From positions 2,790 to 66,789 of the forward strand of contig CAZKXY010000001.1 of NCBI GenBank assembly GCA_964556925.1: a stretch of DNA of 64,000 nucleotides, written 5' to 3'. This stretch comes from an uncultured Planctomycetales bacterium. GTDB taxonomy: Bacteria > Omnitrophota > Gorgyraeia > Aquiviventales > Aquiviventaceae. Under the pieces are notes generated by a model that made no database searches, was not told where the DNA came from, and saw only the letters and a list, made by a program, of their open reading frames with translations. This document shows, one piece after another, positions 1 to 64,000 of the stretch. Every line of letters starts with the position of its first letter. The first letter of the stretch is position 1. The position numbers and the translations under genes are program-made.

Positions 1-479
1 CCGAGCTGGCCACGGACGAGGCGACGACGGAATCGGTCCTCAAGCATGCGGTGGAGTGGCTCGACGCGCGCGGCTGCCCCATTGACATCGTCGTCTTTTT
101 GCAGCCGACGGATCTCTTTCGCAAGCGCTGGATGATCGAGGACGCCGTGCGGGCCTTGCTGGAGGACCCCGCGCTCGAGTCGGCCTTCGTCGCCACCCTG
201 GATCACAAGAATTACTGGGGCCAGGTCGACGGCCGCTACGTGCCGGTCTCTCATCGCGGCTACCAGCCGCGGCAGCAGAAGCCACCCGTCTATCGCGAGG
301 ACACCGGGTTGGCCTGCGCGACCCGCGCGGCGATCGTGAAACAGGGCCGGCGGATCGGCGACCGCGTGCACCTGCTGGTGAACCGCGACCAGACGTCGTT
401 CATCGACATCCACGGGGAGTTTGACCTCTGGCTGGCCGAGCGGGTGCTGGCCGAGGGCAAGCGGACCATCAATGACTAG
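1..479 (+). CDS. Acylneuraminate/CMP-sugar cytidylyltransferase family protein (NeuA/KdsB-like), C-terminal part; the 5' end lies outside the window (reading frame begins at nt 3)
   Basis: The open frame runs off the 5' edge. The translation (LQPTDLF ... YREDTGL ... VNRD..SFIDIHGEFDLW) resembles the C-terminal half of CMP-NeuAc/CMP-Kdo synthetases. The stop overlaps the next start (ATGACTAG). Confidence 0.6.
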   Translation, partial: ELATDEATTESVLKHAVEWLDARGCPIDIVVFLQPTDLFRKRWMIEDAVRALLEDPALESAFVATLDHKNYWGQVDGRYVPVSHRGYQPRQQKPPVYREDTGLACATRAAIVKQGRRIGDRVHLLVNRDQTSFIDIHGEFDLWLAERVLAEGKRTIND

Positions 480-1476
480 AGCCCATCCCACGCCCCTCGT
501 GTCGATCGTCATCCCCGCCTACAACGAGGCCGAGGTCCTGCCCCGGTTCTACCAGCAGCTCGCTGAGGCGCTCCGGCCCCTCGAGCCGCGCGCGGACTTC
601 GAGCTGTTGGTCGTGAACAACGGCAGCACCGACGGCACGCTGGCGCTGCTCGAGCAGCTGCGCGTCGCGGATGCGCGCCTGAAGATCGCCACCCTCTCCC
701 GCAATTTCGGCTACCAGGCGGCCATCACCGCCGGGCTCACCCTGGCGCGCGGCGACGCCGTGGCCTGCCTCGACGCGGACGGCGAGGATCCGCCGGCGAT
801 CCTCGCCCGGTTCATCGAGACATGGCTGGAGGGCCACGCCGACATCGTCTATGGCATCCGGGGCCGGCGGCCCGAGAGCGCGCTCATGCAGCTGGGACGG
901 CGCGCGTTCTACCGGCTGACCCGCGCGATCGCGGACAGCGAAATCGTCCTCGACATGTCGGAGTTCGGGCTGCTCGACCGCCGCGTGCGCGACGCCGTGC
1001 TGTCCACGCGCTCCACCTTCCCGTTCGTGCGCGCCCAGGTGGGCTACGTCGGCTTCAGGCGGGTGGGCATCCGCTATGACCGCGCGCCTCGCCTCGGCGG
1101 GCGCAGCCACTACACCCTGCGGCGGGCGCTGCGGTTCGGCCTGGCGGGCATCCTGTCTTCGTCCACCTTCCCGCTGCGCCTCCTGGCCTATGGGGGGGCG
1201 TACCTGGTGCCGGCCGGCCTCGCGGGGACGGTCGCCGTCGCCATCCTGGGGCTGCGCCAGGGCGGCCTCGGCGGCCTGGGGTGGCTCGAGCTGGCGCTGG
1301 CGATGCTGCTGCTGTGGCTCGTCTTCAGCGTCGGCGTCCTCGCCGTCTACATCGCCCGGATCTACAAGGACCAGGTGGGGCTCCCGCTCTATATCGTGGA
1401 CCACCAGCGCTCCTCGCTGCTCGATCCTGGAGCGCCCGACCGTGCGGCGTCAGAGCTTCCGGAGGTCTTGGGATGA
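472..1476 (+). CDS. GT2 polyprenol-phosphate glycosyltransferase (ArnC/DPM1-like) with C-terminal transmembrane helices
   Basis: SIVIPAYNEAEVL, DADGEDPP and a C-terminal hydrophobic tail typical of undecaprenyl-phosphate sugar synthases. An internal ATG at 472 overlaps the upstream stop. Confidence 0.75.
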   Translation: MTRAHPTPLVSIVIPAYNEAEVLPRFYQQLAEALRPLEPRADFELLVVNNGSTDGTLALLEQLRVADARLKIATLSRNFGYQAAITAGLTLARGDAVACLDADGEDPPAILARFIETWLEGHADIVYGIRGRRPESALMQLGRRAFYRLTRAIADSEIVLDMSEFGLLDRRVRDAVLSTRSTFPFVRAQVGYVGFRRVGIRYDRAPRLGGRSHYTLRRALRFGLAGILSSSTFPLRLLAYGGAYLVPAGLAGTVAVAILGLRQGGLGGLGWLELALAMLLLWLVFSVGVLAVYIARIYKDQVGLPLYIVDHQRSSLLDPGAPDRAASELPEVLG

Positions 1477-2192
1477 GCCCTGGGACGAGGCCGCGGGGGG
1501 CCATTCGGTGGGTCATCGTTGGGGCGCTGAGCCTCGGCGCGCTGTGGCAGATCGCCACCCTGCCGTCCACGACCCGGCAAGGGGTGAACTCCCGACTCTC
1601 GATTTCCACCCTCCCCCTGTATGTCAAGGTCATCGACTTCCTGCACCGCCACGCGCACTATCAGCTGCTGGCCGAGGCGATCACGCGCGGGTGCCGCTCG
1701 GATGAGGAGCGGGCCCTGGCGATCTTCGCATGGACCCGGCGGAACATCCGTGAGACGCCCAAGGGCTGGCCCGTCATTGATGACCATGTCCTGGACATCA
1801 TCATCCGGGGCTACGGGGCCAACGATCAGATGGCGGACGTCTTCACCACGCTGGCGAGCTACGCCGGCCTGCCCGCGTTTTGGCGGCAGAGGGACGTGGC
1901 CCTCGCATTTGTCCAGACCGAGGGCCGGTGGCGGATGTTCGATGTGCAGTATGGATTGATCTTCACGGACGCCGACGGCCAGCTGGCCGAGGTCAACGCG
2001 CTGCTCGAGGATCCCGCCCTCATCAAGCAGGCGGCCGGATCGCTGACCGTCAATGGCCGCTCCTACGAGCAGTGCGTGGCCCGGATGGGGCCCTTCCGGG
2101 TTCCGGCCGTGCTGCGCGGCCGGCTCCACATGCCGCTGCCCCGATTGCTCTTCGAAGCCAAACGCCTGCTCCATCGCGCACCGGGAGGGTGA
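1473..2192 (+). CDS. Hypothetical membrane-anchored protein, possibly a degenerate transglutaminase-like fold
   Basis: Its ATG overlaps the upstream TGA (ATGA). It has an N-terminal hydrophobic segment (IRWVIVGALSLGALW) and weak similarity to the transglutaminase-like core, but the catalytic Cys is not evident. Confidence 0.4.
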   Translation: MSPGTRPRGAIRWVIVGALSLGALWQIATLPSTTRQGVNSRLSISTLPLYVKVIDFLHRHAHYQLLAEAITRGCRSDEERALAIFAWTRRNIRETPKGWPVIDDHVLDIIIRGYGANDQMADVFTTLASYAGLPAFWRQRDVALAFVQTEGRWRMFDVQYGLIFTDADGQLAEVNALLEDPALIKQAAGSLTVNGRSYEQCVARMGPFRVPAVLRGRLHMPLPRLLFEAKRLLHRAPGG

Positions 2193-3458
2193 ATGGCTGA
2201 GCGGGGGTGGGCGTCGGTGACGGCGATCGGGCTGGCGGTGCTCTCCGCGGAAGGGGCGGCGTACGCCACCTGGCGGCTGGTCGACGGGCCCGACAAGCTC
2301 GCGGTCTACCAGCAGGAGCAAGCGAGCGTGCCGGGATACCGGTACGTCGACTCGCTGGGCCTCGTCATGCCGGAGCCCGGGCGGGAGTTCGTGTGGCAGC
2401 AGTTTGAGTTCGTTGAGCGGTGCCGGACGTCGGCGGTCCCAGGCCTGGAGGCCGGACTGTTCGACGACGGGCTCGACGCCGGGCGGCCGGTCATCGCCCT
2501 GGCGCTCGGCGACTCCATGACCCGCGGGTTCGGCTCGACCGACTGCCTGCGGCTAGGCTGGGTGGAGCGGCTCGAAGCGGCCTTCCCGTGGCTTGACGTC
2601 GTGAACCTCTCGGTCCTGGCGGCCGGGCAGCACCAGGCGTTCCTGGTGTACGACCGGCTGGCGCCGCGCCTTCCGCACGACTGGGTCCTGATCAGCGTCT
2701 TCAGCGGCAATGACTTTCTGGATGACACGGAGCCGTTTGACTGGAACGTGGCGCTCGGGGCGCTGCCCGCCGGGGAGGATCCCACAGCCGCCCTCCGGCA
2801 CGCGAAAGCCGCCGTGCTGTACCGGCCCTCGGACGAGTGGCTGATGGCAAGGCCGGTGCGGTCGTACGCGGCGTGGCTGCTCCTCCGGATCGTGGAGAAG
2901 GTGGCGATGAGGCCCCTGCTCCCCCGGTGGGTTCGGGAGGGACGGGCCATCGAGGACCGCCTGGCCGCCGGCGCGGCCGATCCGCGGATCCCGGAGGCGC
3001 TGCGGCGCCTGGGGGCGGCGCAGCGGGCCAGCGCCAGGACGGTGCAGGCAGGGAACATGTGGTTCACGCTCTACGACTATCAGGGACGCCCGGACGACGC
3101 GGGGCGGCTGGCCCGGCATGCCGCCGGGCTCATCAACGCGTTCGGGGAGCGGCTCCGGGCGGCCGGGGTTCGGGCCGCCGTCGTGCTCCAGCCGAGCAAG
3201 GAGGAAATCTACCTGCCGGCCGGGCTCTCGGCCTCGCTGGGCCTTGCGCTCGACGCGCCGCTCGACGCGCTGCGCGCGGCGCTGGCGACTGGCTTGCCGG
3301 TGTGCGATCTCCGGGGGCCGCTGCGGGCGCAGGCGGGCGCCGGCGGCCCGCCGCTCTACTACGCGCGCGACGGCCACTACACGCCGGCGGGCTACGAGGC
3401 GGCGGCTGAGGCGATCGGGGCCTGCGTGGAGCGGCTGATGGGCCGGGGGTCCCGATGA
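2193..3458 (+). CDS. SGNH/GDSL-family hydrolase (likely polysaccharide O-acetyl esterase/acetyltransferase, AlgX/AlgJ-like)
   Basis: A GDSx block (ALGDSMTRGFG), an SGNDF block and a C-terminal DGHYT (DxxH) block. The start lies immediately after the upstream TGA. Confidence 0.65.
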   Translation: MAERGWASVTAIGLAVLSAEGAAYATWRLVDGPDKLAVYQQEQASVPGYRYVDSLGLVMPEPGREFVWQQFEFVERCRTSAVPGLEAGLFDDGLDAGRPVIALALGDSMTRGFGSTDCLRLGWVERLEAAFPWLDVVNLSVLAAGQHQAFLVYDRLAPRLPHDWVLISVFSGNDFLDDTEPFDWNVALGALPAGEDPTAALRHAKAAVLYRPSDEWLMARPVRSYAAWLLLRIVEKVAMRPLLPRWVREGRAIEDRLAAGAADPRIPEALRRLGAAQRASARTVQAGNMWFTLYDYQGRPDDAGRLARHAAGLINAFGERLRAAGVRAAVVLQPSKEEIYLPAGLSASLGLALDAPLDALRAALATGLPVCDLRGPLRAQAGAGGPPLYYARDGHYTPAGYEAAAEAIGACVERLMGRGSR

Positions 3459-4699
3459 GGCGGGTGACCGCCTGCCCCGCCTGTTCGTCGACGGAGCGCC
3501 GGGCGCTGATGCACGTGGTGAGCCGGGTGGTGCGGGCGGAGGACCAGCTCGTCTATTGCTACTGTGACCGTTGCGGGTTGGTGTATGCGCAAGACGTGAT
3601 CGACACGCGGGCAGAATGCGACGGGACGTACACCGACCCCTATCGCCGGCTGAGCGACGAGCAGATCCTGCGTGACAGCACCGTGTTTCGCCTCAGGAAA
3701 AACCGCTACCGAAAGGCCTGGTTGGACAAGCAGCTTGCCGCGCTCGGCAAGACGTACCCCGCAGGCAAGCAGGCGCTGGAGATCGGGGCGAAGGACGGGT
3801 CATTCCTCTGGCTGCTCAAGCAGGACGGCTGGCAGGTCGCGGGGATCGACCCCAATCGGCGATATGGGGCCTGGGCGCGTCAGCACTATGGCGTGGACAT
3901 CCAGGACGGCTACTTCCAGCCCGGGAGCGTGAGCGGGACCCCGTATGATCTGGTCGCGCTGTTTTGCGTGTTTGAGCACATCGACAACCCCGGCGCCTTC
4001 CTCGGGGCGGTTCGGAGCGCGTTGCGCGAGGGCGGGCTGCTGTATCTCGAAACGGACAACCTGGCGTACCTGCAACAGCGACAATTGATCCCGATGCATC
4101 CCATCCTGTATTCCCGCCAGACGCTGACGCAGGTGCTGGCGCGCCACGGCTTCAGGATTCTGGCGATGACGGAGAACGCCCCTGGCGGGGCCATGGTATT
4201 TGACCAGTTGGCGGTCTTGGCGGAGGTCGCCGAGGGGCCAGCTCCGCTCACGTGCCAGCCGGCCGAGGACTTCGCGACGGCCAAGCGGATGCTGGAGCGC
4301 GCCCTGAGCGACGATTTTCCGTCTCCCACGCCGACAGGCACGAATCGGCTGTTTCGCGCGGTGAGCCGCGTGCTGGGTGAACGGCTGGCGTCTCTCCTGA
4401 AGGCGGGGTACGTGAGCGTCCGGGGGATGGGCAACCGCCGGCGCCTCGCCACGCGGGAATCCGCCGACGGACAGCCCACGTCCCGCCGATTCCCCGAGCC
4501 GATCCGTGACGCGTTCCTTCAGGGATCCCTGACGGCATCTCACCTGGAGGAACTGGCCAAGCTCGACGACGAGTGTGTGCAGTTGAAGATCTTGGCTCGG
4601 ATCAGGGCGTACCGGCTGTCTGCGGAGGCGACCCGTCAGCTGGTTGAACGCGAACGCGCCCACGACTGCCACGGCATCGAACAGGCGATCGTCTCATGA
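3455..4699 (+). CDS. Class I SAM-dependent methyltransferase with an N-terminal Cys4 zinc ribbon (sugar C-/O-methyltransferase-like, TylCIII-type architecture)
   Basis: CPAC...CDRC zinc ribbon, then LEIGAKDGSFLWLL (SAM-binding motif I) and DLVALFCVFEHIDNP. ATGA overlap with the upstream gene. Confidence 0.7.
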   Translation: MRRVTACPACSSTERRALMHVVSRVVRAEDQLVYCYCDRCGLVYAQDVIDTRAECDGTYTDPYRRLSDEQILRDSTVFRLRKNRYRKAWLDKQLAALGKTYPAGKQALEIGAKDGSFLWLLKQDGWQVAGIDPNRRYGAWARQHYGVDIQDGYFQPGSVSGTPYDLVALFCVFEHIDNPGAFLGAVRSALREGGLLYLETDNLAYLQQRQLIPMHPILYSRQTLTQVLARHGFRILAMTENAPGGAMVFDQLAVLAEVAEGPAPLTCQPAEDFATAKRMLERALSDDFPSPTPTGTNRLFRAVSRVLGERLASLLKAGYVSVRGMGNRRRLATRESADGQPTSRRFPEPIRDAFLQGSLTASHLEELAKLDDECVQLKILARIRAYRLSAEATRQLVERERAHDCHGIEQAIVS

Positions 4700-6588
4700 C
4701 CGTCGTCGAAACCCTGGGACCGGTGAGCTGGTGGGTGCTGCGGCGCCGGCGCGCCACCTGCCCCTGCGGCCGCCTCGTCGTCCTGCGACGCTCCTGGACC
4801 AGCCGGTGGCTTTGCCTGGTCCAGCGGGAGCGGATCCACCACGTGTCCACCGACCAGCTCGGCAGAGCCCGCGTCATCACCTCCTCCCTGACGGCGCGGC
4901 TGATGGACGCCATGCTGGGGCGGGGCGGGGTCGACCCCCAGCTGGAGCAGCTCCTCTTGCGATTCTTCTTTCACGATGAGCACATCCGCTTCGTCTGTCG
5001 GAAGAACCTGTTCCAGTGGGTCCAGGACCAGGCGACGCTCTACCAGGCGGCGTGGGAGATGGCCCGCGCGCGTCGGTGCCCCAGCGCCGCCTTCGTCCCC
5101 ACAGACCCCTATGCCGCAAGGCTGCTGGGGTGTTGGAAAGCGGCTCACGATCCCCAGGCCGCTGCGGGCCTGGAGATCATTGAGCACAACCTGCTCGTCG
5201 GGCTTGGGGTCTGGCGGAACGCGGCCTGGAGTTGGCTCGCCGGAAGCGGATTGCTGGCGGGCGTGCTGGTGCGGGTGGCTCGCCAGGGAATGGTGCGGCG
5301 TCTCCCCGCCCGCCGAGCCTTTCGTGTGGCGTTGCACAACCATCACGGCATCTCGAGACGGCCGCAGGATGTGCGGTTCGCCGAGTGTCTGGTTGACGGG
5401 CAGCGCCTCCGGAAGCAGGACGTGCTGCTGTTGCTCTCAGGGGCCAGGCGCGATCTGAAGCGGCAGCGCCAGTCCCTTGGCGACGGCATCGCGTCGACCC
5501 GCCTCTTCGGGCCGCCGGTTCCGCTGCCGTATCTCGTGCGGCTGGTGCCCCGGTTGCTCCGGGCGGTGGGGGCCTTCTGGGGTGTCCGGGGGACCGCTCA
5601 TGCGGTGCTCCGCTGGCGGGCGGCGGGCGCGATCCGGTATGGGCTCTTGCTCGAGGCGGTGTTGTCCCACTATGCGATCGGCGTGCTCCTGAGCACGGAG
5701 GAGTCGTTCTCCCATCACATTGTGGAGACCGTCGTGTTGAACCACTGGGGGGCTCGGACCGCGTGGATCCCCGAAAGCGTCGCCAGCCGCGACTACAATA
5801 TGACCTACCTGCACTACGATCTGCTCCCCATCCAAGGGCACTTCCCGGCGACCCTCCACGACGGGACGTGGAGCCGACGGATGGCCGTCAAGCCGGTGGG
5901 GATGCTCTGGAATGACGGGACGTCCCATGCCGAGATGGCCTCGGCGAGCGAGCCGGTGCGCGCGATCATCGCCGACGCGAAGCGGCTCAGCCGGAAGATC
6001 CTGGCGGCATTTGCCGGCTCCTACAGCGCCCCGGATGAATTCCTCGTGGAGCGGTATCGGCGGTTCCTCGCGGTGTTGGCGGCGCTGGCGGCGCAGGATC
6101 CGCGGCTGCTCATCCTGCTCAAGCCGAAGGCCAACGCCGATACGCCGCGCCACTTGACGTTTCTGTTCCAGCCGCCGTTTTGGGACGTCCTGGAGCCGGG
6201 GATCCGCCAGGGGACCATCCGCCTCCTCGACCCCCGCGAGGGGCTCACGTGCGCCGCGCAAGACCTGATCGCGGCGGCCGACGCCGTCGTCTCCACCAGC
6301 CAGTACGCGGCGTTTAATTCGGTGTGGGCGGAGGCGCTGTTGCTCGGCAAACCCTCCTATTCCTTCACCCCGTCGGAATTCCGTCGGGCCCTCTCCGCGC
6401 CGGGGTTATTCGACGAATGGCTCTTTGACGATGAGGACGCCCTGCTGGCCAAGCTCCAGGCGGCCCTGCGCGAGCCGCCGGCGCGCCCCCAGGTCGAGGC
6501 GCGGATCCGGTGGCTCTTCGACCCCTACAATGACGGCCGCGCCCTCGAGCGATTCAGGGACGCCGTCTTGTCCCTTGCCGGCGCGTGA
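4696..6588 (+). CDS. Hypothetical 630-aa protein; the C-terminal half resembles a GT-B type nucleotide-sugar-binding domain (KpsS/TagF/capsule-synthesis-like)
   Basis: A long ORF with genome-typical codon usage and ATGA coupling at both ends. The C-terminal segment ILAAFAGSY...LILLKPKAN...DLIAAADAVVSTSQYAAFNSVWAEALLLGKP has the shape of a GT-B C-terminal domain. No confident family assignment. Confidence 0.4.
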   Translation: MTVVETLGPVSWWVLRRRRATCPCGRLVVLRRSWTSRWLCLVQRERIHHVSTDQLGRARVITSSLTARLMDAMLGRGGVDPQLEQLLLRFFFHDEHIRFVCRKNLFQWVQDQATLYQAAWEMARARRCPSAAFVPTDPYAARLLGCWKAAHDPQAAAGLEIIEHNLLVGLGVWRNAAWSWLAGSGLLAGVLVRVARQGMVRRLPARRAFRVALHNHHGISRRPQDVRFAECLVDGQRLRKQDVLLLLSGARRDLKRQRQSLGDGIASTRLFGPPVPLPYLVRLVPRLLRAVGAFWGVRGTAHAVLRWRAAGAIRYGLLLEAVLSHYAIGVLLSTEESFSHHIVETVVLNHWGARTAWIPESVASRDYNMTYLHYDLLPIQGHFPATLHDGTWSRRMAVKPVGMLWNDGTSHAEMASASEPVRAIIADAKRLSRKILAAFAGSYSAPDEFLVERYRRFLAVLAALAAQDPRLLILLKPKANADTPRHLTFLFQPPFWDVLEPGIRQGTIRLLDPREGLTCAAQDLIAAADAVVSTSQYAAFNSVWAEALLLGKPSYSFTPSEFRRALSAPGLFDEWLFDDEDALLAKLQAALREPPARPQVEARIRWLFDPYNDGRALERFRDAVLSLAGA

Positions 6589-6599
6589 GGATCCCCGCG

Positions 6600-8426
6600 A
6601 TGCGACGACTGCTCACGTTCCTTGAGCCCTCCCGGGGCTGGGTGGCGGCGACCGTGCTGTGCTTGACGGTGGCGGCGGTCCTTGAGTCGGTGGGCTTGAG
6701 CCTCTTCGTGCCCCTGATCACCGCGCTCGCCGATGGCCCGGCATCCCCGGCCACCGGGGGCTCGGCGCTCTTCGCGTCCTACCTTCGCTTCCTCGAGGGG
6801 GTGTCCAGGCATCGCGGGGTGGAGATCGTCGTGATCGCGTTGGGGATCGCCCTGGTGCTCAAGAATCTGTTCGGATATCTGGGTCGCCTGCTGGGGGCGT
6901 ATGTCGAGCTGCGGACCGTGAGACTCCTGCGCAGCCGGTTGTTTCAGACCTACCTGGGGTCGAGCTATCAGTTCTTCCTGGATCGGAAGCACGGGCGGCT
7001 GGTCCACGACCTCTTCACGGAGACCACGGTCGTCGGCGAGATGGTCGCGCTCTGCACGGTGTCGCTCTCGCACCTGATCACGATGGCGGCGCTCTACCTG
7101 CTGTTAGTGCTCATCTGCTGGCAAGCGACCCTCGTCGCCTCCGCCATCTTCGCGCTCTTGACCGTTGGCCTGCAGGGCCTGTCAGGGCTGTCCCAGCATG
7201 TGGGGGCGTTGCGCCAGCGGGTGGCCAGCGAATTCGTCGCGCTCGGCACAGAGCTCATCCTCGGCATTCGCCAGGTCAAGGTGTTTGCGGCGGAGCGGCT
7301 GTTTGCCGAGCGGTTCAGGGCGCTCGCGCACCGGTTGAGCCGGGTGAATCTCCGCGTTCGGGCCGTGTCGCTGTCAGCGGAACCGCTCAGCGAGCTGGTG
7401 GTGCTGCTCGTCATGGTCAGCCTGGTCATCCTGGCGAGCCGGGGGATCGTCGGCGCGGCCACCACCCGGCTGTCGATCCTGATCACCTTTGCGGTGGTGC
7501 TCGTCCGGCTGCTGCCGGCGCTTGGCTCGCTCAACAAGGACCTCATCCGGCTGAGCGCCAACCTGAAGTCCGTCGAGGTCATCGCGGACCTGCTGGCGCG
7601 CCCGCCCCAACAGCCGGAGCCCCGGCGGGGCCGGGTCTTCGGCGAATTGCGTGACGCGATCCGGTTCGACGGGGTCGAGTTCTCGTATCCCGGCAGGCCC
7701 GAGGCTCCCGTCTTGCGGGGGGTCACGCTGCCGTTTCCCAAGGGCCGGACGACGGCGATCGTGGGCCCGTCGGGATCCGGCAAATCGACCCTGATCGACC
7801 TCGTCATCCGGCTCTACGAGCCGCGCCAGGGGCGCCTGCTGGTCGATGGGGTGGATCTTCAGGAGTACGAGCTCGCCTCGTGGCGGCGGGCGATCGGCTT
7901 CGTGAGCCAGGAGACCTTCATCTTCAACGCGTCGATTCGGGAGAACATCGCCTTTGCCTGTCCCGAGGCCAGCGAGGCCGACATCCGCTGGGCGGCCCAA
8001 CAGGCCGATGCCCACGAGTTCATCCAGCGGCTCCCCCACGGCTACGACACCGTGGTGGGGGAGCGGGGCCTGAAGCTGTCCGGCGGGGAGCGGCAGCGGA
8101 TCGCGATCGCGCGGGCGGTGCTCCGCCGCCCGCAGATCCTCATCTTCGATGAGGCGACGAGCGCGCTGGACAACGCGTCTGAACAGCGCGTCCAAGAGGC
8201 CATCGCGCGCATCAGCCAGGACCGGACCGTGATCGTGGTCGCGCACCGGCTCTCCACGATCAGCCGGGCCGACCAGATCGTTGTGCTCGATCTGGGCCGG
8301 ATCGCGGAGCAGGGGACGCATGAGGGGCTCCTGGCGCGGCGCGGGGTGTACTGGCGGCTGTATCACGCGGACGGGGTGCCGAGCCCCGACCCTCGCCCGG
8401 CCGAATGGCTGGCGGCGGTCGAATGA
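6600..8426 (+). CDS. ABC exporter with fused permease and ATPase (MsbA/lipid-A or glycolipid flippase-like)
   Basis: Six-TM N-terminal domain, then Walker A GPSGSGKST, the signature LSGGERQRIAIARA and Walker B ILIFDEATSALD. An alternative GTG start at 6585 overlaps the upstream stop. Confidence 0.85.
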   Translation: MRRLLTFLEPSRGWVAATVLCLTVAAVLESVGLSLFVPLITALADGPASPATGGSALFASYLRFLEGVSRHRGVEIVVIALGIALVLKNLFGYLGRLLGAYVELRTVRLLRSRLFQTYLGSSYQFFLDRKHGRLVHDLFTETTVVGEMVALCTVSLSHLITMAALYLLLVLICWQATLVASAIFALLTVGLQGLSGLSQHVGALRQRVASEFVALGTELILGIRQVKVFAAERLFAERFRALAHRLSRVNLRVRAVSLSAEPLSELVVLLVMVSLVILASRGIVGAATTRLSILITFAVVLVRLLPALGSLNKDLIRLSANLKSVEVIADLLARPPQQPEPRRGRVFGELRDAIRFDGVEFSYPGRPEAPVLRGVTLPFPKGRTTAIVGPSGSGKSTLIDLVIRLYEPRQGRLLVDGVDLQEYELASWRRAIGFVSQETFIFNASIRENIAFACPEASEADIRWAAQQADAHEFIQRLPHGYDTVVGERGLKLSGGERQRIAIARAVLRRPQILIFDEATSALDNASEQRVQEAIARISQDRTVIVVAHRLSTISRADQIVVLDLGRIAEQGTHEGLLARRGVYWRLYHADGVPSPDPRPAEWLAAVE

Positions 8427-9151
8427 GCGCGACACGCGTCCTCGCGGTGATCCCGGCGAGAGGCGGCTCGAAGGGGGTGCCGCGGAAGAACCTCAAGCTG
8501 CTCCAGGGCCGGCCGTTGCTGGCCCACATGATCGACGCCGCGCAGCACGCGACCCGCGTCCACCGGCTGGTGGTCTCGACGGAGGATGAGGAGATCGCCG
8601 AGGCGGCGCGGCGCTGCGGGGCCGAGGTGTTTCCGCAGCCGCCGGCATTGGCCGGCGATGGCGTCCCCATGATCGCCGTGACGAAGCACGTGGCGGAATG
8701 CCTGACCCGCGCGGGGTGGAGCGCCGAGATCGTCGTGCAGCTGTCGGCGAGCTGCCCGTTCGTGCCGTCCGCGAAGATCGACGAGGCGGTCGGGTATCTC
8801 CTCGCTGGCGAGACCGATTGCGCGGTGAGCCTCAAGCGGATTGAGCACGAGCATCCCTACCGCGCGAAAGCCCTGGGCGATGGCCACGTCTTTGAGAGCT
8901 TCCTCAAGGACCGGAACGTCGAACAGTATCTCCTGCGCCAGTCGCTTCCGCCGCTCTATTGCACGTCGGGCGCCATTTACGCCTGGACGCGCGCGCTGCT
9001 GTCCGCCTGGAACGGGAAGGATTTTTGCTTCGGCCAGCGCCCGAAGGCGGTGCTGGTCAACGATCGCGAAGCGATCAATATCGACCGGCCGATTGATTTC
9101 GCGTTCGCAGAGTTCCTCGCGGGCCTCGAGCCCCCGCGCCAGGCGGGGTAG
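8423..9151 (+). CDS. Acylneuraminate cytidylyltransferase (CMP-nonulosonic/ketoaldonic acid synthetase, NeuA/KdsB family)
   Basis: VIPARGGSKGVPRKNL is the hallmark N-terminal motif. Its ATG overlaps the ABC exporter stop (ATGA). Confidence 0.8.
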   Translation: MSATRVLAVIPARGGSKGVPRKNLKLLQGRPLLAHMIDAAQHATRVHRLVVSTEDEEIAEAARRCGAEVFPQPPALAGDGVPMIAVTKHVAECLTRAGWSAEIVVQLSASCPFVPSAKIDEAVGYLLAGETDCAVSLKRIEHEHPYRAKALGDGHVFESFLKDRNVEQYLLRQSLPPLYCTSGAIYAWTRALLSAWNGKDFCFGQRPKAVLVNDREAINIDRPIDFAFAEFLAGLEPPRQAG

Positions 9152-9154
9152 GCG

Positions 9155-10438
9155 ATGGACGTCCGGTTGGTGTGGAAGTCCTATTACGGGAATGAGCCGT
9201 TGACGCTGCAGCTGCCTGACGAGTGGGACGCGCAGGTGAGCGGGATGCCGCCGCGCCAGCCGTTGAGCGACGCGGCGATCGCGGACCGGATCGCGCAGGC
9301 GCCGGTTCGCTCGGGCAGGCTGCGCGATCTCGCGCGGGGCAAGCGGCGGGTCGTGATCGCGGTGGATGACCTCACCCGGCCGACCGAAGCCCACCGGCTG
9401 GCCCCTCCCGTGCTGTCCGAGCTGGCCGCCGCCGGCGTCGAGGCGCGGCACATCGTGTTCCTCGTCGCGATGGGCACGCACCGTCCCTATACCCTGCCGG
9501 ACCTCAGGAAGAAGCTCGGGGAGGAGATCGTCCAGACGTACGCCGTCTCGAATCACAGCTGCTACCAGCACCATCGTCTCATCGGCCGCACCTGCCGGGG
9601 CACGCCGGTGCAGATCAATCAGACGTACCTGGACGCCGACCTGAAGATCGGCATCGGCACCGTGATGCCGCACCCGATTGCGGGGTTCAGCGGGGGCGGC
9701 AAGCTCGTGACGATCGGCTTAGGCGGCATTGACACGGTGGAGGGGTTGCATCGGCCTGCGCTGACCAGCCTGCAGGGGACCATCGGGCGCGTCGAGGGCA
9801 ACCCGGTCCGGGAGGAGATCGAGGAGGGCCTCCGCTTGGCGGGGTTGGATTTTTTGGTCAACACCGTCCAAACGAGCACCGGGGCCACCGCGGAGGTCTT
9901 TGCCGGGGAGCCTGCGGCCGCCTACGCGGACGCGGTCCGGGCGGCGCAGCAGGCCTATGCCTGCGACGTCAGGTATCAGAACGACGTCGGGATCTTCAAC
10001 ACCTTCCCGCGGGACACCTGGATGCTCATGTCCTTCACCTCGCTGAACGTGTGGTCGACCCGGTCCCCGGAGAAGGCCGTGGTCCGGCCCGGCGGCTCGA
10101 TCGTCATCGTCAACGCCGCCTCCGAAGGCGTGGGCGAGCACGGCTTGATGACCAAAGGGATGCGGCAGTATCGCTTGAGGGATCAGCACGGCACGTTCAA
10201 GGACATGCTCCGAGACCGCGAGCTGGTGTTTCTCTCGCCGAACATCACGCGAGCCATGATCCGGGACTACTATCAGTGCGAGGTGCAACTCGTTCGGGAC
10301 GGCGACGCCCTGGTCCGGTCTCTCCGGCGGCGTCATCCTGGCCGGGCGCGCGTGTCGGTGTTCCCGCACGGGCCGCTGCAGATGGACGGCAGCTGCCTCA
10401 CCCCGGCCCCGGCGGTCTCGTCAGTCGCCCGTGGATGA
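9155..10438 (+). CDS. LarA-family protein (nickel-pincer-nucleotide dependent 2-hydroxyacid racemase/epimerase homolog, DUF2088)
   Basis: VIAVDDLTRPTE, AMGTHRP, NHSCYQHH...GTPVQINQTYLDADLKIGIGTVMPHPIAGFSGGGK, including the Lys that tethers the NPN cofactor in LarA. Full-length at 427 aa. Confidence 0.65.
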   Translation: MDVRLVWKSYYGNEPLTLQLPDEWDAQVSGMPPRQPLSDAAIADRIAQAPVRSGRLRDLARGKRRVVIAVDDLTRPTEAHRLAPPVLSELAAAGVEARHIVFLVAMGTHRPYTLPDLRKKLGEEIVQTYAVSNHSCYQHHRLIGRTCRGTPVQINQTYLDADLKIGIGTVMPHPIAGFSGGGKLVTIGLGGIDTVEGLHRPALTSLQGTIGRVEGNPVREEIEEGLRLAGLDFLVNTVQTSTGATAEVFAGEPAAAYADAVRAAQQAYACDVRYQNDVGIFNTFPRDTWMLMSFTSLNVWSTRSPEKAVVRPGGSIVIVNAASEGVGEHGLMTKGMRQYRLRDQHGTFKDMLRDRELVFLSPNITRAMIRDYYQCEVQLVRDGDALVRSLRRRHPGRARVSVFPHGPLQMDGSCLTPAPAVSSVARG

Positions 10439-11352
10439 GCCGAGCGCCCCGCGCCCTCATCACCGGCGGCACCGGGCTGCTCGGGCATGCGCTGCTGGAG
10501 GCGGCGCCGTCGGGGTGGGAGGTGGCGGCGACCTACCACTGCCTCCCGCCGGCCGAAGCCTGGCGGGGCCGGTTCCACCGGCTCGATCTGCGCGATGAGG
10601 CCGCGGTCGCCGACGTCCTCGAGGCGGTCCGGCCCGATGTCGTCATCCACTCGGCCTCGGTGGGCTCTGTGGAGCAGGCCGAGCGGGATCCGGACGCCGT
10701 CAGGGCGGTCAATGTGGGCGGCACCCAGGCGATCGGCCGGGCGTGCGGCAGGATCGGCGCGCGGTGCGTGTTCATCTCCTCCAATGCGGTCTTTGACGGG
10801 GCGCACCCCCCCTATAGAGAGGAAGACCCCGTGCGCGCGGTCAACCGGTACGGGGCGATCAAGATTGAGGCGGAGCGCTGGGTGCGGGAGGCGTGCCCGG
10901 TCCCCTGGGTCGTGATCCGGCCCATCCTGATGTACGGCTGGCCGCATCCGGGAGGGCGGGGCAACGTGGTGACGCGGTGGCTGGAGCGCCTTGAGCGGGG
11001 CGAGGCGGTGGAGGTGGACGAGCGGCTCATCACCATGCCGCTCTGGGTGGGCGACTGCTCGGGCGCGATCTGGGCGGCGGTCACGCGCCAACGCACCGGT
11101 CTCTATCATGTGGCCGGCGCGGATCGGCTGAGCTTGCTGACGTTCGCGCGGCGCGTGGCCAGGGTCTTCCAGGGGAACGAGGCGCTCATCCGGCCCGCCT
11201 CGGCATCATGGCTCAGCCGGTTCGCGCCGCGCCCCACGGACACCTCCTTCGTCACGAGGAAGATGGAGCAGGAGCTTGGCATCCGGCCCCTCGGCGTCTT
11301 GGAGGGTCTGGCGATGATGCACCGGGCGCAGGTCGCGCACCGGGGCGGGTGA
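10435..11352 (+). CDS. SDR-family NAD(P)-dependent sugar reductase (dTDP-4-dehydrorhamnose reductase RmlD-like)
   Basis: LITGGTGLLG Rossmann motif, RYGAIK (YxxxK) and the RmlD substrate-binding-domain arrangement. ATGA overlap with the upstream gene. Confidence 0.7.
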   Translation: MSRAPRALITGGTGLLGHALLEAAPSGWEVAATYHCLPPAEAWRGRFHRLDLRDEAAVADVLEAVRPDVVIHSASVGSVEQAERDPDAVRAVNVGGTQAIGRACGRIGARCVFISSNAVFDGAHPPYREEDPVRAVNRYGAIKIEAERWVREACPVPWVVIRPILMYGWPHPGGRGNVVTRWLERLERGEAVEVDERLITMPLWVGDCSGAIWAAVTRQRTGLYHVAGADRLSLLTFARRVARVFQGNEALIRPASASWLSRFAPRPTDTSFVTRKMEQELGIRPLGVLEGLAMMHRAQVAHRGG

Positions 11353-11357
11353 GGGCG

Positions 11358-12392
11358 ATGCGGATCCTGCTCGTGGGGCCGTCGCTGCCGTTTCCCTGGA
11401 TGGCGTACACGGCGCGGGCCCTGCGCCGCCTCGGGCATTCGCCAACGCTGTTCCGGTACACGAACCGGTGGGTCAACCGGATCGCCGGCCTGGGGGCCGG
11501 TCGGATCGCCGGGGTCTCGGCCGCGGCGCGCGCGGCCGCGGCCGCCTGGCGCGCGGCGCGCGACGAGGCGCTGGTGGCCGTGGCCCGCCGGATGCGGCCG
11601 GAGCTGGCGATCGTGCTGCGCGGCGAGCTGATTGCGCCGGCGGCGCTGGCGCAGGTGAAGCGGTCCCTCGCCGGGCCGTTCGTCACCTGGTGGGTCGACG
11701 ATCCCGGCCGCTACCCGGGCTCGGCGGAGCGGCTGCGGCTGTACGACCACGTGTTCCTGTTCGATCGGGCGTGCGTGCGGCGGCTGGCGGCGGGGGGCGC
11801 GCGCGTGACGTTCCTGCCGTGCGCCTGCGACGAGACCGTGTTCCAGCCGAGGGCGTTGAGCGCCAGGGAGCGGCGCCGGTACGGCTGTGACATCGCGCTG
11901 GTGGGGTGGTACTACCCCAACCGCGCCGAGGTGGTGCAGGCCCTCAGCGGGTTCCGGGTCGGCATCTGGGGCCGGGGCTGGGCGCGCGCGGACGCGCGGC
12001 GGGCGCTGAACGGCATCGGGTCCCGGGCGCTGCGCAGCCGTCGCTACGTGAGCGACGGCTGCGCGGCGGCCATCTACAACGCGGCCGCCCTCGGGCTCAA
12101 CGTCCATCACGCGCAGGCCCGCGAGGCCGGCTTGAACACGCGCACCTTCGAGGTGCTGGCGGCCGGCGGGTGCGAGCTGGTCGATGCGGTGCCGGGCCTG
12201 GAGGAGCTGCTGCGACCCGGCGAGGAGCTGCTCATGTACCGCTCGCCCTCGGAAGCGCGCGAGCTGGCGGCCCACTACCTCCGGCGGCCGCGCGAGCGGG
12301 CCCGGATCGCGGCGCGGGGACGCGCCCGGGTGCTGGCCGAGCACACCTATGTGCACCGGATGCGGAGGCTGCTCCGCGCGGTGGCCCGATGA
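11358..12392 (+). CDS. CgeB-family / Glyco_trans_1_2 domain glycosyltransferase
   Basis: The C-terminal FEVLAAGGCELVD...LLMYRSPSEARELAAHYL block is typical of CgeB-like GT-B proteins. The internal ATG lies 5 nt after the upstream stop. Confidence 0.55.
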   Translation: MRILLVGPSLPFPWMAYTARALRRLGHSPTLFRYTNRWVNRIAGLGAGRIAGVSAAARAAAAAWRAARDEALVAVARRMRPELAIVLRGELIAPAALAQVKRSLAGPFVTWWVDDPGRYPGSAERLRLYDHVFLFDRACVRRLAAGGARVTFLPCACDETVFQPRALSARERRRYGCDIALVGWYYPNRAEVVQALSGFRVGIWGRGWARADARRALNGIGSRALRSRRYVSDGCAAAIYNAAALGLNVHHAQAREAGLNTRTFEVLAAGGCELVDAVPGLEELLRPGEELLMYRSPSEARELAAHYLRRPRERARIAARGRARVLAEHTYVHRMRRLLRAVAR

Positions 12393-15154
12393 CGCGCAAG
12401 CTGCATGAGCCGGATGTGACGGCGCGGACGGCGGTCCGCTACGGCTACCTCTGGGATCGCTCCTGCCGCGCGTCGAGCCTGGACGGCGCCCGCCCGCACC
12501 ATTTTGACCGGATGCGGCAGGCCCTGTCGCTGCCGCCGCTCCGGGGGCTGGTGCTGGATGCGGGCTGCGGGGAGGGCCTCGACCTCGCCAACCAGGCCAG
12601 GCGGCCTGGCCTTGAGATCATCGGCGTGGAGCTGAGCAAGGGGGGCTGCCAGGCCAGCGCCGCGCGCACGCGGGGGCTTTCGGCCGCCTCGGTGGTGCAG
12701 GGCGATCTCCGGCGGCTGCCCTTCGCCGACGGCCTGTTCGACTTCATCTATAGTTATGGCGTCCTCCACCACCTGCCCGCGCCGGAGGCAGGGCTGGCGG
12801 AGCTCGTCCGGGTCCTCAAGCCGGGCTCGCGGATCGCCCTGTACCTGTATGAGGATTTTCGAGAGCGGCCGCTCCTCTGGCGCGGGCTCCTGGCGGCGGC
12901 CACGCCGTGCCGCCGGCTGACGACCCGGATGCCGCCCGCGCTGCTGTACCGGTGCTGCCAGGTTGGCTCGCCGATGGTCTACGCCCTCTTCACGGTGCCC
13001 CACCGCCTCTTCCGCGCGATCCCGGGGTGCCGCTCGCTGGCGGCCGGCATGCCGTTCCGGCACGGCACCGGGCCGTTCAGTTTGGTCGGCGACCTCTATG
13101 ACCGGTTCTCCGCGCCGATCGAGCGGCGGTATACCCGGCAGGCTGCGCGGGCGCTCCTTGAGCAGGCTGGCCTGGGGGATCTGCAGATCGTGAACGACCG
13201 AGGATGGATCGTCGCTGGCACCAAGCCGGCCTCGCGCGAGGAGGCGGCGCGGTCGGCGCAGGCCGAGCGGCGGGCGCCAGCCGACCGGCAGGCGGAAGCC
13301 CCCGCCGCCGGCGCGCTCGCCGGCAAAGAGATCCTGTGCCTCTCGTCGATCGATTGGGACTTCATCTGGCAGGGCCACCAGGAGATCATGACAACCCTCG
13401 CCAAGCAGGGCCACCGCGTGCTGTTCATCGAGAACACCGGGGTGCGCGCCCCGCGGCTTCGGGATCTGCCCCGCCTGACGCACCGCCTGCTGAACTGGCT
13501 GCGCAGCACGAAGGGGTTCCGCGAGGAGCGGGAGCGTCTCTTCGTCTACTCGCCCCTGATCCTGCCGTTTCCCTATTCCCCCGCGGCCCGCGGGGTGAAC
13601 CGCTGGTTGCTGCTGCGCGCGCTCCAGCGCTGGATGCGCGCCGCCGGCTTTCAGCGGCCCATCCTGTGGACCTTCCTGCCCACGCCGCTCGCCCTGGATC
13701 TCATCCGGGAGCTGGATCCGGAGCTGACGGTCTACTACTGCATTGACGACCTGGCGTCCAGCTCCACGGCCGCCAAGCGCATCAGCCGCAGCGAAGCCCA
13801 GCTCTTCCGGGCGGCCGACCTCGTGTTCGTGACCTCCGAGAAGCTCCGTGAGCGCGCCGCGCGCCTCAACGACCAGGTCCATGTCTTCCCCTTCGGGGTG
13901 GACTTCGAGGCGTTCACCGAGGTGCGCCTGCGCGTCGAGGAGCCGCCGGCGGACCTGCGGGGCATCCCACGGCCCGTGGTCGGCTATGTGGGCGGGCTGC
14001 ATCGCTGGGTGGACCAGGAGCTGTTGGCGGAGGTGGCCGGCCGCCTGCCGCAGGCCACCTTCCTCCTGATCGGGCCGGCCCAGACGGACCTCTCACGGCT
14101 CCTCCGCTGCCCGAACGTACGGTGGCTGGGCGCCCGGCCCCACGATGAGCTGCCGCGCTATGCCAAATCGTTTGACGTGGGGATCGTGCCCTATTCCCTG
14201 AGCGAGTACACGGCCCACGTCTATCCGACGAAGCTCAACGAGTATCTCGCGATGGGGATCCCCGTGATCGCCACGGCGCTGCCTGAAGTGCAGCGGTTCA
14301 ACGCGCGGCACGGGGAGGTGGTGGCGGTGGCGCGGGATGCCGGCGAGTTCGCCCGGGCGATCCGCGACGCCCTGACGGGCAACTCGCCTGAGCTCATCGG
14401 GCGGCGGATCGAGGCGTCGCGCCAGAACAGCTGGAGCGCCCGGATCGCCCAGATGTCTGCGCTGATTGCGCAGCGGCTGGCGAGCCGCCAGGCGGACGGG
14501 GAGCGGTGGCAGGAGTCGCTGCGGAGCCTCTACCGGACCGCCCGCCGACGGCTGGTGCGGGTGGTGGCGGTCGGCGGGATGGCGTACGCGCTGCTGTTTC
14601 AGAGCCCGCTCCTCTGGCTGGTCGCCGAGCCGCTTCGGGTGACCGCGCCGCCTGCGCACGCTGAGGTGATCGTGGTGTTTGCCGGAGGCGTCGGGGAGTC
14701 AGGCAAGGCGGGTGGCGGGTATCAAGAGCGCGTGAAGCAAGCCGTCGATCTCTACCGGCAGGGGAGCGCCCCGCGGATCATCTTCTCCTCCGGGTACACG
14801 TTTGTCTTCCCGGAAGCCGAAGTGATGCGCGAGCTGGCGGTGGCGCACGGCGTGCCGGCCTCCGCGATCATCTTGGAGCAGCGCGCCGCCACCACCTACG
14901 AGAACGTCGCGCGCGCGGCGGAGATCCTCACCGCGCACGGCTGGCGCTCCGCCCTCCTGGTGAGCTCCCCCTATCACATGCGGCGCGCGCTGCTGGCATG
15001 GCGCAAGGCCGCGCCCCAGATCCGCGTGTCGCCGGCGCCCGTTGCCGACAGCCGCTTCTACGCCCACACGCGCGGGGCGACGCTGGAGCAGATTCGCGGG
15101 ATCCTCCACGAGTACGTCGGGATCGTGTATTACTGGGCCAAGGGATGGATCTAG
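12389..15154 (+). CDS. Tri-domain fusion: class I SAM methyltransferase, then GT4-type glycosyltransferase, then DUF218 (YdcF/ElyC/SanA-like)
   Basis: N-terminus: VLDAGCGEGLDL and FDFIYSYGVLHHL (MTase motifs). Middle: VGYVGGLHRWVDQELL...GIVPY (GT-B C-domain). C-terminus: VIVVFAGG...IIFSSGY...SSPYHMRRA (DUF218). ATGA overlap at the start. Confidence 0.7.
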   Translation: MTRKLHEPDVTARTAVRYGYLWDRSCRASSLDGARPHHFDRMRQALSLPPLRGLVLDAGCGEGLDLANQARRPGLEIIGVELSKGGCQASAARTRGLSAASVVQGDLRRLPFADGLFDFIYSYGVLHHLPAPEAGLAELVRVLKPGSRIALYLYEDFRERPLLWRGLLAAATPCRRLTTRMPPALLYRCCQVGSPMVYALFTVPHRLFRAIPGCRSLAAGMPFRHGTGPFSLVGDLYDRFSAPIERRYTRQAARALLEQAGLGDLQIVNDRGWIVAGTKPASREEAARSAQAERRAPADRQAEAPAAGALAGKEILCLSSIDWDFIWQGHQEIMTTLAKQGHRVLFIENTGVRAPRLRDLPRLTHRLLNWLRSTKGFREERERLFVYSPLILPFPYSPAARGVNRWLLLRALQRWMRAAGFQRPILWTFLPTPLALDLIRELDPELTVYYCIDDLASSSTAAKRISRSEAQLFRAADLVFVTSEKLRERAARLNDQVHVFPFGVDFEAFTEVRLRVEEPPADLRGIPRPVVGYVGGLHRWVDQELLAEVAGRLPQATFLLIGPAQTDLSRLLRCPNVRWLGARPHDELPRYAKSFDVGIVPYSLSEYTAHVYPTKLNEYLAMGIPVIATALPEVQRFNARHGEVVAVARDAGEFARAIRDALTGNSPELIGRRIEASRQNSWSARIAQMSALIAQRLASRQADGERWQESLRSLYRTARRRLVRVVAVGGMAYALLFQSPLLWLVAEPLRVTAPPAHAEVIVVFAGGVGESGKAGGGYQERVKQAVDLYRQGSAPRIIFSSGYTFVFPEAEVMRELAVAHGVPASAIILEQRAATTYENVARAAEILTAHGWRSALLVSSPYHMRRALLAWRKAAPQIRVSPAPVADSRFYAHTRGATLEQIRGILHEYVGIVYYWAKGWI

Positions 15155-15180
15155 CATTTGTTCCGCACCCACCTGTCGCT

Positions 15181-15240
15181 CAGGGCTCAGGGCTCGGGGC
15201 TCAGGGTCCTTGCCCCCAGCCCCCAGCCCAGAGCCTCGAG
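15181..15240. repeat. Family-C GGGCTCA-heptad hairpin repeat, copy C1 (downstream of the tri-domain gene)
   Basis: CAGGGCTCAGGGCTCGGGGCTCAGGGTCCTTGCCCCCAGCCCCCAGCCCAGAGCCTCGAGC. The left arm is GGGCTCN heptads and the right arm is their approximate reverse complement. Confidence 0.65.
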
Positions 15241-15249
15241 CGCCGTTCT

Positions 15250-15930
15250 GTGAGGCGGTTGCCGGCGTCCATCGTCGTGCCGGTTCACAATGAAAACCCG
15301 GAGGTGGTCCGGCGCCTGGCGGAGGCGTGCCGTGCCGCGTACGGCGAGACTGAGCTCATCATTGTCGATGACGGCTCGCGGCCCCCGCAGCCTGTGGCGA
15401 CGCTCCGGCATCCGCGCCAACGCGGGTATGGGGCGGCCATCAAGACCGGCATCGCGGCGGCGCGCCAGCCGTGGATCGTGACGATGGATGGCGACGGCCA
15501 GCATCGGGTCGACGACATCGCCCGGCTCTACGAGGTCGCGACCGCGGCGGGGCTGGACATGGCGATCGGCGACCGGCGCCTGGCGGAGCCGGACGCGCTG
15601 CGGTGGGGGGGCTCGCAGGCCATGAACGCGCTGGCCCGCGTCGTCACCGGATTGCCCATCCGCGATTTGAACTGCGGCCTGCGGCTGTTTCGGAAAGCGC
15701 TCGCGCAGCGGCTGGCCGATCAGCTCTCCGACGGGTTTTCCTTCACCACCACGATCGTCATGGCGTTCTTCGCCGAGGGCGCCCGGGTCGGGTGGGTGCC
15801 GGTGGTGGTGCGGCCGCGGACGCACGGGGGCAGCAAGGTGCGGTTGGTGGAAGACGGGTGCCTGACGGCCGCTGCGATCCTCTGCGCCGGCAGCCGGTGC
15901 CGGCTGAAGCGCTGGCGGCGCCGCGGATGA
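15250..15930 (+). CDS. GT2 glycosyltransferase (small DPM/DPG-synthase-like)
   Basis: IVVPVHNENPEVV, IIVDDGS and TMDGDGQH motifs. A GTG start is proposed at 15250. An in-frame ATG at 15145 would read through the GGGCTCA repeat. Confidence 0.65.
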   Translation: MRRLPASIVVPVHNENPEVVRRLAEACRAAYGETELIIVDDGSRPPQPVATLRHPRQRGYGAAIKTGIAAARQPWIVTMDGDGQHRVDDIARLYEVATAAGLDMAIGDRRLAEPDALRWGGSQAMNALARVVTGLPIRDLNCGLRLFRKALAQRLADQLSDGFSFTTTIVMAFFAEGARVGWVPVVVRPRTHGGSKVRLVEDGCLTAAAILCAGSRCRLKRWRRRG

Positions 15931-16685
15931 CGCGTTCCCTGGCGGAGCTCTGGCGCGTGTCGCGGCTGTCGTTGAGCATCCTGAAGCAGATGACCGTGGA
16001 ACGGGGACCCCGCGAGACGGCGGCGTTCGCCTGGCTCGGGCTCTGCCGAGCGCTCCAGGGCAAGCCGCTGCCGCAGACGCCGGACATCAACCGGCTGTTG
16101 TGGACGCACTATGATTGGTCCCGGGGAGGTCATGAGTGGTCCGACAGCCCGGCCTGGACCGCCAGCGTCGTTGACCATCTGCTCATCCCGCATGTGCCGA
16201 TGGGCAGCCGCGTCCTGGAGATCGGCCCTGGGGCGGGGCGCTGGAGCGAGCCTCTCGCGCGCCGGGCCAGCCGGCTCGTCCTGGTCGATGTCACGCCCAG
16301 GTGCATCGACCTCTGCCGCCGGCGGTTTCAGGCGCTGCCCCAGGTCGAGTGCGTGCTGACGGACGGCACCGACCTCAGCGCCGTGGCGCCGGGCTCCATC
16401 GATCGCGTCTGGTCGTGGGATGTGTTCATCCATTTGCAGCGGTCTGACCAGGAGTCCTACCTGCGGCAGTGTGGCGCCCTCCTGGCGCCGGCAGGGCGCG
16501 GGCTGATCCATCACACGGTCGCGCCCTCTGGGCGAGGGTGGCGCAGCGTCGTCCCCGCCGAGCAGATGGTCCAGATGTGCCGGACGAGCGGGCTGGAGGT
16601 TGTCCGGCAGTTCACCACGTGGGGCGATGGGCGGTGGGCCACGCCGACCCCGGCGGACCTGATCACCGTGTTCGCAAAGGCATGA
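15927..16685 (+). CDS. Class I SAM-dependent methyltransferase
   Basis: VLEIGPGAGRWS (motif I) and RVWSWDVFIHL. ATGA overlap with the upstream gene. Confidence 0.7.
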   Translation: MTRSLAELWRVSRLSLSILKQMTVERGPRETAAFAWLGLCRALQGKPLPQTPDINRLLWTHYDWSRGGHEWSDSPAWTASVVDHLLIPHVPMGSRVLEIGPGAGRWSEPLARRASRLVLVDVTPRCIDLCRRRFQALPQVECVLTDGTDLSAVAPGSIDRVWSWDVFIHLQRSDQESYLRQCGALLAPAGRGLIHHTVAPSGRGWRSVVPAEQMVQMCRTSGLEVVRQFTTWGDGRWATPTPADLITVFAKA

Positions 16686-17989
16686 CGCCGTGCCGACCCT
16701 CCTCCGTCCTGCAATGGCTCACCCTGGGCTACCTCCTGCTGCTGCCCCTCGGCGGCGCCCCGCTTCCGGCGAACATGCAGTGGGCCGATCTGGCGTTTGT
16801 CGCGCTGGGTGCAGCGGTCGTCGCCACGCAGCGTCGGGGCCTCCTGATCAGGCATCCCATGGATTGGCTCGTCGCGGCGTACCTCGCAGGGTCGGTGGTG
16901 TCGTGTTGGCGCAGCACGGATCTCGTGCAGAGCGGCCTGGGGCTCGCCCAGCAGGGCTCGCTCGTGCTCGTCTATCTCGTGTTCAGCGCGATCGCCAGGC
17001 CGCGCGGGATGGTGCCGAAGATCGCCTGCTGGGGCGCGTGGACGGCGATGCTCTTCGCCGGGGCCAGCCTGCTGGCGCTGGGGCTCTACGTGATGACCGG
17101 CGTCGAGCGTGGGCCGTGGCTCTCCGTGGGGCCGATTCCTGGCGCCGGCACCATCGCCCGCATCAAAGGCGCCCTGCTGTCGCCGGGCTTCTTCTGCAAC
17201 TACCTGACCATGGCGCTGCCCTGGCTGATCCTCCTGCCGCAGGGTCCCGCGCATGCGCACGCGACGCGCTGGTGGCGCGCGGCGCGCGCCGTGGTCATGG
17301 GCGCGGCGATGGGCACGGCCACCGCCAGCGTGGCGGGCTTCCTGGCGGGTGGCCTGGCGAGCGTGTGGGCGCTCTGGCGGTCCACCCGGTGGCTGCGCCT
17401 CGCCCGCGCCGGCCTGGCCGCGGCAGCGGCCGTCACGCTGGTGGTGATGAACCTCATGGTGACCGTCGCCGTGCGCGACCTCTCATGGGCCAGCGATCGC
17501 AACTCCCGCGTCGGCGCTGCCGGGCACGAGTACGCGTTCCTGCCGGAGGGCGGCGCCGAGCGGCTCACCGTGAGCGTCTCGTACGTCCCCATCAGTTACG
17601 GCCTGCTCAAGCGCGTCGCGGTCGAGGCGTTCAGGCGCGAGCCGCTGACCGGCATCGGCTTGGGCGCCTTCCACGCCGAGACCGAGCGGGCGTACCAGCA
17701 GGGGACGCTCCATCAGCCCTACCGGGCGGCTGATCCGCACGCCGAATGGCTGGGCCGGCTGGCCGAAACCGGCCTCGTGGGGTTCGTGACGCTGGCGGCG
17801 TTCTGGGTCGGGGTCTTCCGCTTGGCCGCGCGCCTGAGCCGGGGCTCGCGCGCCGACGCGTGGGTGCTGCGGGCGCTGATCGCTGGCTGGATCGGCGTGC
17901 TCGTCAACAGCCTCAACGCCGATGTCATGAACTTTCGCTTCCTCTGGGTGGGGCTGGGCGTGCTGCGGGCGCTGGCGCTGCGATGCTGA
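16682..17989 (+). CDS. O-antigen ligase / Wzy_C-family polytopic membrane protein
   Basis: About 10 predicted TM helices and a periplasmic loop motif, PLTGIGLGAFHAE...H...AHAEWLGRLAETGLVG, typical of WaaL/Wzy_C. ATGA overlap. Confidence 0.65.
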   Translation: MTPCRPSSVLQWLTLGYLLLLPLGGAPLPANMQWADLAFVALGAAVVATQRRGLLIRHPMDWLVAAYLAGSVVSCWRSTDLVQSGLGLAQQGSLVLVYLVFSAIARPRGMVPKIACWGAWTAMLFAGASLLALGLYVMTGVERGPWLSVGPIPGAGTIARIKGALLSPGFFCNYLTMALPWLILLPQGPAHAHATRWWRAARAVVMGAAMGTATASVAGFLAGGLASVWALWRSTRWLRLARAGLAAAAAVTLVVMNLMVTVAVRDLSWASDRNSRVGAAGHEYAFLPEGGAERLTVSVSYVPISYGLLKRVAVEAFRREPLTGIGLGAFHAETERAYQQGTLHQPYRAADPHAEWLGRLAETGLVGFVTLAAFWVGVFRLAARLSRGSRADAWVLRALIAGWIGVLVNSLNADVMNFRFLWVGLGVLRALALRC

Positions 17990-18798
17990 AACTCTTGGTG
18001 CGGGACGCGCTCAGCGTCATGCGGTGGGGGCTCCATCGCCTGCTGCGTCGGCCGGTTCGGTCAGGGGTGCGGATCCTCCTCTACCATGCGATTGCCACGC
18101 TGCCGCGCCGGCGCGATCGATGGCGCCTGAGCGTGCCGCCCGCGCTGCTGGCGGCGCACGTGGCGTGGCTGAGGCGACACGGGTATGCCATCGTGTCCTT
18201 GGAGGACGCGCTGGACATGATTCGGGGCACGCGGCCGATGATCGAGAAAGCCGTGGCGGTGACGTTTGACGACGGCTTCCGGGATGTCCTGACGCAGGCC
18301 TACCCCATCCTCCGGCAGGCGCAGGTGCCGGCCACGGTGTTTGTGGTGCCGGGCTGCCTCGGGTCGCCGGAGCCGTTCCCGTGGGTGGAGCCGTCGGTCG
18401 GGTTTGCCCGACCGCTGCAGTGGGAGGAGCTGCAGACGCTGCTTGGCGATCAGCTGGTGTCCATTGGCTCCCATACGTGGAGCCATCGGACGCTCAGCCG
18501 GCTGCCGGTCGAGGAGCAGGGGCTGGAGCTTGCGCGATCCAAGTCGGCGCTGGAAGCCCGGCTGGGCACGAGCGTCAAATGGCTCGCGTATCCGTACGGT
18601 CATGCCGGCTCGTTCTCCCAGGAGACGATCGCGTGCGTCCAGCGCGTCGGGTTCGAGGCGGCGTTCGCCAACATCATGGGGGTCAATCGCGCGGGCGACT
18701 CGCTCTGGATGGTGAGGCGCACGCGCGTGGGCTGGGACGATCGGCTCTGGCGATTTCATCTGAAAATGGCCGGGGCCTACGACTGGCTGGACCGATGA
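17983..18798 (+). CDS. Polysaccharide deacetylase (NodB / CE4 family)
   Basis: VTFDDGF, HTWSH and LAYPYG motifs. Confidence 0.75.
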   Translation: MLKLLVRDALSVMRWGLHRLLRRPVRSGVRILLYHAIATLPRRRDRWRLSVPPALLAAHVAWLRRHGYAIVSLEDALDMIRGTRPMIEKAVAVTFDDGFRDVLTQAYPILRQAQVPATVFVVPGCLGSPEPFPWVEPSVGFARPLQWEELQTLLGDQLVSIGSHTWSHRTLSRLPVEEQGLELARSKSALEARLGTSVKWLAYPYGHAGSFSQETIACVQRVGFEAAFANIMGVNRAGDSLWMVRRTRVGWDDRLWRFHLKMAGAYDWLDR

Positions 18799-20006
18799 AG
18801 GTGCTGCGGATCATCACGCGGTTGAACATCGGGGGGCCGGCGATCCATGCGGCCCTGTTGTCGACGCAGCTCGATGCCGGGCGCTTCCCCACCTGCCTCG
18901 TCGCGGGAACGCCGCAGGCGGGCGAGGGTGATCTGAGCGGCCTGGTGCGCGGCGGAGCCGTGCGCCTGGTGCGGCTGTCCACGCTCGTCCGGCCGATCCG
19001 CCCGTGGGCGGATGCGAGGACGCTGATCGCGCTGTTGCGGATCCTCTGGGCCGAGCGCCCGCAGGTCATCCACACGCATCTGGCCAAGGCCGGGGCGCTA
19101 GGCCGGCTGGCCGCTTTCCTCTATAATGGCCTCGGGCCCGGCCGGGCCCAGGGGGCGCGGGCCGCGGTGCTGCACACCTTTCACGGGCATGTGCTGGAGG
19201 GGTATTTCTCGCCGGCGCTGTCGCGGGCCTTCCTGGCGGTCGAACGATGGCTGGCGCGCCGGACGGACTGCCTGATCGCGGTCAGCCCGGCGATTCGGGA
19301 GGAGCTGTTGGGGCGCAAGCGGATCGGCCGGCCCGCGCAATGGCGGGTGATCCCGTTGGGGGTGGACCTCTCCGCCCTGGCGGCGCTTCCGTCGTCGGAC
19401 GGCGACTCCCCGGTTCGGATCGGCTTGGTCGGGCGGCTGGTGCCGATCAAAAACCCCGGGTTGTTCCTCGAGGCGGTGGCGCGGCTGGCGCCGCAGACGG
19501 CGCATCCGGTGCGGGGCGTGATGGTCGGTGACGGCCCGCTGCGGCCGGCGTTGGAGCGGCACGCCCGTCGGTTGGGGCTGGAGCAGGCGGTTCGCTTCGC
19601 CGGCTGGCAACAGGCGCTGCCGTCGGTCTACGGCGCGCTGGACATTGTGTGCCTGACCTCGTGGAATGAAGGGACGCCTGTCTCGGTCATCGAGGCGATG
19701 GCGTCCAGCCGCGCGGTCGTGGCGACCGATGTGGGCGGCGTGCGGGACCTGCTGGACGACGGCCAGGGGCCGCGCCAGCCGGTCGCGCCCGGCACGTTCC
19801 ACCTCGCGGCGCGCGGGATGCTCGTCCGCCCTGGGGATGCGCAGGGGCTGGCCGCCGCCCTGCGGGTCATGGTGGAGGATGCGGCGCTGCGCCGCCGGCT
19901 CGGCCAGGCGGCCCGCGCCTACGCGGTGGCGAGCTTCGCCCCCGAGCGGTTGGTGCGGGACATGGCCGCGTGCTACGAGGAGCTGATGGCAGGGAGGCAG
20001 CGATGA
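18795..20006 (+). CDS. GT4-family glycosyltransferase (Glycos_transf_1)
   Basis: N-terminal IGGPAIHAALL and the C-terminal donor-binding block LTSWNEGTPVSVIEAMASSRAVVATDVGG. ATGA overlap. Confidence 0.75.
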   Translation: MKVLRIITRLNIGGPAIHAALLSTQLDAGRFPTCLVAGTPQAGEGDLSGLVRGGAVRLVRLSTLVRPIRPWADARTLIALLRILWAERPQVIHTHLAKAGALGRLAAFLYNGLGPGRAQGARAAVLHTFHGHVLEGYFSPALSRAFLAVERWLARRTDCLIAVSPAIREELLGRKRIGRPAQWRVIPLGVDLSALAALPSSDGDSPVRIGLVGRLVPIKNPGLFLEAVARLAPQTAHPVRGVMVGDGPLRPALERHARRLGLEQAVRFAGWQQALPSVYGALDIVCLTSWNEGTPVSVIEAMASSRAVVATDVGGVRDLLDDGQGPRQPVAPGTFHLAARGMLVRPGDAQGLAAALRVMVEDAALRRRLGQAARAYAVASFAPERLVRDMAACYEELMAGRQR

Positions 20007-20038
20007 AGGCCTTGATGACGGGCGGGGCGGCGAGATGA
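20003..20038 (+). other. Leader mini-ORF MKALMTGGAAR (11 codons) coupled by ATGA overlaps to both the upstream GT4 stop and the downstream epimerase start
   Basis: Read directly from the sequence: atgaaggccttgatgacgggcggggcggcgagatga. The peptide mimics the N-terminus of the downstream protein (MKALITGGAGF). Confidence 0.4.
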
Positions 20039-21108
20039 AGGCGCTCATTACGGGCGGGGCGGGGTTCATCGGATCGCATCTGACCGAGGCGCTCCTCAGG
20101 CGGGGCGATCACGTGACGGTGCTGGACGATCTCTCGACCGGCCGGTACGAGAACCTCGCGCACCTGGACGGCCGCCCGGAGCTCCAGGTCGTCATCGGGA
20201 CGGTCCTGAACGAGACCCTGGTGGACAAGTTCACCGAGCGGTGCGACGTGGTATTCCACCTGGCGGCCGCGGTCGGGGTGGAGCTGATCATCAAGAAGCC
20301 GCTGGAGTCGCTCATGACCAACATCCGCGGCAGCGAGATCATCCTCGAGATGGCCCACCGGTACCGCAAGAAGGTCCTGGTCGCCTCCACCTCCGAGATC
20401 TACGGCAAGAACACCACCGGCCCGCTGCGGGAGGACACCGACCGGGTGCTGGGCTCGGCCCTGAAGACGCGGTGGAGCTACTCGACGTCGAAAGCCGTGG
20501 ATGAAATCCTCGCGTACGTCTACTGGAAAGAGAAGAAGGTCCCGACGGTCATCGTGCGCCTCTTCAACACGGTCGGGCCCAGGCAGAGCGGCGCGTACGG
20601 GATGGTGATCCCGCGGTTTGTCAGCCAGGCGCTGGCGGGCAGGCCCCTCCAGGTGCACGGGGACGGCACGCAGACCCGGTGCTTCCTGCACGTGAACGAT
20701 GTCGTGCAGGCCCTGACGAAGCTCATCGAGCATCCCGGCGCCGTGGGGCAGGTGTTCAACCTCGGCAGCCAGGAGGAGGTGACGATCGAGGAGCTGGCGA
20801 AGCGCATCATCCGCCTCACCGGCAGCGCCTCTCGCATCGAGTACCTCCCGTATGACCAGGCGTATGAGGAAGGCTACGAGGACATGCCGCGGCGGGTGCC
20901 GGATACGAGCAAGGTCCGCGCGCTGATCGGCTTTGCGCCGAGCATGAATCTCGATGAGACCATCCGCAGCGTGGTCAGGAGCATGCGGCCTGAGAGGCCG
21001 GCCGCGCCCGCCACGGATCGCCCCACCCCGCCGGCGCGCCGGCGCCTCCGGAGAGGTGTCAGACACCTTTCAAAGCGGGAAAAGTGTCTGACACCTCTGG
21101 TGCGATGA
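20035..21108 (+). CDS. NAD-dependent epimerase/dehydratase (GalE/WcaG-like nucleotide-sugar 4-epimerase)
   Basis: ITGGAGFIGSHL and YSTSK (YxxxK). The last ~15 codons read through repeat copy A1 (GVRHLSKREKCLTP), so the true C-terminus is uncertain. Confidence 0.8.
   Translation: MKALITGGAGFIGSHLTEALLRRGDHVTVLDDLSTGRYENLAHLDGRPELQVVIGTVLNETLVDKFTERCDVVFHLAAAVGVELIIKKPLESLMTNIRGSEIILEMAHRYRKKVLVASTSEIYGKNTTGPLREDTDRVLGSALKTRWSYSTSKAVDEILAYVYWKEKKVPTVIVRLFNTVGPRQSGAYGMVIPRFVSQALAGRPLQVHGDGTQTRCFLHVNDVVQALTKLIEHPGAVGQVFNLGSQEEVTIEELAKRIIRLTGSASRIEYLPYDQAYEEGYEDMPRRVPDTSKVRALIGFAPSMNLDETIRSVVRSMRPERPAAPATDRPTPPARRRLRRGVRHLSKREKCLTPLVR
21054..21096. repeat. Family-A double-palindrome element, copy A1 (short spacer CAAAGCGGG)
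   Basis: AGGTGTCAGACACCTTT-CAAAGCGGG-AAAAGTGTCTGACACCT. Each arm, GGTGTC-N-GACACC, is itself palindromic. Confidence 0.85.
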
Positions 21109-22952
21109 GTGTCATGGCTCGGCACGTGGAGGCGTGGCTGAGCGCTCCGGTGTGGCAACAGCTCGGGATCGGCTGGCTGGCGGGGCTCACCGCCTTGCTC
21201 GTGACCCTGATGCTGACGCCGCTCGTCCGCGAGATGGCGGTGCGGTTCGGGTGGGTGGCCAGGCCGGTCGGGGACCGGTGGGGCCGGCGCGCCGTCGCGC
21301 GGCTCGGCGGGGTGGCCATGTTCGCCGGCTTTGTGACGGCGGTCCTCATCTGGGCGCCGCTTGAGCCGCGCGTGATCGGGCTCTTGGGGGGCACGGTCCT
21401 GGTGTTCCTCTTGGGTCTGCTCGATGACATCCGGCGGATGCCGGCCCATACGAAGCTCGTGGGGCAGCTGCTCATCGGCTGCGTCGTCGTGCTCAGCGGC
21501 ATCCGCGTGGAGGTGAGCGCCTGGCCCTGGCTGTCGATCCCGCTGTCGGTCTTCTGGTTCGTGCTGGTCATGAACGCCTTCAACCTGCTGGACAACATGG
21601 ACGGCCTGGCGGCCGGCGTCGGGGCCATCGCCGCCGCGTTCTGCGTCGTCCATGCGGCGCTCGCCGGCGAGCGGATCGTGGCGATGCTGGCGGTGATCCT
21701 GTGCGGCACGTGCCTGGGGTTTCTCTTGCTCAACTTCCCTCCGGCGAAGATCTACATGGGCGATTCCGGCAGCCACTTCCTGGGCCTCAGCTTGGCCGCG
21801 TTGGCGCTGCTCGGCGGTTGGCGCCATTCCACGCACCTGTTGAGCGTGCTGGCGGTGCCGTCGCTGATCCTGGCGGTGCCGATCTTCGACACGTGCTTCG
21901 TCACGGTGCAGCGGCTCGCGCACCGGCTGCACCCGTTCGTCGGCGGGCGCGACCACGTGTCGCACCGGCTGGCCATCCTCGGCCTGAGCACCCGCCAGAC
22001 GGTGATCGCCCTCTACGGCCTGAGCGCGTCCCTCGGCGTGCTCAGCGTCGTGTCCCTCTCCCTGCGGCCGCTGGCGACGGTCGTGATGTGGCTGTTTGCC
22101 CTGACGGGGTTCGTCCTGGTCGGTTCGTACCTCTCGAACGTCAAGGTGTATCGGCTGAGCCGAACGCCGGCCGAGGCGGAGGAGGAACCGGATCGGCCCG
22201 TCACCCTGATCGACACCATGCTGATGCACAAACGCCGGCTCGTGGAGATCCTGGTGGACTTCGTCCTGGTGGGCGGCGTCTACGTCGTCGCCTACCTCCT
22301 GCGGTTCGAAGGGGCGCTGACGAGGGACCTCCAGCAGCTGATCGTGCAGTCGCTGCCGGTGATCCTGGTGGTGAAGTTGACATCCTTCGCCGCCTGCGGG
22401 GTGTACCGGGGCATCTGGCGCTACCTGAGCCTGCCGGATGTGGTGACGGTCTTCAAAGCGGTGACGCTCGGCTCGGTGGGTTCGGCGCTGGCGGTCTTGT
22501 ATCTCTGGCGGTTCGGCGGCTATTCCCGCGCGGTGTTCATCATCGACTGGATGCTGACCTTTTTCGCCGTCGGCGGCTCGCGGGTTCTGGAGCGGCTGCT
22601 CGATGAATGGATCAGCGCGGCCTCGGCGCAGGGGACCCCGCTGGTGATCATCGGGGCGGGGGATACCGGCGCGCGCGTGTTGCGGGCGCTGAAAGACGAG
22701 GGCCACGCGCGCCGCGTGATCGGGTTGCTCGATGATAACGTCCGCACGCACGGCGACCGCATCCACGGCGTGCCGGTCTTGGGCGGGCGGGGCAGGCTGC
22801 CGGAGCTGATTCAGGGCGCCGGGGTGCGGGAAATCCTCATCGCGATGAGCGACCCGCCGGGGGAGCTGCTCCACTACATCCAGCGCTGCTGCGAGCCGCA
22901 TGGCGCCTCCTGGAAAATCGTGACCGCGGGGATCATGCATGCCCCCGAATAG
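21105..22952 (+). CDS. Polyprenol-phosphate hexose-/HexNAc-1-phosphate transferase (WecA/MraY GT4 family) fused to a C-terminal CoA/NAD-binding CapD/PglF-like domain
   Basis: NAFNLLDNMDGLAAG and IYMGDSGSHFLG (MraY/WecA motifs), then LVIIGAGDTGARVLRAL...VIGLLDDN. Confidence 0.75.
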   Translation: MSVMARHVEAWLSAPVWQQLGIGWLAGLTALLVTLMLTPLVREMAVRFGWVARPVGDRWGRRAVARLGGVAMFAGFVTAVLIWAPLEPRVIGLLGGTVLVFLLGLLDDIRRMPAHTKLVGQLLIGCVVVLSGIRVEVSAWPWLSIPLSVFWFVLVMNAFNLLDNMDGLAAGVGAIAAAFCVVHAALAGERIVAMLAVILCGTCLGFLLLNFPPAKIYMGDSGSHFLGLSLAALALLGGWRHSTHLLSVLAVPSLILAVPIFDTCFVTVQRLAHRLHPFVGGRDHVSHRLAILGLSTRQTVIALYGLSASLGVLSVVSLSLRPLATVVMWLFALTGFVLVGSYLSNVKVYRLSRTPAEAEEEPDRPVTLIDTMLMHKRRLVEILVDFVLVGGVYVVAYLLRFEGALTRDLQQLIVQSLPVILVVKLTSFAACGVYRGIWRYLSLPDVVTVFKAVTLGSVGSALAVLYLWRFGGYSRAVFIIDWMLTFFAVGGSRVLERLLDEWISAASAQGTPLVIIGAGDTGARVLRALKDEGHARRVIGLLDDNVRTHGDRIHGVPVLGGRGRLPELIQGAGVREILIAMSDPPGELLHYIQRCCEPHGASWKIVTAGIMHAPE

Positions 22953-24171
22953 CCTCGGCGTGTGGGCCCGCCGCCTCCAGCTCGCCGGCCTCTACGTGCT
23001 GCTGGGCGCGTTGCCGTTTTCAAAGGCCGCGGTCGAGATCTGTTTTGGCCTTCTGCTCATCGGGTGGGTGATCGAACGCCTGCAGCCCGCCACGCGGTTC
23101 TTGACGGTGTGGCGCTCGCGGCGCCTGCGCCCGATCCTGACCGGCCTGCTGGCGTACCTCGCGATCTGCGCGGCATCGATCGCCGTCAGCGACTTTCCCG
23201 GCAAGAGCCTGGACGGCTTCGTGTCCAAGTGGCTCGAGTACCTGCTGTTCCTGGTCATTGTCGCGGACCTGGGATCCCGGCCGGGGGTGGCGGCTCGGGG
23301 GCTCGCCATCCTCGCCGGGTCCGGGGGGGCGGTGTTCCTGCTGGGCCTCTGGCAGGAGCAGCAGATTCTGGCGTTCCAGCCGGCGCTGGCAGTCGCTCCC
23401 GCGCATCCGATCGGGGCGTACTGGCGGATGACCGGTCCGTATGAGAACCCCATCGACCTGGCGACCTACCTGATGACGACGACCCCGATCCTGGTGACGT
23501 GGGGCCTGTCCCAGCGCGGGTGGCGGCGCTGGAGCCTGGTGGGCCTGGGGATGCTCCTCCTCGCCTGCCTGGGTCGGACCGAAGCGCTGGGGGCCTGGCT
23601 GGGGCTGGCGGCGGGCCTGGCCGCCGCGGCCTGGATGGACCGGACGTTTCGGTGGCGCGCCCTCGCCATCATGGCGGCGCTGGGACTCGGTGCCGTCGCG
23701 GTGCTGGTCGCCACCGGGCACGCGACCAGGTTTTCGCCGGTGGACGCGGGCACCCGTGACCGCTGGATGATGTGGCAGGCGGCGCTGCGCATGATCGAGG
23801 ACCGCCCGCTGCTCGGCCACGGCGTCAACACCTTCATGGCCAACTACCTGACGTATTGGGTCGGGGGCGAGCGGGTTCCCCGGTACGCCCACAATTGCTA
23901 CCTGCAGGTGGCGGCGGAAACCGGCCTGATCGGCCTGGCCGCGTTCGCCTGGCTCCTGGGCGCGCTCGTGCTCCGCTGGGCCGCCGGGATCAAGGACGCC
24001 TCAGCACCGCAGCGGGCGATGCTCACCGGAGTGACCGCTGGCCTGGTGGCGTTTCTCGTGCAGGCCGGGCTCGACACGAACTTCTACGCGTTGCGCCAGG
24101 CGGCGCTGTTCTGGGTGCTGTCCGGATTCGCCGTTGGGTTGAGCGAGCCGCCCGGCGTCCCGCCGGGTTGA
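22939..24171 (+). CDS. O-antigen ligase / Wzy_C-family membrane protein (second copy)
   Basis: Polytopic membrane protein with a RPLLGHGVNTF...AHNCYLQVAAETGLIG loop motif. Confidence 0.6.
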   Translation: MPPNSLGVWARRLQLAGLYVLLGALPFSKAAVEICFGLLLIGWVIERLQPATRFLTVWRSRRLRPILTGLLAYLAICAASIAVSDFPGKSLDGFVSKWLEYLLFLVIVADLGSRPGVAARGLAILAGSGGAVFLLGLWQEQQILAFQPALAVAPAHPIGAYWRMTGPYENPIDLATYLMTTTPILVTWGLSQRGWRRWSLVGLGMLLLACLGRTEALGAWLGLAAGLAAAAWMDRTFRWRALAIMAALGLGAVAVLVATGHATRFSPVDAGTRDRWMMWQAALRMIEDRPLLGHGVNTFMANYLTYWVGGERVPRYAHNCYLQVAAETGLIGLAAFAWLLGALVLRWAAGIKDASAPQRAMLTGVTAGLVAFLVQAGLDTNFYALRQAALFWVLSGFAVGLSEPPGVPPG

Positions 24172-24199
24172 CCGGCACCTGCCCCGCTGTGAGTCCCCC

Positions 24200-25207
24200 G
24201 TGAGCCCTGCGAGCGACATCCATCGGATCCTCGTCCTGCGAACGGACCGGCTCGGGGAGACCCTCCTCACCCTGCCGGCGGTGGCGGCGCTGCGGACCGT
24301 GATGCCCGGCTCGTCGGTCACCTTGCTCGTGCATCCTGAGCTGGCGTCGCTCTTGGCCGGCTCGCCCGGCGTTGAGGACGTCCTGCCCTACGACCGCGCC
24401 GCGCATCCCGCCTGGGGGGTCCGGGCGTGGCGCCTGGGACGCTCCCTGCGGGAGCGCCGGTTCGATCTGGCGATTGTCTCCAACCCGATGAAAGAATTGC
24501 ATCTGGCCGTGTGGGTGGCCGGCATCACGCGCCGAGTCGGCTACGACCGGAAATGGAGCTGGTGCCTGACCCGCCGCATCCCTGACCGCAAGGCGCTTGG
24601 CGAGCGCCATGAGCTGGAGTATACTATGGATCTCGTGAAGGCCGCTGTTGACGAACCGCTTCCGCCCCTCGTCCCTCGATGGCCCCTCCCAACGTTTGAC
24701 CGTGAGCACGGTGAGGTGCTGCAGCGGCTTGAGGAGCAAGGGATCCAGCGATCAGAGCCGTTCGTGGCGGTCCATCCGTGGACGTCCAATCCCCAGAAGC
24801 AATGGCCGTCCTTGCGCTACCAGACGGTGATCCGGGTCCTCGCGCAACAGCTGCCTGTCGCGGTCGTGGGGGGCGCTGAGGCGCGCCAGGCGGTCCGCCA
24901 CCTGCTCCCCGCTCCCCTGCCGCGCGTGGCCGATCTCGTCGGGCACCTGACCCTTCGGCAGTTGGCGGCGATCCTGCAGCGCGCGAGGCTGCTCCTCTCC
25001 AATGACAGCGGACCGGTGCACCTGGCGGCCGCGATGGGCACGCCGACCGTGGTGCTCTTCGGCACGCCGGATGCGGCGACCGGCCCCAAGCGGTGGGGAC
25101 CGTGGGGGTCCATTCACACGGTGATCTGGAAACCCTCGATGGACGCCATCAGCGTGGATGAGGTGATCGCCGCCGTGGAAGCGGCGGTCGCGCACCGGGC
25201 GCCATGA
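24200..25207 (+). CDS. GT9 glycosyltransferase (ADP-heptose:LPS heptosyltransferase family)
   Basis: ILVLRTDRLGE, and the C-terminal LLLSNDSGPVHLAAAMGTPTVVLFG. Confidence 0.75.
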   Translation: MSPASDIHRILVLRTDRLGETLLTLPAVAALRTVMPGSSVTLLVHPELASLLAGSPGVEDVLPYDRAAHPAWGVRAWRLGRSLRERRFDLAIVSNPMKELHLAVWVAGITRRVGYDRKWSWCLTRRIPDRKALGERHELEYTMDLVKAAVDEPLPPLVPRWPLPTFDREHGEVLQRLEEQGIQRSEPFVAVHPWTSNPQKQWPSLRYQTVIRVLAQQLPVAVVGGAEARQAVRHLLPAPLPRVADLVGHLTLRQLAAILQRARLLLSNDSGPVHLAAAMGTPTVVLFGTPDAATGPKRWGPWGSIHTVIWKPSMDAISVDEVIAAVEAAVAHRAP

Positions 25208-26313
25208 GCGCGATCCAGCGCATCCTCATCATCAATCCCTTCGGCATCGGCGACGTGCTGTTCACGACGCCGCTGATCCGGGCCCTCCGGCAGGCCTTTC
25301 CCGACAGCCGCATCGGGTACCTCTGCAACCGGCGCACCGAGCGGACGCTGCAGGATAACCCCCACCTGGATGAGCTGTTCATCTACGAGAAGGATGAGCT
25401 GGTGCGGCTGTGGCGGGCTTCGTGGTGGCAGGGGGTGGCCTATGCCGCCCGCCTGGTCCGCCGCCTCAGACAGGCGCGGTTCGATCTCGTGATCGACCTG
25501 TCCTTGGGGGAGCGATACAGCTTCCTCGTGAAGCTCCTCGGGGTGCGCCGGCGCATCGGGTTCGATTACCGCCGCCGGGGCCGGTTTCTCACCCAGCGGC
25601 TGGAGATTGACGGCTACCACGACGCCCACGTCGTGGACTACTACGATCGCCTCCTGCGGTTCATGGGGATCCGGACGGCCGACGCCTCGTTGGAGCTGCA
25701 TGTGAACGTCGCCGACGAGCGGTGGGCCTTGGGCTGGATCCGCGCGCGCCGGTTGCAGGACGTGCGCCTGCTCGTGGGCATCGTCCCGGCCGGCGGGGTC
25801 AGTTGGGGCATTGACGCGCCGTTTCGACGCTGGGGGTTGGAGCGCTTCGCGGCGGTGGGCGATGCGCTGATCGAGCGGCACGACGCGACCGTCGTGCTCT
25901 TCGGCGAAGCCACCGATGTCGCGTTGTGCCAGACCGTGGGCCGTCTCATGCGGCATCCGGTCATCGACTTAAGCGGCCAGACCACGTTCGGCCAGTTCGT
26001 GAGCCTGCTCAGCCGGCTGGGGCTGGTCATCTGCAACGACGGCGGGCCGTTGCATCTGGCCGTCAGCCAGGGGGTCAGGACCGTGTCGATTTTCGGGCCG
26101 GTGGACCCGCAGGTCTACGGCCCGTACGGGTCCCCTGGCCGCCACCGGGTCGTGACGAAGCCGCTGCCGTGCCGGCCCTGCTACCATCGGTTCCGGCTGC
26201 CGCCGTGCCCCTATAACCGCGCCTGCCTCAATGAGCTGTCCGTGGAGGACGTGCTGGCGAGCATCGAGGACACCATGCAGGATCTGCGCGCCGGCGCAGC
26301 GGTGCCCTCCTGA
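25204..26313 (+). CDS. GT9 glycosyltransferase (heptosyltransferase family), second copy
   Basis: ILIINPFGIGDVLFTTPLIRAL, and LVICNDGGPLHLAVSQGVRTVSIFGP. ATGA overlap. Confidence 0.75.
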   Translation: MSAIQRILIINPFGIGDVLFTTPLIRALRQAFPDSRIGYLCNRRTERTLQDNPHLDELFIYEKDELVRLWRASWWQGVAYAARLVRRLRQARFDLVIDLSLGERYSFLVKLLGVRRRIGFDYRRRGRFLTQRLEIDGYHDAHVVDYYDRLLRFMGIRTADASLELHVNVADERWALGWIRARRLQDVRLLVGIVPAGGVSWGIDAPFRRWGLERFAAVGDALIERHDATVVLFGEATDVALCQTVGRLMRHPVIDLSGQTTFGQFVSLLSRLGLVICNDGGPLHLAVSQGVRTVSIFGPVDPQVYGPYGSPGRHRVVTKPLPCRPCYHRFRLPPCPYNRACLNELSVEDVLASIEDTMQDLRAGAAVPS

Positions 26314-27425
26314 TGCGGGTGCCCTACGTCGACCTGCCGGCCCAGTCCGTTGAGGTGCATGGCGCCCTCCACCGCGCCTTCGACCGCGTGCTGCGGCGCG
26401 GGGATTTTGTGCTGGGGGAAGCGGTCGAGGCCTTCGAGGCGGCCTTCGCGCGAAGCTGCCAGGCGCCCTACGCGGTGGGCGTCAACTCCGGCACCGACGC
26501 GCTGTGGCTGTCGCTGGCGGCGCTGGGGATCGGGCCGGGCGATGAGGTGATCACGACCGCCTACACCTTCTTCGCCACCGCCTCCGCGATCGCGCTCACG
26601 GGCGCCTCGCCCGTGGCGGCGGACATCGATCCGGTGACGTACACCCTCGATCCGGCCTCCGTGGAGGCGGCCGTGACGAAGCGGACGAAGGCGATCCTGG
26701 CCGTCCATCTGTTCGGCCAGCCGGCGGACATGGACCGCTTGACCAGGATCGCGAGGCGGCACCGGCTCGCGCTGGTGGAGGATTGCGCGCAGGCCCACGG
26801 GGCCGCGTTCCGGGGACAGAGCGTGGGCACGTTCGGGGAGGCGGGCGCCTTCAGTTTTTACCCGACCAAGAACCTCAGCGCGCTGGGAGACGCCGGCCTC
26901 ATCGTCACGACCCGCCGCGCCCTCCGCGACCGGCTGCGGCTGTTGCGGGATCATGGCCAGACCCGACCCTACCGCCACGCGGCGCTGGGTCACAACAGCC
27001 GCCTGGACACGCTCCAGGCGGCGGTGCTGCTGGCGAAGCTGCCGCGCCTGGCCGCGTGGAACCGGCGCCGGGCCCAGCACGCGCGGCGCTACACGGCGCG
27101 CCTTGGCGCGTGCGCCGCGCGGATCGTGCTGCCGCACGCCGCGCCGCATCGGACGCACGTGTACCACGTCTATGCCGTGCAGGTGCCCGGGCGCGACCGG
27201 GTTGTCCGTGGGCTGCGTGCGCGCGGCATCCAGGCCCTGGTCCACTACCCGTCGCTGTTCTACGAGCAGCCGGTCTTCCGGCGGCTCGGGTGCCGTCGGG
27301 GCCGCTGCCCCGTGGCCGAGCGGCTCGCGCGGCGTGCCGTCTCGCTGCCGATCGCGCCACAGCTTCAGCCCGCGCAGATCGACTACGTGGCGGAGCAACT
27401 CATCAACATCGTGGGGGGACGATGA
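26313..27425 (+). CDS. DegT/DnrJ/EryC1/StrS-family PLP-dependent sugar aminotransferase
   Basis: GVNSGTDAL, SFYPTKNLSALGDAG (containing the PLP lysine) and the NSRLD motif. Confidence 0.8.
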   Translation: MRVPYVDLPAQSVEVHGALHRAFDRVLRRGDFVLGEAVEAFEAAFARSCQAPYAVGVNSGTDALWLSLAALGIGPGDEVITTAYTFFATASAIALTGASPVAADIDPVTYTLDPASVEAAVTKRTKAILAVHLFGQPADMDRLTRIARRHRLALVEDCAQAHGAAFRGQSVGTFGEAGAFSFYPTKNLSALGDAGLIVTTRRALRDRLRLLRDHGQTRPYRHAALGHNSRLDTLQAAVLLAKLPRLAAWNRRRAQHARRYTARLGACAARIVLPHAAPHRTHVYHVYAVQVPGRDRVVRGLRARGIQALVHYPSLFYEQPVFRRLGCRRGRCPVAERLARRAVSLPIAPQLQPAQIDYVAEQLINIVGGR

Positions 27426-27518
27426 TCGTTGCTCGATCGTCCCTGCTTCTGGCTGCGGGGCCGGCTCGCCTGCGGTGCGCGGCATCGCTCCGGCCGCCCA
27501 GCGTGCGGCCGGTCGCTC

Positions 27519-27578
27519 AAAAGGTGTCAGACACCTTTCCCGATGCGAGACGAGCGGTCGAAAGGTGTCTGACACCTG
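27519..27578. repeat. Family-A element, copy A2 (long spacer containing GCGAGACGA)
   Basis: AAAGGTGTCAGACACCTTTCC-CGATGCGAGACGAGCGGTCG-AAAGGTGTCTGACACCTG. Lies in a 210-nt gap. Confidence 0.85.
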
Positions 27579-27636
27579 TTGCGATGCGCAGCGGCAGGAC
27601 CCGTCGGGCCAACACAGACCTGCAACAGGTGGCGGG

Positions 27637-28491
27637 ATGGCGCGACGCGTGACGATCGGGGCGGTGTACTGCGTCTACAACGAGGATGAGTACATCGCCT
27701 ATTCGATCCGGTCCATCCTCGGCTTCGCCGACCGGATCTTCGTGCTGCTCGGCCGGGCGCCGTATTCCGCCTATAACGCCAGGGCGCGGGAACAGTTCAC
27801 CGCGGCCGACCGGACCGAGGCGATCGTCGACGCGCTCGCCCGGGAGCATGCCGCCATCACGCTGGTGAAGGGGCTGTGGGACTCCGAGCTCGCGCACCGC
27901 AATGCCGGCTTGCAATGGTGCTGGCGCGAAGGCTGCCGCTACTACTTCCTGATCGACGGCGACGAGGTGTACCGGCGGGACCACCTTGTGCGGCTGCGGG
28001 AGGAGATCCTCGCGCATCCCGAGGCCGGGCAGTTCATCATCAAGTGCGACCTCTTCTGGCGCAGCTTCCGCTACCGGATCCCGGCGAGCGAGCTCGCGTG
28101 GATGCCGCGGCGGGTCTTCAAGCTGACGCGCGTCTCGGAGCTTGGCAAGACGCACCTGCCCGTGCCGCTGCGGTGCCGGTTCACCGGCAACAACAAAACC
28201 AATAGCTGGGGCGCGGTGCACCACCTGGAGCCATCCCAGGTGAAGTTCTACCACTTTTCCTTCGCGCGCTCCCCGGAGAAGATGCGCGAGAAACTGCTCA
28301 CCTACAGCCATGCCCACGAAATCCTGGACGGCTGGTTTGAGCGCGTCTGGTTGCGCTGGCCGCAGCAGCGCGACATGACGAACCTCAACCCGGTGGATCC
28401 GCCCAAGCTGCCCCGGGCCGTCCTCCACGACGTGGCCGATCTACCCGAGGTCATGCGGGACCATCCCTATTACCACCAGGACATCATATGA
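27637..28491 (+). CDS. GT-A fold glycosyltransferase (GT2-like, DxD = IDGDE)
   Basis: VYCVYNEDEYI and FLIDGDEVY. Confidence 0.5.
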   Translation: MARRVTIGAVYCVYNEDEYIAYSIRSILGFADRIFVLLGRAPYSAYNARAREQFTAADRTEAIVDALAREHAAITLVKGLWDSELAHRNAGLQWCWREGCRYYFLIDGDEVYRRDHLVRLREEILAHPEAGQFIIKCDLFWRSFRYRIPASELAWMPRRVFKLTRVSELGKTHLPVPLRCRFTGNNKTNSWGAVHHLEPSQVKFYHFSFARSPEKMREKLLTYSHAHEILDGWFERVWLRWPQQRDMTNLNPVDPPKLPRAVLHDVADLPEVMRDHPYYHQDII

Positions 28492-28492
28492 A

Positions 28493-28537
28493 CAGGTGTC
28501 AGACACCTTTCAAGGCGGGAAAAGTGTCTGACACCTG
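28493..28537. repeat. Family-A element, copy A3 (short spacer)
   Basis: CAGGTGTCAGACACCTTTCAAGGCGGGAAAAGTGTCTGACACCTG. Confidence 0.85.
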
Positions 28538-28616
28538 TGCGGCGGACTGGCCGCGCGTCGTCCGCAAATTCGGTCAGGCCGATGGGTGCACGATCGAGCG
28601 TCTGGGCCAGGACCAG

Positions 28617-29669
28617 GTGGAGGCGCTCTGCGACTTTTTCGCTCGCGCGTACGCCGACCGACCCCTCGCCCAGGCCTTCAGCGATCGGACCCTGATCCGT
28701 CGTCGATGGACGTGGTGGCACGAGGGCAATCCCGCTCGCCTCGACGCCGCGCCCCAGGCGTGGGTGTGCCGCCGCCAGGGTCAGATCATTGGACACATGG
28801 CGGCCCTGCCGGCGGTGGCGCTGGTCAACGGGCGGCCCCTGCCGGTCTGCTGGGGCGCAGACCTCATCGTGGCTCCGGAGCGGCGCCGCCACGGCCTCGG
28901 CCCCGTGCTCGTCATGACGCTCGTGCAGGCGATGCGGCAGCCGGTCATGATCGCCGGGACCAACGAGGACGCCTGCCCGATGTTCCGCCGCCTGGGGTTC
29001 GCGGATTGGGGGCGGCTGCCGCTCTACGTGCGGGTGCTCAGGCCGCGCCCGTTCTTCGACACGATGCCGTGGCCGCCGCTTGTCCGGCGGGTGACCGCCG
29101 CGGGATGGCAGGCCGCCGGCCGGGTCGCGTCTCGAGCCCCTCTCTCGCGACCAGGCGCCGTGGTGCCGTTGGAGCGGTTCGACGAGCGGTTCGATCGATG
29201 GTGGCAGCCCATCGAACGGACCTTTCCCGGCGTCATCCGGCGCACCAGCGACACCATGACCTGGCGGTATCACCAGCATCCTCACCACCACTATCAGGCC
29301 TTTGGCGCGATGTCGGCAGGGGCGCTGCGCGGGGTCGTCGTCCTGCGCCACGGCCGCTCCCGCGGCCTGCCGACAGGATTCATTACCGAGCTCCTCGCCG
29401 ATCCGAACGACCAGCAGACCATGGGGGACTTGCTGGCACACGCGCAGGAGGTCTTCACCGCCCACGCGCAGGAGGCCCCGGTGTTCATTCGATGCGCCGT
29501 CCTCCCTGGGGCGTTTGGGCGGGCCCTGCGGCGCGCCGGGTTCCTCCGGGTTCCCAGCCCGATCCATTGGATGGTGGCGCACGCTGACGGGCCCTCAGGC
29601 CTTAGCGACCTCGCGGGTCGGGACGGATGGTTCCTGAACGCGGGGGATAGCGATCTGGATGTGGTGTAG
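28617..29669 (+). CDS. GNAT-family N-acetyltransferase (two-domain)
   Basis: LIVAPERRRHGLGPVLV is an acetyl-CoA binding motif. The start is uncertain: the ORF-track start at 28488 lies inside repeat A3, and a GTG at 28617 is proposed instead. Confidence 0.55.
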   Translation: MEALCDFFARAYADRPLAQAFSDRTLIRRRWTWWHEGNPARLDAAPQAWVCRRQGQIIGHMAALPAVALVNGRPLPVCWGADLIVAPERRRHGLGPVLVMTLVQAMRQPVMIAGTNEDACPMFRRLGFADWGRLPLYVRVLRPRPFFDTMPWPPLVRRVTAAGWQAAGRVASRAPLSRPGAVVPLERFDERFDRWWQPIERTFPGVIRRTSDTMTWRYHQHPHHHYQAFGAMSAGALRGVVVLRHGRSRGLPTGFITELLADPNDQQTMGDLLAHAQEVFTAHAQEAPVFIRCAVLPGAFGRALRRAGFLRVPSPIHWMVAHADGPSGLSDLAGRDGWFLNAGDSDLDVV

Positions 29670-29678
29670 GCGGTGCGC

Positions 29679-29738
29679 ATGAGCCGCGTGCTGGTGACGG
29701 GCGGGGCGGGGTTCACCCCGCCCCGCCTCCCAAGATGA
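29679..29738 (+). other. Leader mini-ORF MSRVLVTGGAGFTPPRLPR (19 codons) ending in an ATGA overlap with the downstream epimerase start
   Basis: Read directly from the sequence. The peptide duplicates the N-terminus of the downstream protein (MRVLVTGGAGFIGSHL). It also contains the hairpin GGGCGGGGCGGGGTTCACCCCGCCCCGCC. Confidence 0.4.
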
Positions 29739-30853
29739 GAGTCCTGGTTACCGGAGGGGCGGGGTTCATTGGGTCGCATCTGGTGGATGCCCTGGTGCGC
29801 GAGGGGCATCAGGTCCGCGTCCTCGACAACCTGGAGCCGCAGGTGCACGAGGGGCGCCAGCCGGCGTATCTGCATCCTGACGCGGAGTACCGCTGGGGCG
29901 ACCTCCGCGACCGCCAGGCGGTCCGCAAGGCGCTGGAGGGCGTCAAGGTCGTCTTCCACGAGGCCGCCGCGGTCGGCGTCGGGCAGTCCATGTACCAGAT
30001 TGAGAAGTACGTCTCCGCGAACGTCCTGGGGACGGCCGTGTTGCTGGATGTCATCGTGACGGAGCGGGTGTCGATCCACAAGCTGGTGGTCGCCAGCTCC
30101 ATGAGCCTCTACGGCGAGGGCCACTACCGGTGCGAGGCCTGCGGCCCGATGGTCATTGCGCTGCGTCCGGCCGAGCAGCTCGCCGCGCGCCAGTGGGAGC
30201 CGCGCTGCCCGCGCTGTCGCGCGGCGGTGGTTCCGCAGCCGACCCCGGAAGACAAGCCGCTTGTGCCGACGTCGGTGTACGCGGTGTCCAAACGCGACCA
30301 GGAAGAGCTCTGCCTGACGGTCGGCGCCGCGCATCAGATTCCGATGGTCGCCCTGCGCTACTTCAACGTCTATGGGAGCCGCCAGGCGCTCTCCAACCCC
30401 TACACGGGCGTCTGCGCGATCTTCTCCGCCCGCATCAAGCACGCCAAGGCGCCGCTGCTCTTCGAGGATGGCCGGCAGGCGCGCGATTTCACCCACGTGC
30501 GCGACATCGTCCACGCGAACCTGCTGGTCATGCGCGAGGCGCGCGCCGATGGCCGCGTCTTCAACGTGGCCACGGGCCTGCCGACCAGCATCCTGGACAT
30601 CGCCCGGGCGCTGATCCGCTGCTATGGCGCGGCGGTGGAGCCCCAGGTGACGCAGCAGTTCCGCGCCGGCGACATCCGGCACTGTTACGCGGACATCCGG
30701 CGGCTGCGCGAGCTGGGCTTCTCGCCGAGCGTCCGGCTTGACGACGGCCTGCGGGAGCTGGTGGCCTGGGGCAGGCAGGAGCGGGCCGACGATCGCGTGG
30801 AGCTCGCGACGCGGGAGCTGACGAAGTTCGGGCTGGTGCGCGGCCATGGCTGA
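29735..30853 (+). CDS. NAD-dependent epimerase/dehydratase with an inserted Cys4 zinc-ribbon (CxxC...CxxC) before the catalytic YxxxK
   Basis: VTGGAGFIGSHL; the insert YRCEACGP...PRCPRCRA; and YAVSK. Confidence 0.75.
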   Translation: MRVLVTGGAGFIGSHLVDALVREGHQVRVLDNLEPQVHEGRQPAYLHPDAEYRWGDLRDRQAVRKALEGVKVVFHEAAAVGVGQSMYQIEKYVSANVLGTAVLLDVIVTERVSIHKLVVASSMSLYGEGHYRCEACGPMVIALRPAEQLAARQWEPRCPRCRAAVVPQPTPEDKPLVPTSVYAVSKRDQEELCLTVGAAHQIPMVALRYFNVYGSRQALSNPYTGVCAIFSARIKHAKAPLLFEDGRQARDFTHVRDIVHANLLVMREARADGRVFNVATGLPTSILDIARALIRCYGAAVEPQVTQQFRAGDIRHCYADIRRLRELGFSPSVRLDDGLRELVAWGRQERADDRVELATRELTKFGLVRGHG

Positions 30854-32009
30854 GCCGGTCTGCGATCTCGTGCTGTTAAGCTGGAACCACCTGGAGCAGA
30901 CCCGGCCGTGCCTTGAGACGCTGGCCGGCTCCACCACCGTGCCGTGCCGTTTGTTCCTCGTGGATAACGGCAGCGAGCCCCCGGTGCGGGAGTTCCTCCG
31001 CGGCGTGCGCCCAGCCGGCGCGATCCAAGAGGTGGTGCTCCTGCAGAACGAGACAAACGAGGGCTTCCCCCGCGGGATGAACCGCGGCATCCGCGCCTCG
31101 CGCGCGCCGTACGTGTGCCTGCTCAACAACGACCTGCGGTTGACCACCGGCTGGCTCGAGGAGCTCGTGGCGGTGGCCGAGGCCCATCCGACCCTGGGGG
31201 TGCTCAACCCCAACACCAGCAACCTCGACAACACCCCGAAAGGGATCACGCTGGAAGCCTATGCCCAGCGCCTGCGCGCCGCGCGCGGGCAGCATCTGGA
31301 GCTGGGGATGTGCATCGGCTTCTGCATGCTCATCAAGCGGGCGGTGCTGGATGCGATCGGGGGCCTGAGCGAGGAGGTGGAGCGGATCTTTTTTGAAGAC
31401 GAGGACTTCTGCATGCGCGCGCAGCAGGCCGGCTTCCAGTGCGGAGTGGCGCTGGGCGCCTACGTGTTCCACGCCGAGCACCAGACCGTCAAGGAGCTGC
31501 CGGAGCGCGAGGCGCTCTTCGCCCGGAACCGGCGCTGGTGCCACGGCAAGTGGGGGCGCTGGGTGCGGATGGCCTGGCCGCGGTTTACGCCGGTGGTGCC
31601 GGGCTCCAGTGAGCTGCGGCACTGGCTGGAGCAGCTGCTCGGCTTCGTCAGGCGCCGCACGCTGGTCTACGTCTATGGCCCGATGCCGGACGGCTTCAGC
31701 CGCGACGGGTTGTGTCGCTCCGTGGGGCTCGTCCCGCACGCGGACCTGCGCTGGTATGCGGTGCCGCGAGCGCTGGCGCCACTCGCCGCCGCCGCGATGA
31801 TCCTCAAGCGGCGCAAGAAGCGGTTCAACGTGATCACGGCCCCGACGCCAGGCTGGGGACGGTGGATGCGACGGTTCACGCCGCTGCACGGGGCAGCGGT
31901 GGTGCCGGAAGACGATGACGCGCGGCTGCGCGCCGAGTGGGCGCGCGCCGCCTGGCGCGGGCTGGCCGAGCCGGCCGCGCCGCCGAGGGACGGGAAGACG
32001 CGGCCATGA
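30846..32009 (+). CDS. GT2 glycosyltransferase (rhamnosyl/galactosyl-transferase-like) with a C-terminal extension
   Basis: LVDNGS and LLNNDLRLTTGWLEEL motifs. It is paralogous to the second domain of the next gene. Confidence 0.7.
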   Translation: MAEPVCDLVLLSWNHLEQTRPCLETLAGSTTVPCRLFLVDNGSEPPVREFLRGVRPAGAIQEVVLLQNETNEGFPRGMNRGIRASRAPYVCLLNNDLRLTTGWLEELVAVAEAHPTLGVLNPNTSNLDNTPKGITLEAYAQRLRAARGQHLELGMCIGFCMLIKRAVLDAIGGLSEEVERIFFEDEDFCMRAQQAGFQCGVALGAYVFHAEHQTVKELPEREALFARNRRWCHGKWGRWVRMAWPRFTPVVPGSSELRHWLEQLLGFVRRRTLVYVYGPMPDGFSRDGLCRSVGLVPHADLRWYAVPRALAPLAAAAMILKRRKKRFNVITAPTPGWGRWMRRFTPLHGAAVVPEDDDARLRAEWARAAWRGLAEPAAPPRDGKTRP

Positions 32010-32142
32010 CCCCACTACCTGGGCGTGGGCCGGGTCGACGATACGGGGCGTCCGCGACCGACCCGGCCCGGGGTCGCGGCGTCTGGCTGACAACTGTGTG
32101 GGCGACCCGCCCCGCCGCAGGCGGGGCCGCCCAGGTAGTGGG
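32010..32142. promoter_or_regulatory. Structured 133-nt spacer bounded by a perfect 12-bp long-range inverted repeat, upstream of the dual-domain GT2 gene
   Basis: CCACTACCTGGG (32012-32023) / CCCAGGTAGTGG (32128-32139). Inner hairpins: CGCGACCGACCCGG/CCGGGGTCGCG, and GCCCCGCC-gca-GGCGGGGC immediately before the start codon. Confidence 0.45.
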
Positions 32143-34005
32143 ATGAGGGTTCCGGTGTCGGTGGTGATCCTCACCAAAAACGAGGCCGGCCGCATCCGCG
32201 AGTGCCTCGAGAGCGTGCGGTGGGCGGATGAGGTCCTCGTCGTCGATGACAACAGCACCGATGAGACCGTCCCGCTCGCGCAATCGCTCGGCGCCCGGGT
32301 GCTCCGGCGCACCATGGACCTCGAGGGCCGGCACCGCAACTGGGCCGCCGCCCAAGCCGCGCACGAGTGGGTCTTCAGCCTGGACGCGGACGAGCGCGTC
32401 ACCCCGGAGCTGGCGCAGGAGATCACCGCGCTGCTGCAGGGTCCTCCCGTCTACGAGACCTATGCGATCCCTCGGCGCAACTACATCGGGGACCGGTGGA
32501 TTCGGCACGGCGGCTGGTACCCCAGCGCCCAGGTGAAACTGTTCAAGAAATCGGCGTTTCGGTGGGAAGAGACCACCGTCCACCCCCGGGCCATCGGGCC
32601 GGCCGCCGGCGAGCTGACGCACGAGCTGCTTCACTACTCCTATCGTGACCTCGCGGATTTTGTCAGCAAGCTGGATCGCCAGACGACGTTGGAGTCGGAG
32701 AAGTGGGTCGCCGATGGCCGCCGCATGACGCTGGGCAAAGCCCTCTGGCGAAGCGCTGATCGGTTCTGGCGGGCCTTCGTGGGCAAGCAGGGCTGGCGGG
32801 ATGGGGTCTGGGGATTCCTCGTCGCGGTCATGGCCGGCTGCTACCAGATCCTGAGCTACGCGAAATATTGGGAGGCGCTCCTGCGCCTGCGCCACGAGCC
32901 CGCCACCTCTCCCGGCGCGCAGGAGGCGGCCGAGACGACGCCGGTCCTCTGCGACCTGATCGTGCTCACCTGGAACCGCGCGGATTTACTCCGGAGCTGC
33001 GTCGAGCGGCTCCTGGCCCATACGCCGCTTCCCAGCCGGCTCCTCATCGTGGATAACGGCAGCACCGATCCGGAGGCGTTGGGGTACCTGGACGCGCTGC
33101 GCCGGCGCCACCCGCGCGGCGTCGAGGTCATCCGGCATCCGGCCAACATCGGGATCGCCGCCGCGCTCAATGCCGGGCTGGCCCGGACCCGGGCGCCCTG
33201 GATCGGCCTGCTCAACAATGACGCCTTCGTGACCGCCGGCTGGCTGGAGGAGCTGATCGCCGTGGCGGAGTCCGACCCGTCGATCGGCCTGGTCAACCCC
33301 ATGAGCAACCAGTTCGGCCTCGCCCCCCGCGCGCGCGAAACCATCGATGCGGTCGCGCGCCGATGCCGCGCGGCCCGCGGGCGGTGGATCGAGCAGTCCC
33401 GCGCTGAGGGATTTTGCGTCGTGCTGCCCCGCCGGGTCTTCGAGCGCGTGGGCTATTGGGATGACACGCTGGGCGGGATGTTTTACGAGGACGCCGATTA
33501 CGCCCTGCGCGCGCGCCAGGCCGGGTTCCGCTCGGTGGTGGCCGAAGGGGCCTATGTCTATCATGTCGGCGGCGCAACGATCGGGCGGGACCCGGCGCGG
33601 CACGAGCGCTTCGCAGCAAGCGCCGCGCGCTTTGCTCGGAAGTGGCCCCTGGCCCAGCCGCAGCGGATGGGCTGGATCCTGGGGCGCGAACGCGGCCCTG
33701 CGCTGACGCCCGCGGCCTGCGCCATCCGCGAGCTGGCGAACGCGGGCCACAAGCTCTGGGTGTTCGGCGCCGCCGGCCAGGTGCGCGAGCTGCCCCGGCA
33801 TCTGCAGGTCGTCCCGGTGACGCTGCCGCGGGTCGGCGGATCCCTCGTCGCGCTGTGGCGGATCCTGACCAAGAAAAAACGCTTCCAGCGGATCGTCGTC
33901 GAGCCGGGCGCACTCGCGCGCGCGGTGAGGAGCCTCACCCCGCTGCACCGGGCGATGGTGGAGCCGCCTCCGGTCCGGCAGGACTCGCCTGATGGCGTCC
34001 CGTGA
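32143..34005 (+). CDS. Dual-domain glycosyltransferase: GT2 (WaaE/KdtX-like LTKNE type) followed by GT2 (rhamnosyltransferase-like)
   Basis: Domain 1: VSVVILTKNEAGRIRECLESVRWADEVLVVDD. Domain 2: LIVDNGS ... LLNNDAFVTAGWLEEL. Confidence 0.7.
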   Translation: MRVPVSVVILTKNEAGRIRECLESVRWADEVLVVDDNSTDETVPLAQSLGARVLRRTMDLEGRHRNWAAAQAAHEWVFSLDADERVTPELAQEITALLQGPPVYETYAIPRRNYIGDRWIRHGGWYPSAQVKLFKKSAFRWEETTVHPRAIGPAAGELTHELLHYSYRDLADFVSKLDRQTTLESEKWVADGRRMTLGKALWRSADRFWRAFVGKQGWRDGVWGFLVAVMAGCYQILSYAKYWEALLRLRHEPATSPGAQEAAETTPVLCDLIVLTWNRADLLRSCVERLLAHTPLPSRLLIVDNGSTDPEALGYLDALRRRHPRGVEVIRHPANIGIAAALNAGLARTRAPWIGLLNNDAFVTAGWLEELIAVAESDPSIGLVNPMSNQFGLAPRARETIDAVARRCRAARGRWIEQSRAEGFCVVLPRRVFERVGYWDDTLGGMFYEDADYALRARQAGFRSVVAEGAYVYHVGGATIGRDPARHERFAASAARFARKWPLAQPQRMGWILGRERGPALTPAACAIRELANAGHKLWVFGAAGQVRELPRHLQVVPVTLPRVGGSLVALWRILTKKKRFQRIVVEPGALARAVRSLTPLHRAMVEPPPVRQDSPDGVP

Positions 34006-34894
34006 ACCCCGCCCCACGGCCTGCCCGCCCCGCTCCGCTGGAGCGGGCCAGCGATCTCACCCGCTCGATGAACGGGCTGGGCTCACAGGCGGGGCTTCCG
34101 TGGGGCGGGGTGAACGGCTGACCGCGCTGCTCTTGACGAAGAACGAGGAAGCGCAATTGCGGCGCTGCCTGGACAGCGTCCGGTGGGCCGATGAGGTCGT
34201 GGTCGTCGATGGCCAGAGCACCGACCGCACCCCCCAGATCGCTCGAGACTACGGCGCAACCGTGGTGTCGCGGCCGTTCAGCGGCTCCTTCGCCGAGGAG
34301 CGCAACGCCGGCCTGGCGGTCGCCACCGGCGACTGGGTGCTCCAGATGGACGCGGACGAGCAGGTCAGCCCGGGCCTGCGCGCGGCGATCGAGCGGCTCT
34401 TGGCCGACGGCTCGCCCCACGCGGCGTTCAAGCTGAGGCGGCTCAACACGTTCCTCGGCCGGACGATGCGCCACGGTGGCTGGTACCACTACCACACGGC
34501 GCTGTTCCGCCGGCAGGGCGCGCGGTACGAGGGGCTGGTGCATGAGCGGCTGCGCCACCAGGGGAGCGTGGGCGTCCTGGAGGCGGACCTGTGCCACGAG
34601 CCGTTTCAGTCGATCAGCCAGTTCCTCGCGCGCCAGAACCGCTACACCAGTCTGCAGGCGCGCGAGCTGTTCGAGCGCCAGGGGCGACTGCCGCTGGCGC
34701 GCGTGAGGCGCCAATTGTGGGCCCGCCCGCTCAAGCTGTTCTGGAAAGCGTACGTCAAGAAGCAGGGCTTCCGCGAGGGCCGGCACGGCTTGATGTTCTC
34801 GATCCTGTTTGCGTGGGTGGATTTCCTCTTGTGGGCCAAGTATTGGGAACTGGTCTGGGCGGGATCCAGCGGAGACGCGCGCCGCCATGCGTGA
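33992..34894 (+). CDS. GT2 glycosyltransferase (WaaE/KdtX-like), paralog of domain 1 of the preceding gene
   Basis: LTALLLTKNEEAQLRRCLDSVRWADEVVVVDGQSTD. The start is ambiguous. The ATG at 33992 would place a strong hairpin inside the N-terminal coding region. An alternative GTG near 34100 lies just after that hairpin. Confidence 0.6.
   Translation: MASREPRPTACPPRSAGAGQRSHPLDERAGLTGGASVGRGERLTALLLTKNEEAQLRRCLDSVRWADEVVVVDGQSTDRTPQIARDYGATVVSRPFSGSFAEERNAGLAVATGDWVLQMDADEQVSPGLRAAIERLLADGSPHAAFKLRRLNTFLGRTMRHGGWYHYHTALFRRQGARYEGLVHERLRHQGSVGVLEADLCHEPFQSISQFLARQNRYTSLQARELFERQGRLPLARVRRQLWARPLKLFWKAYVKKQGFREGRHGLMFSILFAWVDFLLWAKYWELVWAGSSGDARRHA
34001..34116. promoter_or_regulatory. Structured element bounded by a perfect 14-bp long-range inverted repeat, upstream of (or within the 5' end of) the paralogous GT2 gene
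   Basis: ACCCCGCCCCACGG (34006-34019) / CCGTGGGGCGGGGT (34098-34111). Flanking direct GTGAAC repeats. Inner hairpin CCGCTCC-gct-GGAGCGG. Confidence 0.45.
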
Positions 34895-36419
34895 GCGGTC
34901 GCGGCCGGACTGGGTCATCGCCGGGCTCTTCGCCCTGGCCGGCCTCCTGCTCCTCGCCAACCTGGAGAACGGCTTGCTGTGGCAGGACGAGGCGGAAACG
35001 GCGCTGCTGGCCCGTCACGTCTTGCGCTTCGGCTACCCTCGGGCGTTCGACGGCCGCCATTGGCTTGAGCTGGCCGGCTACGGCTTTGGGCCCGGGGAGG
35101 CCTGGATCTACAGCCCCTGGCTGCCGTTCTATCTGCTCGCCGGCGTGTTTGCGCTGGCGGGCGAGGCGACCTGGATCGCCCGGCTGCCCTTCGCCCTGTG
35201 CGGGCTGGCCACGGTCTGGCTCACCTGGCGGCTGGCCTGTCGCCTGACGCCCGATGCGCGGATCCAGCGCCTCAGCGTGGCGCTGCTCGCCTGCTCGGTG
35301 CCGTTCCTGCTGCACATGCGGCAGTGCCGCTACTACGCCATGGCGACGGCGCTGTTGACCGCCGTCTGCCTCGCCTACCTGAACTTCCTCGCGCGCCCGT
35401 CCCTCCGCCGGGCCGCGGCCCTGACGCTGAGCCTGGTGCTGTTGTTTCACACGAACTTCGGGACGTTCCTGCCCGCGCTCGCCGCGCTGTTCCTCCATCA
35501 GGCCGTCTGGGGCACCCGGCAGACCAGCCGCCCCTTCCTCTGGAGCCTGGGGCTGGTCGTGCTGGTGACGTTTCCCTGGGCCCTGTACTTCTATCAGCCC
35601 GCCTTCCTTGGGGAGCTGTCGCCTGCGCGGGTATACCGGCATCTCGAATACTACGTGCGGATCACCAACAAGTACCTGATGCCGCTGGCGGCGATGGCGG
35701 CGACGTCGCTCGGCTTCCTCCTCTGGCGCGGGCGGGCCGCGTCCCTGCGGGCCGTCCCCTCCACCCCGCCCTTAAGGGCGGGGTCCACCCTGCCGCCTTC
35801 GATCCGCTGGTGGCTCATCCTGCTGGTGGGGCTGCAGGTGGCGTTCCTGACGCTGCCGGACCAGCGGCATATGCGCTACCTCATCCCGGCGCTGCCCGTG
35901 TTGGTGATCGCCGAGGCCTGGTGGCTGGCGTCCCTGGGGTTGCGCAACGGTCGGCGATCCCTCGGATGGGTGCTGGTGGCGCTGGCCGTGCTCACGAACG
36001 CCTTGCAAGCGGTGCCGCCGTCCATCCCCCTGCTGGATCTTGCGGAGGAGCTCACCCATCCGTACATCGGGCCGATGGAGGGCGTGGTGGGGTATCTGCG
36101 CGCCCACGGACGGCCCGGCCAGGTGGTGAAGATCCCCTACGATGACCGGACCCTGATCTTTTACACGGACCTGACGATCCAGCGTCCCTCAGAATTCCTG
36201 CGGGAGACCTACCCCGATTGGGTGGTCATCCGGCGCGGCTGGACCCCGGCCCACTTTTTCAAGTCCGCGCAGTACCGCCGGCTTGAAGCCACGTACGAGC
36301 GGATTGACTTGGATGCGCCGGACGCCTTTTGGCAGAACCGGGAGGACCCGGGCTTGCATCACTTCCGGCGGGCGTGGTGGCCCCCGCCCGTCCTCATGTT
36401 CCGGAAGCGGGTGGGATGA
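34887..36419 (+). CDS. GT-C fold glycosyltransferase of the ArnT/PMT (GT39/GT83) family
   Basis: LLWQDEAETALLARHVLRFGYP (first-loop DE motif) and about 11 predicted TM helices. Confidence 0.65.
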   Translation: MRERSRPDWVIAGLFALAGLLLLANLENGLLWQDEAETALLARHVLRFGYPRAFDGRHWLELAGYGFGPGEAWIYSPWLPFYLLAGVFALAGEATWIARLPFALCGLATVWLTWRLACRLTPDARIQRLSVALLACSVPFLLHMRQCRYYAMATALLTAVCLAYLNFLARPSLRRAAALTLSLVLLFHTNFGTFLPALAALFLHQAVWGTRQTSRPFLWSLGLVVLVTFPWALYFYQPAFLGELSPARVYRHLEYYVRITNKYLMPLAAMAATSLGFLLWRGRAASLRAVPSTPPLRAGSTLPPSIRWWLILLVGLQVAFLTLPDQRHMRYLIPALPVLVIAEAWWLASLGLRNGRRSLGWVLVALAVLTNALQAVPPSIPLLDLAEELTHPYIGPMEGVVGYLRAHGRPGQVVKIPYDDRTLIFYTDLTIQRPSEFLRETYPDWVVIRRGWTPAHFFKSAQYRRLEATYERIDLDAPDAFWQNREDPGLHHFRRAWWPPPVLMFRKRVG

Positions 36420-37150
36420 CCGCCAGGCCGCAGCTGTCCGTCGTCATCCCGGTCTACAACGAGGCCGACGTGCTCCGCCAGACGGTGCGGGAGGTGGCGG
36501 CGTACCTGACCGCGTCGCAGCTTGCCCACGAGATCCTCTTGGTGGATGACGGCTCAACCGACGGGACGCCGGCGATCGCCCGGCAGCTGGCGCGCGATCT
36601 GCCCGGGGTCCGCCTCATCCAGGCGTCGCACCAGGGCAAAGGGGCGGCGGTCAAGCGGGGCGCGCTGGACGCCGTCGGCGCCTGGGTGCTGTTCATGGAT
36701 GCGGACCACTCCACCCGGATCGAGGAGCTCCGGAAGTGCCTGCCGGGCCTGACGGACGGCTTCGAGGTTGTGATCGGCTCGCGCAAGATTCCAGGTGCCG
36801 ACGTGCGCGTCCATCAGCCGGCGCTGCGCGAAGCGATGGGCAAGGTCTTCACCTGGCTGACCAACACGCTCCTAGGCACGCGGGTCTCCGACATCACCTG
36901 CGGCTTTAAGTGCTTCCAGGCCGACGCGGCCCGGCGGATTTTCTCCCTCCAGCGGTTGACCGGCTGGGGGTTCGACGCGGAGATTTTGTTTATCGCGCGG
37001 CGCTTGGGTCTTCGGATCACCGAGGTGCCGGTGGTCTGGCAGGATCACGCCTCCACCAAGGTGCGGCTGGTCAAGGACGCGGTAGGCTCGTGCCTCGAGC
37101 TCGTCCGGATCCGCCTCGGCGCCTGGCGCGGCCACTACGCGGAGCCGTGA
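36416..37150 (+). CDS. GT2 polyprenol-phosphate sugar synthase (DPM1/dolichyl-phosphate glucosyltransferase-like)
   Basis: LSVVIPVYNEADVL, LLVDDGSTDGT, FMDADHS. ATGA overlap with the upstream GT-C gene. Confidence 0.75.
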   Translation: MTARPQLSVVIPVYNEADVLRQTVREVAAYLTASQLAHEILLVDDGSTDGTPAIARQLARDLPGVRLIQASHQGKGAAVKRGALDAVGAWVLFMDADHSTRIEELRKCLPGLTDGFEVVIGSRKIPGADVRVHQPALREAMGKVFTWLTNTLLGTRVSDITCGFKCFQADAARRIFSLQRLTGWGFDAEILFIARRLGLRITEVPVVWQDHASTKVRLVKDAVGSCLELVRIRLGAWRGHYAEP

Positions 37151-37154
37151 GGCC

Positions 37155-37958
37155 ATGCAGAAGCTGGCGCGAAAGATCCTGCGGGCGGTTGCGGATTACG
37201 ACCCGGACTATTACGATATGTATGCGGACCCGAACGAGGCCGCGTTTGCCACGCTCTATCTCACGCGGATTACGCGTCATGCCGAGGCGGCCGGCATCCG
37301 CCCGCCCGCCCGCGTGCTGGAAGCCGGCTGCCAGGCCGGGCGGCTCGTGGTGCCGCTGGCCAAGCTGGGCTTTGACGTCACCGGGATCGACACGTCAGGG
37401 TTTGCGCTGCGGCGCGCCGCGGCCCATGCCACAGCGGCCGGGGTGGACGCGGCCTGGCTCAAGGGAGACCTGGTGGACGTGTTAGCCGGCGCGGCGCCGG
37501 AGCAGTACGACCTCGTCATCTGCGCGGAGGTGGTCTACCTCAGCCCGCAGTACCGCGAGATGCTGCGGGTCCTGGCGCGCGCGGCGCGGCCGGGCGGGCT
37601 GCTCTGCGTGTCGCACCGGCCCCTGTGGTACTACCTCATCGAAGCGCTCCGGGCGCAGGATCGCGAGGCCGCGGCGGACGTGCTGCGGCGGCGCGAGGGG
37701 CCCTTTCGAGAGACCCGGTACGTGAACTGGCAGACGGAGGAGGAGCTGCGCAGCCTGTACGCGTCGTTGGGCGTGGCGTGGCTGGGGTGCTACCCGATCG
37801 ACCGGCTGGCGTGGTTGACGCAGACCGACCTGTCGCAGCTCTCGGCGGCCGAGCGGGCGGCGTGGCTCGAGCAGGAACTGACGCTGGCCGCTGAGGCCGC
37901 GACCTGCGCTCGGTACGCGCTGGTCGTGGCGCAGAAACCGCATGGGGCTGGGGGATGA
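37155..37958 (+). CDS. Class I SAM-dependent methyltransferase
   Basis: VLEAGCQAGRLVVPLA (motif I) and DLVICAEVVYL. Confidence 0.65.
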   Translation: MQKLARKILRAVADYDPDYYDMYADPNEAAFATLYLTRITRHAEAAGIRPPARVLEAGCQAGRLVVPLAKLGFDVTGIDTSGFALRRAAAHATAAGVDAAWLKGDLVDVLAGAAPEQYDLVICAEVVYLSPQYREMLRVLARAARPGGLLCVSHRPLWYYLIEALRAQDREAAADVLRRREGPFRETRYVNWQTEEELRSLYASLGVAWLGCYPIDRLAWLTQTDLSQLSAAERAAWLEQELTLAAEAATCARYALVVAQKPHGAGG

Positions 37959-38277
37959 TCCACCACCTGCCGCTGGCGGCGCACAGGCCGAGCGCGCCGC
38001 CGACGTGTACCTGATGCAGAGCCGTCTGGATGGTAGCTTCGACGTCGGGTGGACGACGGATCCTGTGCGCCGCCTGGTTGAGCACAACGCCGGCGGCTCC
38101 CGCTGGACCAGCCACAAGCGCCCCTGGCGGCTCCTGGGCGTCGAGCGGCAGCCGACCAGGGACGCCGCCAAGCGGTACGAGCGCACGCTGAAGCGGAGCC
38201 CCCACAAACTGGCGATCTTCAAGAAGCGGGTGCTCAACCGGGCGGCCAATGGCCGCCCGCGGCAGGTTGTGGGATGA
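37942..38277 (+). CDS. GIY-YIG nuclease-family protein (UPF0213/YhbQ-like)
   Basis: VYLMQSRLDGSFDVGWTTD...RRLVEHN...W...L.R is a GIY-YIG core. Overlaps both neighbouring genes. Confidence 0.55.
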   Translation: MGLGDDPPPAAGGAQAERAADVYLMQSRLDGSFDVGWTTDPVRRLVEHNAGGSRWTSHKRPWRLLGVERQPTRDAAKRYERTLKRSPHKLAIFKKRVLNRAANGRPRQVVG

Positions 38278-38984
38278 GCCGCTGGCGCTACCACCTGCCG
38301 ATTCTGGGCTACCATCGCGTGGGGCCGTTTCGCCCCGATCACGTGCCGACCGTCTCCGCGGAGGCCTTTGCACGGCAGCTGCGCTGGCTGACGCGCTGGG
38401 GCTACCAGGTGGTGAGCCTGGATGAGGTGGTGGCGCGCCTCGAGCGCCGGCAGCCGCTGCCGAGGCGCCGCACGGTCATTACGTTCGACGACGGCTATGA
38501 AGAAACCTGCTCAATCGCCTGGCCCCTCCTCAAGCGCTTCGGCATGACGGCGACGGTCTTCGTGACGCCCAACGAAGTCGGCTTGCCGGGATTCGCGACC
38601 TGGGACCAGCTGCAGGCCCTGGCCCGCGGCGGCATCACCATCGGCAGCCACACGTTGCACCACTGCTATCTGCCGCTCGTGGAGGCCCATCGCCTGCCGG
38701 ACGAGATCGCCGGCTCGAAACGCGTCTTGGAGGACCGGCTGCAGCAGCCCGTCCAGTACCTCAGCTATCCGGTGGGCGGATTTAACCCCAGGGTCCAGGC
38801 GTTGGTCCAGGAGGCCGGCTACCGGGCCGCCTGCACGACAAACCGCGCCGAGCCGCGCAACGGCCTGGATCGGTTCGCGCTGCGCCGGATCAAGGTGAAC
38901 GAGCAGGATGCGAATCCGGTTCGGCTCCTGGCCAAACTGTCCGGCTACTACGATCTCTTCCGACGGGTGAACGCGCCCGCATAG
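38274..38984 (+). CDS. Polysaccharide deacetylase (NodB/CE4)
   Basis: ITFDDGY, SHTLHH and LSYPVG motifs. Confidence 0.75.
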   Translation: MSRWRYHLPILGYHRVGPFRPDHVPTVSAEAFARQLRWLTRWGYQVVSLDEVVARLERRQPLPRRRTVITFDDGYEETCSIAWPLLKRFGMTATVFVTPNEVGLPGFATWDQLQALARGGITIGSHTLHHCYLPLVEAHRLPDEIAGSKRVLEDRLQQPVQYLSYPVGGFNPRVQALVQEAGYRAACTTNRAEPRNGLDRFALRRIKVNEQDANPVRLLAKLSGYYDLFRRVNAPA

Positions 38985-39008
38985 GCGGCGGCTGCCATCG
39001 CGATTCGT

Positions 39009-40139
39009 GTGCTGATCGGCTACGTGACGGCGGGCACGGGGCACCGCCGGGCCGCCGAGGCGCTGGCCCAGGCGGTGCGCGCCCGCGACCCGCAGGCCGA
39101 GGTGGCGTGCCTCGATGTGCTCGCCGACGCGCCGGGCCGGTTCGCGGCGTTCTACGACCGCACCTACCTCCTCATGGTGCGGCATCTCTCCGGGGTCTGG
39201 AAGCTCAGCTACGGCCTGTTGGATCAGCCGTGGGTCTACCGCCTGGTCCAACCGCTGCGGCGGCGATGGAACCGCTGGATTGCCCGCCGGTTCATTGACC
39301 GGGTGAAGGCCTGGCGGCCGGACGTCGTCCTGGCCACCCATTTTTTGCCCGCGGATCTCTGCAACACGGGCCGGGCGGGGGGCTGGCTGAGCGCCCCGCT
39401 GGTCGTCGTCGTGACCGATTGGCATCCCCACCGGTTTTGGCTCGCGCCGGCGGCGGACGCGATGGTCGTCAGCACGGCCCACGCGGCGGCCGTGCTGGAG
39501 CGCCGCGGCATCGCCCGCGATCGGATCCGGGTCGTCGGCATTCCGATCGGCCGGGCGTTCCTCCAGCCTCCAGCCCCCGCGGCGCTGCGCCGGCGGTTTG
39601 CTCTTCAACCGGGCCGGCAGACGGTGCTGGTGACCAGCGGGGGCACCACCGTCGGGCAATTTGCGCGCGTCGTGCGCGCGCTGGCCGAGCTCGAGCGGGT
39701 GATCCCCGGCCGGCTGCAGCTCGTGGTGGTCTGCGGGGAAGACCATGCCATGCAGCGACGGTTGGGGCGGTTCGCGCAGACGTGCGCCATGCCCATGCGC
39801 GTGTTCGACTTCGTCGACTTCATGGCGGAGCTGATGGCCGTGAGCGATCTCGCGGTGGCGAAAGCCGGCGGGCTGACGGTGAGCGAGGCGTTGAGCTGCG
39901 GGTTGCCGCTGGTGCTGTATCACGTCATCCCGGGGCAGGAACGGTTGAACGCGGCGTACGTCGAGCGGCACGGGGCGGCGCGCATCGCGCGGGGACCGGG
40001 CGAGGTGGCGGCGAGGGTTCGCGAGCTGATCGGACAGCCCACACGGCTGGCGGCCATGCGAGCCGCGGCCCGTACCCTGAGCCATCCGGATGCGGCCGCG
40101 CGGATCATCAGCGAGATCGTGGAGCCGCTCGCGCGATGA
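39009..40139 (+). CDS. GT28-family glycosyltransferase (MGDG-synthase / MurG-like diacylglycerol or lipid glycosyltransferase)
   Basis: The N-terminal GTGHRRAAEAL and overall colinearity with monogalactosyldiacylglycerol synthase/UgtP-type proteins. Confidence 0.6.
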   Translation: MLIGYVTAGTGHRRAAEALAQAVRARDPQAEVACLDVLADAPGRFAAFYDRTYLLMVRHLSGVWKLSYGLLDQPWVYRLVQPLRRRWNRWIARRFIDRVKAWRPDVVLATHFLPADLCNTGRAGGWLSAPLVVVVTDWHPHRFWLAPAADAMVVSTAHAAAVLERRGIARDRIRVVGIPIGRAFLQPPAPAALRRRFALQPGRQTVLVTSGGTTVGQFARVVRALAELERVIPGRLQLVVVCGEDHAMQRRLGRFAQTCAMPMRVFDFVDFMAELMAVSDLAVAKAGGLTVSEALSCGLPLVLYHVIPGQERLNAAYVERHGAARIARGPGEVAARVRELIGQPTRLAAMRAAARTLSHPDAAARIISEIVEPLAR

Positions 40140-40526
40140 CAGTTTTCTCATGGCGCGCGTCTTGCCAGCTGCGGGATTGGCTCGCGGTCGGGTCGCGGCA
40201 TCGCGTCCCCGCCGCTCACGGGCGGGGCGCCGGCGGCGGGGCCTGGCGCCGCGCCGGCCCCCGCGGCGCCACCCGCCGCTAGCGGTCCCCCCGCTGGGGG
40301 GCGGGCGGCGAGGCGGCCTGAGGCGCATGCCGCCCGGACCGAGGCGTGGAGCGGGGAGCCAGGCAGGGGACGCCGAAACTGACCGAGGGCGCAGCCCGAG
40401 GGAATTTCGGAGGGGCCTCCCCGCCTGGCCGGCGGGGCGAGGGAGGACGGCGCGCCGAAGGCTGCTCGCCGCCCGCACCTGGCGAGGGACCCGGCGGGCC
40501 ATTGCCGACTCACAGCAGGTGCTTGG

Positions 40527-41267
40527 ATGACCGTGGTTGACCGGCGGGCGATGGCCCGCGCATTGCAGCGGCATGTGGAAGGGCTGCGGCTCATGGGCGT
40601 GACGCATCTGCCTGCCTGCCGCGCCGATGATCAGTCGGACTGGGCGTCATGGCGCGGCGCGGGATCAGGAACACCCTCCAGGTCTGAGCGGCTGGCCCGG
40701 CTGGCCGCGGAGGTGGCGCGCTGCCGGCGCTGTCCGCTCTACCGCACGAGGACGCACGCGGTTGTCAGCGACGGCAGCCCCGAGGCCCGCCTCGTGTTTG
40801 TCGGGGAAGCCCCGGGTCGAGAGGAAGACCTCCAGGGCAAGCCGTTCGTCGGGGCCGCGGGGCAGCTCCTGACCAAGATGATCGCGGCGATGGGGATGCG
40901 GCGGCAGGACGTGTACATCTGCAACGTGTTGAAGGACCGGCCGCCGGCCAACCGCACCCCGCTGCCGGAGGAGATGGACGCGTGCCTGCCGTTTTTGGAG
41001 CAGCAGCTCGCCATCGTCCACCCGCGCGTCATCTGCACGCTCGGCGCGGTCGCCACGAAGGCGCTCCTGGGCCCCTCGGTCCCCCTCTCCGCCATCCGGG
41101 GCACGGTGCGCGACTTCCGCGGCACCCCGCTCGTGCCGACGTTCCACCCCGCGTACCTGCTGCGCAATCCCGCCGCCAAGAAGTTCGCCTGGGCCGACCT
41201 CAAGACCGTGAAGTCGCTCTTAGAAGAAAAGGTGTCAGACACTTTTCAAAGCGGGAAAAGTGTCTGA
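40527..41267 (+). CDS. Uracil-DNA glycosylase, family 4 (4Fe-4S type)
   Basis: CRRCPLY, GEAPGREED and HPAYLLR motifs. The last ~12 codons read through repeat A4. Confidence 0.8.
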   Translation: MTVVDRRAMARALQRHVEGLRLMGVTHLPACRADDQSDWASWRGAGSGTPSRSERLARLAAEVARCRRCPLYRTRTHAVVSDGSPEARLVFVGEAPGREEDLQGKPFVGAAGQLLTKMIAAMGMRRQDVYICNVLKDRPPANRTPLPEEMDACLPFLEQQLAIVHPRVICTLGAVATKALLGPSVPLSAIRGTVRDFRGTPLVPTFHPAYLLRNPAAKKFAWADLKTVKSLLEEKVSDTFQSGKSV

Positions 41268-41274
41268 CACCCTT
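41227..41274. repeat. Family-A element, copy A4 (short spacer), between udg and priA
   Basis: AAAAGGTGTCAGACACTTTTCAAAGCGGGAAAAGTGTCTGACACCCTTT. Confidence 0.85.
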
Positions 41275-41275
41275 T

Positions 41276-43381
41276 ATGACGATGATTGCTGAAGTGGTGT
41301 TCAACCTTCCGCTGGAGAAATCCTTCCACTACCTGATCCCGGAGGCAGCGCGCGACACGCTGGAGCCGGGGATGCGCGTGTTGGCGCCGTTCGGCCCGCG
41401 CGAGCGGATGGGCTTCGTCGTGGAGCGCCTCGAGCGCAGCCCCATCCGTCACCTGAAAGCGATCCGGCGCGTGGTGGATCCCGTGCCCGTCATTGCGGAG
41501 GAGCGCTGGGCGCTGGCGTCGTGGCTCTCCGGCTACTACTGCTGCAGCCTCGGCGAGGTGCTGGCCGCGATGGTCCCGAGTGCGTTGCGGCTTGCTGTCC
41601 CGGTGCCAGGCACTTCAACGCCGGTGCCTGGCTCTTCGGCGCCAGTCACCGAAGCCCTAGGCGCCGAAGTGCCTGGCACCGGAAGAGAGCCAGATGCCGG
41701 CGGGGAGCCAGGCACCGACATTGAACTGACCGCCGACCAGCGGCGCGCCCTCGCGGCGATTCGGGACGCGATGGCCGCGCCGAGGTCCCGCACCGTGCTG
41801 CTCAACGGGGTGACCGGGTCAGGGAAGACCGAACTCTACCTGCGGGCGATCGCCGAAGGGCTCTCGCAGGGCCGGTCGGCGATCTGCCTCATCCCGGAGA
41901 TTGCGCTGACCCCCCAGACGATCGACCGGTTCCGCGCCCGGTTCGGCGGGATGGTCGCCGTCTGGCACAGCCGGATGGGCGACGCGCAGCGCGCCACAGC
42001 CTGGCAGCGGCTGCGACGGGGCGAGGCGCGCATCGTCGTCGGCGCCCGCTCGGCGGTGTTCGCGCCCGTGACGCGCCTGGGCCTTGTGATCCTCGATGAG
42101 GAGCACGAGCCGACGTACAAGCAGGAAGACACCCCGCGCTACCACGCGCGTGAGGTCGCGGTCGCTCGGGCCAAGCTGGTGGGTGCGACGGTGGTGCTGG
42201 GCAGCGCCACCCCGTCGGTGGAAAGCCGCTACGCGGCCGGCCGGCCGGGCGGCATCCTCGTCACGCTGCCGCAACGGGTGAAGGGCCGCCCGATGCCGAC
42301 GGTGGAGCTCGTGGACATGCGGGACGAGCTGATGGCGCGGCATCGGCTCGGCCCGCTCTCCGCCCGGCTGACGCGGGCCCTGGCGCACACCGTGGACCGT
42401 GGCGAGCAGGCGATGCTCCTCCTCAACCGGCGCGGGTTCGCCCGTGTCGCCTCCTGCCCGTCCTGCGGCTACGTGGCCCGGTGCGTGCGCTGCGCCGTGC
42501 CGCTCGTCTATCACGCCGGCCGCCAGGCGCTCCTCTGCCACTATTGCAACTTTCACGAGCCGCCGCCGGAGCTGTGCCCGGCGTGCCGCAAAGGCTACCT
42601 GCGGTTCCGCGGCTCCGGGACGGAGCGGGTGGAGTCGGAGCTGCACCGGCTGTTTCCTCTCGCCGCCATCGCCCGCATGGACCGGGATACGACGAGACGG
42701 GCGCAACGGTACCGGGAGGTCTATGACGCGGTGCGGACGCAGCAGGTGGGTGTCTTGGTTGGGACGCAGATGATTGCGAAGGGGCTGGATTTCCCGCAGG
42801 TGACGCTGGTCGGGGTGGTCTCGGCGGATACCGCCCTCAACCTGCCGGATTTCCGGGCGGGGGAGCGGACGTTTGATCTGTTGACGCAGATGGCCGGCCG
42901 GGCCGGCCGCGGACAGCAGCCGGGGCGCGTGCTGATCCAGACATTTTGCCCGCGCCACTACGCAATCCAGGCGGCCCAGCACCACGACTACCGGCGGTTC
43001 TATGAGGAGGAGCTGGCGATGCGCCGCCGCCTGCGCCTGCCGCCGTTCGTCCACCTTGTGGAGCTGACCGTGATCGGCTCATCCCTCGCTGGCGTCCAGG
43101 AGGCTTCGCAGCGATTGGCCGACGCGCTGCGCCGCGCGGCAACTCCGCGCCTGCCTGCCGCGCCGAGCGAACGGCGCCAACGGCGCACGACGCAGGCAGG
43201 GCGCATCACCGTGCTCGGCCCGGCGCCCCACCGGCTGGTTCGGCTGCGGCGGGCCTATCGCATGTGCGTGCTCCTGAAGGCGAAGTCGGTGGAGCCGATC
43301 GGGCGCCTGCTGCGGCAGGTCCTGGACCCGGGACGGAAGTTCCGCGGTCTGCCCGTGCTGGTGAACGTGGACCCCCTGTGA
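41276..43381 (+). CDS. priA: Primosomal protein N' (PriA replication-restart helicase)
   Basis: GVTGSGKTE (Walker A), DEEHE, the Cys-rich zinc-binding region CPSCG...CVRCAVPL...CHYCNF...CPAC and the C-terminal domain. Contains an in-frame palindromic insert at 41602-41680. Confidence 0.9.
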   Translation: MTMIAEVVFNLPLEKSFHYLIPEAARDTLEPGMRVLAPFGPRERMGFVVERLERSPIRHLKAIRRVVDPVPVIAEERWALASWLSGYYCCSLGEVLAAMVPSALRLAVPVPGTSTPVPGSSAPVTEALGAEVPGTGREPDAGGEPGTDIELTADQRRALAAIRDAMAAPRSRTVLLNGVTGSGKTELYLRAIAEGLSQGRSAICLIPEIALTPQTIDRFRARFGGMVAVWHSRMGDAQRATAWQRLRRGEARIVVGARSAVFAPVTRLGLVILDEEHEPTYKQEDTPRYHAREVAVARAKLVGATVVLGSATPSVESRYAAGRPGGILVTLPQRVKGRPMPTVELVDMRDELMARHRLGPLSARLTRALAHTVDRGEQAMLLLNRRGFARVASCPSCGYVARCVRCAVPLVYHAGRQALLCHYCNFHEPPPELCPACRKGYLRFRGSGTERVESELHRLFPLAAIARMDRDTTRRAQRYREVYDAVRTQQVGVLVGTQMIAKGLDFPQVTLVGVVSADTALNLPDFRAGERTFDLLTQMAGRAGRGQQPGRVLIQTFCPRHYAIQAAQHHDYRRFYEEELAMRRRLRLPPFVHLVELTVIGSSLAGVQEASQRLADALRRAATPRLPAAPSERRQRRTTQAGRITVLGPAPHRLVRLRRAYRMCVLLKAKSVEPIGRLLRQVLDPGRKFRGLPVLVNVDPL
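41602..41680. repeat. Family-B palindromic element inside the priA coding sequence (in-frame, encodes a Pro/Gly/Thr-rich linker)
   Basis: GGTGCCAGGCACTTC ... (49 nt) ... GAAGTGCCTGGCACC is a perfect 15-bp inverted repeat. It translates as VPVPGTSTPVPGSSAPVTEALGAEVPGTG. Confidence 0.7.
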
Positions 43382-43386
43382 GCACA

Positions 43387-43493
43387 AAAGTGCCAGGCAC
43401 TTTCCCGGTTGGATTTTTGGTTTAGCTGTGTCACACCGAAGTTTTCCACAGGTTGGCGGAAATTGGAAGCGGGAAAGTGCCTGGCACTTTTTT
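43387..43493. terminator. Family-B palindromic element forming a long hairpin with T-runs on both strands: a candidate bidirectional intrinsic terminator between convergent priA and the TPR gene
   Basis: AAAAGTGCCAGGCACTTTCCCG ... CGGGAAAGTGCCTGGCACTTTTTT. The 21-22-bp arms are separated by about 60 nt. TTTTTT follows the hairpin on the + strand, and TTTTGTG follows it on the - strand. Confidence 0.55.
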
Positions 43494-44088
43494 ACGCGGC
43501 GAAACCTTTCTTGAGGGTGCCGAGGGCGTCGAGGTTGCGGAGGCTCTGTTGCGCTTCGAGGTCGCCGGGATGGAGCTTGAGGAGGCGCTCGAAGCACTGC
43601 CGCGCTTGCGCGTCGTTGCCGTGCTTCATACCCAGCCGCGCCAGCTTCCGCAGCGCCCCGAGATGGTTGGGGTCGATCGACAACAGCTCGTCGTAGATCT
43701 GCACCGCCGCCTCGTCCAAGCCGCTCTTCGCCAGGCTGAAGGCCAGGCGCATCAGCAGCGACCGGGAGCGGGGCAGCCGGCCCAGCAGCCATTCGTACAG
43801 CTGGATCGCCTGGCGGGTCTTGCCCTGCCACTGCGCGAGCACGGCAACTGCGCGCAGCGGAAGCGTCACGAGGGCCATCCCGAGCTGCGCCAGCGTCGAG
43901 GGCGGATGCTCGGCGAAGCGTTTTTGGACGGCCAGGCGCAGATACCGGCGCGCGTCGGTCGCGTCGGGGGCGAACCGGACGATGTACGCGAAGAGATCGA
44001 CGGCGTACTCGTAGCTGCCCTGCGTATAGGCCGCGACGCCTTTCTCGTAGTAGGGGACAAGGTCCGCGGGCACCGCCGAGACGGCCAT
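43492..44088 (-). CDS. TPR-repeat protein (only minus-strand gene in the window)
   Basis: Tandem TPR-like helices (AYTQGSYEYAVDLFAYIV...; AIQLYEWLL; AAVQIYDELLSIDPNH; AQARQCFERLLKLHPGD). An upstream in-frame ATG at 44148 would read into repeat A5. Confidence 0.6.
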   Translation of the reverse strand: MAVSAVPADLVPYYEKGVAAYTQGSYEYAVDLFAYIVRFAPDATDARRYLRLAVQKRFAEHPPSTLAQLGMALVTLPLRAVAVLAQWQGKTRQAIQLYEWLLGRLPRSRSLLMRLAFSLAKSGLDEAAVQIYDELLSIDPNHLGALRKLARLGMKHGNDAQARQCFERLLKLHPGDLEAQQSLRNLDALGTLKKGFAA

Positions 44089-44134
44089 GGCCGCATTATC
44101 GCCGAATCGACCGGTGGCGTCAACGGCCGCCCCA

Positions 44135-44181
44135 AAGGTGTCAGACACCTTTTCCGCTTTGAAAAGTGTCTGACACCTTTT
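44135..44181. repeat. Family-A element, copy A5 (short spacer, opposite orientation), between the TPR gene and def
   Basis: AAAGGTGTCAGACACCTTTTCCGCTTTGAAAAGTGTCTGACACCTTTT, the reverse complement of the A1/A4 spacer. Confidence 0.85.
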
Positions 44182-44201
44182 AGAATAGCAGCAGGTCCGT
44201 C

Positions 44202-44720
44202 ATGAGCGTCCAGCCGCTGTGCCAGGAGCCCCACCCCGTGTTGCGCAGTCTGGCGAAACCGGTGCAGGCATTCACGGATGAGATCAGGCGGCTGGGCGAG
44301 GATCTCATTGACACGATGTACGCCCACGACGGCATCGGGCTGGCCGCCCCGCAGATCGGGCGGGCGCTGCAGGCGATCGTCGTCAATCCCTCGCAGGTGT
44401 CCGGGAGGGAAGTCGTGCTGATCAACCCGGTGCTGGAGGCGGCCGAGGGACGCGCCGGGATTGTGGAAGGGTGTCTGAGCGTGCCCAAGGTCTGGCACCG
44501 GGTGAGCCGCGCGGCCCGCGTGCGCGTGCGCGGACACGATCCCGCAGGCCATTCGCTGACGGTCGACGCCAAGGGGTTGTTGGCCATTGTGCTCCAACAC
44601 GAGTTGGACCATCTGCAAGGGCGGCTGTTCGTCGACCGCCTCTCCTGGGTCCGTCGCTGCTGGGCGTATGCCCGGATCCGCGCGCTGGGGCGTCAGTCCG
44701 CGCTCGCCGGATGCGGGTGA
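44202..44720 (+). CDS. def: Peptide deformylase
   Basis: GIGLAAPQIG, EGCLS and HELDHL motifs. Confidence 0.9.
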   Translation: MSVQPLCQEPHPVLRSLAKPVQAFTDEIRRLGEDLIDTMYAHDGIGLAAPQIGRALQAIVVNPSQVSGREVVLINPVLEAAEGRAGIVEGCLSVPKVWHRVSRAARVRVRGHDPAGHSLTVDAKGLLAIVLQHELDHLQGRLFVDRLSWVRRCWAYARIRALGRQSALAGCG

Positions 44721-45652
44721 TGTTCTTCGGCACGTCCGCGTTCGCCGTGCCGAGCCTGGAGCGCCTGGCGGCATCCCACGCTGTCGTCCACTGCATCACC
44801 CAGCCTGATCGCCCGCAGGGGCGAGGGCTCGCCCGCGCGCCCTCGCCGGTGAAGGTGGCGGCGCAGCGGCTGCGCCTGCCGCTTGTGCAGCCGGCGCGGC
44901 TGCGGGCCGAAGACGCTGCCGGGGTGGCCGCTGACATCGGCGTAGCCGCGGCGTACGGCCAGTTCATCCCCAAGGCGCTGCTTGCCCTGCCGGCCCACGG
45001 GATGCTGGGCGTGCATCCGTCGCTGTTGCCGAAGTACCGCGGGGCCGCCCCGGTGGCCTGGGCGATCGTGAACGGCGAGGCGACCACCGGCGTGACGATC
45101 TTCCGCATGAACGAGCGGCTCGACGCCGGCGAGGTGGTGGCGCAGGAGGAGGTGGCCATCGAGCCGCACGAGGATGCGCAGCAGCTCACCGCGCGTCTGG
45201 CGCGCCTCGGCGCCGAGGCGCTGCTTGGCGCCCTGGAGCGGATCGCGCAGGGCCAGGCGACCTTCATTCCGCAGGATGAGTCGCGGGCGATCCCGGCGCC
45301 GAAGCTGACCAAGGCCCACGGCCGGATCGACTGGGCCCGTCCGGCCGAGCAGATCGTGCGGCTGGTGCGCGCAACCGTCCCCTGGCCAGGCGCCTGGACC
45401 GAGTGGCGCGGCGGCCTGCTGAAGATCTGGGCGGCCGTGGCGCGCGCGGAGCCGACGGCCGTTGCGCCGGGGACCGTGGCGCGCGCGGCCGGCGATGCGC
45501 TGGCGATCGCCGCCGGCGGGGACCTAGTGGAGCTGGTGGAGGTGCAGCCGGCCGGCCGGCGGCGCATGCGCATCCAGGAGTTCCTCGCCGGCCACAGAAT
45601 TGATGTTGGTGAGCGTTTTGGGACAGGGGACAGGAGACAGGGGGCAGGTTGA
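44711..45652 (+). CDS. fmt: Methionyl-tRNA formyltransferase
   Basis: MRVMFFGT..FA, HPSLLPKYRG, and a C-terminal domain. The canonical def-fmt pair. An alternative ATG at 44720 overlaps the def stop. Confidence 0.85.
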   Translation: MRVMFFGTSAFAVPSLERLAASHAVVHCITQPDRPQGRGLARAPSPVKVAAQRLRLPLVQPARLRAEDAAGVAADIGVAAAYGQFIPKALLALPAHGMLGVHPSLLPKYRGAAPVAWAIVNGEATTGVTIFRMNERLDAGEVVAQEEVAIEPHEDAQQLTARLARLGAEALLGALERIAQGQATFIPQDESRAIPAPKLTKAHGRIDWARPAEQIVRLVRATVPWPGAWTEWRGGLLKIWAAVARAEPTAVAPGTVARAAGDALAIAAGGDLVELVEVQPAGRRRMRIQEFLAGHRIDVGERFGTGDRRQGAG

Positions 45653-45705
45653 GATGCTCGCTGCGACCTGTCTCCTGTCTCCGGTCTCCTGTCTTAGCCG
45701 TTCCG

Positions 45706-46758
45706 ATGCCTGAGCTCCGCAAGGACCCCCTGATCGGCCGGTGGGTGATCATCGCGACGGATCGCGCCAAGCGGCCGGTGGACTTTGTCGCCTCCCATGA
45801 TGAGGCGCTCTCGCCGGACACCTGTCCCTTTTGCGCTGGCCACGAGGGCGAGACCCCCACGGAGATCTTCGCGATCCGCCCGAACGGGGGCAAGGGCAAC
45901 GGGCCGGGCTGGACGGTCCGGGTGATTCCCAGCATCAAGCCGGTCTTGCGCATTGAAGGCCAGCTCAACCGGCATGGGAAGGGGATGTACGACCTCATGG
46001 ATGGCATCGGCGCCCACGAAGTGATCATCGAGACGCCGGACCACATCCCGAACGCGGCGGATCTTCCGGTGGAGCACCTCCACGCGGCGCTCGATGCCTC
46101 GCGGATCCGGATGGTGGACCTGGAGCGGGACCCGCGGTTCCGCTACGTCCTCTGGTTCAAAAACTACGGGTCGGTGGCGGGCGCCGGACGGATCCAGCAC
46201 AGCCGCTCGCAGCTCATCGCCACCCCGGTCACCCCGCTGCGGGTCAAGGAGGAGTTGGTGGGCACGCGCCGGTACTTCGAGGACAAGGAGCGCTGCCTCG
46301 TCTGCGACCTCGCCGCCCAGGAGCGGCAGGCGCGGGTCCGCGTCGTGATCGACACGCCCCATATCCTGGCGCTGTGTCCGTTCGCCTCGCGGTTCCCCTT
46401 CGAGCTGTGGATTGTGCCGAAGCGGCACGGCTGCGATTTCGACAAGCTCTCGCCGGAGGAGCTCAGCGACCTCGCGGCGGTGTTCAAGCAGCTCCTCAGC
46501 CGGCTGAAGGCGGTCCTGAACGACCCGCCGTACAACGCGCTGCTGCACACCGCGCCGTTCCGGGGCCGCCACACCCGGGTCGGCTACTGGAAAACGATCG
46601 AGGATGACTACCACTGGCATTTCGAGCTCATCCCCCGTCTGACCCGCGTGGCCGGCTTCGAGTGGGGCAGCGGCTTCTACATCAACCCCACCCCGCCGGA
46701 AGAGGCGGCGAAGTACCTGCGCGAGGCTGTCATCGAGGAGCCCCTCGCCCATGTCTGA
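45706..46758 (+). CDS. Galactose-1-phosphate uridylyltransferase-family protein (GalT-like HIT nucleotidyltransferase), copy 1
   Basis: CPFCAGHE zinc motif and the active-site HSRSQL (HxHxQ-type). Confidence 0.75.
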   Translation: MPELRKDPLIGRWVIIATDRAKRPVDFVASHDEALSPDTCPFCAGHEGETPTEIFAIRPNGGKGNGPGWTVRVIPSIKPVLRIEGQLNRHGKGMYDLMDGIGAHEVIIETPDHIPNAADLPVEHLHAALDASRIRMVDLERDPRFRYVLWFKNYGSVAGAGRIQHSRSQLIATPVTPLRVKEELVGTRRYFEDKERCLVCDLAAQERQARVRVVIDTPHILALCPFASRFPFELWIVPKRHGCDFDKLSPEELSDLAAVFKQLLSRLKAVLNDPPYNALLHTAPFRGRHTRVGYWKTIEDDYHWHFELIPRLTRVAGFEWGSGFYINPTPPEEAAKYLREAVIEEPLAHV

Positions 46759-47752
46759 GCTGCGGCGCGATCCCATCATCGGCCGGTGGAACATCATCGA
46801 GGCCGACGACCCGGCGGGGCCGGAGGCCTTCGAGGTCGAGACGCACGCGAACAGCGGCGGCAAATGCCCGTTCTGCTTCGGCAACGAGGGCATGACCCCG
46901 CCGGAGATCTACGTCGTCCGGCCGCCGGGCGGCGCTGCGAACGGCCCGGGCTGGAGCCTGCGCGTGGTGGCGAACAAGTTCCCCGCGCTGAAGATCGAGG
47001 GCGACCTCGACCGGCAGGGGATGGGGGTGTACGACTGGTGCAACGGCGTCGGCGCCCACGAAGTGATCGTCGAGACGCCCGACCACAACCGCCAGATGGC
47101 GGACCTCAGCATCGCCGAGCTGACCGAGGTCGTGAAGGCCTTCAAGGCCCGCTCGCTAGACCTGCGCGGGGACAAGCGCCTGAAGTACACGCTCATCTTC
47201 AAGAACTTCGGGCTGTCGGCCGGGGCCTCGCTGGAGCACACGCATTCGCAGCTCATCGCGCTGCCGATCGTGCCGAAGCGGGTCCAGGAGGAGCTGCGGG
47301 GTGCGGAGCGGTATTTCGAGTTCCGCGAGCGCTGCCCGTACTGCGACATGCTCCGCCACGAGCTGCAAGAGCACGAGCGCGTCATCTGCGAAAACCGCAG
47401 CTTCGTGGCGATCTGCCCGTTCATGTCGAGCTTCCCCTTCGAGCTCTGGGTGCTGCCGAAGGAGCACGGGGCCGACTTCGCGCAGCTCGCGCCGGAGCCG
47501 GCGGGGGATTTCGCGCGCATCCTCAAGGAGACGCTGCTGCGGCTGCGGACCGCCCTCCGGGATCCGTCCTACAACTTCATCATCCACTCCGCGCCCATTG
47601 AGCGGCAGGCGCGGGAGGAGTACCACTGGCATCTGGAGCTGATCCCCAAGCTCACCAAGATCGCGGGCTTTGAGTGGGGCACCGGCTTCTACATCAACCC
47701 GACGTCCCCCGAGCAGGCCGCCACGCTGCTCCGGGACATCCAGATCGGCTAA
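46751..47752 (+). CDS. Galactose-1-phosphate uridylyltransferase-family protein (GalT-like), copy 2 (tandem paralog)
   Basis: CPFCFGNE and HTHSQL. Overlaps the copy 1 stop. Confidence 0.75.
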   Translation: MSELRRDPIIGRWNIIEADDPAGPEAFEVETHANSGGKCPFCFGNEGMTPPEIYVVRPPGGAANGPGWSLRVVANKFPALKIEGDLDRQGMGVYDWCNGVGAHEVIVETPDHNRQMADLSIAELTEVVKAFKARSLDLRGDKRLKYTLIFKNFGLSAGASLEHTHSQLIALPIVPKRVQEELRGAERYFEFRERCPYCDMLRHELQEHERVICENRSFVAICPFMSSFPFELWVLPKEHGADFAQLAPEPAGDFARILKETLLRLRTALRDPSYNFIIHSAPIERQAREEYHWHLELIPKLTKIAGFEWGTGFYINPTSPEQAATLLRDIQIG

Positions 47753-47767
47753 CCGATGACACCGTTC

Positions 47768-47842
47768 CGGTGTCAGGCACTTCGCTCCGCCTACAATGGT
47801 GTCAGACACTTTTCAAAGCGGGAAAAGTGTCTGACACCTTTT
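47768..47842. repeat. Family-A element, copy A6 (short spacer), preceded by an A/B hybrid half-site, between galT-like copy 2 and gap
   Basis: GGTGTCAGGCACTTCGC ... GGTGTCAGACACTTTTCAAAGCGGGAAAAGTGTCTGACACCTTTT. Confidence 0.8.
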
Positions 47843-47856
47843 AACGGGAGGATGTG

Positions 47857-48909
47857 ATGGCGATTCGGGTCGGCATTAACGGGTTCGGACGGATCGGGCG
47901 CAACGTCTTCCGCGCCGGCGTCAACCGGGCGGGGATCGAGTTCGTGGCGGTGAACGACCTGCCGACCCCGACGGAGACGCTGGCCCACCTGCTCAAGTAC
48001 GACTCGATCCTGGGCACGTTTCAGGCCGACGTCCGCGCCAGCCAGGACGCCGTGGTCGTCAACGGCAAGCCCCTGAAGGTCTTCACGAGCAAGACCCCGG
48101 CCGAGATCCCCTGGAACGACCTGGGGGTCGAGCTCGTGGTGGAGTCCAGCGGCGTCTTCACCGACAAGGAGCGGGCATCCGGCCACCTCGCCAGGGGGGT
48201 CAAGAAGGTCGTCATCACCGCCCCGGCGAAGAACGAGGACCTCACCATCGTGCTGGGGGTCAACGAGCAGGCCTACGACCCGGCCAAGCACCACGTGCTC
48301 TCCAACGCCTCCTGCACGACCAACTGCGTCGTGCCGATGGCCAAGCTGATCCATGAGCGGTTCACGATCGTGCGCGGGTTCATGACCACGATCCACTCGT
48401 ACACCAACGACCAGCGCCTGCTGGACCTGACGCACAAGGACCTGCGCCGGGCGCGGGCCGCGGCGCTGTCGATGATCCCGAGCACGACCGGGGCGGCCAA
48501 GACGGTCGGGGTGGTGTTCCCGGAGCTCAAGGGGCGCATCGACGGGCTCTCGATCCGGGTGCCGACGCCGAACGTCTCGATCGTCGATCTCTCCTGCCAG
48601 GTGGAGCAGCCGACGACGGCCGAGGCGGTGAACCAGCTCTTCAAGGCCGCCGCCGAGGGGCCCATGAAGGGGATCCTGCAGTACTGCGCCGACCCGCTCG
48701 TCTCGCGGGACTTCAACGGCAACGCGCACTCGTGCATCTTCGACGCCACGATGACGGCGGTGATCGACAGGCAGCTCGTCAAGGCCTTCGGCTGGTACGA
48801 CAACGAGTGGGGCTACTCGAACCGCGTCGTGGACCTCATCGAGTACGTCGCGAAGCGCGGGCTCGGCGCCACCGCAGGCAGCGCGGCCAAGGCTGCAGTT
48901 GGGGCCTAG
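47857..48909 (+). CDS. gap: Glyceraldehyde-3-phosphate dehydrogenase
   Basis: INGFGRIGR and SCTTNC motifs. A GGGAGG Shine-Dalgarno lies 8 nt upstream. Confidence 0.92.
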   Translation: MAIRVGINGFGRIGRNVFRAGVNRAGIEFVAVNDLPTPTETLAHLLKYDSILGTFQADVRASQDAVVVNGKPLKVFTSKTPAEIPWNDLGVELVVESSGVFTDKERASGHLARGVKKVVITAPAKNEDLTIVLGVNEQAYDPAKHHVLSNASCTTNCVVPMAKLIHERFTIVRGFMTTIHSYTNDQRLLDLTHKDLRRARAAALSMIPSTTGAAKTVGVVFPELKGRIDGLSIRVPTPNVSIVDLSCQVEQPTTAEAVNQLFKAAAEGPMKGILQYCADPLVSRDFNGNAHSCIFDATMTAVIDRQLVKAFGWYDNEWGYSNRVVDLIEYVAKRGLGATAGSAAKAAVGA

Positions 48910-48943
48910 CGAGACAGAGAAAGAACGCAGGGTTCTCACCTGG

Positions 48944-50200
<1,257 letters not shown>

Positions 50201-50215
50201 GCGATTGGGTTGCTG

Positions 50216-50989
50216 ATGCGCAAACCGCTCATTGCCGGCAACTGGAAATGCCACACGACGCTCCGGGAGGCCGCGGCGCTGGTCGAGCAGGTGAAGCGCT
50301 CCTGCCAGCTGCCGACGGTGGAGGCGGCGGTCTTCCCCCCGTTTCCCGCGCTGTCGTCGGCGGGCCAGTGGCTGGACGGGTCGACGATCCGCTTGGGCGC
50401 GCAGGACGTGTTCTGGGAGCCGCAGGGCGCGTTTACCGGCGAGGTCTCCCCGCGGATGCTCGTGGATGTCGGCTGCCGGTTCGTGATCATCGGCCACTCG
50501 GAGCGCCGGACGCTCTTCGGGGAGACCGATGAGACGGTGCGCCGCAAGCTCCTCGCCGTCCTGAGGGAGCCGCTGACGCCCATCGTCTGCATCGGCGAAA
50601 CGCTGGCCGAGCGCGATGCCAATCGGACGTTCGACGTCATCACGCGTCAACTGACCGACGGCCTCCAGGGGCTGGCCGGGGAGCAGGCTGGGCAGGTCAT
50701 CGTGGCGTACGAGCCACTCTGGGCCATCGGCACCGGCCGCAACGCGACCCCGGAGCAGGCGCAGGAGGCGCATGCGTTCGTCCGTCAGCGGCTGGCGAAC
50801 GCGTGGGGCAAGGAGACCGCCCAAGCCATTCGGATTCTCTACGGCGGCAGCGTCAACGGGACGAACGCCGAGTCGTTGCTCGCCCAGCCGGATGTGGATG
50901 GGGCGTTGGTGGGCGGCGCCAGCCTGAAGGCCGAGTCGTTCAGCGCGATCGTGAAAGCGGCTGCAGAAGCCAAAACCGTGAGGCGATAA
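50216..50989 (+). CDS. tpiA: Triosephosphate isomerase
   Basis: AGNWK, IGHSERR and AYEPLWAIGTG motifs. Confidence 0.92.
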   Translation: MRKPLIAGNWKCHTTLREAAALVEQVKRSCQLPTVEAAVFPPFPALSSAGQWLDGSTIRLGAQDVFWEPQGAFTGEVSPRMLVDVGCRFVIIGHSERRTLFGETDETVRRKLLAVLREPLTPIVCIGETLAERDANRTFDVITRQLTDGLQGLAGEQAGQVIVAYEPLWAIGTGRNATPEQAQEAHAFVRQRLANAWGKETAQAIRILYGGSVNGTNAESLLAQPDVDGALVGGASLKAESFSAIVKAAAEAKTVRR

Positions 50990-50992
50990 CCG

Positions 50993-51376
50993 ATGTTTGT
51001 CTTCCTCCTCGTCATTCATGTGCTGGTGGCCCTGTTCCTGATCGGCGTCATCCTCATCCAAGGGGGTCGGGGCGGGCTCGGCGAGGCCTTGGGCGGGGCG
51101 GCGGCGCAGTCGCTCTTCGGCGGCGGCGCCAACCTCGTCATGGCGCGAGTCACCACGGCGGCCGCGGCGCTGTTCATGGTCACCTGCCTCTCGCTGGCGG
51201 CGATTTCCACGGCCCGCGGCCGGTCGGTGATCGAGCAGCTGCCGGCGTCGGTCGACCAATTGCCGTTGACGTTGCCGGGGGAGCCCGTGCAGCCGACCGC
51301 TCCTCCGGCGGTGCCGACGAGCGTCGGGGAAGCCGAAACCGCACCTTCCCAACCCGCTCAGCCCACTCCCCCCTAG
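50993..51376 (+). CDS. secG: Preprotein translocase subunit SecG
   Basis: Small two-TM protein, LLVIHVLVALFLIGVILIQGGRGG, in the typical tpiA-secG arrangement. Confidence 0.85.
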   Translation: MFVFLLVIHVLVALFLIGVILIQGGRGGLGEALGGAAAQSLFGGGANLVMARVTTAAAALFMVTCLSLAAISTARGRSVIEQLPASVDQLPLTLPGEPVQPTAPPAVPTSVGEAETAPSQPAQPTPP

Positions 51377-51390
51377 GCCTCCCAAAGGGC

Positions 51391-51452
51391 AAAAGGTGTC
51401 AGACACCTTCTTCGCTGCGAGACGACCGCTCAACAGGTGTCTGACACCTTTT
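51391..51452. repeat. Family-A element, copy A7 (long spacer), between secG and the peptide-binding protein
   Basis: AAAAGGTGTCAGACACCTTCTTCGCTGCGAGACGACCGCTCAACAGGTGTCTGACACCTTTT. Confidence 0.85.
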
Positions 51453-53042
51453 GTTGTTGTGGCGGCGCTGGCGCTCCTTGCCCCCGCGCTTCGCGCCACG
51501 CCCCCTGCCGAGCCGGTGACCGGCGATGCGCTGGTCGACGGCGCTATCGGCGACGCGAGCCGGCTGCTGCCCCTCCTGGCGACCGACAGCGCCTCCGGCA
51601 CCATCGTCTCGCTGCTCTTCAACGGCCTCGTGAAATACAACGAGCGGCTCGAGATCGTCGGCGATCTGGCCGAGTCGTGGGCCGTCAGCGACGGGGGCCT
51701 GACGATCACCTTCGTCCTGCGCCCGAACGCCCGCTGGCATGACGGGGCTCCGGTGACGGCGGAGGATGTCCGCTTCACCTACGAGAAGCTCATCGATCCT
51801 GCCGTGCGCACGCCGTATGCCAGCAGCTATGAGCGCATCCAGTCGGTCGAGGTGCTGGATGCGCACACCGTCCGCGTCCGGTATCGGGAGCCGTTCGCGC
51901 CAGCGCTCGAAAGCTGGATGATGGGGATCATGCCCAAGCACCTCCTGCAGGGCGAGGACCTCAACACGACCCCGTGGCTCCGCCGCCCGGTCGGCCACGG
52001 CCCCTATCGGTTCGTCCGGTGGAAGACCGGCGAGCTGATCGAGCTTTCCGCCAACCCGGACTACTTCGAGCACCGCCCCTTCCTCGACCGCTACCTCTAC
52101 CGGGTCATCCCGGACGCCGCGACGATGTTCTTGGAGCTGTTGACCGGCGGCATCGATCAGACCGGCTTGACCCCTCTGCAGTACGCCCGGCAGACGGGCG
52201 GCGAGCGGTTTGCGCGCGCCTACCGGAAATTTCGCTACCCCTCCTTCGGCTTCACGTACCTCGGCTACAACCTCCAGGATCCGCGGTTCGCGGACCTCCG
52301 CGTGCGCCGCGCGATCGACCGCGCGATCGACAAGCAGGCGATCCTCGACAACGTGCTGTACGGGCTAGGGGCTGTGGCCACCGGCCCGTACCCCGAAGAG
52401 TCCTGGGCGCACAACCCCGAGGTGCGGCCCGCGCCCTGCGACCTGCAGGCCGCCGCGGCGCTCTTGGCGCAGGCCGGCTGGAGCGACCATGACGGCGACG
52501 GCTGGCTCGACCGGGAGGGGGCGCCGTTCCGCTTCACCGTGATCACGAACCAGGGCAACGACGTGCGCCGCCAGGTGGCGGAGATCGTCCAACAGCAGCT
52601 GGCGAAGCTGGGCATCGACGTGACGATCCGGATCATCGAGTGGGCCACGTTCGTGCACGAGTTCATCGACAAGCGCCGGTTCGAGGCGGTGCTGCTCGGC
52701 TGGGGCCTGTCGCGCGATCCGGACCTGTACGATCTGTTCCACTCCTCCAAGACGAAGGAAGGGGAGTACAACTTCGTCGGCTATGCCAACCCTGAGGTGG
52801 ACCGGCTGCTGGAGGAGGGCCGTCGCACGTTCGATCAGGCCGCGCGGCAGCGGATCTACCGGGAGGTCCACCGCCGGCTGGCCGAGGACCAGCCCTACAC
52901 GTTTCTCTTCGTCGCGGATGCGCTGCCGGTGGTGGCCTCGCGGGTGCGCAACGTCAGGGCCAGCCCCGCCGGCATCGGCTACAACGTCATCGAGTGGTAC
53001 GTCCCGCTGCCCGAGCAGCGCTACAAGCGGCTGGCCCAATAA
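51396..53042 (+). CDS. ABC transporter substrate-binding protein, family 5 (Opp/Dpp/Nik-type peptide/nickel binding)
   Basis: SBP_bac_5 architecture. The start is uncertain. A GTG at 51396 lies inside repeat A7 and would give a canonical signal peptide whose Arg-rich n-region is repeat-encoded. An alternative GTG is at 51459. Confidence 0.75.
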   Translation: MSDTFFAARRPLNRCLTPFVVVAALALLAPALRATPPAEPVTGDALVDGAIGDASRLLPLLATDSASGTIVSLLFNGLVKYNERLEIVGDLAESWAVSDGGLTITFVLRPNARWHDGAPVTAEDVRFTYEKLIDPAVRTPYASSYERIQSVEVLDAHTVRVRYREPFAPALESWMMGIMPKHLLQGEDLNTTPWLRRPVGHGPYRFVRWKTGELIELSANPDYFEHRPFLDRYLYRVIPDAATMFLELLTGGIDQTGLTPLQYARQTGGERFARAYRKFRYPSFGFTYLGYNLQDPRFADLRVRRAIDRAIDKQAILDNVLYGLGAVATGPYPEESWAHNPEVRPAPCDLQAAAALLAQAGWSDHDGDGWLDREGAPFRFTVITNQGNDVRRQVAEIVQQQLAKLGIDVTIRIIEWATFVHEFIDKRRFEAVLLGWGLSRDPDLYDLFHSSKTKEGEYNFVGYANPEVDRLLEEGRRTFDQAARQRIYREVHRRLAEDQPYTFLFVADALPVVASRVRNVRASPAGIGYNVIEWYVPLPEQRYKRLAQ

Positions 53043-53230
53043 TGGTACCGGGTCTTGCTCTGTCGAACAGCCACGGTTCCAGAGCAAAACGTGTCAGACA
53101 CGTTTCCCGCTGCGAGACGACCGGTCGAAAGGTGTCTGACACCTGTTGCGGTCGTCCCAGCGGCTGTTCGACAGAGCAACCGGGTCTCATTTTTTCCTCC
53201 GAGGACGATAGAAAAATGAGACCCGGTACC
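53043..53230. repeat. Family-A element, copy A8 (long spacer, core about 53087-53150), nested in a larger palindromic intergenic structure that includes an AT-rich 13-bp stem hairpin
   Basis: Core: GTGTCAGACACGTTTCCCGCTGCGAGACGACCGGTCGAAAGGTGTCTGACACCTGTTGCGGTCGTCCCAGCGGCTGTTCGACAGAGC. Outer pair: GGTACCGGGTCTTGCTCTGTCGAACAG / CTGTTCGACAGAGCAACCGGGTCTC ... GAGACCCGGTACC. Inner hairpin: GGGTCTCATTTTT...AAAAATGAGACCC. Confidence 0.8.
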
Positions 53231-53241
53231 AATTTTCCCTT

Positions 53242-54234
53242 TTGCGTGCGATGAGTGGCTATCTTGTGCGTCGCCTCATCGGGCTGGTGCCGGTGCTGCT
53301 GTGGATCACGGTGATTTCGTTCGGGATCATCCACCTCGCGCCGGGCAAGCCCACCGACGCCGCGATGTCGTTCAACCCCAAGGTCTCGCTCGAGGCCCGG
53401 CAGCGCATGGAGCTGCTCTACGGCCTGGACCAGCCGGTGCACGTCCAGTACGTCGCCTGGCTGCGGCGGCTGGCGCGCCTCGACTTTGGGCGGTCGTTCC
53501 TCGATGATCGGCCGGTGACGGCCAAGATCGTCGAGCGGCTGCCGATCACCCTGATGATCAACCTCCTGTCGCTGGCGCTGATCTTGGCGGTTACGATCCC
53601 CCTGGGCGTCGTGGCGGCCGCGCGCCCCCACGGACTGTTCGATCGGCTGACAACGGTCTTCGTCTTCATCGGCTACTCCACGCCCTCGTTCTGGCTGGCG
53701 CTGTTGTGCATGGCCTTCTTCGGGGTGCATCTGCGGTGGCTGCCGGTCTCCGGGATCCACTCGTTGGACCATGAGTCGTTCCCCCTCCTGCGGCAATGGC
53801 TGGATCTCGCGTGGCACCTGGCGCTGCCGGTCGGGATCGCGGCGTTCGTCAGCCTCGCGGGCATGTCCCGCTACGCGCGCGCGAGCATGGTCGACATCCT
53901 GCGCCAGGACTACATCCGCTGCGCCCGCGCCAAGGGGCTTCCGGCCTCGCGGGTGCTGTTCCACCACGGCCTGCGCAACGCGCTGTTGCCCGTCATCACG
54001 ATCCTGGGGCTGTCGCTGCCGGATCTCATCGGCGGCAGCGTGATCGCCGAGACGATCTTCTCGATCCCCGGGATGGGGCGGCTGTTCTACGAGGCGGTGA
54101 TGGCGCGGGACTACCCGGTGGTCATGGCGCTGGTGACGATCGGCGCGGTGCTCACGATGCTCGGCAACCTCCTAGCCGATCTCGCCTACGCGTATGCCGA
54201 CCCGCGCATCCGCGTCGGCCCATCCACCAGCTGA
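53242..54234 (+). CDS. ABC transporter permease (OppB/DppB-like)
   Basis: Six TM helices and the EAA-like loop RCARAKGL. Confidence 0.85.
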   Translation: MRAMSGYLVRRLIGLVPVLLWITVISFGIIHLAPGKPTDAAMSFNPKVSLEARQRMELLYGLDQPVHVQYVAWLRRLARLDFGRSFLDDRPVTAKIVERLPITLMINLLSLALILAVTIPLGVVAAARPHGLFDRLTTVFVFIGYSTPSFWLALLCMAFFGVHLRWLPVSGIHSLDHESFPLLRQWLDLAWHLALPVGIAAFVSLAGMSRYARASMVDILRQDYIRCARAKGLPASRVLFHHGLRNALLPVITILGLSLPDLIGGSVIAETIFSIPGMGRLFYEAVMARDYPVVMALVTIGAVLTMLGNLLADLAYAYADPRIRVGPSTS

Positions 54235-55028
54235 TGGCGAAGAATCGGTTGACGGTGTGTGGCGGGGTGGTGCTGCTGCTATTGGCGCTGGTCGCCGGGG
54301 CGGCGCCGTGGCTGTCGCCCCACGATCCCCTGCAGGTGAACCTGCCGGATGCGCTCCTGCCGCCCTCGGCCGCCTATCCGCTGGGGACCGACCAGCTCGG
54401 CCGGGACGTGCTCAGCCGGCTCCTCTACGGCACCCGCATCTCGCTGCTGATCGGGTTCATCGCGGTCGGAATCGCCGTCGTCATCGGCACCGGCATCGGC
54501 GCGATCGCCGGCTTCTACGGCGGCTGGGTGGATGCGATCCTCATGCGGTTCGTCGATACGATGCTGTCCATCCCGACGATCTTCCTGCTGCTGTCCATCA
54601 TCGCGGTGCTGGGTCCCAGCATCCAGGTCGTCATGGCCGTCATCGGCCTGACGAGCTGGATGGGGGTGGCCCGGCTGGTGCGGGCGGAGCTCCTCAGCCT
54701 CAAGGAGCGGGAGTTCGTCTTGGCGGCGCGCGTGCTGGGCGCGTCGCCGGTGAGGCTCATCACGAGGCACCTGCTGCCCAACGCGATGGCGCCGGTGGTG
54801 GTCAGCGCAACGCTGGGCGTCGGGGGCGCGATCCTGACCGAATCGGTCCTGAGCTACCTGGGGCTCGGGGTGCAGCCGCCGACGCCGAGCTGGGGCAACA
54901 TCCTGAACGAGGGCCGGATCGCGCTGGGGGTGGCGTGGTGGCTGACGGTGAGCCCCGGCGTGTGCATCCTCATGACGGTGCTGGCGTTCAACCTCCTCGG
55001 CGAAGGGCTCCGCGAACGCTACAAATGA
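54234..55028 (+). CDS. ABC transporter permease (OppC/DppC-like)
   Basis: TM topology and the YGTRISLLIG block. TGATG overlap with the upstream gene. Confidence 0.85.
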   Translation: MAKNRLTVCGGVVLLLLALVAGAAPWLSPHDPLQVNLPDALLPPSAAYPLGTDQLGRDVLSRLLYGTRISLLIGFIAVGIAVVIGTGIGAIAGFYGGWVDAILMRFVDTMLSIPTIFLLLSIIAVLGPSIQVVMAVIGLTSWMGVARLVRAELLSLKEREFVLAARVLGASPVRLITRHLLPNAMAPVVVSATLGVGGAILTESVLSYLGLGVQPPTPSWGNILNEGRIALGVAWWLTVSPGVCILMTVLAFNLLGEGLRERYK

Positions 55029-55032
55029 GCGA

Positions 55033-55050
55033 AAAAGTGCCAGGCACTTC
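55033..55050. repeat. Family-B half-site between the OppC-like and OppD-like genes
   Basis: AAAAGTGCCAGGCACTTCGCC, a single arm with no partner within 100 nt. Confidence 0.5.
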
Positions 55051-55060
55051 GCCGCTTGGA

Positions 55061-55852
55061 ATGCCACTGCTAACTGTGGAAAACCTCTCCGTCACCTACC
55101 GGCAGGACGGCGCGCCGGTTCGCGCGGTGGACGGGGTGAGCTTTGCCATCGAGCCGGGCGAGGTGCTTGCGCTGGTGGGCGAATCCGGCTCGGGGAAGAG
55201 CAGCGTCGCGCTGGCGCTGGCTCGGCTGCTGCCCCCGATGGCGTCGGTGTCCGGGCGGGTGATGCTGAGCGAGGCCGATCTTCTCGACGCGCCCGAAGCG
55301 ACCCTGCGGGCCATCCGCGGCGGCACGATCGCGTATGTCTTCCAGGATCCGGCTGCGTCGTTGAACCCGGTGCTCACCATCGGGGAGCAGCTGGTCGAAA
55401 TGCTGACCCGGCACACGCCGTTGCGCGGGCGGGACGCGGAGCGGGCGGCCGTGGAGTGGCTGGGCCGCATGGGGATCGCCTCGGCCGCGGAGCGGCTGCA
55501 CGCGTATCCGCACGAGTTTTCCGGCGGCATGCAGCAGCGCGTGTGCCTGGCGATGGCGCTGTGCGCGAGCCCCTCGCTGCTGGTCGCCGATGAGCCGACG
55601 ACGGCGCTCGACGTGACCGTGCAGGTTGCGATCCTGCGGCTGCTCCGGGAGCTGCAGCGGCGCCTAGGGCTGGCGGTGCTGCTGATCTCGCATGACCTGC
55701 TCGTCGTGGAGCGGCTGGCGCACCGGATCGGCATCATGGCCGGCGGCCGGCTGGTCGAGCTGGGGCCGGCCGAGCAGGTGCTGCGCCGGCCCGCGCACGA
55801 CCAGACGAAGCTGCTGCTGCGCGCCCGCGCGGCGATGACGCTGCGCCGATGA
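55061..55852 (+). CDS. ABC transporter ATP-binding protein (OppD/DppD-like)
   Basis: GESGSGKS, FSGGMQQR and LLVADEPTTALD motifs. An upstream in-frame ATG at 55025 would read through half-repeat B3. Confidence 0.85.
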   Translation: MPLLTVENLSVTYRQDGAPVRAVDGVSFAIEPGEVLALVGESGSGKSSVALALARLLPPMASVSGRVMLSEADLLDAPEATLRAIRGGTIAYVFQDPAASLNPVLTIGEQLVEMLTRHTPLRGRDAERAAVEWLGRMGIASAAERLHAYPHEFSGGMQQRVCLAMALCASPSLLVADEPTTALDVTVQVAILRLLRELQRRLGLAVLLISHDLLVVERLAHRIGIMAGGRLVELGPAEQVLRRPAHDQTKLLLRARAAMTLRR

Positions 55853-55858
55853 CCTGGC

Positions 55859-55950
55859 AAACGGTGTCAGACACCTTTCCCGAGGCGAGACGACAGGTCG
55901 AAAGGTGTCTGACACCGTTTGCGGTCGTCCCGACGGGTTTTCGACACAGC
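55859..55950. repeat. Family-A element, copy A9 (long spacer plus a 3' extension shared with A8), between the two ABC ATPase genes
   Basis: AAACGGTGTCAGACACCTTTCCCGAGGCGAGACGACAGGTCGAAAGGTGTCTGACACCGTTTGCGGTCGTCCCGACGGGTTTTCGACACAGC. Confidence 0.85.
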
Positions 55951-55973
55951 AAGGTGAGATGAAATCGTGAGCG

Positions 55974-56771
55974 ATGGCATCTCCCATTCTTGAGGCGATC
56001 GAGGTCAGCAAGGTGTACCCGCGGCGCGCCGGCGTGCTGCGGCGCGCGGTCGGGGACGTTCGCGCCGTGGACCGGGTCAGCTGCGTGCTGGCAGCCGGCG
56101 AGACGCTGGGCCTGGTGGGGGAGTCGGGGTGCGGCAAGACCACGCTGGCAAAGCTGCTGCTCGGGTTGCTCGCGCCCAGTCAGGGTGAGGTCCGGCTGCA
56201 TGGCGAGCCGCTGGCGGGGTTGACCGGCGCGCGCCTGCGCGCGGCGAGGCGCGCCGTGCAGTTCGTGTTTCAGGATCCGCTGAACAGCCTCAACCCCCGC
56301 CTGACGGTGGCCCAGACGCTGAGCGAACCGTTCATCATCCATCGGCTGGCGAGCGGCGCCGCCAGGCGCGCGCGCCTCGAGGCGCTGCTGGACGCCGTGC
56401 AGCTTCCCGCCGGCTCCCTGGCGCGGCTGCCTCGCGAGTTGAGCGGGGGGGAGCGCCAGCGGGTCGGGATCGCCCGGGCGCTGGCGCTGGATCCTGAGCT
56501 GGTGATTTGCGACGAGCCGATTGCCTCGCTGGACGTCTCGGTCGGCGCGCAGATCCTGGAGCTGTTGCGCGGCCTCTGCCGGGCGCGCCGGATGGCGCTT
56601 TTGTTCATCTCGCATGACCTGGGCGCGGTCGGCTCCGTCTGCGAGCGGCTGGCCGTGATGCAGCACGGTCGGATCCTTGAGACCGGCCCGACCCAGACCC
56701 TCCTGCAGCAGCCCGCCCACCCGTATACCGTGCTGCTCATCCGCAGCGCCTCCCTCGATCTCGACGCCTAG
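55974..56771 (+). CDS. ABC transporter ATP-binding protein (OppF/DppF-like)
   Basis: GESGCGKTT, LSGGERQRV and ICDEPIASLD motifs. Confidence 0.85.
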   Translation: MASPILEAIEVSKVYPRRAGVLRRAVGDVRAVDRVSCVLAAGETLGLVGESGCGKTTLAKLLLGLLAPSQGEVRLHGEPLAGLTGARLRAARRAVQFVFQDPLNSLNPRLTVAQTLSEPFIIHRLASGAARRARLEALLDAVQLPAGSLARLPRELSGGERQRVGIARALALDPELVICDEPIASLDVSVGAQILELLRGLCRARRMALLFISHDLGAVGSVCERLAVMQHGRILETGPTQTLLQQPAHPYTVLLIRSASLDLDA

Positions 56772-56795
56772 GCGTCCAGACGCTATAATCGTAGG

Positions 56796-57374
56796 ATGGA
56801 GCGGTTCTGGCACGCCTTCATCCCGCTGTTCGTCGCGTTTGACAGCGTCGGCATGCTGCCCCTCTATTGGGGCCTGGCGCACCGGCTCTCCCGCCGCGAG
56901 CGGCGGCGGGCGGTCGTCGAGGCGGTCGGCACGGCGCTGTGGGTCGCGGTCGGCTTCCTGCTCGTCAGCCGGTTCGTGTTCGCCCTCATGGGGCTTCAGC
57001 TGGCCGACGTCATGATCGCCGGCGGCGGCATCCTGCTCGTCATCTGCCTGCGGGACCTGCTGCTGCCGGAGTCGCTGCCGGAGGGGCATTATCCCAGCCC
57101 CGGCGTCGTGCCGCTGGGGGTGCCGCTCCTCTCCGGCCCGGCGGTTTTGACGACGCTGCTGTTGGTGCGGGACCAGCACGGCTGGGGGATGACGCTGCTC
57201 GCGCTGGCCGCGAACCTCGCGGTCATCTGGGCGGTGCTGCAGGCGGCCGACCGGCTCATGCGCCTGCTCGGCCAGCACGGCGCGGCGGTCATCTCGAAGA
57301 TCGCCAACCTGGTGCTGACCGCGTTCGGCGTCATGCTGATCCGCAAGGGGCTCACGCACGTCGTGGCACCGTGA
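56796..57374 (+). CDS. MarC-family integral membrane protein (UPF0056)
   Basis: Six-TM small membrane protein with MarC-like conserved blocks (FIPLFVAFDSVGMLPLY ... LLSGPAVLTT). Confidence 0.65.
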   Translation: MERFWHAFIPLFVAFDSVGMLPLYWGLAHRLSRRERRRAVVEAVGTALWVAVGFLLVSRFVFALMGLQLADVMIAGGGILLVICLRDLLLPESLPEGHYPSPGVVPLGVPLLSGPAVLTTLLLVRDQHGWGMTLLALAANLAVIWAVLQAADRLMRLLGQHGAAVISKIANLVLTAFGVMLIRKGLTHVVAP

Positions 57375-58627
57375 TGCGCGGGATCCTCACCTTCATCATG
57401 GCGGGGGGCAAGGGGGAGCGGCTGCTGCCCCTGACGAAGGACCGCGCGAAGCCGGCGGTGCCGTTCGGCGGCGTCTACCGGATCATCGACTTTACGCTGT
57501 CGAACTGCATCAACTCCGGCATCCGGAAGATCCATGTGCTGATCCAGTACAAGTCGCACTCGCTGCAGCGCCATGTCATCATGGGCTGGAACATCTTCAA
57601 CAGCGAGCTGGGCGAGTACATCGACGTCATCCCCGCGCAGCAGCGCACCGGGGACTACTGGTACCGGGGCACCGCCGACGCGATCTACCAGAACATCAAC
57701 GCCATCGAGCACGAGCGGCCCGACCACGTGCTCGTGCTGGCCGGCGACCACGTCTACAAGATGAACTACGCGGACATGGCCGCGTTCCACAAGGCGCATG
57801 GCGCCGCGGTGACGGTCGGGGTCATCGAGATGGAGCGGGACCGGGCCGCGCAGGGCTTCGGCATCATCGAGGTGGACGCCGAGGGGCGGATCATCGGCTT
57901 CGAGGAGAAACCCCGGCAGCCGAAGACGATTCCGGACGACCCGACGCGCTGCTACGTCTCGATGGGGATCTACCTCTTCAACCGGCTCTTCCTGGAGGCC
58001 GCCTTGATCGAGGACGCCACGCGGGAGGACTCCACCCATGATTTCGGGCGCGATGTGATCCCGCGCGCGCAACAGGCGGTCAAGGTCATGGCGTACAACT
58101 TCAAGGACGAGAACAAGAAAGAGTCCAAGTACTGGCGGGACATCGGCACCCTCGACGCCTACTACGAGGCGAACATGGATCTGGTCCAGGTGACGCCGCA
58201 GTTCAACCTCTACGACCGCAGCTGGCCCATCCGGACCTACCACGAGCAGTGGCCGCCCACGAAGACGGTCTTTGCGGATGAAGGCACCGGGCGCATCGGG
58301 ACCATCCTGGATTCCCTGGTCTCGAACGGCTGCATCATCAGCGGCGGCCGGGTCGTGCGCAGCGTCCTGTCGCCCGACGTGCGGGTCAACAGCTTCGCCC
58401 ACGTGGAGGACGCGATCCTGATGGAGCATGTGGAGGTCGGCCGCTACGCGAAGATCCGGCGGGCGATCGTCGACAAGGATGTCGTGATCCCGCGCTACGC
58501 GGAGATCGGCTATCACCCGGAGGAGGACCGCCGCCGGTTCGTCGTCACGGAGTCCGGCATCGTCGTCGTGGCGAAGGGCACCGTGATCGAGGAGCCCCGG
58601 CCGGCCATCTCGCTCGTCGGGACATAG
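57374..58627 (+). CDS. glgC: Glucose-1-phosphate adenylyltransferase
   Basis: [14 protein letters not shown]...KPAVPFGG, with the left-handed beta-helix C-terminus. Confidence 0.88.
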
Positions 58628-58635
58628 CGCGTTCC

Positions 58636-58659
58636 ATGTCACAGGTGACATGTCACATG
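58636..58659. promoter_or_regulatory. Palindrome ATGTCAC-AG-GTGACAT(GTCACATG) immediately upstream of the thiG start, a candidate operator-like site
   Basis: A 7-2-7 perfect inverted repeat plus a third partial half-site in the 30-nt glgC-thiG spacer. Confidence 0.25.
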
Positions 58660-59463
58660 TTACGAATTGGAGACAAGACGTTCGGCTCGCGGTTGATCGT
58701 CGGCACCGGCAAGTACGCGTCGTTCGCGCTGATGCGGGAGGCGATCGAGGCGTCCGGCGCCGAGATCGTCACCGTCGCGGTCCGCCGGCTGACCCTCGAG
58801 CGGCCCAACGAAGCGAGCCTCCTGGACTACCTGGACCGCTCCCGCATCACGCTGCTGCCGAACACCGCCGCCTGCTACACCGCGGAGGAGGCGATCCGCA
58901 CCGCCCGCTTGGGCCGCGAGGCCGGGCTGTCCCACCTCGTCAAGCTGGAGGTCATCGGCGACCCCAAGACGCTGCTGCCGGATACACCGGCGTTGTTGGA
59001 GGCGACCCGCGCGCTCGTCAAGGACGGCTTCCTCGTCATGCCGTATACCAACGATGACCCGATCATGGCCAAGAAGCTTGAGGAGGCGGGAGCCGCCTGC
59101 GTCATGCCGCTGGCTGCGCCGATCGGGTCAGGGCAAGGGGTGCTCAACCCGCTCAACATCCGGTTGATCCTCGAGGCGGTGTCGGTGCCGGTCATTGTGG
59201 ACGCCGGGGTCGGCACGGCGTCTGACGCGAGCGTCGCGATGGAGCTGGGCGCGGACGGGGTGCTCATGAACACCGCCATCGCCGCCGCGGCTGATCCGGT
59301 GAAGATGGCGCAGGCGATGCGCCTGGCCGTGGAGGCCGGCCGGCTCGCGTACGAGGCCGGCCGCATCCCGAAAAAACCCTACGCGAGCGCGTCCAGCCCA
59401 GCCGAAGGGGTCGTCGCGCCGCCTCCTGCCCGCGCCCCTGCGGGCGAGCCGCTGCGCCGCTGA
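58657..59463 (+). CDS. thiG: Thiazole synthase
   Basis: [13 protein letters not shown], and the [10 protein letters not shown] motif. Confidence 0.88.
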
Positions 59464-59616
59464 TCCCCCCACCTGCCGTAGGCGGTGCCTGATGGTGAAG
59501 AGCGATGGATCACAACGACGAAGAGACGGTGGTGGCACCGCCGTGGCCGGCTTGGCGGATCGATGGGCCGGGGCCGGCCGGGGCCCGCGTTCGGCGGGCC
59601 CGCGGCAGCTGGTGGG

Positions 59617-62600
59617 ATGAGGGAGCCGGCGGTCCAGGAGCCGGAGCGCCGCGCGACGCCGCCAGCCGCGAGGCCGGCGACGGATGAGACGCGGACCATC
59701 CTCCGCAACGTCGCCGGCTGCTACTTCCTCTCGGGCGCCCTCGGCCTGATCTACCAGGTCCTGTGGTTGCGGAAGCTGCTCCTCGTGTTCGGCAGCACGG
59801 TGCACGCGGTCAGCACCGTGCTCACCGTCTTCTTCAGCGGGCTGGCGCTGGGCAGCTGGCTCTTCGGGCGGCTCATCGACCGCCGCCCGAGCGGATCCGG
59901 GCTGCGCTGGTACGCCATCCTGGAAGTCGGCGTGGGGCTGTATGCGTTTCTCACCCTGCCGCTCTTTGACTGGATCCGGCAGCTCTACATTCCGGCCTAT
60001 CAGGCCTCAGGGTTCTCGCAGGCGGCGCTCGTGAGCGCGTCGTTCGCCTGCGCGGCGCTGATCTTGCTCGTGCCGACCACGCTGATGGGCGGGACGTTCC
60101 CGGTGTTGAGCCGGTTCCTGATCCGCTCGGACCGGGAGCGGGGGGTGACGATCGCGAACCTGTATGCGATCAACACGGTCGGCGCTATGGCCGGCACGCT
60201 GGCGGTGTATTACGCGGGGCTGCCGGTGCTGGGCGTCTCGCGGACGCTCATCTGCGCCGGCGTGACGAATCTCGGCATCGGGCTGTTGTGCCTGGTGTTC
60301 GCCCGGCACCTGGAGAGCCTCGGGTTTCACGCGGCGGCGCCGGCCGCGGCCCGTGTCGGGGCGCCGGAGGCGTCCCCCCAGCCGGCGGGATCCGCCCAGG
60401 CGTCGGGATCCAGCCAGCCGGACCCCATCGTGCGCTGGCTGTTCGCCGCGTTTGCGCTGTCAGGATTCTCGGCGATGGCGTATGAAGTGGCATGGACCCG
60501 GGCGCTCAGCCTCGTACTGGGCAGCTCCATCTACGCGTTCTGCATCATGCTGGCGACGTTCCTGGGCGGCATCGCGCTCGGCAGCCTCTGGATGCGGCGG
60601 GATGTGCGCGCCGGGCGGGCGGGATTGGTCCAGTTCATCCAGCTGGAGGGCCTGCTGGGGCTCTACGGGCTGTTTTCGGTGTGGTTCCTGCCGCAGCTTC
60701 CGGATTGGTTCCTCTGGGCCTGGCCGATGACCGGCGGGTCGTTTGCCGGCCTGTCGGCGCTGCAGTGGGCGCTCAGCGTCGCGGCGATGCTCCTGCCGAC
60801 GCTCACGATGGGAATGCTCTTCGTGCTGGTCAGCGACTTCGTCACCGGAACGCCCGGCCGGTTGGGCCGCCGCCTGGGGACCGCCTACGCCGTCAACACC
60901 GTCGGTGGCATCATCGGCTCGTTCCTGAGCGGGTTCGTCCTGATCCCCTGGCTGGGGCTGCCGTGGGCGATCGTGGCGGCGGCGGTCGTCAACCTGCTCG
61001 CGGCGGGGCTGATCTACGTGCGCGCCGCGCACGCGCGCTCGCGGCCGCTGCGGCTGGGCCTGGCCGCGGCGTGCGTGGCGGCGGCGATCGGCGCCAGCGC
61101 CGTGGGGATCGTCCCGTCCTGGCGGCGCCAGGCGCTGACCGCCGGGGTGTACCTGTTTCCGGAGCTGTACCAGAACCGCTCGGTCGCCCAGATCACCGCG
61201 GGCACCAAGCTGCTCTACTATCGGGACAGCCTGAACGCGACGGTCAGCGTCCATCAAGACGAGAATGGCCTCTTTCTCAAAGTTGGCGGCAAGACCGATG
61301 CCTCGGATGGCATCGATATGGGGACCCAGGCGCTCTCGGCGCACCTGCCCCTGCTGCTCCATCGCGATCCGAAGCGCGTGCTCGTCATCGGGCTGGGCAG
61401 CGGCATCACGCTGGGCCACGCGGGGCGGTATCCGGTCGAGCGGCTCGATTGCGCGGAGATCGACCCCGCGGTGATCGAGGCGGCCCGGCTGTTTGCGGCG
61501 CACAACTTCCGCATCCATGACGATCCGCGGGTGCGGATTGCGCCGGCGGACGGGCGCAACTTTCTCCTCGCCAGTCGGGAGACGTACGACGTCATCATCT
61601 CCGAGCCCTCGAATCCCTGGATGGCGGGGTTGGGCTACCTCTTTACCAAGGAGTACTACGACTTGGCCAAGCAGCGGCTGGCGCCCGGCGGCGTGATGTG
61701 CCAGTGGGTGCAGCTCTACAAGATCTTCCCGGAAGACCTGAAGCTGCTGCTGCGGACGTTCCATGCGGCCTTTCCGTCCATGTCGGTCTGGTCCTCGCTG
61801 CCCGGCGATCTCCTGCTTGTCGGCTCGCAGGACCCGCTGCCGCTCACATACGAGTGGTTGGCGCAGCGGATGGCGCAGCCGGGCATTCGCGAGACGCTGG
61901 CACTCATCCAGGCGGAGCGGCCGGAGCTGCTCCTGCAGCTGTTGGTGCTCGGCGACCGGGAGGTCGAGGAGGTGACGGCGGACATGCCGTGGCTGCATGA
62001 AGATGACCTGCCCTGGCTTGAGTTCAATGCGCCGAAGGCCCTGTACGTGGCTCACACCATGACGGTCAATTATGAGGGCCTGATGCGGTTCCAGCGGCCG
62101 CCGAGCGAGACGGTCCCGGGCTATCCGAAAGATGTGGAGGATGCCGCGTTTTTCCACGCGATGGCCGACCTCTGGGAGTCCCGGCAGGACTGGGACAAGG
62201 CGTTGCAGTCGGCCCGTCGCGCGGTGGAGCGGGCTCCGGATGCCGCCGGGAGCTGGGTCCGGGTGGGCGAGCTGGCGGCGACGCTCAGGCGGGCGTGGGA
62301 GGCCGAAGAAGCGTTGAGCCGGGCGGTGGAGCTGGATCCGTCGAATGTCGCGCCGCACCGGTTGCTGGCCAAGCTGCTGGACTCGCAGAGGCGACACGAG
62401 GAGGCCCGACGGCACTACCGGGACGCGGCCATGTTGCGGCCGCCTGACGAGCGCTTCGCCGAGGAGTTGGCCACGTACCTGTTGCCGCGCCAGGAAGCCG
62501 CCTTGGCCGCCGAGTACGCGCGCTCGGCGGTGTCCCAGGGCGGCGGCGATCGCCTTTCAGCCGTGATGAGCTACGCGACCGCCTTGAAGCAAGTGCAGGA

Positions 62601-62904
62601 TTGGCCGGCGGCTGAACAGGTCATGCGGTTTGGCCTGGAGGCGTTTCCTGAAGAAGCCGCATGGCCGTTGTGGCTGGGCGAGGTCAGCGCGGCGCAGGGA
62701 CGGGACGAGGAGGCGGTAGCCTGGTTCCGGCAGGCGCTGGCGCGCGTCCCGACGGCCGCGGAGGCCTACTTCGGCTTGGGGCGGATTGCGGCCAGCCGGG
62801 GTCAGCCGCGCGAGGCCGCCAGGTATTTGCGGCGCGGCCTGCAGTACCGGCCGTACGAGCGCGAGATGCTCCAATTGTTGCTGCAGCTGCAGCGCACGCT
62901 CTGA
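59617..62904 (+). CDS. Fusion protein: N-terminal polytopic membrane domain, then spermidine-synthase-like aminopropyltransferase domain, then C-terminal TPR repeats
   Basis: About 8 TM helices, then VLVIGLGSGIT...DCAEIDPAV...DVIISEPSNPW (spermidine synthase fold), then TPR-like helices. The start is ambiguous, with in-frame candidates at 59485 (GTG), 59563 and 59617. Confidence 0.65.
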   Translation: MREPAVQEPERRATPPAARPATDETRTILRNVAGCYFLSGALGLIYQVLWLRKLLLVFGSTVHAVSTVLTVFFSGLALGSWLFGRLIDRRPSGSGLRWYAILEVGVGLYAFLTLPLFDWIRQLYIPAYQASGFSQAALVSASFACAALILLVPTTLMGGTFPVLSRFLIRSDRERGVTIANLYAINTVGAMAGTLAVYYAGLPVLGVSRTLICAGVTNLGIGLLCLVFARHLESLGFHAAAPAAARVGAPEASPQPAGSAQASGSSQPDPIVRWLFAAFALSGFSAMAYEVAWTRALSLVLGSSIYAFCIMLATFLGGIALGSLWMRRDVRAGRAGLVQFIQLEGLLGLYGLFSVWFLPQLPDWFLWAWPMTGGSFAGLSALQWALSVAAMLLPTLTMGMLFVLVSDFVTGTPGRLGRRLGTAYAVNTVGGIIGSFLSGFVLIPWLGLPWAIVAAAVVNLLAAGLIYVRAAHARSRPLRLGLAAACVAAAIGASAVGIVPSWRRQALTAGVYLFPELYQNRSVAQITAGTKLLYYRDSLNATVSVHQDENGLFLKVGGKTDASDGIDMGTQALSAHLPLLLHRDPKRVLVIGLGSGITLGHAGRYPVERLDCAEIDPAVIEAARLFAAHNFRIHDDPRVRIAPADGRNFLLASRETYDVIISEPSNPWMAGLGYLFTKEYYDLAKQRLAPGGVMCQWVQLYKIFPEDLKLLLRTFHAAFPSMSVWSSLPGDLLLVGSQDPLPLTYEWLAQRMAQPGIRETLALIQAERPELLLQLLVLGDREVEEVTADMPWLHEDDLPWLEFNAPKALYVAHTMTVNYEGLMRFQRPPSETVPGYPKDVEDAAFFHAMADLWESRQDWDKALQSARRAVERAPDAAGSWVRVGELAATLRRAWEAEEALSRAVELDPSNVAPHRLLAKLLDSQRRHEEARRHYRDAAMLRPPDERFAEELATYLLPRQEAALAAEYARSAVSQGGGDRLSAVMSYATALKQVQDWPAAEQVMRFGLEAFPEEAAWPLWLGEVSAAQGRDEEAVAWFRQALARVPTAAEAYFGLGRIAASRGQPREAARYLRRGLQYRPYEREMLQLLLQLQRTL

Positions 62905-62911
62905 GGGACGC

Positions 62912-64000
62912 ATGGCACACCCGATGACGCAACGGACCGCACGACGAACCGCCACGCGGACATACCAGATCGCCGTGATTCCGGGCGATGGCACCGGGCC
63001 TGAGGTGATCGCCGAGGGACGCAAGGTGCTGGACGCGACCGCCCGCCAGCAGGGCTTCCGTCTCGAGTGGCGCCCCTATGACCTGGGCGGCGAGCGATAT
63101 CGGCGCACCGGCGAGACGCTGCCCGCCACGGTGCTGAAGGAGCTGCGGGAAGCGGACGCCATCTACCTGGGCGCGATCGGCCATCCCGACGTCAAGCCCG
63201 GGATCCTGGAGCAGGGGATTTTGCTCACGATTCGCTTCGAGCTGGACCAGTACATCAACCTGCGTCCGGTGAAGCTCTACCCCGGCGTGTGGACCCCGTT
63301 GAAGGACAAAGGGCCGGAGCACATCGACTTCGTCGTCGTGCGCGAGAACACCGAGGGGCTCTATGCCGGGGTCGGGGGCTTCCTGCGGAAAGGCACGCCC
63401 GAGGAGGTCGCGCTGCAGACGTCGGTCAACACCCGGCACGGGGTGGAGCGCTGCATCCGCTTCGCGTTCGAGCTGACCCGCCGGCGGGCCAAGGGCAAGA
63501 AGCTGACGCTGTGCGGCAAGACCAACGTGCTGACCTTCGCGCACGACCTCTGGCAGCGGGTGTTCAACGAGGTGGCCGCGGAGTACGCAGCTATCCAGAC
63601 CGACTACGCGCACGTTGACGCCTGCTGCATGTGGATGGTGAAGAACCCGGAGTGGTTTGACGTGATCGTCACCGACAACATGTTCGGGGACATCATCACG
63701 GATCTGGGCGCGATGATCCAGGGCGGCATGGGCATCGCCGCCGGCGGCAACCTCAACCCCGAGGGCGTGTCGATGTTCGAGCCGATCGGCGGTTCCGCCC
63801 CGAAGTACACCGGGAAGGGCGTGATCAATCCGCTGGCCGCGATCTGCGCCGGCGGGATGCTGCTGGATGCGCTCGGCGAGGCGCGGGCGGCGCAGGCGAT
63901 CGAGCAGGCCGTCATGCAGGTGACCGGCACCAAGCTCAAGAGCCTCGCCGCCGGCCAGATGGGCTTTTCGACGAGCGAGGTGGGTGATCTCGTCGTGCAA
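62912..64000 (+). CDS. Isopropylmalate/isocitrate/tartrate dehydrogenase-family protein (TtuC/LeuB-like), 3' end lies outside the window
   Basis: IAVIPGDGTGPEV, NLRPV and NMFGDIITD motifs. The frame is open to the window edge, so this ORF is absent from the closed-ORF track. Confidence 0.8.
   Translation, partial: MAHPMTQRTARRTATRTYQIAVIPGDGTGPEVIAEGRKVLDATARQQGFRLEWRPYDLGGERYRRTGETLPATVLKELREADAIYLGAIGHPDVKPGILEQGILLTIRFELDQYINLRPVKLYPGVWTPLKDKGPEHIDFVVVRENTEGLYAGVGGFLRKGTPEEVALQTSVNTRHGVERCIRFAFELTRRRAKGKKLTLCGKTNVLTFAHDLWQRVFNEVAAEYAAIQTDYAHVDACCMWMVKNPEWFDVIVTDNMFGDIITDLGAMIQGGMGIAAGGNLNPEGVSMFEPIGGSAPKYTGKGVINPLAAICAGGMLLDALGEARAAQAIEQAVMQVTGTKLKSLAAGQMGFSTSEVGDLVVQ

Follow-up and report, generated by a model that had tools for sequence, protein, structure and literature searches.

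How does a long palindrome come to lie in frame within the gene for an essential replication-restart helicase, and is it the DNA or the encoded peptide that has been kept there? The question is raised by the priA gene of the window, the 64-kb stretch of a 70% G+C Omnitrophota genome that was analysed here. An initial annotation of this DNA had described a perfect 15-bp inverted repeat around 49 nt inside priA and had read it as a MITE/REP copy, a sequence variant of an intergenic element downstream of the gene, that was domesticated as an interdomain linker in an event of a rare kind.

The hairpin and its host gene

The true start of priA is the ATG at 41276, and its stop codon ends at 43381. 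Pfam assigns PF17764, PF00270, PF00271, PF18319 and PF18074 to the 701-aa product, with the 3'BD at residues 6-101 and the DEAD domain at 153-314, followed by the PriA Zn-ribbon and PriA_C; the protein has the 3'BD, superfamily-2 helicase core, Cys-rich Zn-binding region and C-terminal domain of the PriA class. Its homologs carry the name primosomal protein N', and a PDB search matches PriA structures at E values of 1e-118 to 1e-122. In the AlphaFold model (pLDDT 87.5, pTM 0.89), pLDDT falls below 50 solely at residues 113-144, and residues 100 to 152 are without secondary structure. Canonical PriA, as represented by E. coli and Klebsiella structures (4nl4, 6dgd and 8fak), has in common with the window protein the 3'BD, two helicase lobes, a Cys-rich Zn ribbon and a C-terminal domain. 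However, it has a winged-helix (WH) domain that separates the 3'BD from the helicase core, whereas the window clade has a disordered linker at this position, 18-102 aa long across 116 PriA orthologs, and it is in this linker that hairpins accumulate. The PDB alignment finds no WH domain in the window protein: full-length structures align as two stretches that skip chain residues ~110-190, and the best single match, the 694-residue E. coli chain 6dcr, aligns straight over the WH position. Hence the element does lie in an interdomain linker, as had been proposed, but the winged helix that was thought to follow it does not exist in this PriA. GC3 reaches its minimum for the gene in the linker codons (0.54-0.61, with 0.61 in the element) versus 0.89 elsewhere in priA. 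The features of the gene are as follows.

41276..43381, + strand: priA, the host gene, primosomal protein N', 701 aa (from the open reading frame and translation, Pfam, homolog names, PDB alignment and AlphaFold)
41582..41731, + strand: codons of the interdomain linker (~residues 103-152), the sole long low-confidence stretch of the model, with the lowest GC3 in the gene
41600..41620, + strand: arm 1, CCGGTGCCAGGCACTTCAACG, core GTGCCAGGCAC at 41603-41613, encoding P-V-P-G-T-S-T (from the repeat search)
41621..41643, + strand: arm 1', degenerate core GTGCCTGGCTC (41624-41634), encoding P-V-P-G-S-S-A (from the repeat search)
41644..41659, + strand: loop or inner stem, AGTCACCGAAGCCCTA, across which CUUCGG and CCGAAG pair in the minimum-energy fold
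41660..41682, + strand: arm 2, GGCGCCGAAGTGCCTGGCACCGG, core GTGCCTGGCAC at 41669-41679, encoding (G-A-)E-V-P-G-T-G (from the repeat search and the fold)
41695..41728, + strand: fourth core copy, degenerate, GAGCCAGGCAC (41705-41715), encoding E-P-G-T (from the repeat search)

The two arms of the perfect inverted repeat are GGTGCCAGGCACTTC (41602-41616) and, as its reverse complement, GAAGTGCCTGGCACC (41666-41680); they lie 49 nt apart, exactly as first annotated, and the in-frame translation given at that time is also correct, with VPVPGTSTPVPGSSAPVTEALGAEVPGTGREP running across the hairpin. The 15-nt arms belong to a hairpin stem of ~34 bp, which holds four in-frame copies of a palindromic core, GTGCCWGGCAC, starting at 41603, 41624, 41669 and 41705 (the second and fourth degenerate); as the core is itself palindromic, it reads V-P-G-T on both strands. 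Arm 1' repeats arm 1 in tandem over 21 nt (7 codons) at 81% identity and is 91% complementary to arm 2, so that 41621-41643 and 41660-41682 constitute a separate 23-nt repeat; arm 2 pairs with arm 1 as well, and the segment at 41695-41728 forms a weaker inverted repeat with 41611-41644. The palindromy of the core, the presence of four rather than two copies and the inner 23-nt pair had been overlooked in the initial annotation. The hairpin codes for residues 109-136, inside the sole disordered stretch of the AlphaFold model, between the 3'BD and the helicase core. The palindrome is translated here within an intact reading frame, and its capacity to form a hairpin was borne out by folding of the segment 41590-41735, both as RNA (-80.9 kcal/mol, z -5.7, with 0 of 200 shuffles as good) and as DNA (-44.7 kcal/mol, z -5.2).

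No target-site duplication is visible at the ends of the element, where GCTGTC precedes the first CCGG and AAGAGA follows the last, and age could have erased one. The element has the inverted ends of a classical MITE without the direct duplication. A reading as an intrinsic terminator was rejected because the stem is followed by AAGAGAGCC rather than a U-tract, and a terminator scan was blank at 41600-41700. An Rfam search of the hairpin returned no family at the gathering score; three sub-threshold matches to microRNA precursor models were dismissed as generic hairpin matches.

The linker site in other Omnitrophota

Close relatives were drawn from a metagenome scan with a clade alignment (at least nine) and from a genome scan (five), while a protein-database search with a 125-aa query of the linker and short flanks, at an E-value cut-off strict for that length, gave two fragments. 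In eight other Omnitrophota lineages (L084, L085, L087, L089, L090, L091, L092 and L093), whose PriA proteins are just 60-70% identical, priA has a hairpin at this same codon position. These doublets lie 3-7 codons past a conserved LR anchor and have cores of GTGCC, GTGTC or GTATC. In five of the eight, the core spacing is 36 nt (a 25-nt inter-core stretch) with unrelated loop sequences. Across the orthologs the 17-nt ends are nearly invariant, in sequence as well as in pairing. The peptide signature V[SP][DG][TS] is ~130-fold enriched in the linker versus the remainder of PriA. It is present in 11 of 116 clade proteins (~10%) and missing from the other ~90%. On a rough NJ tree, the nearest relatives of the window protein (P0040, P0019/L174 and P0023) are without the element and have linkers ~23-27 aa shorter (18-22 aa for P0019 and P0040). 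The segment is missing from the nearest relatives, as a lineage-specific feature should be, but it is neither recent nor confined to this genome, since at least eight other lineages have homologous hairpins. In a nucleotide empty-site alignment of the window with L174, the nearest relative with DNA, the insertion boundaries are not definable because the linker DNA is too diverged.

The minimum free energy of the linker reached z <= -3 in 10 of 21 orthologs, whereas same-size control windows elsewhere in priA averaged ~0 (L003, L096 and L098 were left out of the linker statistics). Most motif-bearing ortholog DNAs were chosen because their peptide showed the motif, so that such frequencies are biased; the unbiased figures are the 11 of 116 proteins given above and, for loci, z <= -3 in 3 of 12 among L001-L005, L094-L107 and L174. 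Four further loci (L004, L005, L097 and L175) have hairpin families at this linker site that are unrelated to the window family. One close pair, P0021 and P0015, is roughly 93% identical outside the linker (a manual count from the alignment) but differs by 68 aa within it, and this difference is a hairpin-rich block. Judging from these sequences, the linker site is repeatedly occupied by such hairpin repeats, as relatives bear either the same hairpin or unrelated ones there. The view that such events are rare does not survive this comparison for the present clade.

Among the orthologous stems, 89.4% of cells are paired, and 11 of 20 pairs have changed on both sides; the covariation score was 0.443 versus 0.164, a value reached in 0 of 500 shuffles, and slid registers of the alignment gave just 26-37% pairing. 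Synonymous third positions covary (GTG..GAC to GTA..GAT), a Pro-Gly to Ser-Asp switch has occurred in step with the palindrome, and the extensions of the stems differ yet are complementary (TTC/GAA, TAGCC/GGCTA, CGACC/GGTCG and TTCGCC/GGCGAA). The hairpin is partly decayed in L089 and L091; in L089, both arms have the same T-to-S change (GGCTC), which keeps the peptide repeat and loses the pairing. Two related proteins, P0016 and P0029, have a hybrid core state in common. There was no excess of wobble pairs among the non-Watson-Crick stem cells (three G·T versus five A·C), and with both mismatches similarly rare an RNA-specific structure is unsupported. These alignments indicate that the conserved entity is the nucleotide palindrome and not the peptide. 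As the palindrome is conserved, the peptide is not and there is no G·U excess, the constraint looks to be at the level of DNA. The proposal of a mobile-element origin would have become unnecessary had orthologs had the same peptide without palindromy, but the opposite was found, with motif and palindrome occurring together. Domestication as a linker, by contrast, is unsupported, given third positions that covary and the joint change from Pro-Gly to Ser-Asp, and an adaptive domestication of the hairpin in PriA is unproven.

Dispersed copies and competing explanations

The 11-mer GTGCCAGGCAC occurs five times in the 64-kb window versus 0.06 expected, and the 15-mer, with up to two mismatches, seven times versus 0.28 expected. 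The priA element has an 11-14-nt core in common with three other B-type arms of the window (43390/43477 and 55037) and differs in this core from 18 A-type arms by two compensating changes; no other copy within the 64 kb has full-length homology to it. The related core GTGTCWGACAC is present across the 64 kb as nine intergenic inverted pairs, which follow one of two fixed architectures (21+7+21 nt or 23+20+23 nt). The A and B doublets of the window are extragenic, and pairs (11) far outnumber single cores (2). Three of these repeats bear directly on priA.

41227..41275, no strand assigned: family A short hairpin, 21+7+21 nt, core GTGTCWGACAC, directly 5' of the priA ATG
43386..43491, no strand assigned: intergenic family B hairpin 3' of priA, 45-nt arms, 78% complementary, core GTGCCWGGCAC in AAAA/TTTT flanks
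55029..55060, no strand assigned: lone family B arm, AAAAAGTGCCAGGCACTTCGCCG, in a short intergenic gap (from the repeat search)

The arm at 55029-55060 has 14 nt, GTGCCAGGCACTTC, in common with arm 1 of priA. The hairpin 3' of priA, of which the priA element had been called a sequence variant, is linked to it by the 11-14-nt core only; interior, length and flanks differ (CCGG in priA versus AAAA), and the proposed kinship does not extend to the whole element. The core itself is the same as in dispersed intergenic hairpin elements of this genome. The core spacing is 66 nt in the window priA versus a modal 36 nt in the orthologs and 28 and 41 nt in the intergenic architectures, and the CCGG flanks and spacing of the priA element match neither intergenic architecture of its own genome; intergenic A-type copies end in T-runs. 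The window intergenic copies are missing at the syntenic sites of relatives: in L085, L087, L090 and L092 the genes for uracil-DNA glycosylase (UDG) and PriA overlap directly, and the 41227-41275 site is therefore empty there. L085 has the GTGCC core in the same fixed-architecture form in intergenic DNA, and CCGG-flanked copies outside priA were found in L001 and L090, while in L087/L088 (18.5 and 12.5 kb), L084, L092 and L093, priA holds the sole core copies of the locus. In 2.26 Mb of fetched loci, the cores are confined to this clade, save for one lone core in L030. The UDG gene also takes its final 14 codons, along with its stop, from the hairpin at 41227-41275. Besides UDG, the gene ending at 21108, fmt and PGK end inside palindromic elements, and a GTG start called at 51396 falls inside a palindrome.

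We consider it probable that the priA element is a short palindromic repeat (core GTRYCWGRYAC, CCGG flanks), arranged as a REPIN-like doublet, in the disordered tether of PriA, which it entered in an ancestor, where it is kept up at the DNA level and where it is, for PriA, a passenger in the role of a neutral spacer. Transcribed and translated with the rest of priA, the element contributes a Pro/Gly/Ser/Thr-rich coil that makes up ~28 of the linker's 45 residues; PriA tolerates it, as neither the length nor the sequence of the linker is under constraint. Its entry may have taken place in the ancestor of part of the clade, and the palindrome would since have been kept by forces on the DNA rather than the peptide. 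Among candidate forces, whatever machinery disperses the other copies might recognise the hairpin ends, as RAYT transposases (of the IS200/IS605-like Y1 type) do for REPINs; a site that already has a hairpin might undergo re-insertion or conversion; or template switching might correct quasi-palindromes. The element may decay or be lost in lineages where these forces lapse, and in the window lineage it may also have been enlarged through the 21-nt tandem duplication. Such an element would behave as a spacer and would not be an evolved functional module.

A serious though less probable alternative is that the hairpin is a cis-element of the host, inherited vertically under purifying selection on base-pairing. 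It might be a processing or stability site for a double-strand RNase that keeps PriA at its low level, a point where translation pauses once the 3'BD has been made, or a single-stranded-DNA structure in replication or restart, with the intergenic elements of the same core as further sites for the same factor. Such a role is consistent with the same codon position and 36-nt spacing in five lineages despite unrelated loops, with strong covariation that includes synonymous sites, with 17-nt ends conserved as sequence and with several relatives in which, within 5-18 kb, core copies are found in priA alone. The hybrid core of P0016 and P0029 suggests a stepwise inherited change, and near-perfect stems at 60-70% protein identity are equally compatible with host-level purifying selection. 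However, the motif is dispensable, as ~90% of clade PriA proteins, including the nearest relatives of the window protein, are without it; elsewhere in the clade the site is free of hairpins or holds unrelated ones, and L091 and L089 are partly decayed. The mismatch counts speak against an RNA-specific structure, the missing U-tract against a terminator, and there is no Rfam match. An insertion of the intergenic family B copy (43387-43493) that was recent, lineage specific and later domesticated as a useful linker is improbable. It would agree with the core common to 43390/43477 and 55037, with the shorter linkers of the nearest relatives and with the atypical GC3, which is expected of unameliorated DNA, but the two elements have 11-14 nt per arm in common and nothing more, and eight other divergent lineages have the same CCGG-flanked doublet at this codon position. 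Moreover, disorder is predicted for the encoded stretch, and its peptide is unconserved, with SD replacing PG as the palindrome changed.

It is very improbable that the element is an ordinary low-complexity Pro/Gly repeat of the PVPGT type, generated by slippage and palindromic by accident of codon choice, even though the 7-codon duplication (PVPGTST/PVPGSSA), the single frame of all four cores and the L089 change that spares the repeat and not the pairing would each be expected of one. This reading was rejected because synonymous sites covary, as do the stem extensions, which differ beyond the core but stay complementary; changes on both sides in 11 of 20 pairs, the abundance of the same core in non-coding DNA and the ~130-fold enrichment of the motif in the linker over the rest of PriA also oppose it. 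Repeats can cause misjoins in metagenome assemblies, and this genome is repeat-rich, but the probability of an assembly or binning artefact, either a repeat-induced chimera or a collapsed repeat, is negligible. The intact priA frame is no assembly accident because the DNA and protein are identical in three assemblies that differ in sample and pipeline (two from JGI, 3300022563 and 3300025157, and one from ENA, ERZ27245685), and an artefact was rejected on this ground; the full-length fold is confident, and the feature recurs in orthologs from many unrelated samples. A last possibility, which we regard as a long shot, is that the linker is a specific, long-lived landing pad or a functional DNA hairpin, at which a hairpin-recognising system repeatedly targets or maintains the palindrome, so that the priA hairpin and the genome-wide elements would form one DNA system linked to replication restart. 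The recogniser could be the system that spreads the GTRYCWGRYAC doublets or PriA itself. Historically, PriA is known to recognise hairpin primosome-assembly sites in single-stranded DNA.

Known palindromic elements and implications

The original source on Rickettsia palindromic elements (RPEs) is reportedly Ogata et al. (2000). That palindromic repeats can lie in frame within conserved genes is established from these elements (PMC10969869, PMC2229807). Like RPEs, the priA element is a hairpin-forming palindrome of a kind found both between genes and in frame within conserved housekeeping genes, is translated with the host protein intact, is placed where the fold tolerates it and would be regarded as a neutral or slightly deleterious passenger. 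It has the long stem-loop, the in-frame position in an intact conserved gene and the orthologs without the element that are typical of an RPE. Several genes per genome are hit in both cases, here priA internally and UDG, fmt, PGK and the gene ending at 21108 at their C termini. However, RPEs are ~100-150 bp, AT-rich and limited to Rickettsia, whereas the priA element is ~50-85 nt with two 11-17-nt palindromic cores and occurs in 70% G+C Omnitrophota; a sequence relationship is not expected, since phylum and base composition differ. The priA linker site is also occupied in many lineages by one covarying family plus several unrelated hairpins and, to our knowledge, such same-site occupancy is undescribed for RPEs.

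REPINs are doublets of REP sequences that form hairpins and are mobilised by RAYT transposases (Bertels & Rainey 2011, PMC3116915), and their pattern is one of conserved ends, a spacer of fixed length and compensatory changes (PMC3116915). The priA-type element resembles them in having two short palindromic units inverted around a spacer, with conserved ends and a spacer that is fixed in length while its sequence drifts with compensation. The excess of doublets over singlets in the window (11 pairs versus 2 single cores) and the dispersed extragenic copies that are missing at syntenic sites of relatives are likewise REPIN-like. REPINs are extragenic by definition, whereas the priA copy is intragenic and translated; its units are shorter than typical REPs, and its compensatory changes are observed among orthologous copies between genomes rather than among paralogous copies within one genome. 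Fusions of ERIC, YPAL and Correia-type MITEs are intragenic and in frame with host ORFs (Delihas 2007, PMC2229807). These fusions and the window elements are small non-autonomous repeats with open reading frames, which often give C-terminal residues or stop codons, but the former have terminal inverted repeats and TA target-site duplications, whereas the priA element is much shorter and no duplication was detected.

Translated selfish palindromic DNA, best known from Rickettsia, is hereby extended to a free-living, high-G+C candidate phylum, the Omnitrophota, and priA, the gene of an essential replication-restart helicase, is added to its hosts. For annotation of these genomes, this means that low-complexity linkers, C-terminal tails and even start codons, such as that at 51396, can be repeat-derived. 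Critically, the orthologs provide a natural experiment, in which one disordered linker has had three outcomes: a single covarying hairpin family, several unrelated hairpins or an empty site. It is because of these three outcomes, and because pairing was kept as the peptide went from Pro-Gly to Ser-Asp, that the palindrome is directly shown as the conserved entity. Hence, the priA linker offers a tractable system for understanding how such elements are kept up, whether by transposase recognition, gene conversion or quasi-palindrome correction, and where disordered linkers in proteins come from.

The hairpin and its place in PriA

The priA gene lies in a gene order (MGDG-synthase, uracil-DNA glycosylase [UDG], priA, TPR(-), def, fmt) common to the window, with a G+C content of ~70% throughout, and Candidatus Omnitrophota relatives. 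Database searches matched its product best to primosomal protein N' from Candidatus Omnitrophota MAGs, at 56-70% identity. The two 15-mers reported by the initial annotation within this gene were confirmed at their stated positions (41602-41616 and 41666-41680), each being the perfect reverse complement of the other. The priA DNA is base-for-base identical in three assemblies (JGI 3300022563, JGI 3300025157 and ENA ERZ27245685), and the intact reading frame is therefore not an assembly accident. With 0.06 occurrences expected, the window contains the 11-nt core, GTGCCAGGCAC, 5 times; the priA linker holds four in-frame core copies.

priA and the core copies in its linker
41276-43381, + strand: priA, 701-aa PriA (ORF, translation, Pfam)
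41603: core copy 1, perfect
41624: core copy 2, GTGCCTGGCTC, within a second, tandem copy of arm 1 (21 nt, 7 codons)
41669: core copy 3, perfect, in the opposite arm
41705: core copy 4, GAGCCAGGCAC, degenerate

As the core GTGCC-W-GGCAC is itself palindromic, Val-Pro-Gly-Thr is encoded on both strands. In the minimum-energy fold, arm 1 (41600-41617) and an inner arm 1' are stacked on arm 2 (41660-41682), giving an interrupted stem of ~34 bp; against dinucleotide shuffles, 41590-41735 has a z of -5.7 as RNA (-80.9 kcal/mol) and -5.2 as DNA. GC3 drops from 0.89 elsewhere in the gene to 0.61 in the element, on which the gene-wide lowest-GC3 segment of 28 codons is centred.

The hairpin encodes residues 109-136 of PriA, whose Pfam domains are a 3'BD (residues 6-101), a DEAD/ResIII helicase core (from 149), a Zn ribbon (403-429) and PriA_C (590-700). 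An AlphaFold2 model built on a 68-sequence alignment is confident (pLDDT 87.5, pTM 0.89); residues 113-144 are the sole segment with a pLDDT of <50, and secondary structure is absent from residues 100-152. Full-length E. coli and Klebsiella PriA structures match the window protein in two pieces with the winged-helix domain skipped; the window PriA therefore lacks this domain, and the linker occupies its place. A second low-confidence stretch (pLDDT 60-71) covers residues ~621-640 (43136-43195; AATPRLPAAPSERRQRRTTQAGR), where PriA_C has ~17 inserted aa compared with the clade consensus and where the DNA contains a weak, 13-nt inverted repeat and nothing more.

The linker site in relatives

In the 116 closest PriA proteins whose linker could be parsed, the linker is 18-102 aa long (median, 25), compared with 45 aa in the window PriA. 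The motif V[SP][DG][TS] was found in the linkers of 11 of these proteins (9.5%), twice in nine, at a density of 6.56 per 1000 aa versus 0.05 in the rest of the proteins. We compared the DNA of eight motif-bearing orthologs (loci L084, L085, L087, L089, L090, L091, L092 and L093), and in all eight the peptide motif is a translated nucleotide palindrome located 3-7 codons past a conserved LR anchor, in an identical frame and with identical CCGG outer flanks. This comparison, which the initial annotation had asked for, thus shows that the palindrome is not private to the lineage of the window. In several orthologs without a GTRYC-type core, this linker contains unrelated hairpins.

Hairpins in the priA linker of relatives (L, locus; P, PriA protein)
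L084, L085, L089: GTGCC core
L090, L093: GTGTC core
L091: hybrid arm GTGTC-T-GGCAC facing degenerate arm GCGTCTGACAC
L087, L092: GTATC core
L004 and its relative L001: G+C-rich stem GGGGGCGGGT.../...ACCCGCCCCC, z -5.7
L005: inverted arrays of 7-nt repeats, z -3.6
L097 (P0020 and P0092 by peptide): GGGTGAAGGG.../...CCCTTCACC, z -3.1
L095: weaker hairpin

The cores are spaced 36 nt apart in five lineages and 39, 45, 51 or 66 nt apart in the others. The 25-nt inter-core stretches have no sequence relation between lineages, and the stem past the core is complementary yet lineage-specific (TTC/GAA, TAGCC/GGCTA, CAG/CTG, CGACC/GGTCG and TTCGCC/GGCGAA). Motif-bearing proteins are scattered over a rough NJ tree, in which the nearest neighbours of the window PriA (P0040, P0019 and P0023) are without the element.

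In a core-anchored alignment of the arms from these orthologs, 89.4% of cells were paired; with registers slid by 1-3 columns, pairing was only 26-37%. Both sides had changed at 11 of 20 pairs, and the covariation score of 0.443, versus 0.164 in shuffles, was reached by none of 500 shuffles. Two of the covarying positions (GTG/GAC to GTA/GAT) are third positions of codons and synonymous; two others force a switch of peptide from Pro-Gly to Ser-Asp, indicating that what is conserved is the palindrome rather than the peptide. G·T (3) was not commoner than A·C (5) among the cells without Watson-Crick pairing, and the constraint looks symmetric at the DNA level rather than RNA-specific.

A linker MFE z of -3 or lower was observed for 10 of 21 orthologs with DNA, a sample biased by the deliberate choice of motif-bearing loci, with same-length control windows elsewhere in priA averaging ~0; in the unselected subset (L001-L005, L094-L107 and L174), a z of -3 was reached by 3 of 12 parsed linkers. 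Other orthologs, including L174, the nearest relative of the window PriA with DNA, have linkers free of any hairpin. The proteins P0021 (locus L175) and P0015 are ~93% identical outside the linker, by our count from the alignment, and their linkers differ by a 68-aa block with nested hairpins (z -2.5; L175 6798-7055). This block is the leading candidate for a recent gain or loss of sequence at the linker site. The L005 linker (9735-9830) is microsatellite-like, with four tandem GGCTCGA heptamers facing four GCCTCCA heptamers, and translates as ...GSRLEARGG...SLQPPASSLQ....

Repeat families and translated gene ends

The window contains 24 exact matches to GTGYCWGRCAC. Eighteen are GTGTCWGACAC (family A), arranged as nine inverted pairs (21048-55923) in two fixed architectures: a short form of 21+7+21 nt with an AAAGCGG loop (5 copies, one inverted, at 44130) and a long form of 23+20+23 nt with a conserved GCGAGACGAC interior (4 copies). 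Given the A-runs and T-runs that flank every pair, the family-A pairs could act as bidirectional terminators. Five matches are GTGCCWGGCAC (family B), namely, the two in priA, two paired at 43390/43477 and a lone arm at 55037, and one is a hybrid core, GTGTCAGGCAC, at 47770. A triple arrangement occupies 47762-47845. The families differ by two changes (T to C and A to G), both of which preserve the palindrome. The family-B cores (41603-41613, 41669-41679, 43390, 43477 and 55037) contain CCWGG, a Dcm/EcoRII-type site, and the CCGG of priA-type flanks is an HpaII/MspI-type site. The priA element had been described as a variant of the element at 43386-43491, but only the 11-14-nt core is common to the two, while interiors, lengths and flanks differ (CCGG at priA versus A/T runs around the intergenic copies); hence, the former is not a copy of the latter.

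Among relatives, an intergenic doublet of 23+20+23 architecture is present in L085/L086; its core, GTGCC, is that of this relative's own priA copy. CCGG-flanked GTATC doublets lie outside priA at L001 5567-5623, in the last codons of a 365-aa ORF (ending ...RYQIPVEGSRSFRPVSDTGEGHGAVP and a stop), and at L090 6395-6450. No core copies outside priA were found in the 4-18 kb per locus of L087/L088, L084, L092 and L093. Across 2.26 Mb of loci from many phyla, these palindromic cores are confined to this Omnitrophota clade, plus one lone core in L030.

Other genes run into palindromes at their ends. The last 14 codons (EEKVSDTFQSGKSV) and TGA stop of the UDG gene (40527-41267) are a short family-A hairpin (41227-41275) that stops one base short of the priA ATG (41276). 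UDG and priA overlap directly, by 4-11 nt, in L085, L087, L090 and L092, and this hairpin has therefore replaced a translationally coupled junction; the intergenic copies in the window are lineage-specific. Gene 20035-21108 runs through another short family-A hairpin (21052-21098), from which its last ~19 codons (...RGVRHLSKREKCLTPLVR and a stop) derive. The last ~21 residues and stop of PGK (48899-50200) are encoded by an unrelated palindrome at 50138-50203 (CGCTCCGGGCTCAGGGCTGTGGGCTCTGGGCAATTGC and complement, 84% complementary), the called protein being 418 aa versus 400-403 aa in L087 and L091. Methionyl-tRNA formyltransferase (fmt, ending at 45652) has its C-terminus and stop inside a hairpin of another family (45622-45686; arms GACAGGGGACAGGAGACAGGGGGCAG / CTGCGACCTGTCTCCTGTCTCCGGTC). 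With four genes ending inside palindromes, translated hairpin repeats are common in this genome; within the 64 kb, such a repeat is internal to the gene in priA alone.

An inverted repeat with 30-nt arms (34000-34117) marks the boundary of two glycosyltransferase genes. At 34196 the window differs by a single base from both JGI assemblies; these agree there, yet their gene calls near the boundary are different (620+300 aa in L081 versus 542+264 aa in L082). For the SBP_bac_5 solute-binding protein, one assembly's call (548 aa) starts at a GTG within the GTGTCAGACAC palindrome, at 51396, and another's gives a 527-aa product; the longer start is probably a repeat-caused annotation artefact.

A translated passenger or a functional hairpin

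The evidence best supports a palindromic repeat element carried as a translated passenger in the only part of PriA where any length and sequence are tolerated. On this reading, the element is old enough to be common to several divergent lineages, having been lost or decayed in most and replaced or joined by other hairpins in some. The palindrome would be kept by DNA-level processes and not by peptide selection; the candidates that we infer are a hairpin-specific transposase that recognises the element, conversion or re-insertion where a hairpin already sits, and template-switch correction of quasi-palindromes. The initial annotation proposed domestication as a linker, which, in the sense of an adaptive linker, is not supported. 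The encoded peptide is variable and disordered, and it follows the palindrome.

A host-functional hairpin in priA under purifying selection is the main rival, less likely but possible, for which the fixed 36-nt spacing, the sequence conservation of the ends and the relatives with copies seen in priA only can be cited. Evidence against an RNA function comes from the dispensability of the hairpin in ~90% of the clade, from unrelated hairpins at the same site and from the lack of wobble pairs.

The priA element shares the architecture of REPINs, in which two inverted short palindromic units have conserved ends and surround a spacer that keeps its length and pairing while its sequence varies (PMC3116915); not being extragenic, it is not a REPIN proper. 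Searching Rfam with the priA hairpin returned no family, and the target-site duplication of a classical MITE was not found at the element. Rickettsia palindromic elements and other intragenic MITE fusions likewise lie in frame within a conserved gene (PMC10969869, PMC2229807), and a housekeeping gene that contains a translated, selfish palindromic repeat is therefore a case of an already known kind. What is new in priA is the different phylum, the much shorter, REPIN-like element and a single linker site in an essential helicase that holds, depending on the lineage, a covarying hairpin family, unrelated hairpins or nothing.
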